The notes under the pieces are model-generated. The model was not told where the DNA came from, ran no database searches, and saw only the letters and a program-made list of their open reading frames with translations. 27,373 nucleotides of DNA, taken from IMG/VR virus record IMGVR_UViG_3300016265_000701, positions 1 to 27,373 of that record; one strand, given 5' to 3'. This DNA comes from a virus. Lineage: Duplodnaviria > Caudoviricetes. The translations under genes and the position numbers were made by a program. How positions within the stretch are numbered: the first letter of the stretch is position 1; each line of letters begins with the position of its first letter. Positions 1 through 27,373 of the stretch are shown in pieces.

Positions 1-695
1 GGCTTGTCCCAATCAAGCATCTTGGCAATGGCTTCGTCGGGGAGGTCTACGGTGTAGAGGTGGCCCTGCACTGCGTTAGCTTTGGCGGCTATTTCTTCTG
101 CTCGCGCTCCAAATGTTCTGCGCACTTGCGCCATGCCCTCGTCCGGGCCAAACACGGTAAGCAATTTTTTTGCTGCTGCTACTTCTTCGTCTGCAAAATT
201 CCCGGCAGGCATTTGCAAGGCGGTTACGTTTTTTTGATATTGCTTCGCCACATCCGGCGCTTCCGCAAAATACAGCCCATGCCCATAAGCCTGCGCGCCC
301 TCTCCCGTGCCGATTTTGGACAGGTCGAAGGCGTCGAACTTGTGCGGGCTGCCGTGATAGACGGTCGCCAGTGATGGCAGGAACGGCAAAGCTCCCAACG
401 CCGACAGCGCAAAGTTCCCCGGCGTCCGGCTTTCCGGTTCCGTGGCGTACATGTACGCGTCACTTATCGGCCCCAGTAAGTCACCGCTAGGGCCGGGGAG
501 CATCGAGGCCCCGGCTAGCAACTTACCAAGCCGCTGGGGCTTGTCGCGCTCTTGGGGCTGGCTGACGCCTCCAGGCGCGTTTACCGAGCCTGCCGGGGAC
601 GTGTCCGCGAACTGCTGCCAGTCCCACGCATCCGGCCCCATCGGGGCTTCGCGTTTCTTCAGGGCTTCCGCCAAGCGTTTCAGGTAGTCGCTCAT
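1..695 (-). CDS. Partial gene (3' end off-window): ADP-ribosyltransferase-like domain of the polyvalent-protein type (ART-PolyVal-like)
   Basis: Not in ORF track because it has no stop in the window. ATG at 695 overlaps the holin stop (ATGA). Hand translation is open to position 1: MSDYLKRLAEALKK...VYHGSPHKFDAFDLSKIGTGEGAQAYGHGLYFAE...GHLYTVDLPDEAIAKMLDWDKP. Confidence 0.8.
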   Translation of the reverse strand, partial: MSDYLKRLAEALKKREAPMGPDAWDWQQFADTSPAGSVNAPGGVSQPQERDKPQRLGKLLAGASMLPGPSGDLLGPISDAYMYATEPESRTPGNFALSALGALPFLPSLATVYHGSPHKFDAFDLSKIGTGEGAQAYGHGLYFAEAPDVAKQYQKNVTALQMPAGNFADEEVAAAKKLLTVFGPDEGMAQVRRTFGARAEEIAAKANAVQGHLYTVDLPDEAIAKMLDWDK

Positions 696-1108
696 TTCGC
701 CGCCTTGTTCAGCTTTTCCACCGTCCTGAGGCCGCCCAAACCGAGGAGGCCGCAGAGGATGACGAACAGGTCGCCCAGTTCAACCTGGGGAATAGGCTGG
801 TCCCCGCCGGACATCAGGAGAACCCAACTCGCCACCGGGCGGCCGATGTAGTGCCACGCGAGGGCACTGGCGCAAACCCAACCCACCGCAGGCCGCCATC
901 CCGATACGAATCTGTCAGGGTTGGCCGCCTCCACCTGATTGACGGCAGTCTGTTGGCGCATGGCCTCCAGTTCGGCGTCGATGGCCTTGAACTCGCCGGC
1001 TTGCCGCAGCTCCTCAAGGGCAATGGCCGCTTGGGCCTTCTGCGCGGGGTCGGGCCATGCCCGGTCCAAGACTTTGCCGATTACCTGGGCGATAGCGTCC
1101 CCAATCAC
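692..1108 (-). CDS. Holin, 3TM / GTA-holin-like family
   Basis: Motifs SGWRPAVGWVC and LLGLGGLRTVEK, hydrophobic helices, position downstream of the endolysin. Confidence 0.85.
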   Translation of the reverse strand: MIGDAIAQVIGKVLDRAWPDPAQKAQAAIALEELRQAGEFKAIDAELEAMRQQTAVNQVEAANPDRFVSGWRPAVGWVCASALAWHYIGRPVASWVLLMSGGDQPIPQVELGDLFVILCGLLGLGGLRTVEKLNKAAK

Positions 1109-1323
1109 TTGAACACTCCGACAACCCCGGCAACCTTCGCCATTGCGGCCCCGGCGGCACCAGCGGCACCACCCACCAACATCAGCGTTTTCCAGCCGCC
1201 TTTCGCTTCGGATAACACCCGGCGTATCTCCACAAGCTCGCGCCGCATCTCGCGCAGTTCGTACTCGAGGTTAGAGATTTTGGCGTGGTGTTCCCCGATT
1301 TGCTGGTGCAGTTCTTCCGACAT
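1105..1323 (-). CDS. Small coiled-coil plus C-terminal TM lysis-region protein (72 aa; holin/antiholin-like)
   Basis: Start moved from 1410 to ATG 1323, which follows GGGAGG. MSEELHQQIGEHHAKISNLE... coiled coil, then KGGWKTLMLVGGAAGAAGAAMAKV. Stop overlaps the holin start. Confidence 0.7.
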   Translation of the reverse strand: MSEELHQQIGEHHAKISNLEYELREMRRELVEIRRVLSEAKGGWKTLMLVGGAAGAAGAAMAKVAGVVGVFK

Positions 1324-1356
1324 CAATGCCTCCCACATCGAGATTGGCGCGGTTCT

Positions 1357-1380
1357 AAAAAGCAGGGCGGGACGCACTGC
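1357..1380 (-). terminator. Possible weak intrinsic terminator between the endolysin region and holin genes
   Basis: GCAGUGCG-UCC-CGCCCUGC followed by UUUUU; one mismatch in the stem and a 3-nt loop. Confidence 0.3.
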
Positions 1381-1422
1381 GCGTTTGAATTCGAGCTTGT
1401 CGGCGTCCATGCCGGCTTTGCG

Positions 1423-1466
1423 CTATGCCCTCCCGGCATGGCGGATGCTGAAATGGTTACCATCGG
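1423..1466 (-). pseudogene. Stranded duplicate of the endolysin 3' end (DGNHFSIRHAGRA*)
   Basis: 12 of 13 aa identical to the endolysin C-terminus at 2061-2102, but only 27 of 42 nt identical; offset is 638 nt. Confidence 0.8.
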
Positions 1467-1473
1467 CAAAATT

Positions 1474-1489
1474 TGATACACTTGCTTTA
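1474..1489 (+). promoter_or_regulatory. Candidate extended -10 promoter giving a leaderless HNH mRNA
   Basis: TG-a-TACACT (1474-1482), then 6 nt, then ATG at 1489. No Shine-Dalgarno upstream; locally AT-rich. Confidence 0.45.
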
Positions 1490-2079
1490 TGAATAGCATG
1501 ACGTGTTTCAATTGCGGCGCGGCAGTCGAAAAGCCGAACCCCAAGACTCAGCGGCATTTCTGCGGGATGGCGTGCTACGGCCAGTGGCAGCGCGGTCGAG
1601 CTTTTGCGGAGCAGGGGAAGAAGTGCCGGCCTGAGCGGAAATGCGGTGCCGAAGGATGTGAGCAAAAGCATTTTGGGCGGGGCTTCTGCCGCGTCCATTA
1701 CATCGCGGCGTTTTACCCTTCTAGGCCAAAGCCAAAAGTTCACGCCGGGGCTTGCGTACATTGCGGCGGCCCGAATTTCAATCGACACAAGGGCGCCAAA
1801 TACTGCTCTATGGCCTGCGCGGCAGAGAACAGGAAGAAGCCCTTTATCCTCAAGAAAGGCTACAAAAAACTTCTTATCCCGCACCACCCGCGCGCGGATA
1901 AAAAGGGCTATGTGTTTGAGCATATTGTCGTGGCCGAGGCGGCGATAGGGCGAGCCCTCCGCGCTGGCGAAGAAGTGCATCACGTAGACTTTAACCGCGC
2001 CAATAACCACCCGAGCAATCTTGAGGTGTGTGCCTCTCATGCCGAGCATATGAAACGCCATCACGCGCGCCCCGCATGA
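1489..2079 (+). CDS. Free-standing HNH homing endonuclease with N-terminal Cys/His zinc-finger modules
   Basis: C-terminal YVFEHIVVAEAAIGRAL...EEVHHVDFNRANNHPSNLEV; modules CFNC..FCGMAC, CGAEGC..FCRVHY and CVHC..YCSMAC. Antisense to neighbouring genes. Confidence 0.9.
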   Translation: MNSMTCFNCGAAVEKPNPKTQRHFCGMACYGQWQRGRAFAEQGKKCRPERKCGAEGCEQKHFGRGFCRVHYIAAFYPSRPKPKVHAGACVHCGGPNFNRHKGAKYCSMACAAENRKKPFILKKGYKKLLIPHHPRADKKGYVFEHIVVAEAAIGRALRAGEEVHHVDFNRANNHPSNLEVCASHAEHMKRHHARPA

Positions 2080-2429
2080 GTGATTGAAAAGTGGTTCCCA
2101 TCGGGCCGTGGCCGCCCTGCTGAATCTTTGAAACGACCACCCCATCGGCAGTCGGGGGCCAGGCTTTCCCAATACTCGCCGAGCTTCGTATACGCGGCGC
2201 TGTCGGTCTGGTAGACGCCATCGACGAACAGATTCAAATCTATCGCCAACCTTTCCACATGGAGGCTGTTGACGATTCCAATGCCACGTTGCGCGTTGAG
2301 CTTCGCCTGTTCCGGCGTGCGCCACGCCTCGCCGAACGTGAGTTCCATGCCGTTGTTGTAGGCGTATTCAATCAACAGCCCGACGAGTTTCACGAACCGC
2401 CGTTGCTTCTGGCCGAGGGTTTCGCTCAT
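2061..2429 (-). CDS. Endolysin, M15-family zinc peptidase (L-Ala-D-Glu peptidase-like)
   Basis: WRTPEQA...SLHVERLAIDL...WGGRF...DGNHF, matching the M15 R / SxHxxxxAxD / DxxH pattern. Confidence 0.88.
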   Translation of the reverse strand: MSETLGQKQRRFVKLVGLLIEYAYNNGMELTFGEAWRTPEQAKLNAQRGIGIVNSLHVERLAIDLNLFVDGVYQTDSAAYTKLGEYWESLAPDCRWGGRFKDSAGRPRPDGNHFSITHAGRA

Positions 2430-3121
2430 CGTCTCTTGTAATTCCCCAAAGCAGAGGCCAGTGCCTGACGGCCGGCGGTGACGGGGTTCCCGAACTGCCG
2501 TGCGACGTTGGCAGCCGTCTGAACCGGAGCCTTAATCGCGCCGCCGATTCCCCCAGGCACATTGATGGCAGGCGCAACGGCCGAGGCCGCGCCACCTAAC
2601 AGCGCGCCCCTCACACCACCACCCATGCCGCCCATCGCAGCACCTTGGGCGATTTTCGCCAGCCCCGCGCCGGGGAATGCCGCCATCGCGAGTCCGGGAA
2701 TCATCGCGCCGAACCCGGACGACAGCATTCCCGATGCGTTCGCCCGTTTGGTTTCCGCGTTTTTCCAGTCGCCGAAATTGCTCAACTGCTGGCCGTAATT
2801 CGCGAGTCCGCTCTGCCCGATGTCGGACATGATGTTTCGGGCATCGCCCCCACCCTGCCTTGAGACGTAGCCGGCGAACTCGGTTATCGGTTTCGCCTGC
2901 TGCTGTAACTGCGCGTATTGCTGCCCGCCTTGAACGGGGCGGTTAATCAGTCCGCGCAAAGCCACCTGGCGCCCGATAAGCGGGTTGGCCTGCTGCATGG
3001 CTAACTGCTGCTGATGCGCCGGGACCGCGCCGGTTACGTTGTTTGCATAGCCCTGCTGGATAGTCTGCCGTGGCCCGAATTGGGACATGGTCGGGCGAAG
3101 GAAATTGAAATTTGGGATCAT
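2426..3121 (-). CDS. Hypothetical protein, Gln-rich N-terminus and Gly/Ala glycine-zipper C-terminus
   Basis: 231 aa; start and stop overlap both neighbours; GAAMGGMGGGVRGALLGGAA segment. Confidence 0.7.
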   Translation of the reverse strand: MIPNFNFLRPTMSQFGPRQTIQQGYANNVTGAVPAHQQQLAMQQANPLIGRQVALRGLINRPVQGGQQYAQLQQQAKPITEFAGYVSRQGGGDARNIMSDIGQSGLANYGQQLSNFGDWKNAETKRANASGMLSSGFGAMIPGLAMAAFPGAGLAKIAQGAAMGGMGGGVRGALLGGAASAVAPAINVPGGIGGAIKAPVQTAANVARQFGNPVTAGRQALASALGNYKRR

Positions 3122-3552
3122 TCAGACACCACCCAATAATCGACAACGTAATTGACGCCGTAGGCGCAACCCTGCGGCCATGCCGCCTTCCCCTGCGCGC
3201 CACTGAGGTACACCTGGAAGCTGCGATTGGTCAGCGGGACAATCAGCGAGTGATTGCTGCGCTGTCCACCGCCGACGTGGGCCTCAACGGTCTGGCCGCG
3301 ATAACCGCCCCAAGGTTTTGAGGAATCCGGGCGGAAATTCACGGTGAGGTCGCACGTTTCCTGCTGATTGCCGTGCGAGATAATCAGCATTCCGGATAGC
3401 CCTACCGCCACAGCATTGCGCGGCGCTCTAGCGGATAGGTCGATAGTCTGGGTAATGCCCCATGGAAGGCCGGCGCTGCCGTACGAATTGGCAAAAACGG
3501 CCGTTGGTGCGGGCCAGCCCGCGAGCGCAATGGACAGTGCGGCGGCTATCAC
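3118..3552 (-). CDS. Hypothetical beta-rich protein with a signal-peptide-like N-terminus
   Basis: 144 aa; MIAAALSIALAGWPAPTAVFA; 4-nt overlaps with both neighbours. Confidence 0.7.
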   Translation of the reverse strand: MIAAALSIALAGWPAPTAVFANSYGSAGLPWGITQTIDLSARAPRNAVAVGLSGMLIISHGNQQETCDLTVNFRPDSSKPWGGYRGQTVEAHVGGGQRSNHSLIVPLTNRSFQVYLSGAQGKAAWPQGCAYGVNYVVDYWVVSE

Positions 3553-4559
3553 GGTTCGATTTCCGTAACAGACAGGCGGCAGGCGATGGTGCCGCCGAAT
3601 TTTCTTTCCGCCGTTGAGCCGTTCAGGACAATCGAGCCAGTAACGCCACCCCTCCCGGCCCGAATCCTGAATGTTGTTGCTGATGTGGTGCCTGCGGCCA
3701 TTTCGTGCCTTAGCACCAAGTTATACATATAGTCCTGAGTAGGGGGTGTAACAGCAGTGGCGGCCAGCGCATTAGCCGCCGAGTCCTGAAATAACGCCGC
3801 AACAACAGTGACTGCGCCAGTGGACGAAATCGGCAGCACGGTTTCGATGACTAGGCGATTTGTAGATCTCGTCGGCGTAATCGTCGCCGTCAAATACTCC
3901 GTGCCCTCGGTGTTCTGCGGAATGGTGTCGTCGTACGGGATTTGATTGGTGGTAGTCGCCCAAGTCGTGTAAGGCGCGGCCTCCACCCGCTGAACCACTC
4001 CGCGCCTGTCCGATTTCAACAACTGGAACCGCGTCCCGTCGTAAACCACCGTGACAATGGAGCCCGCCAGAATATCGCCCGTAACAAGGGGCAGCGTTCC
4101 ATTTTTCGTGACGGACTGGGCTGTGCCCACGCCGTTAATCTGGAGAGTTACCGCGCCGGTGTTTGCGCCCGCAGGGACGAACCGGAAAATCTGCCCCGCC
4201 GCGTACGCCGTGATGGCGGGGGACGCGTTGCCGGTGATCGTGTTTGTCCCAGAGACGGAAGTCAGCCACTGCGCCGAGCCGCTTTGCGCAGTCGCAGCAA
4301 CGGCGGAATCGAGGCTTTGAGCCTGCCCGTAGGTAATCGAGTCCGTCGAGGCCGAGCCGTTTCCTAGCCCCGTGAGCTTGAAATTGCCCATAGGCAAATT
4401 AGCCGTCGGCGGGGCCTGCCCGTCCCGTGGCATACTCCCCGTCAGGGCTGTAGCAAGGTCCGCCGTCAGGGTGTTGAACACCGTTGCATCAATCACCGTC
4501 CCGGTGGTTACGGGCTGTCCTGCGGGCCTGATGTAGTTGCCTGAGCCGTCTCGTGGCAT
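3549..4559 (-). CDS. Tail fibre / tail appendage protein
   Basis: N-terminal virion-attachment-type sequence MPRDGSGNY...PTANLPMGNFKLTGLG; middle AYAAGQIFRFVPAGANTGAVTLQINGVG...VVYDGTRFQL module; AGGA RBS. Confidence 0.8.
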   Translation of the reverse strand: MPRDGSGNYIRPAGQPVTTGTVIDATVFNTLTADLATALTGSMPRDGQAPPTANLPMGNFKLTGLGNGSASTDSITYGQAQSLDSAVAATAQSGSAQWLTSVSGTNTITGNASPAITAYAAGQIFRFVPAGANTGAVTLQINGVGTAQSVTKNGTLPLVTGDILAGSIVTVVYDGTRFQLLKSDRRGVVQRVEAAPYTTWATTTNQIPYDDTIPQNTEGTEYLTATITPTRSTNRLVIETVLPISSTGAVTVVAALFQDSAANALAATAVTPPTQDYMYNLVLRHEMAAGTTSATTFRIRAGRGGVTGSIVLNGSTAERKFGGTIACRLSVTEIEP

Positions 4560-4587
4560 GATTAAGTCCTGCGTTTAGGAGTGCGAC

Positions 4588-4734
4588 ATGGAACCGTGGC
4601 AGCTTGCGTTACTCATCAAGCCGTTTGGCATCCTGGGATTCTGGTTGCTGGCCGCTGTCATCGCCCGCGTTATCATGCGGCGCATCCCAGACGGCCGGGT
4701 TAAGCGGCTACTGTCCCGCCGCGTAGGCCCCTGA
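4588..4734 (+). CDS. Small antisense membrane protein (48 aa), possible superinfection-exclusion-type factor
   Basis: Below the ORF-track cutoff. AGGAG 7 nt before the ATG. MEPWQLALLIKPFGILGFWLLAAVIARVIMRRIPDGRVKRLLSRRVGP*: one TM helix and a basic tail. Fills the otherwise empty gap. Confidence 0.75.
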   Translation: MEPWQLALLIKPFGILGFWLLAAVIARVIMRRIPDGRVKRLLSRRVGP

Positions 4735-6741
4735 GCCGATAGACAGGGCCGGCAGCGAATAGCCGTACAAGGCCCGCGCCATCTGCTGCTGCTGGCTTGG
4801 GATGAGCGCCTGCTGAAGTTCCTGCGCCCGCGCCGGGTTCATCAGCGCCTCGACTAACCCGCGCTGAATTGCTTCGTCTGCCGGTCTGGCGACGGTATCC
4901 ACCGCCCGCCCCAGCGTTTGAGACAGCACGGACTCGCCCCACGATTCGGGAAGCCCCAGCGGGCCAGTGATTTGCCGCATGATGTTCTGGGACACCAGGT
5001 TTCGCGCAGTCGGCGAACCCCGCCCCAGCCCCTTGTCCGTCGCGCTTGCCGAACGGGCGAGGTATTCCTCGATTTCCCGCAAAGTCTGCATCTGGCCCGG
5101 GGCCATCAAGTCCTCCAGCGAACGATTGCGCATCCCTGTCGCGGACTTGATAAGGCTCGATGGATTCCTGAGCGCCTGCGCGTATTGCTCCGCTCTCACG
5201 CGAGACAGCGACGCGCCGGGGTTTTCCGAAAGCGCGGAGACCAGCTTGTCCTTCAGCGCGGTGCCAATGTCCATCTGATTGATGGGCCGGCTCATGTCGG
5301 CAAACAGCCGGTTCGCCTCCCGGTATTCCGGGACGGCCTTCCCTATTTGATTCGTGAGCGACTTCTTGAGCAACGTGAGTTCGCGCTTGACGGTCGAATT
5401 TGCCGGGTTCGCCAGAAGGGCGTTCACGTTATCGACGACTGACTTAACCTGCTGCGGGTTCTGCCGGATTACGAAGTCAGGCGTTTCGACAAAGCGTTTC
5501 GCAAGGTCCAGCGCCTCGGTGAACTGCTTCCCCTTCGGCTTGATTTTCCGCAGTTCGCTCAAGGCATCGTCGGCCGCAATCTGGCCGGTTTTCAGCCGGT
5601 GCAGAACCGTCCTGGCGGTTTTGATGTCGAGCGAACCCGGCGCTCCAGCGTTCCGCCCCTGCAGCGCGTCGTCCAGCACTTTCCATGCATCACGCCCGCG
5701 CTGCTCTGCGGGGTATGCCTCGAAAAGCGTCTCGCGGATTTCCCGCAGCGGCCCGGTAAGAGCCTTGTTCCCCGGGTTGGCATTGAGAACCCGGTCAATC
5801 AGGTTGACCGTGCGCGAGGTATCTACGAGCGCGTCCGAATCCCTGACCGCCGTGTAAAGCGGCTGCGTCGCCTGCCGTCGGGCGGCCACTGCGGCTTCCC
5901 GCGCAGCGTCATCACCCGCGACGCCGCCAATGGCCTGCCGAATCGCGCCGATGTTGGCATCCCGCTGCATGCTCAATGGCCCAGAAATGGCGGGGTCAAG
6001 GGAATCAGCGGCAATCGCCAGTCGCGCAAGCCCGGGGTCTTGCGATGCCTCCGCAAGGTTCATCTGCAGCCCGGGGATGTTCAGTCGCGCTCGCGCCGCG
6101 TCGTCTATCGCGTTCGGGTTGGTAGCGAATCGCTCCAGCGTTTCGGCGACGATTTGGTCGCGCCCGCGTGACGTGAACGGCTGAACCACGGCCTTCGCGA
6201 GCGAAGGGATAGCGTTACCCACCAACTGCCCGCCGCCGCCAAGGATGCCGCCGATTGCGGCCTGATTCAGCGCGCTCTCTCCCGCGCCTGTAGGCTGAAG
6301 GCCGCCCAGAAGGCCGCCAAGGGCCGCAGAGCCTGCGACCGTGTTCGCCCCGGGTATGGCAGCGGTCGCCGCGCCCAACGCAATATTGCCCGCCAGATTC
6401 CCCGCAAAACCACCGCCAGTTTCCAGCAATGCGCGGTCTGACTCCCGCGACTGGTCTATGCCCTGCTGAATGGATTTACCGGCGTCGCTTCCGTCCGTCG
6501 TGAACGTCTGCGCGATGCCCCGCCCGAGGTCCACGAACACCTTCCCAAGCCCCGCCCGCGCTTGGTCGATTCCCGACATATCTTCCGCCGCGTTAACCGG
6601 CGATTCCGTCAGCCCGACTTTCTTGTAGAAATCGGCCACCGGCATGTCGGAATAAAACTTCCGGTGCAGCGCGGTTGCCAGTTCCACGTCGCCCATGTCG
6701 TCGTACTGCGGGAACCGCATGCGGACTTCGCGCATATCCAT
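4708..6741 (-). CDS. Large DNA ejection / internal virion protein (P22 gp16-like position)
   Basis: 677 aa, helical and Ala-rich, glycine-zipper hydrophobic segment, N-terminal FPQYDDMGDVELATALHRKFYSD; third of three such genes after the nozzle. Confidence 0.75.
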   Translation of the reverse strand: MDMREVRMRFPQYDDMGDVELATALHRKFYSDMPVADFYKKVGLTESPVNAAEDMSGIDQARAGLGKVFVDLGRGIAQTFTTDGSDAGKSIQQGIDQSRESDRALLETGGGFAGNLAGNIALGAATAAIPGANTVAGSAALGGLLGGLQPTGAGESALNQAAIGGILGGGGQLVGNAIPSLAKAVVQPFTSRGRDQIVAETLERFATNPNAIDDAARARLNIPGLQMNLAEASQDPGLARLAIAADSLDPAISGPLSMQRDANIGAIRQAIGGVAGDDAAREAAVAARRQATQPLYTAVRDSDALVDTSRTVNLIDRVLNANPGNKALTGPLREIRETLFEAYPAEQRGRDAWKVLDDALQGRNAGAPGSLDIKTARTVLHRLKTGQIAADDALSELRKIKPKGKQFTEALDLAKRFVETPDFVIRQNPQQVKSVVDNVNALLANPANSTVKRELTLLKKSLTNQIGKAVPEYREANRLFADMSRPINQMDIGTALKDKLVSALSENPGASLSRVRAEQYAQALRNPSSLIKSATGMRNRSLEDLMAPGQMQTLREIEEYLARSASATDKGLGRGSPTARNLVSQNIMRQITGPLGLPESWGESVLSQTLGRAVDTVARPADEAIQRGLVEALMNPARAQELQQALIPSQQQQMARALYGYSLPALSIGSGAYAAGQ

Positions 6742-7907
6742 CAGCGAAGCCCCAGCGGATCTACATCGCCGCCCGATGGCATGGCCGACTCATTGAATAA
6801 CGGCTCAGGCGCACCCTGCCGAAGTTTCGAGCGAACAATCGCGTCAATGTTCTGCAATTTCTTCGTCCGCGCCATCGGCGTGTCCGTCCGCTTTGGAATC
6901 ATCTCAAGCAGCAATTCCTGGTCCTTGTCCGTAAAGACGCCCTCGCCCGCCGTCCTGAACAGGTCTTTAAGCACCGGGGCCATTGCCGCAATCGCGCCTT
7001 CCGCCACCTGTGCGCCCGTGGAGAACGCGGGCAGCCTGCCCACCAGCGGGCCGGTTGCGGCGCTGTCCAAGCCCTCCACCAGTCCAGTGATGGCGGTCTC
7101 GTATGTCCTGAAGCTATCGTTGAATCGCCGCTGGTCAGCGTCGCGCTTCGTTGTGGCTTCAACCCCAGCCTGCGCCCCGGCAGTAGCCGCCGCCTGCGCG
7201 GCTTTCACGTCAGGGGAGGCCAACAGACGCGCCGTTTCCGCCGTCATGTCCTGTCCGCGAATCGCTGTCCCCTGCGTAATGTCTTGCCCGCGCAGCGTGA
7301 TGTCCTGCCCGCGAAGGGTGGTCGACTGCGTCAAATCCTGCCCTCTGCGCGTCGTCTGGTCGCGCATGACGGCGTCCGGGCTGGCGGACTTCTCAAATTC
7401 GGAAACGGTAGTTGTCTCGCCCGTCACTGGATCAAACGCACCCACCACATGCCTGCCGCCCGCGTCAATGTTGACCGGCTTCTTCTCAACTACGTTAAAA
7501 ATGCGCTCCATCACCTTGGGCGGAATATTCAGACCAAGCGCAGACATTGCCAGCGCCTGATTCATCGACGGCCCAGAACCACCAGCCTCGCCCGTGCCGG
7601 CCATGCCTTTCGACAGCGCCTCCGCGTACCGTTTCGCCAAATCCGCCCGCTGCTCGTCAACTCTGCTCTGTGAGCGGTTTGCGATGAGAGCCATGCCGAG
7701 CTTTTCAAACGGCTTGATTTGATTGTTCGGGATGGCCCACCCGCCAACCGTCTGCGTGCCGGTGTCGTTCGGCTGAACGGCCTGCGCCAGCAGGAGGTCG
7801 GCCAACTGCTGGCGACGGTCAAGCCTGCGCTGGTCCTGCGCAACGTCGGGCGCAAGAAAGTCCAGTGCGCTTGCCCCGGCGGTTTTTGAAGTGAACGGAT
7901 TCGCCAT
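6741..7907 (-). CDS. DNA ejection protein (P22 gp20-like)
   Basis: 388 aa; RGQD(L/I/M)T repeats; gene order. Confidence 0.75.
   Translation of the reverse strand: MANPFTSKTAGASALDFLAPDVAQDQRRLDRRQQLADLLLAQAVQPNDTGTQTVGGWAIPNNQIKPFEKLGMALIANRSQSRVDEQRADLAKRYAEALSKGMAGTGEAGGSGPSMNQALAMSALGLNIPPKVMERIFNVVEKKPVNIDAGGRHVVGAFDPVTGETTTVSEFEKSASPDAVMRDQTTRRGQDLTQSTTLRGQDITLRGQDITQGTAIRGQDMTAETARLLASPDVKAAQAAATAGAQAGVEATTKRDADQRRFNDSFRTYETAITGLVEGLDSAATGPLVGRLPAFSTGAQVAEGAIAAMAPVLKDLFRTAGEGVFTDKDQELLLEMIPKRTDTPMARTKKLQNIDAIVRSKLRQGAPEPLFNESAMPSGGDVDPLGLR
7242..7347 (-). repeat. Four RGQD(L/I/M)T peptide repeats
   Basis: RRGQDLTQSTTLRGQDITLRGQDITQGTAIRGQDMT; spacing 11, 7 and 11 aa; synonymous divergence at the DNA level. 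Boundaries approximate. Confidence 0.85.
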
Positions 7908-7910
7908 GAT

Positions 7911-8777
7911 TTACCTCCCCATGAGGGCGGCGGCAGTGAGGTTCACGCCCGCCGAGCCAATCGGGCCAAGCCACCCGCCGTTGGCGTTATATGCGCCCGT
8001 CTGCGCGTTATAGACGCCCTGGTTGTACTGGCCCTGCAAGCCGGCAGCGCCGAGCAAATCAGCCCCCGGCGCGGTGGCCTGCTGCGCGTATGCCTGAAAC
8101 GCGGGATTCGTCACCTGCGAACCTGTTCTGACAGCGTTAAGGATGTTGATGGGCCTGTCCTGCAGTGCGCCCAGAAGGCCCAACTGCTGCGTCTGCGCAC
8201 GCATGCCGGTGTCGATGCCCGCAAGGGCCGCCTGCATGCGGGCGTCGTTTTCTTGCCGTTCCTGAAGGCGCAGGGCGTTATCGTAGGCTTCCGAGCCCTG
8301 CATGATTCCCTGATTCGCGAGGCGCGTTTCCAACTGATTCCGAGCCATCTCAAGGTCTGGCCTCATTCGCGCCATGATGGCGTCCTGCGCCGTCTGGCCG
8401 GGGTTAATCATCGACGCGGGAAGGTCCGCTGCGGTGATGTTTTTACCTAACGCCTGACGGACGTAATCGAGGCCCTGATTCTGCAATCCCGCAAGGCCGA
8501 GGGAAGTCTGGTTCTGCGCGTTGAGTAACTTCTGCTGCTCAGGCGCAAGGCTGAGTGTCTGCGTCCATCCGTTATCCGGGTCGGTGCCCGTCTTGGTGTA
8601 TGTCAGGGAACCGTAGGGCGTAATCTGGTTGATGCGGTTCGCCGCCGCAGCCGCTCGCGTGTTCTCAAGATTGCCCATCGCCGTCTGCTGAGCCGCAGCG
8701 GCGTAGTTCGGGGCCGGCGGGGGACTGGGCGCGTCCTTGAAGTACACGCCGATTCTGCGAGCGAATAGATTTCTCAT
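7911..8777 (-). CDS. Small DNA ejection / pilot protein (P22 gp7-like position)
   Basis: 288 aa, Gln/Ala-rich, PPPAPNY...NRINQITPYGSLTY; hydrophobic Gly-rich C-terminus. Confidence 0.72.
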   Translation of the reverse strand: MRNLFARRIGVYFKDAPSPPPAPNYAAAAQQTAMGNLENTRAAAAANRINQITPYGSLTYTKTGTDPDNGWTQTLSLAPEQQKLLNAQNQTSLGLAGLQNQGLDYVRQALGKNITAADLPASMINPGQTAQDAIMARMRPDLEMARNQLETRLANQGIMQGSEAYDNALRLQERQENDARMQAALAGIDTGMRAQTQQLGLLGALQDRPINILNAVRTGSQVTNPAFQAYAQQATAPGADLLGAAGLQGQYNQGVYNAQTGAYNANGGWLGPIGSAGVNLTAAALMGR

Positions 8778-8780
8778 GTA

Positions 8781-9182
8781 TCACCTTATCCAGCGGCAAT
8801 CGTCGCGCCGCATGACGTAAACCAACAGGTCGCCCGTGGGATGCGCCCCGACGAGGCGCGTTTCCAGTTTGAAGCCGATGTGTTCATCGAACCGGCGTGC
8901 TTCCGCGTTCCCTTCACCCACCAGTCCGGTGATGCGGCTCACTTCGCAGACGTTGAAGGGGTAATCGAAAGCCACGCGGAGGAAGTCGCGAGTCATCCAG
9001 CGTTTTGAACCGTCACTGGCAACGTGCATGCAGATGTTCGGGCCGTTGTATTCGTTGTACACAACCCCGGCGACAAGCTTGTCGTCCTTGGCCCAACCAA
9101 TCCCCTGCGCCGCCCCGAAGTTGCCGTGTTCGTTGACTCGTTTAGCCACCCACTCGACAACCTCAGGCCCGACTACCAGCAC
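8781..9182 (-). CDS. GNAT-fold acetyltransferase-like morphogenesis protein
   Basis: FDYPFNVCEVSRITGLVGEGNAEARRFDEHIGFKLE, RimJ/GNAT-like; lies between nozzle and ejection genes. Confidence 0.8.
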   Translation of the reverse strand: MLVVGPEVVEWVAKRVNEHGNFGAAQGIGWAKDDKLVAGVVYNEYNGPNICMHVASDGSKRWMTRDFLRVAFDYPFNVCEVSRITGLVGEGNAEARRFDEHIGFKLETRLVGAHPTGDLLVYVMRRDDCRWIR

Positions 9183-10718
9183 CTATAGAACCCCGGCGTC
9201 CTCTAGCAGGTAATCGGTCGAAATCCAGCGCACATTTTCGTTGCGCGTCGTCCCTTTCAGGTAAGCGGCGAAGGAGTAGCCCATCGCAAACGCGGTTTGC
9301 CAGTCACGCTTGATTTCAAGAGAGCCGCCCCAGGTTGCCGTTCCCCAAGTCCCAGTGCCCCAAATCCCTGCGGCGGTTCCCGAATAGGACAGAAGTCCCG
9401 TAGGAGCAGACTGGTCGTAATCCGCGTTAACGCCCAACAGGATTGCGGGCGCGCCGTCGGTGGTGATGATTGGGCGGGCCATCTTGATTTGCTTCAACTG
9501 AACTCCGCCGTGAGACGAAAACGCCTGCAGCCCGGAGAACTGAATGTCCGCCGTGCCGTCCTTGTTCCCCACCCACGCCTGATTCACGACGCCGTTACCG
9601 CCGAAGTACAGATTGTCGTTATGCCGCTCCCAACAGGCCGCATCCCATCCCGTGAAACGCGCCCACGAACCCGTAATGGTGTTCATGGCGAGCTGAACGG
9701 CATTCGGGCCGGTGCCGGTTGGGACGTTAATCAGGAGGATGTTGTCGGACGGGTACAGAATCGTCTGCCAGCCGTCGATCGAGCCGTATGCGCTCGTATA
9801 GTCCGACACGGCGGTTTGGATCTTCGCCGTCACCCGGACGTTCGTGGTTTCTCCGACGGTCGTCAGGGCCTTGGACAGCGGCGTTAATCCATCCGCCCCG
9901 AGGTACATCACATCGCCGCCATATTTCACGAAGCAGCGGCGGCCGAGCGGCTTGCCTAACTGGTAGACGCCGACAAGTGCCCACGACGTAGAGGCGGACG
10001 GGTCAGTCCCCTGATACACCGCGACTTCGCCTTCTGAAGTCACGAACACGGCGTAATCGTCCATGCCGAAGCCGACATCGAGCGACCATGTGGTCATCGC
10101 CATCAGGTAGCCGCCGCGATTGAACAGGCCCGAGAAATCAATGGCCGAGGCAGCGCCCGCCACGGAGTTCACCGGCAGATACCAGACTTTCAACGTGTTT
10201 TTTTCAACGAACCACAGGCGTTCCTTGAACACGTTGCAGTGAATCAGGTTCGCCGGGGTTGCGCCGGTAATCGCAGGCGTGGCCCATACCGTGCCGTTGA
10301 AGTGCCGGACTGCATCCGCGCCGTTCGCAATGACGAGGAAATTCCCGCCACTGGTGCCCATCATGCAGTGCTGCCAGCGGTCACTTGTCAGGCCGGTGAG
10401 GGACGACACGGCGGTCGTGCCGTTGACGTTATAGATGGCAGTTCCTGCGGCCGCAAACAGCGTAGGAGAGCCGGACGGCGGGTTGTAGCTCATCAGGGAG
10501 TTCACAGAACCCGTCATTCCCCCGCCGGATGACTGCAGGACATAGCCCAATCGCACGCGCACGTCGTTCGCCGTGGGGAACATGTTGTCCAAAACCACGG
10601 CGTCGCGCTTATCCATCTGGGCTAGGGAGTCGCGGGCGTTCCACCCTCCCACGGGCGCAGGGACGGAAACCGTCCTTGCTACCTGGGCGCGATTGAACCG
10701 GCGAGCGGCTACCCTCAC
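9183..10718 (-). CDS. Tail nozzle / packaged-DNA stabilization protein (beta-propeller, 511 aa)
   Basis: Start moved to GTG 10718 (GTGA overlap with the adaptor stop); SVPAPVGGWNARDSLAQM N-terminus; beta-rich; gene order. Confidence 0.8.
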   Translation of the reverse strand: MRVAARRFNRAQVARTVSVPAPVGGWNARDSLAQMDKRDAVVLDNMFPTANDVRVRLGYVLQSSGGGMTGSVNSLMSYNPPSGSPTLFAAAGTAIYNVNGTTAVSSLTGLTSDRWQHCMMGTSGGNFLVIANGADAVRHFNGTVWATPAITGATPANLIHCNVFKERLWFVEKNTLKVWYLPVNSVAGAASAIDFSGLFNRGGYLMAMTTWSLDVGFGMDDYAVFVTSEGEVAVYQGTDPSASTSWALVGVYQLGKPLGRRCFVKYGGDVMYLGADGLTPLSKALTTVGETTNVRVTAKIQTAVSDYTSAYGSIDGWQTILYPSDNILLINVPTGTGPNAVQLAMNTITGSWARFTGWDAACWERHNDNLYFGGNGVVNQAWVGNKDGTADIQFSGLQAFSSHGGVQLKQIKMARPIITTDGAPAILLGVNADYDQSAPTGLLSYSGTAAGIWGTGTWGTATWGGSLEIKRDWQTAFAMGYSFAAYLKGTTRNENVRWISTDYLLEDAGVL

Positions 10719-11419
10719 GGCGTCCACGACCCGGACGGCACGACGACCAAGGGCACCACGTCGTACATGGCACCCGACATGCTGATAGTAGCCTTGCCCG
10801 CGTCGCGATTGGAGGCGTCCGCCAGGGCGGTTTCGTACTTGTTGAAATCTTCCGCGTACGACAAGCCTTTCGCCGCCTTCCAGCGCCATACCATGCCGAG
10901 CATCATCAAACGGTCATCGAGGAAGGTGGAATCGCCGTCATTCGTGAATACTTCGGACGGCGTGCTGGCGGTCGACACCCATCGGCGGTCGATGTACTCG
11001 AACACACATGTCTGCCCCGCAGCAGGGACGGGGTAGAAGTTCAGAACATCAGCGATGATTCGGAACCGATTGAACGGGCCGGCAATCTGGATGGCCTTCT
11101 GCTGCTCCCAGTTCTGCGGGGTGTCGGGGCCGTAAACCGGGCGACGAAGGTCGCGATTCCAGATGGTGTTGTTGATGATGTAGGAGTAACCGGGGGCGAT
11201 GGTGGACATAGCCCCCTGCACTTCCGCCGCGACGGTCGTAAACGTCGCGATGCGCTGCAGCTTCTGCCACGGATACCGATTGGCCTGCTCCTGCCCCTCC
11301 TCGTTCGCGATTTCGAGTAACTGGAGGATTTGCGGGTCAGTCGAGGTAAACGCGGCGTTCGGTGATGTCGTGATGCCTACACGGCGACATACCGATTGCA
11401 CAAGCTGCAGCAGGGTCAT
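10715..11419 (-). CDS. Head-tail adaptor
   Basis: MTLLQLVQSVCRRVGI...YPWQKL...LMMLGMVWRWKAAKGLSYAEDF; precedes the nozzle. Confidence 0.78.
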   Translation of the reverse strand: MTLLQLVQSVCRRVGITTSPNAAFTSTDPQILQLLEIANEEGQEQANRYPWQKLQRIATFTTVAAEVQGAMSTIAPGYSYIINNTIWNRDLRRPVYGPDTPQNWEQQKAIQIAGPFNRFRIIADVLNFYPVPAAGQTCVFEYIDRRWVSTASTPSEVFTNDGDSTFLDDRLMMLGMVWRWKAAKGLSYAEDFNKYETALADASNRDAGKATISMSGAMYDVVPLVVVPSGSWTP

Positions 11420-12027
11420 TAAGCGGCTTCCTCAACCTTCGGCGGGCGGCCACGTCGCGGGGTTTCTTCCAGTGCGTTCAGGCGGGCTTCGAGCCGGTCC
11501 ACCATGTCAGCCAGTCGGCGGTTCTCTTCCTTCGCTTCTGCGAGTTCTTGCACCACCGGGGACAAATCCTTTTTCGCCTGCAGTTCCGCTTTTGCCTTGT
11601 CGCGGAGATAACGCCCGTCGAGGCCGATTTCGCCCAGCGAGGCATCGGGAACGGCGGCCAAGTCCTCCAACGTCGGAAAACGGCTCGCCAACTGCTCCCT
11701 GCGGGACTTCAGAATGCGCTCCCACGTCAGAAGCGGAGTGCCTTCACGAGGCAGTGCGCGGCCGTTGCGGAAGTCGGCAAGCCCCGCCTTGAACTGCGCC
11801 ACCCATTCGTGCGAATAACGCCCTTCCCGCGCCTCCCTGCCCTTGCGCTCGATGAACTCGTCCGCAAAGAACTCCATCGGGTCACCCCGATGCCCGTGCG
11901 GCGTAATCTGGATGAACGTCGCCATTTTCGGCACGTCATAGCCGGCCTCGGCGGATTTTTCCGCATCGACGCCGTGCTCGCGCTCGATGAAGTTGAAGTA
12001 GGGAACCCGGTCAATCTGATTCAGCAT
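11419..12027 (-). CDS. Phage protein with HhH-like segment, coiled coil and AT-hook-like RRGRPPK tail (202 aa)
   Basis: Start moved to ATG 12027 (GGAGAG RBS, downstream of the terminator); TLEDLAAVPDASLGEIG. Confidence 0.75.
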   Translation of the reverse strand: MLNQIDRVPYFNFIEREHGVDAEKSAEAGYDVPKMATFIQITPHGHRGDPMEFFADEFIERKGREAREGRYSHEWVAQFKAGLADFRNGRALPREGTPLLTWERILKSRREQLASRFPTLEDLAAVPDASLGEIGLDGRYLRDKAKAELQAKKDLSPVVQELAEAKEENRRLADMVDRLEARLNALEETPRRGRPPKVEEAA

Positions 12028-12075
12028 GTGTCTCTCCAAGCGGTTGCGCTTTGTTTTGCCCACTGCGTAGCGGGC

Positions 12076-12104
12076 AAAAGAAAGCGCCCCGGCGAACCGG
12101 GGCG
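12076..12104 (-). terminator. Intrinsic terminator after the capsid and decoration genes
   Basis: CGCCCCGG-UUCG-CCGGGGCG followed by CUUUCUUUU. Confidence 0.85.
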
Positions 12105-12119
12105 AGGGAACGGGAGGTC

Positions 12120-12848
12120 TTAGGTAATCGCGCCCTGCATGTGCGGGTTGTTCAGCACGCCGAGACCGAAACCCGTGAAGGTGCCGGTGACGGTGACGAG
12201 GCCCGTGGCAGTCGCCGTGCGGTCGAAGGTGCCGATAGCCGAACCCATGTAGATGGTCTTGCCATCTGGGTCCAAACCAGCGACAACCGTCGAGCCGGGG
12301 ATGCCGGTGCCCGACAGCGCCATGCCGAGGAACGCGCCGCCGCCGAGCAACTCGTAACCCGAAGCGCGGAACAGCTTGCCGCTGCCCGACTGCGTGTTGG
12401 TGTTGGTCAGCGAGATGGTCGCGGTCGCGGACTTGCGATTGCGAACGCCAAGCGCCTGCTTGCCGGCGCTGTTGGTGCCGAGGATGCCGGCCGCCGCAAT
12501 GCCAATGGCAGCATCAGCCGCCACGGTCGCGTTAGTGCGGTAGACCGCAACGCCTTCCACCTGAACCCATCCGAAATCGCCCGAAGGCATCGGGGCAACG
12601 GCCACGCCGAAGGGGCGGCCCAGGTTGGCGGTGTTGGGGTAAAGCGTGGCCAGCATCGACTCGTCAATTTCCACGATGCTGCCCTTGAGGATGGCATCGT
12701 TGGATTTGACGTAGATGAAGGTGCCGTAGCCGTAAAACGGACATTCGGCGACCACGCGAAGGCCCAGCGGGTTGCGCTGGATGGTATCCGGCTCGAACCA
12801 GTCGTTGAACGGGTTCGCGCCGGCAAAGGGAGTAACTGGAGCAAACAT
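12120..12848 (-). CDS. Putative capsid decoration / cement protein
   Basis: Immediately after the capsid gene with a GGAGAG RBS; GTFIYVK...GVAVAPM...FGWVQVEG; Gly/Thr-rich. Confidence 0.65.
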   Translation of the reverse strand: MFAPVTPFAGANPFNDWFEPDTIQRNPLGLRVVAECPFYGYGTFIYVKSNDAILKGSIVEIDESMLATLYPNTANLGRPFGVAVAPMPSGDFGWVQVEGVAVYRTNATVAADAAIGIAAAGILGTNSAGKQALGVRNRKSATATISLTNTNTQSGSGKLFRASGYELLGGGAFLGMALSGTGIPGSTVVAGLDPDGKTIYMGSAIGTFDRTATATGLVTVTGTFTGFGLGVLNNPHMQGAIT

Positions 12849-12860
12849 TGATAGCTCTCC

Positions 12861-13751
12861 TTAAGCCTTGATAACGCCCTGCAGCGAGCGGTTGCTCACC
12901 GTGGCGTTGCCCATCCAGATGACGTTGCGAACCATCGCGTCCTGATTGATGGACTCGATTTCGTCGAGCATCGTCATGTTGGCGTCGCGGTGAACCACAA
13001 GGTCCATGTACTTCGTGTTGAGGAAGTACGCGTGGGCAGCGGGAATGCCGCCCGACGAGTCGAAAAACACGTCGCTGGTCTTGTACTTCATCGCCACCAT
13101 GCCGCCCTGACCGTTCTCGTCCGGCGCGTAGCGCTTGAGCGAAGTCTGGCTCTGCTCGTAGAACGCGAAGTAATCGTCCGACATCACGATGAGGTCCGGC
13201 ACGTCGGTGCCGCGAGTCAGGCGGATGTACAGCGGCAGCATCAGCGACTCGATGGTCGAGGCCGACGGGGTGATGCCCGCGCCGCCCTGCAGCGGGGCCG
13301 CAGCGGACTGCACGACGTTCTGCCAGAAGGCATAAGTGCTGCTATTGATACCGCCCACGGTGCCGGTGCCGGCGTCGCTGACGAGCGCCTGCAGGCCGTT
13401 GATCTGGTTCGCGGCGGTGCCGTCCGAATACAGGTCAGCCGACAGACCGTTCGCCATGCTGTTCTGCGCGTTTTTCACCTTCGCCTTGACGAAGTTGATG
13501 ATGCGCTGCTCGCCGGAGTTCACGCGCATTTCGTAGCCCGAAACGGCGATGGACACAGCAACCTGACGCCACGGGTATTCCGCAGCCGACAGCACGTCCA
13601 CGGCGCTGATGTTCAGCACATCAAAGCCGGAGTAACGCTGATAGGTGCTGTTGCTGGCGTATTCCAGCGGCTCGACAATCGAGAGGCCACCGTCCTCGAT
13701 GCGAGTCTTGCCCGCTTCCTTCAGTTTGCGGAAAAGTGCGTTGTGACGCGT
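12861..13751 (-). CDS. Major capsid protein, exon 2 (296 aa)
   Basis: TRHNALFRKLKEAGK...GGLSIVEPLEY...INGLQALV...GTVGGIN...NRSLQGVIKA. Joins exon 1 in frame to give a 331-aa protein. Confidence 0.9.
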   Translation of the reverse strand, partial: TRHNALFRKLKEAGKTRIEDGGLSIVEPLEYASNSTYQRYSGFDVLNISAVDVLSAAEYPWRQVAVSIAVSGYEMRVNSGEQRIINFVKAKVKNAQNSMANGLSADLYSDGTAANQINGLQALVSDAGTGTVGGINSSTYAFWQNVVQSAAAPLQGGAGITPSASTIESLMLPLYIRLTRGTDVPDLIVMSDDYFAFYEQSQTSLKRYAPDENGQGGMVAMKYKTSDVFFDSSGGIPAAHAYFLNTKYMDLVVHRDANMTMLDEIESINQDAMVRNVIWMGNATVSNRSLQGVIKA

Positions 13752-14511
13752 CAATTGTGTTACTGCACCGGCTCTTTATCCGGCGCTTCACTGACTTTCG
13801 CCAGTGTTCAGACTATATCATCGCCTTCTTACGCTGCTTGGTTGCGCTAATCTTCGCGCCGTGGCCTTTCGGGATGCCGCGCTGCGCTAGGCTTCGCTTC
13901 AGGTTCGCCTCGGCTGACCAACGATTCCCCACAACATTCCGCGCCGCTTCAACGCCTTTTAGCGTTGCCTCGCCGCCCAGGCCGCTAGACCTGTCGTGCG
14001 CGTTGTAGAGCTTGCCGGCGTCACGGTAGAACTCAATCCACCGCTGCTCGGCTTCGTTGTGCGCCCCGCGCTTCGGGTAGTCCGTTTCCTCAAGGACTCG
14101 CATCCGAAAAGCCTGCTCACCGTACGCCTGCCAATCCTCCGCTAGTTTCGTTGCATGGTGCTTGCCGGAGCGGCAAAGACACCGATGCTCGCGAAACCGC
14201 TTCGATAGCTTGGCGCTCGTCACGCCAACGTACGCGAAACCATTAACCTCACATTCAAGAGCGTAAATAACTGCCATTCGGGTTCCCCTCTCTGGCTTGT
14301 TGAAAGCGCCCCGCGCTCGTGGACGTTTCGCCCGTTCTGGGTTACTTCGTCTAGTCGTTGAACCTTCACCGCATTCCTGCGGCGCTTGGCTGCTGATTGC
14401 CCAATCCGCCCTGTTTTCACACCTTCACGCTTACCCTTGCGGGTTACGTTGTGGTCAGGCCGGCTTAAGGGGTTTCCAGCAATTCACGGGGTTTTAAAAC
14501 GTCTAGTGTCA
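13752..14511 (-). ncRNA. Group I self-splicing intron (760 nt) in the major capsid gene
   Basis: P1 AACGUU|..GACGUU with a U-G wobble at the 5' splice site; P3 CCCCGUG/CGCGGGG; P element AAUUGCUGGAAA; Q element AAUCAGCAG; P7 GACUA (14352-14356) / UAGUC (13811-13815); P8 CGCUUUC/GAAGGCG; P9 CACUGGC-GAAA-GUCAGUG; terminal G at 13752. Confidence 0.93.
13813..14277 (-). CDS. Intron-encoded GIY-YIG homing endonuclease (154 aa) in the P8 loop
   Basis: VIY...AYVG...KRFREH...EAEQRWI...LYN motifs, then NUMOD3-like WSAEANLKRSLAQRG and HGAKISAT; GAGGGG RBS. Confidence 0.92.
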   Translation of the reverse strand: MAVIYALECEVNGFAYVGVTSAKLSKRFREHRCLCRSGKHHATKLAEDWQAYGEQAFRMRVLEETDYPKRGAHNEAEQRWIEFYRDAGKLYNAHDRSSGLGGEATLKGVEAARNVVGNRWSAEANLKRSLAQRGIPKGHGAKISATKQRKKAMI

Positions 14512-14616
14512 AACGTTATCCGCGATTTCCTTGCGATGCGCACGGAACGTGGTGGAGACAAGCTCCGAAAACACGTTAAACGCACCGGCCGCAAAACCCT
14601 GTCCGGGTGAAGCCAT
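14512..14616 (-). CDS. Major capsid protein, exon 1 (35 aa)
   Basis: Not in ORF track. GAGGT RBS after the scaffold stop. MASPGQGFAAGAFNVFSELVSTTFRAHRKEIADNV, then an in-frame TGA that is the first intron triplet. Confidence 0.9.
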
Positions 14617-14628
14617 AGTGAGTACCTC

Positions 14629-15642
14629 TTAACCCGCCCGCAGACGTGCGAGCGTTTGCTTGATGGTGTCGTCCATTGTCTGCCCTGCGGCAGGTTCCAC
14701 CGGCACTACGCTGCTGCGCGAGCGTACATTGACGCTCGCCGCTTCTCGCGCCGCTTTCGCCGCCTTCGCCGCCTCCTCGCGCTCGCGCTGGGCCTGCTGT
14801 TGAGCAACCAGGGCACGCGTGTTGGGATTGGCGTAAACGGCCTGCGCATAGGCATCTTCAAGCGAGTTCGCGAGGCCGGCATTGAGTAATGCCGCCATGT
14901 GTTCACGCACTGCGTCGAAATGGCTATGGCTGGGGTCAGCAGCAAAACGGGCGATGTCACTGTGGAGTGACTCGTCCTCCTGCTGCCGGCCCATCATCTG
15001 TTGCTGAGTCAGGTACTGCTGTAACTGCTGTACCTGCTGCTGTAGCGCGCTCACCGTCGAGTCGACGGGGGCGGGCTGATAATTCTGCAACTGCCCGATG
15101 TCGATGCCGTATGCCTGCGCCAGTTGCGCGAGGTACTGCACCTTCTGTTCGGGCGGGCTGTAGCGGAGCTTCGCGTCCGCGTTGAGCAGTTCGGAAATGG
15201 CCTGTTCGGGAGCCACGCCCAACTGCTGCATCGTCTGCAGATGGGGCTGTATGGCCTGCCCCACCACCTGGGCGAACTGCGCCGCCGATTTGTACTGTTC
15301 AATCCCCTTGTGAAAGTCCGCCTCGCGTCGGGCGACTTCCTGCTGCACCAAGGGCGGGAGCTTCGCCCACTCCGCAGCGGCTTCCTTCTTCCACGTATTT
15401 GGCGGCGGGGCGACCGGCTCTGGCGGCTGCTCAGCAACTGGCTCAGCCTGTACTACCTCCTGCTTCGCGAACCTGCCTGCTTCATCGCGAACGCGGTTAT
15501 CGGTCGGGGTTTCGGGTGTCTCCGGGGTCGACATCTTCGCGAGGGCCTCGCGAATGGTGTCGTCCATCGACTTTTCTTCTAACTCCTCGACCTCGATTCC
15601 GGTGTCGAGAACTTCCGCGTCGAGGGTTGCCTCGTCCTGCAT
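14629..15642 (-). CDS. Capsid scaffolding protein (337 aa)
   Basis: Start moved to ATG 15642 (GGAG RBS). Acidic N-terminus, RDEAGRFA, PPNTWKKEAAAEWAKLP, Gln-rich coils; directly upstream of the capsid gene. Confidence 0.85.
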   Translation of the reverse strand: MQDEATLDAEVLDTGIEVEELEEKSMDDTIREALAKMSTPETPETPTDNRVRDEAGRFAKQEVVQAEPVAEQPPEPVAPPPNTWKKEAAAEWAKLPPLVQQEVARREADFHKGIEQYKSAAQFAQVVGQAIQPHLQTMQQLGVAPEQAISELLNADAKLRYSPPEQKVQYLAQLAQAYGIDIGQLQNYQPAPVDSTVSALQQQVQQLQQYLTQQQMMGRQQEDESLHSDIARFAADPSHSHFDAVREHMAALLNAGLANSLEDAYAQAVYANPNTRALVAQQQAQREREEAAKAAKAAREAASVNVRSRSSVVPVEPAAGQTMDDTIKQTLARLRAG

Positions 15643-15657
15643 GTTTTCTCCGGGCAT

Positions 15658-15681
15658 AAAAAAACCCGCCGAAGCGGGTTT
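15658..15681 (-). terminator. Intrinsic-terminator-like hairpin upstream of the scaffold RBS
   Basis: AAACCCGC-UUCG-GCGGG followed by U7. Confidence 0.8.
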
Positions 15682-15698
15682 GTTAGGAATGAAGCGGG

Positions 15699-16028
15699 TT
15701 ATCCCCGCTCTAGTATTCGTCGCTGCTGTGGACTCAACTGGGCGTAAGCCCGCCTCGCCGCCGCTTCGATGCCGGCGTCCTGTCGGGCCTCCTCGTAGAA
15801 CTTTCGCCGGGAGGCTTCCTTGCGCTCTTCCTCCATGCCTTCCCACGGGCGCGTGCCGGTGCGCTTGAAGTCCTCGCGCCGGCCCTTTCGGCCGTGCACG
15901 ATTCGCCCATCAATAGGGCTTTCGTAGTCCGGCAGGTCGCCGATGACGTAATGGGTTTTAGCGCGGCTGTACTGGTTCGCGGGAATCAGTTCGCCGGTTT
16001 CCCTGTCCTGAATGAATCGCTGTCTCAT
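15699..16028 (-). CDS. Phage head-region hypothetical protein
   Basis: 109 aa; DLPDYESPIDGRIVHGRKGRREDFKRTG; overlaps the upstream stop. Confidence 0.8.
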   Translation of the reverse strand: MRQRFIQDRETGELIPANQYSRAKTHYVIGDLPDYESPIDGRIVHGRKGRREDFKRTGTRPWEGMEEERKEASRRKFYEEARQDAGIEAAARRAYAQLSPQQRRILERG

Positions 16029-16345
16029 AGCAGTAGCATCAGCACTTCTTCGTCGTCTTGTTCAGCAAGCTGGGCCTGCAGTTCCCGCAGCATCCCGTCT
16101 ATCGCGTTCAACTGGACGATGTAACTCGACCAGTCCGTCGCCCTGACTGGCGGCGCGGGGATGCTGACGTGTTCGACCGCTTCGGGAATCTCGTCCCGCA
16201 GGGCCTCTAGTTTCTTTTCAAGCCGCTTGGCTTTCCGCTTGGCCTTCTTCGGCTCGTAAATCTCAACCCGGAATGCGTCATCACCGCCGACTTTCCCCTG
16301 ACCTGACGCGGGGGATGTGACGCTTTGCAGCAGCGTCAGAAGCAT
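16025..16345 (-). CDS. Hypothetical protein ending DDEEVLMLLL
   Basis: 106 aa; tightly coupled to neighbours. Confidence 0.75.
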   Translation of the reverse strand: MLLTLLQSVTSPASGQGKVGGDDAFRVEIYEPKKAKRKAKRLEKKLEALRDEIPEAVEHVSIPAPPVRATDWSSYIVQLNAIDGMLRELQAQLAEQDDEEVLMLLL

Positions 16346-16348
16346 GGG

Positions 16349-16510
16349 TTACAGCCCCCGCAGGGCTGCGAGCGTCGCCTCGGTTTCCGCGATGTCTGCC
16401 TCGACCTGCGTGAGGGCCGGAATATCGCCCAGGCGCTCGAAGGTCGCCTTCATCTGGCTCAGGGTCGCCAGTCGGTTAGCCAGTAAAGCAATCAAATCGG
16501 CGATGTTCAT
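16349..16510 (-). CDS. Small helical-hairpin protein (53 aa)
   Basis: Not in ORF track. ATGA overlap with the upstream gene. MNIADLIALLANRLATLSQMKATFERLGDIPALTQVEADIAETEATLAALRGL*; fills the gap exactly. Confidence 0.8.
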   Translation of the reverse strand: MNIADLIALLANRLATLSQMKATFERLGDIPALTQVEADIAETEATLAALRGL

Positions 16511-18123
16511 ACCAGCGCAATCAGTTCCTGACTGACTGTCGACAGGTGCGCCTGCAAAAGAATCACGTCGTACTTATCCGTGCCGTCAATCGCTGCATAG
16601 GCCGCCATTCTGGAACCCAGCGCCGCCGTGCCGGCCTGCAGGAAATCAGTCGGCGTGTACGGACTCAGCACGCGGTTCTTCACGTCGAACCGGAAAATCT
16701 GGTTCACGGCCGATGCGGTGTACAGGTTGATGTAATGCATCCGGCCTTCTTGGCCGTAGGGCGCGTAGCATCCCGTGGAACCCGTGGCCGGCAGTGCGCC
16801 CGGAGAACCGTCATAGGTAATCGCGCCCGTCCACGTGCCGGTGATGGACGCGGCAATATCCAGAACGTCGAGGGTCGCCGCACCGCCGCGCCAGTAGTAG
16901 ACGAACGAGTGCCGCGCATTCCGGGCCGGGTCGGGCTGAATGCCAAAGGACGGCATCCAGAAGCCCGAGGCCGCATGGGCCGCAGGGGCGACGCCGAAGT
17001 AAGTCGTCGACCAAGCGCCTGCGGTGATGTTGTTGGTGCCGTTGTTGATCGTGGCGTCGGTGTAGTTGTACGTGTAGACCGTCGTCGTCGCGGTCGAGCG
17101 GAGCAGCAGGAGATTCGGCTGTTCGATGACGTACTTCGCGCTACTGGAGGGCTGCGTGGCCCACGCCGTCCCGAGCGTGTACACCGGAGACGCGCCTGCG
17201 GTGTGGCTCGCGATGATTCGGCGCTGCCCGACGGCTGCCGGGGTCGTCGTGTCCTGCACGATGCGAATCTGGAAATTGCGGTATTCGTTCGCCGCCACCA
17301 CTGCGTCACCGTCCGTCGCCTGCCCGGTGAGGCTTGAGGCACCGGAGGCCGTGGCCGTCAGGGCCTTGCGGGAGACGATATTGGTGTCGTAAGTAAACCC
17401 GCCCTTGATCATCCCCTCGCCGGGTTCGCAGTTGTAGGGCGTGTACTGCTCATCAAGCACCACGGCGGCCGAGTCCGTGCCAATCGTCGCCGGCAGGTTG
17501 GTGTTGGTCAGGCTCGCGAGCGTGTTCGTTGCCACCTCGAACGACCGGAAAGTCGTCGCCGCCAACGCCGCAGCGGACAGCATCATCACGCGCCCGGACA
17601 GCAGTTCGTAACGGGCACCGGAGGCCGGGGTGAACGTGAACGCGTTATCCACCGTGATGACCGGCGCGGTGCCGGACGTATTTCCGACGATGAACCGCTC
17701 TTCCGTTTTTCCTGCGGTGGTGTCGATGATGCGAATCTTGAACCCGTAGTCCCCAGAACCGCCGCGATTGGCAAGCATGTTGGTGCCCACGGCAGTCGGG
17801 AGCGCGGTCGACAGGGTGACGGAAGTCGTCGTCGCGCCTGCGGCAATGGTGCCCACGGCCGCAAACGAAGGAACGAACACGGAAGTTGAACCCGCGCCGA
17901 ACGTACCACCGAGGCCGGGGTTCACCGCGAACGACCACGACTTCGTGACGATGTTGAAGCGGTTCAGGATGGCGGCGGAATTCAGGTTGTACACGAACGG
18001 ATTCCGCGACACGTCCGAGCGCATGTCGGCGCACATCGAGGTTGCGGCGGCGTGGGCGTTCGGGGACGGGGCAACCTGCACCCACATCAGCCGGTCCAGT
18101 ACCTTCTTGAAGTTGTTCGCCAT
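16507..18123 (-). CDS. Beta-rich (propeller-like) putative virion appendage protein, 538 aa
   Basis: Thr/Ala/Gly-rich; two related internal modules IRIIDTTAGKTEERFIVGNTSG and IRIVQDTTTPAAVGQRRIIASHTAG. Confidence 0.7.
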   Translation of the reverse strand: MANNFKKVLDRLMWVQVAPSPNAHAAATSMCADMRSDVSRNPFVYNLNSAAILNRFNIVTKSWSFAVNPGLGGTFGAGSTSVFVPSFAAVGTIAAGATTTSVTLSTALPTAVGTNMLANRGGSGDYGFKIRIIDTTAGKTEERFIVGNTSGTAPVITVDNAFTFTPASGARYELLSGRVMMLSAAALAATTFRSFEVATNTLASLTNTNLPATIGTDSAAVVLDEQYTPYNCEPGEGMIKGGFTYDTNIVSRKALTATASGASSLTGQATDGDAVVAANEYRNFQIRIVQDTTTPAAVGQRRIIASHTAGASPVYTLGTAWATQPSSSAKYVIEQPNLLLLRSTATTTVYTYNYTDATINNGTNNITAGAWSTTYFGVAPAAHAASGFWMPSFGIQPDPARNARHSFVYYWRGGAATLDVLDIAASITGTWTGAITYDGSPGALPATGSTGCYAPYGQEGRMHYINLYTASAVNQIFRFDVKNRVLSPYTPTDFLQAGTAALGSRMAAYAAIDGTDKYDVILLQAHLSTVSQELIALV

Positions 18124-18668
18124 CAGCTAATCCTCGCTCGAACGCAATCCGCCCAAGCGGAAAGATTCGCCCCGTAAACCTGAATGCGGCCCTGTATGCC
18201 GTCGATGTTCGTCAAGCCGGTGACGGTGCCAACAGTTGTCACCGTGGTGACCGTGGTCACCGTGCTGACAGTCGTCACCGTGCCGGATTCCACAATCACC
18301 GTTCCACGCTGCCGCTGGAGGCTCTTGTCATAGCCTCTGGGGCTTTCCAGCGCATGCAGCACGCGAGTGGTCATCGCGTGGTTATCCTCGTCGTGGACGG
18401 GCAGCGGATTGCTTTCAGAGACGCCGCTAATCGTTACTGGGACGGTGCCCTGCACGGCAACGTCTAGAGGCGTGGTGGCGATAACGTCCACCGTTCCCGC
18501 AACGCCCACAGAACCCGCAATGGGCATCGGGTTACTGGCCGACACGTCTCCGTCGCTGGTGTTGTCAGCACCGAGCGTGAGCTTCACGCGCTGATGGAGA
18601 ACACCGCCAATGTCATCCGCCGCGACGGTTGCGCCAGACCCCGGTGTATAGCCGACGTTATCCGCCAT
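18123..18668 (-). CDS. Fibre-like protein with (TVT)n repeats, 181 aa
   Basis: MADNVGYTPGSGATVAADDIGGVLHQRVKL, SASNPMPI / SESNPLPV repeat, GTVTTVSTVTTVTTVTTVGTVTG. Confidence 0.75.
   Translation of the reverse strand: MADNVGYTPGSGATVAADDIGGVLHQRVKLTLGADNTSDGDVSASNPMPIAGSVGVAGTVDVIATTPLDVAVQGTVPVTISGVSESNPLPVHDEDNHAMTTRVLHALESPRGYDKSLQRQRGTVIVESGTVTTVSTVTTVTTVTTVGTVTGLTNIDGIQGRIQVYGANLSAWADCVRARIS
18219..18282 (-). repeat. Degenerate 9-nt (3-aa, TVT) tandem repeat, about 7 units
   Basis: TVT-TVS-TVT-TVT-TVT-TVG-TVT in the translation; boundaries approximate. Confidence 0.75.
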
Positions 18669-21001
18669 TACTCAACCCCTACCGCTTTGCCGTCCATGCC
18701 TCGGACGATGCGCTTCGGCCTGTTCATGCCCGCCACCAGTTCTCTGATTGCGCCAATCGTCTCCGCCTGCATTTGCATTACGGGGTTCGCCAGTTTTTCG
18801 ATAACCTCGGCATTCGCCGCCCGCACCGCTTCAGACACGCCGCCGCCGATGACGCTCGAAATTGTCGGCACGCCTGCGCCCGTGGGTTCTCGCCCTGCGG
18901 CCATTTCGGCGATGACGATGCGGGTGGAAGCGTCCAGTTCCGCCTTCCACTTCTCGAACGCTTGCGACCTCTCTGACGCCGCCGATTCCAGTTCAATGCG
19001 GAGCCGTTCCCGCTCGGCTTCGAGTTCCGTTTCCTGCTGTGCCTGACGGGCCTGCGCGGCCTGCTTGGCCTCTTCCATCTGGGCTGAAAGCTGGGCCTTG
19101 AACTGCTCTAGTTGCGCCGTGGCGGCGAGTTCCCGCTCATGCTGTTGCGCCTGAATCTGCGCCTTGAACTGCTCAAGCTGGAACGCGGCCTGTGCCTTGG
19201 CCTCTTCCGCTGCCCGCATGGCCTCAGCGGGGTCGGCGGCCGGGGCCGGGGCCTGCACGGCTTCCAGCGCATCTTCCACAGCAGTACCCAGTTTCGCCCT
19301 GCGGCACGCGACGAGGATGATTTCCTTGATGGCTTCCACCGGCATCGCGCCGGCCTGCACCGCCGGCCCCAAGCCCTGAACAAGGGCCGTGACACCGCCC
19401 AGCAGTTCGGTAAGCGCCTGCATGTCGTTGTCTTGCGTGGCGGTGAGCGTCGAATCCGTTTCAATGTCGATGCGGTACGAGCGCCCTGCTTCGTCCCTGA
19501 GCGCCTGAATCACCTGCTCCCACGTCACCATAGGGGCGGGCTGCTGCCCCGCTTGTGCGGCCTGCTGTGCGGCCATAGCGGCATCTGCTTCCGTGGGCAG
19601 TTCAACCATCGTCATCGCGGCAATCGTCTGCGGCTGGAACTTTTCGGCGATGAGTTCGGCTTTCAAGCGGAGAATGTCGCGGATGTACCGCTGAACCTCG
19701 GCCTGCATCCGCTGGAGGCGCTGCGTGCCCCAGGTCGTCTTGATTTTCTGCGCCCCGAACGTCTCCGCAGGGTCGGAGGCCGCCCGCATGATGTCCGCGA
19801 TGCCAGTTATCTCGTAGATGACTTGCTTCGTGGCCTCACGCTGGACGTACAACTCCTTCAGAACCGCCGCAGCGGTTTCCATCGGCACCATCCAGATAGC
19901 CTTTTCAAGGCCTCCACGCTCCAGCAGCGCCGTGACATTCTGCGCAGGGATGAGTTCGTTATCCCCTGCCCGCATCAGTTCGGCGATTTCCGTCAACGTC
20001 GCGTCGTAGATGCCGCGAACCCTGAGGGCTTCCACCAGCTTGTTAATCCGCTGGCTGATGCGGTTCAGTTCCTTCGCCTGCTGCTCGTACTGCGCGTACA
20101 GGGGCACGGGTTCGAGGCTGTCGTGCTGCTCGATGGCGTACAGCGGCCGGGGATTCGGGAAAAACTGCTTCAACCCGAGCGGGTCGGACTGGACTTTCAG
20201 CGGACGGTCAAACCCGTTGGCAATCCAGACAACCTGTCGTTTGTCCTTGTCCCAGATTTCCCAGACTTCCGCCGTCCTGAACAGGGGGAGCAAGTCCTCA
20301 TTCTTGGCGAAGTCCTCTTCCGCCACGCCGTCGAGGCCGACGGACTTGCCTACCTGCTCGCCGAACTTCTCAATCAGGTCGTCGCGGGTTAAATCATGGC
20401 GGAAGGCTACCCACTGCACCTCGTCCCATGTTTTTCCGGCCCCCATGCGGAAGTCCGCCCACTGGACGCGCTCGACGACCACCTGCTCCCACGTGACTTC
20501 CTCGTAGGCCCCTTCCTGCGCTTCGTGCGTGGGTTCTTCACTGCCCTCGGAGTGCGCCAGTTCACCGGGGAGGTTGTCCGCGCCGACTTGGGAAAGAGAG
20601 GGAACATAGCGAATGCGTGACACGGCGCGGCCGGGGAGGAGCATCGCCAAAACGTCGCCCTTGATGACGGCATCGAAGTCGTATTCGTCCTGGCAGAACT
20701 CAAGCGCACGCTGCAGGACTTTGGAGACGGCTTTCCCTACGGGGTCGTCGTCGTGGTATCGGCGACGGACGATGGGTTGGGGGAGGCTGTTGTAACAGGC
20801 TTGGCGAAGGGTTTCGGTGTTCGTCCACAAAACGTTGAACGAGTTCAGCGCCGGCGTTTCGGGCGTGTACGCCTTGCACACGTCCCGCGCTTTTTTCCGC
20901 CATTTGTCCTCGCGCTTACTGGACAGCTTGAGTTCAAGCTTCCAGCGGCGACAGACGGCCTCTGGCGAGAGGTCGGTGGCCTGTTCGAGCAGTTCGGGCA
21001 T
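18668..21001 (-). CDS. Portal protein with a long C-terminal coiled-coil barrel (777 aa)
   Basis: FNVLWTNTETL, WVAFRH, IYEITGIADIMR and YRIDIETDST segments; Gln/Ala/Glu-rich C-terminus; size and position. Confidence 0.88.
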   Translation of the reverse strand: MPELLEQATDLSPEAVCRRWKLELKLSSKREDKWRKKARDVCKAYTPETPALNSFNVLWTNTETLRQACYNSLPQPIVRRRYHDDDPVGKAVSKVLQRALEFCQDEYDFDAVIKGDVLAMLLPGRAVSRIRYVPSLSQVGADNLPGELAHSEGSEEPTHEAQEGAYEEVTWEQVVVERVQWADFRMGAGKTWDEVQWVAFRHDLTRDDLIEKFGEQVGKSVGLDGVAEEDFAKNEDLLPLFRTAEVWEIWDKDKRQVVWIANGFDRPLKVQSDPLGLKQFFPNPRPLYAIEQHDSLEPVPLYAQYEQQAKELNRISQRINKLVEALRVRGIYDATLTEIAELMRAGDNELIPAQNVTALLERGGLEKAIWMVPMETAAAVLKELYVQREATKQVIYEITGIADIMRAASDPAETFGAQKIKTTWGTQRLQRMQAEVQRYIRDILRLKAELIAEKFQPQTIAAMTMVELPTEADAAMAAQQAAQAGQQPAPMVTWEQVIQALRDEAGRSYRIDIETDSTLTATQDNDMQALTELLGGVTALVQGLGPAVQAGAMPVEAIKEIILVACRRAKLGTAVEDALEAVQAPAPAADPAEAMRAAEEAKAQAAFQLEQFKAQIQAQQHERELAATAQLEQFKAQLSAQMEEAKQAAQARQAQQETELEAERERLRIELESAASERSQAFEKWKAELDASTRIVIAEMAAGREPTGAGVPTISSVIGGGVSEAVRAANAEVIEKLANPVMQMQAETIGAIRELVAGMNRPKRIVRGMDGKAVGVE

Positions 21002-22491
21002 TAGGCTCTGTAGCCCACTTGGCTAGAGCAGGACTGATACCAGTCGCTCACCGACATGGCATCAATAAGGCCGGCGCGGATTCTGGCGGCGAGCCCGTTA
21101 ATGAAATTCGTGAACTCAGGGACGGTAATATCGCCGCCGCTGCCGATGTTGTGCCCGTAAACGTGAATCGACGCGCCGTATTCAATGGCGCGGTCGACCG
21201 CCGTTAAAATCTGGGCGCCTGTGGTTCCCGGCCCCCAACCAAAAACCGGCGTGTTGAAAAAATCCATGTTCGGCGAGGCCATCGTCAGGCAGTTACTAAA
21301 CGGCCCCTGCCCGCGCCCGCCGACTGCTCGCCCGCTAACGAATCCCATTGCCTTCAGGCGGGCAATCACGTCGTTATTGTAATTGCCATACGTGTAGGCC
21401 ATATGCCCCGCGCCACGCGTCCAACCGTTGCTAACGATGAAATCTTGGCAACGCTGAACGGACGCCTGCCAGCGGTCGTACCAATTACTTGCCACGCCGC
21501 TCACGGTGATGGGGGTCAGCGTCTGCTGCCCAACGGACGACGGCAGGGAAGCGTCGCACGCGAATGAAACAGTGCCTGCGCCGACGGACGTGATGACTTT
21601 CTGCCCGCAATACGAAAACGGGTCTGCGCCGTCGATTTGGATAACATCGCCCGGCGCGAAGGTCGGCAGCCAGACGTTGGCGTCAGGCGTCGCCGTCGCT
21701 ACGCCGCCCGTCTGGGTGATTTGCGCGCCCATCGGGAATGTCGCAGAAATGTGGTCTGCGGTATGGTTGCAGATGTCCCAGCCTGCGTCATACGTCGTCT
21801 GCAACTGGGCGCGGGTCATCTTCCCTGAATCGCCGACACTGTTGCTGTTGATGTAATTTGTGCCGGGAATCCCGAGCGGCTGCATCAGCGAATATGCAGT
21901 GTTGAACACGTCCGCGCTGTTGTCGTCGAAAGAAATGACAATCTTGGGGCGAGCGCGGAAGTTTGAGAACACGTTATAAAGCCGCAGCCGATGCCCGGAT
22001 GGGTAGGTGTCAGACACCATGCGAATTTCGATACGCCGGATGTTGGACCACGACGGTGACCCCACCACAGAACCGGCAGAAAGACGCTGCGCCCACGTAA
22101 ACCGCCCGCGCTTGCTGACGTTCTGCAGTTGCCCGTTGAAATCGTAGTAATCCGCTCCTAGCGAACCCTGCGTCGTGCCAAGCAGAATGCGTAGCCTGTT
22201 GGCCGGCACATCCGTCTGGAATGGCTGACCTCCCGGCGACACTTCGCCAAGCTCAAGCCCGAACAGTGCGCTTCGCGAGAAATCCCACGGGGTTGCGCTA
22301 CTGATGATGACCGCAGCGTAACCGCTGCCGGCAGTCGTGGCCGTATAACCGAACTCGACGAAATCCGCGCCAGTCGTCAGCGTCGCGTTACTGGCGTTCG
22401 CGCTCCCCAGCGTCGGGCTGAACGCGAGCGGGTTGATAATCCCCATGCCCGGCATCCGGTTTGCGACGGTGAGGCCGGCGCGAGGCGGCAT
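21001..22491 (-). CDS. Polysaccharide deacetylase (CE4/NodB) with an N-terminal CBM-like domain and an internal beta insertion (496 aa)
   Basis: ISFDD, NHTADH, AYTYG and VYGH motifs; start moved to ATG 22491 (TAATG overlap). Confidence 0.82.
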   Translation of the reverse strand: MPPRAGLTVANRMPGMGIINPLAFSPTLGSANASNATLTTGADFVEFGYTATTAGSGYAAVIISSATPWDFSRSALFGLELGEVSPGGQPFQTDVPANRLRILLGTTQGSLGADYYDFNGQLQNVSKRGRFTWAQRLSAGSVVGSPSWSNIRRIEIRMVSDTYPSGHRLRLYNVFSNFRARPKIVISFDDNSADVFNTAYSLMQPLGIPGTNYINSNSVGDSGKMTRAQLQTTYDAGWDICNHTADHISATFPMGAQITQTGGVATATPDANVWLPTFAPGDVIQIDGADPFSYCGQKVITSVGAGTVSFACDASLPSSVGQQTLTPITVSGVASNWYDRWQASVQRCQDFIVSNGWTRGAGHMAYTYGNYNNDVIARLKAMGFVSGRAVGGRGQGPFSNCLTMASPNMDFFNTPVFGWGPGTTGAQILTAVDRAIEYGASIHVYGHNIGSGGDITVPEFTNFINGLAARIRAGLIDAMSVSDWYQSCSSQVGYRA

Positions 22492-22973
22492 TAGATCGGC
22501 CTCCAATCCACCAGAACGTTAGGGCCATCAGCGCCGACGGAACACGTCATCGTGCAACCCGATTCCATGCGCCGCGCATTACCTGGGGCCAACGCCTGCA
22601 CCGGGACGCCACCCGTGACAGTCGTCGCCGGGATAACCCAGCTTACCGCCGCGCCCGTGACATCCGTCAGGCCCGCAATCGTCACCGTGCCTGTCGTCGT
22701 GGCGCGAATGGTGATGCCCATCAGGAAAATCGGCGTCGTTCCCGCCGTGCCAACGTTCTGCGCACTGGTGCTGTTCGCCAGCATGTTGCTGTTGCACTCA
22801 TGCTTCACCGCGTCGTAATTGTTCGTCAGGCTACTGGTGTTCCGCTCACCGCCAATGACGCCCTGCTCCAGCGTGTAGACGGAGCCATCCGAGCCAACGA
22901 CGGCCGGCTGCATGTTCTCCATGCCGTTCGCAGGCGTCGTGCCTGCCAGTCGTCCGCGCATCATCGTCATCAC
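22491..22973 (-). CDS. Hypothetical beta-rich protein, about 160 aa
   Basis: Overlaps the terL stop and the deacetylase start; exact start among 22973, 22970 and nearby ATGs is uncertain. Confidence 0.7.
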   Translation of the reverse strand: MMTMMRGRLAGTTPANGMENMQPAVVGSDGSVYTLEQGVIGGERNTSSLTNNYDAVKHECNSNMLANSTSAQNVGTAGTTPIFLMGITIRATTTGTVTIAGLTDVTGAAVSWVIPATTVTGGVPVQALAPGNARRMESGCTMTCSVGADGPNVLVDWRPI

Positions 22974-24331
22974 GCTTCCTCTCGCCGCCTGCTCTGGCGT
23001 CTAATCAATTCGTTTACCGTCAACTGCTGCGGGAATCTCGGTTCCGGCTTCGGCTTCGGCTTGTACTCTTCCCGCCAGACAAGGCACGCATACCTGAACG
23101 CGTCCGAGTAGTGCGAAGTCCAGTTATGCTCTGGCTTGGACGGGGAAAACGCCTTCTTTTCGTCGTCCCACTTGCGCCGATAGTTAACTAGCGCCTCTAG
23201 CAGGTACTCACACTTCTCTGCGTCGAACCACAACGACGGGAATGTCTGTCGCGCGGCCTGTATGCCATCAATCAGGCTGAGTTCCGGCACGATGCGCGGC
23301 TTCCAACCCAGCGCCCGGAACTGCTCTTCCATCGAGCGCCCCGTCTGCAGCGACTTGGCTCTGGCGTCATGCGGCAGCCACAGCCATTCGCCGTAACGGT
23401 AGCCGCGCTGCTTCAGGACTTCGTGGTAGTGGACAATCGGCTGCCCGTGGCTGCTGTAAGCGTCGATGACGCGAACTTCGTTGCCCGCCACTTGGAACCA
23501 GACAATCGCCGTGTCGTCCGTATAGCCCAAGTCGAGAACCGCGTGGACGGGGACGGCATCGTCATACGGCACCGCCGTAATTCGGCCCTCATCCCGCGCC
23601 CTGCGCAGTTCCGCCCCGTAGAAAGCGCCTAGAATCGACGCCTCGAAGCTGCACAGATATTCCTGCTCGAACATCGCAAGGCCGGCTTCTTCGCCGAAGT
23701 CCGCGATGTAACTGCGACGCTCCTCGTCCAACTGCGCCAGGCTGAACACGCCCGTCGTCGTCGCAGGCAGCACCTGGGCGAATGCCTTGGGGTCAGCCTT
23801 GGCTGCTTCCAGCGTGCGGTATGCGTGGTTCTTGCCGCGACTGGTGGTGATGAAAATCTGCCAGCCGCCGTTTTCGGCAATGATTGGCCGCAGATACGCC
23901 CGCGCTGCGGGATTTGCCAGCGCCCACTCGGAATACACGATGCCGGCCGGCGTCGAGCCGACCAGACTGTTGAACCTGTCCGAGCCTACAACCTGCCACG
24001 TCGACCCGTTCTTAAAGACGATTTGCATCTCGTCGTCACGGGTTTTTTCGCGCAATGCCGGCGGGAACGCCTCGTCGATTCGCCGCTTGCCAGAATGCGG
24101 GTTGACCGCCATCCAGATAGCCTTACGGGCCTGCGCGTACTCCGGCAGCATGTGCCAGTAACCGGCGACACGCTCCATTGCTGCCACCGCCGTGCGGTGC
24201 AACGCCACCTCGTCCTTGCCTGAGCGACGATGCCAGACTAGCTCTGCGTGCCTGCCGCCGTTTTCGAGGTAGTCCCACGCTGGCCGCTGGTATGCGCGAG
24301 GCGTCCAGTTATTCGGCAGCCTGATGCGCAA
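22970..24331 (-). CDS. terL: Terminase large subunit
   Basis: PRAYQ (Q motif), WHRRSGKD (Walker A), IVYSE (Walker B variant), ITTSRGKN, nuclease LDLGYTDDTAI and SHYSDAFRY. Confidence 0.95.
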   Translation of the reverse strand: MRIRLPNNWTPRAYQRPAWDYLENGGRHAELVWHRRSGKDEVALHRTAVAAMERVAGYWHMLPEYAQARKAIWMAVNPHSGKRRIDEAFPPALREKTRDDEMQIVFKNGSTWQVVGSDRFNSLVGSTPAGIVYSEWALANPAARAYLRPIIAENGGWQIFITTSRGKNHAYRTLEAAKADPKAFAQVLPATTTGVFSLAQLDEERRSYIADFGEEAGLAMFEQEYLCSFEASILGAFYGAELRRARDEGRITAVPYDDAVPVHAVLDLGYTDDTAIVWFQVAGNEVRVIDAYSSHGQPIVHYHEVLKQRGYRYGEWLWLPHDARAKSLQTGRSMEEQFRALGWKPRIVPELSLIDGIQAARQTFPSLWFDAEKCEYLLEALVNYRRKWDDEKKAFSPSKPEHNWTSHYSDAFRYACLVWREEYKPKPKPEPRFPQQLTVNELIRRQSRRREEA

Positions 24332-24575
24332 ATTTCACTATCTCGACGACGAGCGGGCCGTCGTCTGCGCCTGTTAGCTGAGTGGGAAGAACCTTGCCAA
24401 GCAAGGTTAGAAACCCCGCCGGCTGTTCGCGACTCGCCCAGCGGAGATAATCGACGCCACCCTCCTCTTCGAGGGCGCTCAGAATCATTTCCCGGAGCAG
24501 TGCGGTGTTCTTGTTGGGCGTGCCCTTTTGCCGCCCGCCGCGCCGCTCACCGGGCGCGCTGCCTTTCCCTGCCAT
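24309..24575 (-). CDS. terS: Terminase small subunit
   Basis: GGRQKGTPNK...GGVDYL...FLTLLGKVLP...LTGADDGPL; overlaps the terL start. Confidence 0.85.
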   Translation of the reverse strand: MAGKGSAPGERRGGRQKGTPNKNTALLREMILSALEEEGGVDYLRWASREQPAGFLTLLGKVLPTQLTGADDGPLVVEIVKFAHQAAE

Positions 24576-24626
24576 CGCTGTTCATTGCTTTTTCTGCAAT
24601 GCCTCTATTCGGGGTTGCCCGTCCAG

Positions 24627-24655
24627 AAACAAAAAAACCCGCACTAGGCGGGTTT
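24627..24655 (-). terminator. tR'-like intrinsic terminator between the Q-like gene and terS
   Basis: AAACCCGC-CUAGU-GCGGG followed by U7 GUUU. Confidence 0.85.
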
Positions 24656-24681
24656 CATTTGGGCGCACTGGCCCGAAGCGA

Positions 24682-24710
24682 ACGTTACCAGCGGGCGCAG
24701 GCCGTAGCAA
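24682..24710 (-). promoter_or_regulatory. pR'-like sigma70 late promoter
   Basis: -35 TTGCTA (24710-24705), 17-nt spacer ending TGG, -10 TAACGT (24687-24682), whose TAA is the stop codon of the Q-like gene. Confidence 0.6.
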
Positions 24711-25038
24711 TCGCGTCGAGCATGTCTTGCAAATGCAAACGGCTAACTCCGAGTTTCGAGCACGCGATGATGGGCGCATCACCTCCCAGGTAACAGACGC
24801 GAACCACTCTGCGCTCAAGTCCTTCCAGCCTTCGCACGAACTGCTCCACGGCTTCCGCGTCGTCCTCGTCCACCGTGGGCTTTGGGTCGTCGGATTCCCA
24901 CACATCCCCTGCATCTGGCCGATACAGGCGGGCGAATGAACATTCACGGGGAAACGATAAACCCGCCGTCCACTGCAGGCTCCACCGCGCCCAGTTTTCC
25001 AATCGCTTCTCCCCTCGGCGAATCAGGTCAGATGCCAA
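24685..25038 (-). CDS. Late-gene antiterminator, Q-like (117 aa)
   Basis: Start moved to TTG 25038 (GGAGG upstream); RLENWARW motif; C-terminal sigma-region-4-like HTH; last early gene before the promoter-terminator pair. Confidence 0.7.
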   Translation of the reverse strand: MASDLIRRGEKRLENWARWSLQWTAGLSFPRECSFARLYRPDAGDVWESDDPKPTVDEDDAEAVEQFVRRLEGLERRVVRVCYLGGDAPIIACSKLGVSRLHLQDMLDAIATACARW

Positions 25039-25315
25039 GTTTGCCCGCCCTCCAGTCGCGCTCCCAGCGTCTGCAGTTCTCGTAGGGCATGCTAAGCGCA
25101 ATGCTAATCTTCCACGGGGTAAGGCCCTGCTCTCGTAGTTCAGCAAACTGCTGACGCCCCTCGCGGTTCTTCCGGTCATCTAGTGCCTGTCCTTTCGCCC
25201 ATTTCAGGAATGTGTTTTGAGGTATGCCGACGCTCAATGCGAACTGCCGGCGACTCAAGCCGGAAGTTTTCCACTGCTCAACCAGTTCAAGCTTCTGGGT
25301 TGGGGTAAGCCTCAC
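25028..25315 (-). CDS. Double HTH DNA-binding protein (95 aa)
   Basis: GTG 25315 (GTGA overlap); SGLSRRQFALSVGIPQNTFLKW and QGLTPWKISIALSMPYENCRRW. Confidence 0.75.
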   Translation of the reverse strand: MRLTPTQKLELVEQWKTSGLSRRQFALSVGIPQNTFLKWAKGQALDDRKNREGRQQFAELREQGLTPWKISIALSMPYENCRRWERDWRAGKLGI

Positions 25316-25524
25316 TTCTCGCCGAACCCCGCGCTTTCCCAAGCATCGGCACACGCCAACTTGTGCCCGAGGCACGCCGCCTTGGCCTCATTGGCCGAGT
25401 TGAACGTGCCCAAGTGGTCGGGGAATGAACCCGGCCGCAACATGCGGGCTATCCATCTAGGGCCTGACATCACGACGACATACGGAGGGCAGCGGAATGC
25501 GCCGGGTTCGGCTCGCCATTTCAT
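25312..25524 (-). CDS. Hypothetical protein (70 aa) with AP2-like HLGTFNSANEAKAAC
   Basis: ATG 25524 overlaps the methyltransferase stop (ATGA). Confidence 0.7.
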   Translation of the reverse strand: MKWRAEPGAFRCPPYVVVMSGPRWIARMLRPGSFPDHLGTFNSANEAKAACLGHKLACADAWESAGFGEK

Positions 25525-26333
25525 GCGGCGGCCCTCACGATTGCCCGCCCGATGATTTCCGCGATTTGCGGGACAATGGCATTTCCGAGGCATCTAAGGC
25601 GGTCCACCCTTCCGGAAAGCCCATCAGTCGCTCGGCAAAAGTCGGGTTCAACTTGCCACTGTCCGTTACTATCGCGGACAGGTAAAAGTGGGAAGTCCAG
25701 TGGGCGTGCGATGCCGTTCCTTTCGGCCCGCATCCTTTCCATTCCGCCGCGCGAATTGTTGGCAACAATGAACAGCCTGTCTCGCCGATGCTCTGCGCCA
25801 ACGGCAAGAGCTGGTAGTACGACCGGCGCGACTTCGTAACCTTCAGCTTCCAAGTCAACCGCGCATCGCTCAAGGGTTGACTCAATAGCCCCGCCAACAT
25901 TTTCGGCAACAACCCATTGCGGGCATAGTTCGCGGACGACCCGGATAAATTCCGGCCACATATCGCGCTCGTCGTCTGTTCCTCGTCGTTTTCCGGCCAC
26001 AGAGAAAGGCTGACAGGGAAATCCTCCGCAGATGACATCTGGCGCTCCGTATTCGTCTGTTAGTTGGTCGGTTCCGATGCAGGCGCATTCGCCAAATTCC
26101 TCATCACAACGAGGACACCATACGTTGCCGTCCTCGTTTTCTTCCTCGCAGTCATACAGACGCCTGGCGAGTTTCGTGATGTCTCCGAGGTTTGGAACAT
26201 CGGGCCAGTGTTTTTTAAGGACTGCGCTTGCATACGGATCTATCTCGCTTTGCCATATGATTTTCATCCCGGCCCGCTCTAAGCCGAGGTCAAACCCACC
26301 AATTCCCGAAAACAACGATCCAACGGTCAGCAT
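25521..26333 (-). CDS. C5-cytosine DNA methyltransferase, alpha polypeptide (motifs I-VIII and X; 270 aa)
   Basis: Start moved to ATG 26333. SLFSGIGG (I), GGFPCQPFS (IV), AENV (VI), HRRDRLFIVA (VIII), LGNAIVPQIAEIIG (X). No motif IX in this frame. Confidence 0.93.
   Translation of the reverse strand: MLTVGSLFSGIGGFDLGLERAGMKIIWQSEIDPYASAVLKKHWPDVPNLGDITKLARRLYDCEEENEDGNVWCPRCDEEFGECACIGTDQLTDEYGAPDVICGGFPCQPFSVAGKRRGTDDERDMWPEFIRVVRELCPQWVVAENVGGAIESTLERCAVDLEAEGYEVAPVVLPALAVGAEHRRDRLFIVANNSRGGMERMRAERNGIARPLDFPLLPVRDSNGQWQVEPDFCRATDGLSGRVDRLRCLGNAIVPQIAEIIGRAIVRAAA
25535..26038 (-). CDS. Nested +1-frame ORF: putative methyltransferase beta polypeptide carrying motif IX (167 aa)
   Basis: GGAG 7 nt before ATG 26038; GKLNPTFAERLMGFPEGWT matches the motif IX pattern; lies entirely within the alpha gene. 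Confidence 0.8.
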   Translation of the reverse strand: MSSAEDFPVSLSLWPENDEEQTTSAICGRNLSGSSANYARNGLLPKMLAGLLSQPLSDARLTWKLKVTKSRRSYYQLLPLAQSIGETGCSLLPTIRAAEWKGCGPKGTASHAHWTSHFYLSAIVTDSGKLNPTFAERLMGFPEGWTALDASEMPLSRKSRKSSGGQS

Positions 26334-26803
26334 GCGTCGTCCCCCATGGCTTGTCTGAAATCGGGCACCGCGAAATCCGGGCATTGCGGGGCTATCGAAA
26401 ACTCCAGCGTGCCCACCGTTCCATTCGCCCGCAGGGCCTGCATGCGTTTCAGTTCTTGTCGGTAGTGTTTCGCAATGGCCGACGTTTGCTTTCTCAGGCC
26501 CCTAGCCGGTTTGTTCGCCAGTTCCCTTAGCGCGTCCACCACGACTATTCCGCGCAGTCGCCACATGAGGTCGCTATGTTCATTCGGCCGACTGCCGACG
26601 TACTGGTGACAGCCGTAGCACAGGGCTACGCCGTTCAATGGGTGGAATCGGGTGCTCCAGTTGCCCCGGCCCATGTAGTGGCTACAGTGCAAGCCCTGCG
26701 GCTTGTGTTCGTAGTGCGTTCCGCACCGTTCGCAGAACCATTCGGCCCTTTCGCGGACACAACGGCTGAATGCCGAATCGGCCGGGGTGATAAGCAGACT
26801 CAT
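26327..26803 (-). CDS. NinG/Rap-like zinc-binding HNH recombination nuclease (158 aa)
   Basis: DSAFSRCVRER...CERCG...LHCSHYMGRGNWSTRFHPLNGVALCYGCH; start moved to ATG 26803 (ATGA overlap). Confidence 0.8.
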   Translation of the reverse strand: MSLLITPADSAFSRCVRERAEWFCERCGTHYEHKPQGLHCSHYMGRGNWSTRFHPLNGVALCYGCHQYVGSRPNEHSDLMWRLRGIVVVDALRELANKPARGLRKQTSAIAKHYRQELKRMQALRANGTVGTLEFSIAPQCPDFAVPDFRQAMGDDAC

Positions 26804-27126
26804 ACAATCCCCGCCCTGCGGTTGCTGTTCAGGGACCGCCATACCTCAATGACCAGAAGCGCCCGCTGCCTTTTCGCTTTGAGAATCTCCAGTTCGTAAT
26901 AGGCGGCCTCCAAGGCTTCCAGCGCAGCGCGTACCTCATGCGAAGTACCCGCCATTGCTTGGCGTTCAGCAACGCTACCCGCTGCTGCAAGAAACGCAGA
27001 CTCGCGCGCAATTTTCGCCCCCGCTTCCTTTGCCTCTCGCTTGGCGACAGCCTGCGCATACGCTTCCTCGCTTTCCGCTAGGTAGTTCAAGGCCCGCTCG
27101 ACCTGTTTTTCGTCTGGCAAGCTCAC
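26800..27126 (-). CDS. Helical coiled-coil phage protein (108 aa)
   Basis: GTG 27126 (GTGA overlap); ends IEVWRSLNSNRRAGIV. Confidence 0.75.
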   Translation of the reverse strand: MSLPDEKQVERALNYLAESEEAYAQAVAKREAKEAGAKIARESAFLAAAGSVAERQAMAGTSHEVRAALEALEAAYYELEILKAKRQRALLVIEVWRSLNSNRRAGIV

Positions 27127-27347
27127 TGATACCCCCGCACCTGATGCTCCCGCAGAAACGCCTCCACGACGCTCCTGTCGTGTTTCTTCGCCGCCGCCCT
27201 GCACCAACTTTGGAACGACGTTTCCCCGGCCTTGAGTGAGCGGAGAAATCTCAGCCACCGACCGACACAGCCGCGACAGGCCATGTCGTAACTACCGCCG
27301 GAACGTTGGCAGTCGGGGCAGTCGGGCTTTTCCTCGGGAGGAATCAC
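27123..27347 (-). CDS. Small CxxC...CxxC zinc-ribbon protein (74 aa)
   Basis: CPDC and CRGC; coupled to neighbours by 4-nt overlaps. Confidence 0.7.
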   Translation of the reverse strand: MIPPEEKPDCPDCQRSGGSYDMACRGCVGRWLRFLRSLKAGETSFQSWCRAAAKKHDRSVVEAFLREHQVRGYQ

Positions 27348-27373
27348 GCGGACACCCCCCTGAGGTAGTCGAT
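27344..27373 (-). CDS. 3' end of an upstream gene (…IDYLRGVSA*)
   Basis: In-frame TGA overlaps the GTG at 27347; only 10 codons visible. Confidence 0.45.
   Translation of the reverse strand: MDYLRGVSA

Follow-up and report, generated by a model that had tools for sequence, protein, structure and literature searches.

Introns in the major capsid genes of phages have been described before. In the Mycobacterium siphovirus LittleE, splicing of a capsid intron was demonstrated by RT-PCR and N-terminal sequencing, and the same publication mentions a reported capsid intron of Tuc2009 (Pope et al., 2013, PMC3706429). Moreover, for the uncultured crAss-like phages of the Delta and Zeta groups, group I introns were reported to sit typically in core genes, among them that of the major capsid protein (Yutin et al., 2021, PMC7886860). 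The intron of the T4 td gene, which encodes the nuclease I-TevI, carries an in-frame stop codon at the 5' splice site, an open reading frame (ORF) overlapping the ribozyme core and a sequestered ribosome site (PMC3073962, PMC3984707). The closest cultured relatives of the ribozyme core described here are found in the Bacillus phage Hakuna's DNA polymerase gene, the ribonucleotide reductase gene of Twort and the capsid gene of the Bacillus phage SP-15 (73–76% identity over 95–143 nt), the Hakuna and Twort introns being nearest; in the SP-15 record, the capsid gene is annotated as joined over a related intron that contains a nuclease ORF.

The window, i.e., the whole stretch of DNA analysed here, spans the full 27,373 bases of an IMG/VR virus record and is approximately 72% complete. 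We consider it highly probable that its podovirus-type major capsid gene is interrupted, between codon 35 and codon 36, by a group I intron encoding a GIY-YIG nuclease, and that this intron likely self-splices from the late transcript to restore a protein of 331 amino acids and likely spreads by homing. Like the LittleE intron, it is about 0.8 kb long, lies near the start of the capsid gene, has U/G boundaries and contains a nuclease ORF; unlike here, the LittleE nuclease is encoded on the opposite strand of a siphovirus and belongs to another family, and the intron class is only presumed in that report, which concerns one genome, whereas a large same-site family is found here (PMC3706429). 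With T4 td/I-TevI it shares the GIY-YIG domain, an ORF ending in the core, a hairpin at the ribosome site and the in-frame stop (PMC3073962). The T4 intron differs in interrupting thymidylate synthase and in carrying its ORF in L6 instead of L8, and I-TevI extends to residue 245, whereas the window nuclease comprises 154 residues with a short helical tail. Features common to the Hakuna and window introns are the P7.1 region, the joiner following it and the P9.1 loop; the introns of Hakuna, Twort and SP-15 differ from the window intron in residing in other host genes or an unrelated capsid family and in encoding another nuclease or none. The crAss-like cases concern large Bacteroidetes gut phages with another capsid family, and their introns were identified by nuclease domains (PMC7886860).

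The preliminary description of this DNA had called capsid insertions less commonly reported, which agrees with the older literature, but such insertions have been published (PMC3706429, PMC7886860) and are common in IMG/VR. None of 50,697 phage records covers 80% of the window intron. A literature search, whose coverage mostly excluded subscription papers and in which Table S1 of PMC11878797 (>100 phage introns) was not compared, found no paper on this intron family and no capsid-first survey, and the accessible parts of PMC10580990, PMC12350094, PMC6125680, PMC11835236, and PMC12880540 contain nothing on the family. The intron family is apparently both widespread and undescribed. New here are the family itself, its shifts to neighbouring sites, and the observation that the capsid gene outnumbers every other named host gene in three IMG/VR motif samples.

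Exons, boundaries, and ribozyme core of the capsid intron

The minus strand of the window encodes portal and head genes, and the sequencing runs containing the window sequence are mostly from freshwater. No host is claimed, since four genome_contigs loci lie in bins of unrelated taxa. The capsid was assigned to phrog_9953 and NF033394 and shows 38% identity to the capsid of the Myxococcus phage Mx8. Exon 2 (12861..13751, minus strand) comprises 296 codons and a stop (phrog_9953, E 6e-75). Exon 1 (14512..14616, minus) consists of 35 codons ending in D-N-V. It equals residues 1–35 of the intron-less homolog P0001, in which these residues are contiguous with an exon 2 that is 96% identical, and its residues show a mean identity of 79% to 108 homologs of 331 amino acids. 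The ribosome binding site that the preliminary description had assigned to this exon is a Shine-Dalgarno-like purine-rich stretch at 14625..14630 (minus), which shares bases with the upstream gene's stop; its anti-Shine-Dalgarno duplex amounts to −7.1 kcal/mol vs. −4.3 for the TTG at 13754. Joining both exons by removing 14511-13752 gives 331 amino acids with one stop, which is exactly the length of 108 of the 120 best capsid homologs. Among the 80 closest capsid loci, 76 are contiguous and four (two of them identical) contain 764–808 nt at the same point. P0001 matches NF033394 with E 3e-91 and 305.9 bits (cut-off 80), the capsid family model starts at residue 16, i.e., within exon 1, and a structure model of P0001 (pLDDT 77.8) has a phage-capsid fold with the cyanophage Mic1 capsid as best match (E 1.5e-11). 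Two database proteins of 297 amino acids, P0003 and P0004, start just ahead of exon 2 and are probably gene-caller truncations of intron-split capsid genes. At the window locus, too, a key marker gene is called without its 35 N-terminal residues.

The group I intron itself extends over 760 nt (13752..14511, minus), opens with an in-frame TGA and has G as its final base, so that unspliced RNA encounters a stop directly at the junction, as had been noticed before. The covariance model RF00028 matches with E 2.7e-11 and 49.3 bits over model positions 1–253 with an insert of 465 nt. At the gathering threshold, Rfam returned no match in the whole window; the default scan misses the intron because the gathering score is 50, which exceeds the score of the intron by 0.7 bit. 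P1 (14498..14517, minus) is formed by the last six exon bases and the guide at 14503-14498, and the exon U pairs with G 14503 at the 5' splice site; besides the fold, P1 is based on a compensatory change in the relative L239 and on guides re-matched at other insertion sites. The 5' part of the core (14309..14491, minus) contains P3 (14491-14485 with 14315-14309), P4, P5 with a long extension (14472-14399), P6 and P6a, the 5' strand of P7 (14358-14352) and P7.1 (14351-14322), all on the minus strand. The 5' strand of P8 (14302..14308, minus) pairs with 13828-13822, closes the loop containing the nuclease gene and covaries in 41 relatives. The 3' part (13752..13815, minus) provides the 3' strand of P7 (13815-13810), P9.0, P9 with a GNRA loop, P9.1 with an invariant loop and the terminal G 13752. 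Thus P1, P3, P4, P5, P6, P6a, P7, P7.1, P8, P9, P9.1, and P9.0 are present in the window, which bears out the boundaries, the U-G pair, the terminal G and the six core helices (P3, P4, P6, P7, P8, and P9) read earlier from the letters alone. P10 is modest in the window, with two of five pairs in near register and a duplex of −4.4 kcal/mol. Other frame-keeping splice points exist and were rejected, as the U-G pair or the terminal G is lost. Neither a second copy of the intron nor a second intron was found in the window, and a scan for RNA families revealed no aptamer or other RNA family beside the intron.

The absence of P2 was recognized correctly, as there is no room for it: the gap between guide and P3 measures 6 nt in 39 of 41 relatives. 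The extended P5 is real in the window, yet it is optional, since most relatives possess a short P5. The P7.1-like insert is a single branched stem that covaries in 41 relatives, and no separate P7.2 was seen. Additional stems between P7 and P3 are a trait of the IA subgroup, and IA2 is the usual subgroup of phage introns. The lack of P2 has been linked to IC2, IA1, or IB4, and the Twort intron is reported to have P7.1/P7.2 (PMC1995217); the subgroup scheme is described as fitting phage introns poorly (PMC11878797).

The nuclease gene in loop L8 and the same-site family

While the preliminary description recognized the group I intron, it overlooked a GIY-YIG endonuclease gene (13813..14277, minus; 154 amino acids) that occupies 465 of the 760 nt and lies in loop L8, its last codons overlapping P8, J8/7, and P7. 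The protein matches PF01541 with E 1.5e-10 and 41.6 bits (cut-off 22.6), as do 12 of 12 aligned relatives, and a profile search recovers the I-TevI catalytic domain (E 2.5e-10). The structure model superimposes on the solved I-TevI domain (PDB 1LN0/1MK0) with a TM score of 0.86, and the active site aligns with Arg27, Glu75, and neighbouring residues of I-TevI (1MK0/1LN0). Y5, Y16, G18, R27, H31, H40, E77, and N92 are invariant in 42 of 42 relatives. The cut-off of TIGR01453 is missed (50.5 vs. 56.05 bits), with positions 1–108 of the 215 of the profile covered. The C-terminal part matches no Pfam family at E up to 1 and is modelled with low confidence (pLDDT 56–67). Within it, residues 136–147 contain an 11-residue motif that is invariant in 12 of 12 aligned relatives, is more conserved than the catalytic domain and matches no family; this motif is probably DNA-binding. 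The stop codon of the nuclease falls within the 3' strand of P7, as it does in 29 of 42 relatives. A hairpin (14273..14296, minus; −8.6 kcal/mol) covers the start codon and the Shine-Dalgarno sequence (14290-14285) of the nuclease gene, and it is present in 40 of 41 relatives, with nine double changes in the upper stem and, in the lower stem, four at a single pair.

Searching with the nuclease yielded 158 loci, redundancy included, of which 150 carry capsid sequence just downstream; of the remaining eight, five end within 90 nt, one shows a weak unrelated match and two were unresolved. Both boundaries could be placed in 118 of 159 sequences, the window counted, resulting in 90 distinct introns at the capsid D-N-V site, 42 of them at <90% identity. 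The covariation set comprises 41 of these 42, as L239 was dropped from the pair counts after its anchor had failed. All seven P3 pairs are retained in 41 of 41, with 10–23 double changes at four positions. P3, P7.1, P8, and P9.0 exceed partner shuffles (0/2000 each), as does P10 (0/5000), in shuffles that ignore relatedness. None of P1, P7, and P4 provides an independent covariation test, the first two having been anchors and P4 having had its partner fitted. The P9.0 pairs hold in 38/41 and 37/41 relatives with 13 double changes each, and this covariation fixes the position of the terminal G. By eye, P7 shows a double change in L238, L245, and L307, and looks degenerate in L247. The decamer of the P9.1 loop (13771-13780, minus) shows no variation across 42 of 42 relatives, and the Hakuna polymerase intron has the identical decamer. 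All 90 introns begin with a stop, a count that is partly built into the extraction pattern. Nine further copies, read by eye, had their 5' site missed by that pattern; a stop opens eight of them, and in L248 the third codon is a stop. Seven of the pattern-missed copies lie one codon later and L322 lies 14 codons earlier, with the guide matching the respective exon. The family offers a compact GIY-YIG nuclease of 154 amino acids with a predictable target in 42 diverse copies.

Several related arrangements were observed besides. Copies of the same intron and nuclease occupy neighbouring sites in L221, L236, L238, L245, L247, L265, L307, and L322. A second intron lies further down the same capsid gene in L254, L263, and L311 and, by eye, in L258 and L358. 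Related introns occur at other sites of the same capsid family in L107 (1250-1800, minus), where the nuclease is absent, and in L096, where it is more distant. A same-site intron without nuclease is present in L196 (1-470, minus).

Probable splicing and homing, and the observed allele states

That the full-length capsid protein requires splicing is well supported, in agreement with the earlier suggestion that capsid synthesis depends on it; that splicing takes place we infer. On the model of T4-type introns, ribosomes on exon 1 would halt at the in-frame stop opening the intron and would thereby be kept out of the ribozyme, guanosine would attack at the U-G pair of P1, and P9.0 together with P10 would set the 3' splice site. 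The hairpin at 14273..14296 would hold translation of the nuclease low, because its ORF ends inside P8-P7, where a ribosome would unfold the core. Capsid alleles lacking the intron are the predicted target of the nuclease during co-infection, and repair of the cut would then copy the intron together with the last U of the exon.

Four of 24 listed sequencing runs were examined; the window may itself derive from one of them, X1, which is not independent. The DNA run X2 contains an intron contig with a depth of 6.3 and a contig of 67 nt that skips the 760 nt with a depth of 10.2; the latter is read as the genomic empty allele and not as a spliced product, since X2 is a DNA run. The RNA run X3, examined at the level of contigs only, gave one unspliced contig across the intron with flat depth and no exon joint, which may derive from DNA and provides no evidence either way on splicing. 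In run X5, 462 nt of the nuclease gene are missing from a contig, the remainder of which still folds P8. Near-identical phages therefore exist in three states, namely intron-less, with the full intron and with a nuclease-less intron, which are those expected of a homing cycle, so that wild populations contain all three of its stages. In a quick capsid tree with unbalanced sampling (26 intron-bearing and 64 intron-less sequences), presence changes seven times, at least five of these changes being forced by strong branches; 16 of the 42 intron copies had been left out for their short exon 2, and the intron-less rows are all close relatives. The intron-bearing L290 and the intron-less L003 have identical exon-2 proteins. 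The valine codon at the junction ends in T in 90 of 90 intron alleles vs. 10 of 48 intron-less N-V junctions, and in the intron-less neighbours it ends in G, including the X2 joint as read by eye. The U of the splice site probably arrives with the intron, because the empty alleles mostly lack the final T of exon 1.

Patchy presence could also reflect repeated loss, and we regard it as unlikely, if worth weighing, that the intron is old, vertically inherited and lost many times, its nuclease no longer mobilising it or mainly damaging competing phages. Such descent would agree with the existence of a nuclease-less derivative and with the loose correlation between intron-core and capsid identities (rho 0.42 over 325 pairs), but in L212, L300, and L306 the capsid is at odds with the intron. 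L212 has an intron of a distant type beside a close capsid, its core being nearest to that of L249 (79%) while the two capsids are only 33% alike. Furthermore, had the intron been lost precisely via a spliced copy, the valine codon should end in T and not in the observed G, and loss would be required in most close relatives.

A mobile element spreading by homing remains preferable as well to the proposal of the preliminary description that the intron is a GTP-sensitive control point for capsid synthesis, which we now consider very improbable; the analysis yielded no support for such a role, and the intron is dispensable and polymorphic. Group I splicing requires guanosine, the capsid protein depends on splicing here, nuclease-less copies persist (X5; L196), and a role as "molecular-on-switch" has been proposed for phage introns, the idea having been published for Bastillevirinae (PMC11878797). 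A control point of this kind is, however, difficult to reconcile with the 76 intron-less loci among the 80 closest, with empty and filled alleles within one DNA sample, with a presence that flips between near-identical genes, and with the lack of an aptamer or other RNA family beside the intron. Patchy alleles together with a conserved, intact-looking nuclease fit a homing element rather than a GTP switch. Finally, a shorter capsid starting at TTG 13754, with the insert as a free-standing nuclease cassette and no splicing, would fit the 297-aa ORF listed by gene callers, P0003 and P0004, and the missing joint in the RNA run, but it is scarcely credible given the poor ribosome site at 13754, a conserved exon 1 with its own start, a capsid family model beginning inside exon 1, the covariation of the entire ribozyme core, and a last intron triplet that is TTG or GTG in just 4 of 42 relatives.

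Host genes of related cores in IMG/VR

Three motifs from related cores were used to survey IMG/VR. With the motif from the window intron, 53 loci were tested of 71 distinct ones among the first 80 matches listed (L092-L171); 30 of the 53 matched major head proteins, which fall into seven PHROG families, and three matched polymerases or a reductase (E up to 0.001). Motifs taken from the reductase intron of Twort and the polymerase intron of Hakuna gave 79 and 65 distinct loci, respectively, among the matches listed (L373-L452, L495-L574), and host genes were assigned at E up to 1e-8. For Twort, the host gene was a capsid gene in 17 of 62, a replication or transcription gene in 12, and a member of a possible terminase family in five; for Hakuna, 26 of 50 were capsid and six were replication or transcription genes. 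Many flanking stretches gave only the nuclease or nothing, phage families were not dereplicated in these counts, and at least one contig occurs in two sets. The capsid is the commonest named host gene in all three samples of this biased collection. IMG/VR favours contigs with hallmark genes.

Capsid genes nevertheless look like a far commoner home for group I introns than usually assumed. We tentatively suggest, as a possibility somewhat short of even, that in uncultured phages group I introns reside mainly in major capsid rather than nucleotide-metabolism genes, because the most abundant late mRNA would suit reverse splicing best and the most universal conserved gene would suit homing best. 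The present family would show this process, with one ribozyme and one nuclease at no fewer than three sites within 15 codons via a re-matched guide. For fungal rDNA, it has been argued that new sites are reached through reverse splicing (PMC1299323), and the application of this route to capsid mRNA is our inference by analogy. If the survey survives correction for bias, both the commonly assumed preference for DNA-metabolism genes and the idea of a GTP switch derived from it would reflect which phages were cultured.

Elsewhere in the window, an ORF of 195 amino acids on the opposite strand (1489-2079, plus) lies among lysis-type genes and appears HNH-like by eye, with no NCBIfam match. A DNA cytosine methyltransferase (TIGR00675) is encoded at 25521-26384 (minus), and its gene is overlapped in another frame by an ORF of 167 amino acids (25535-26038).
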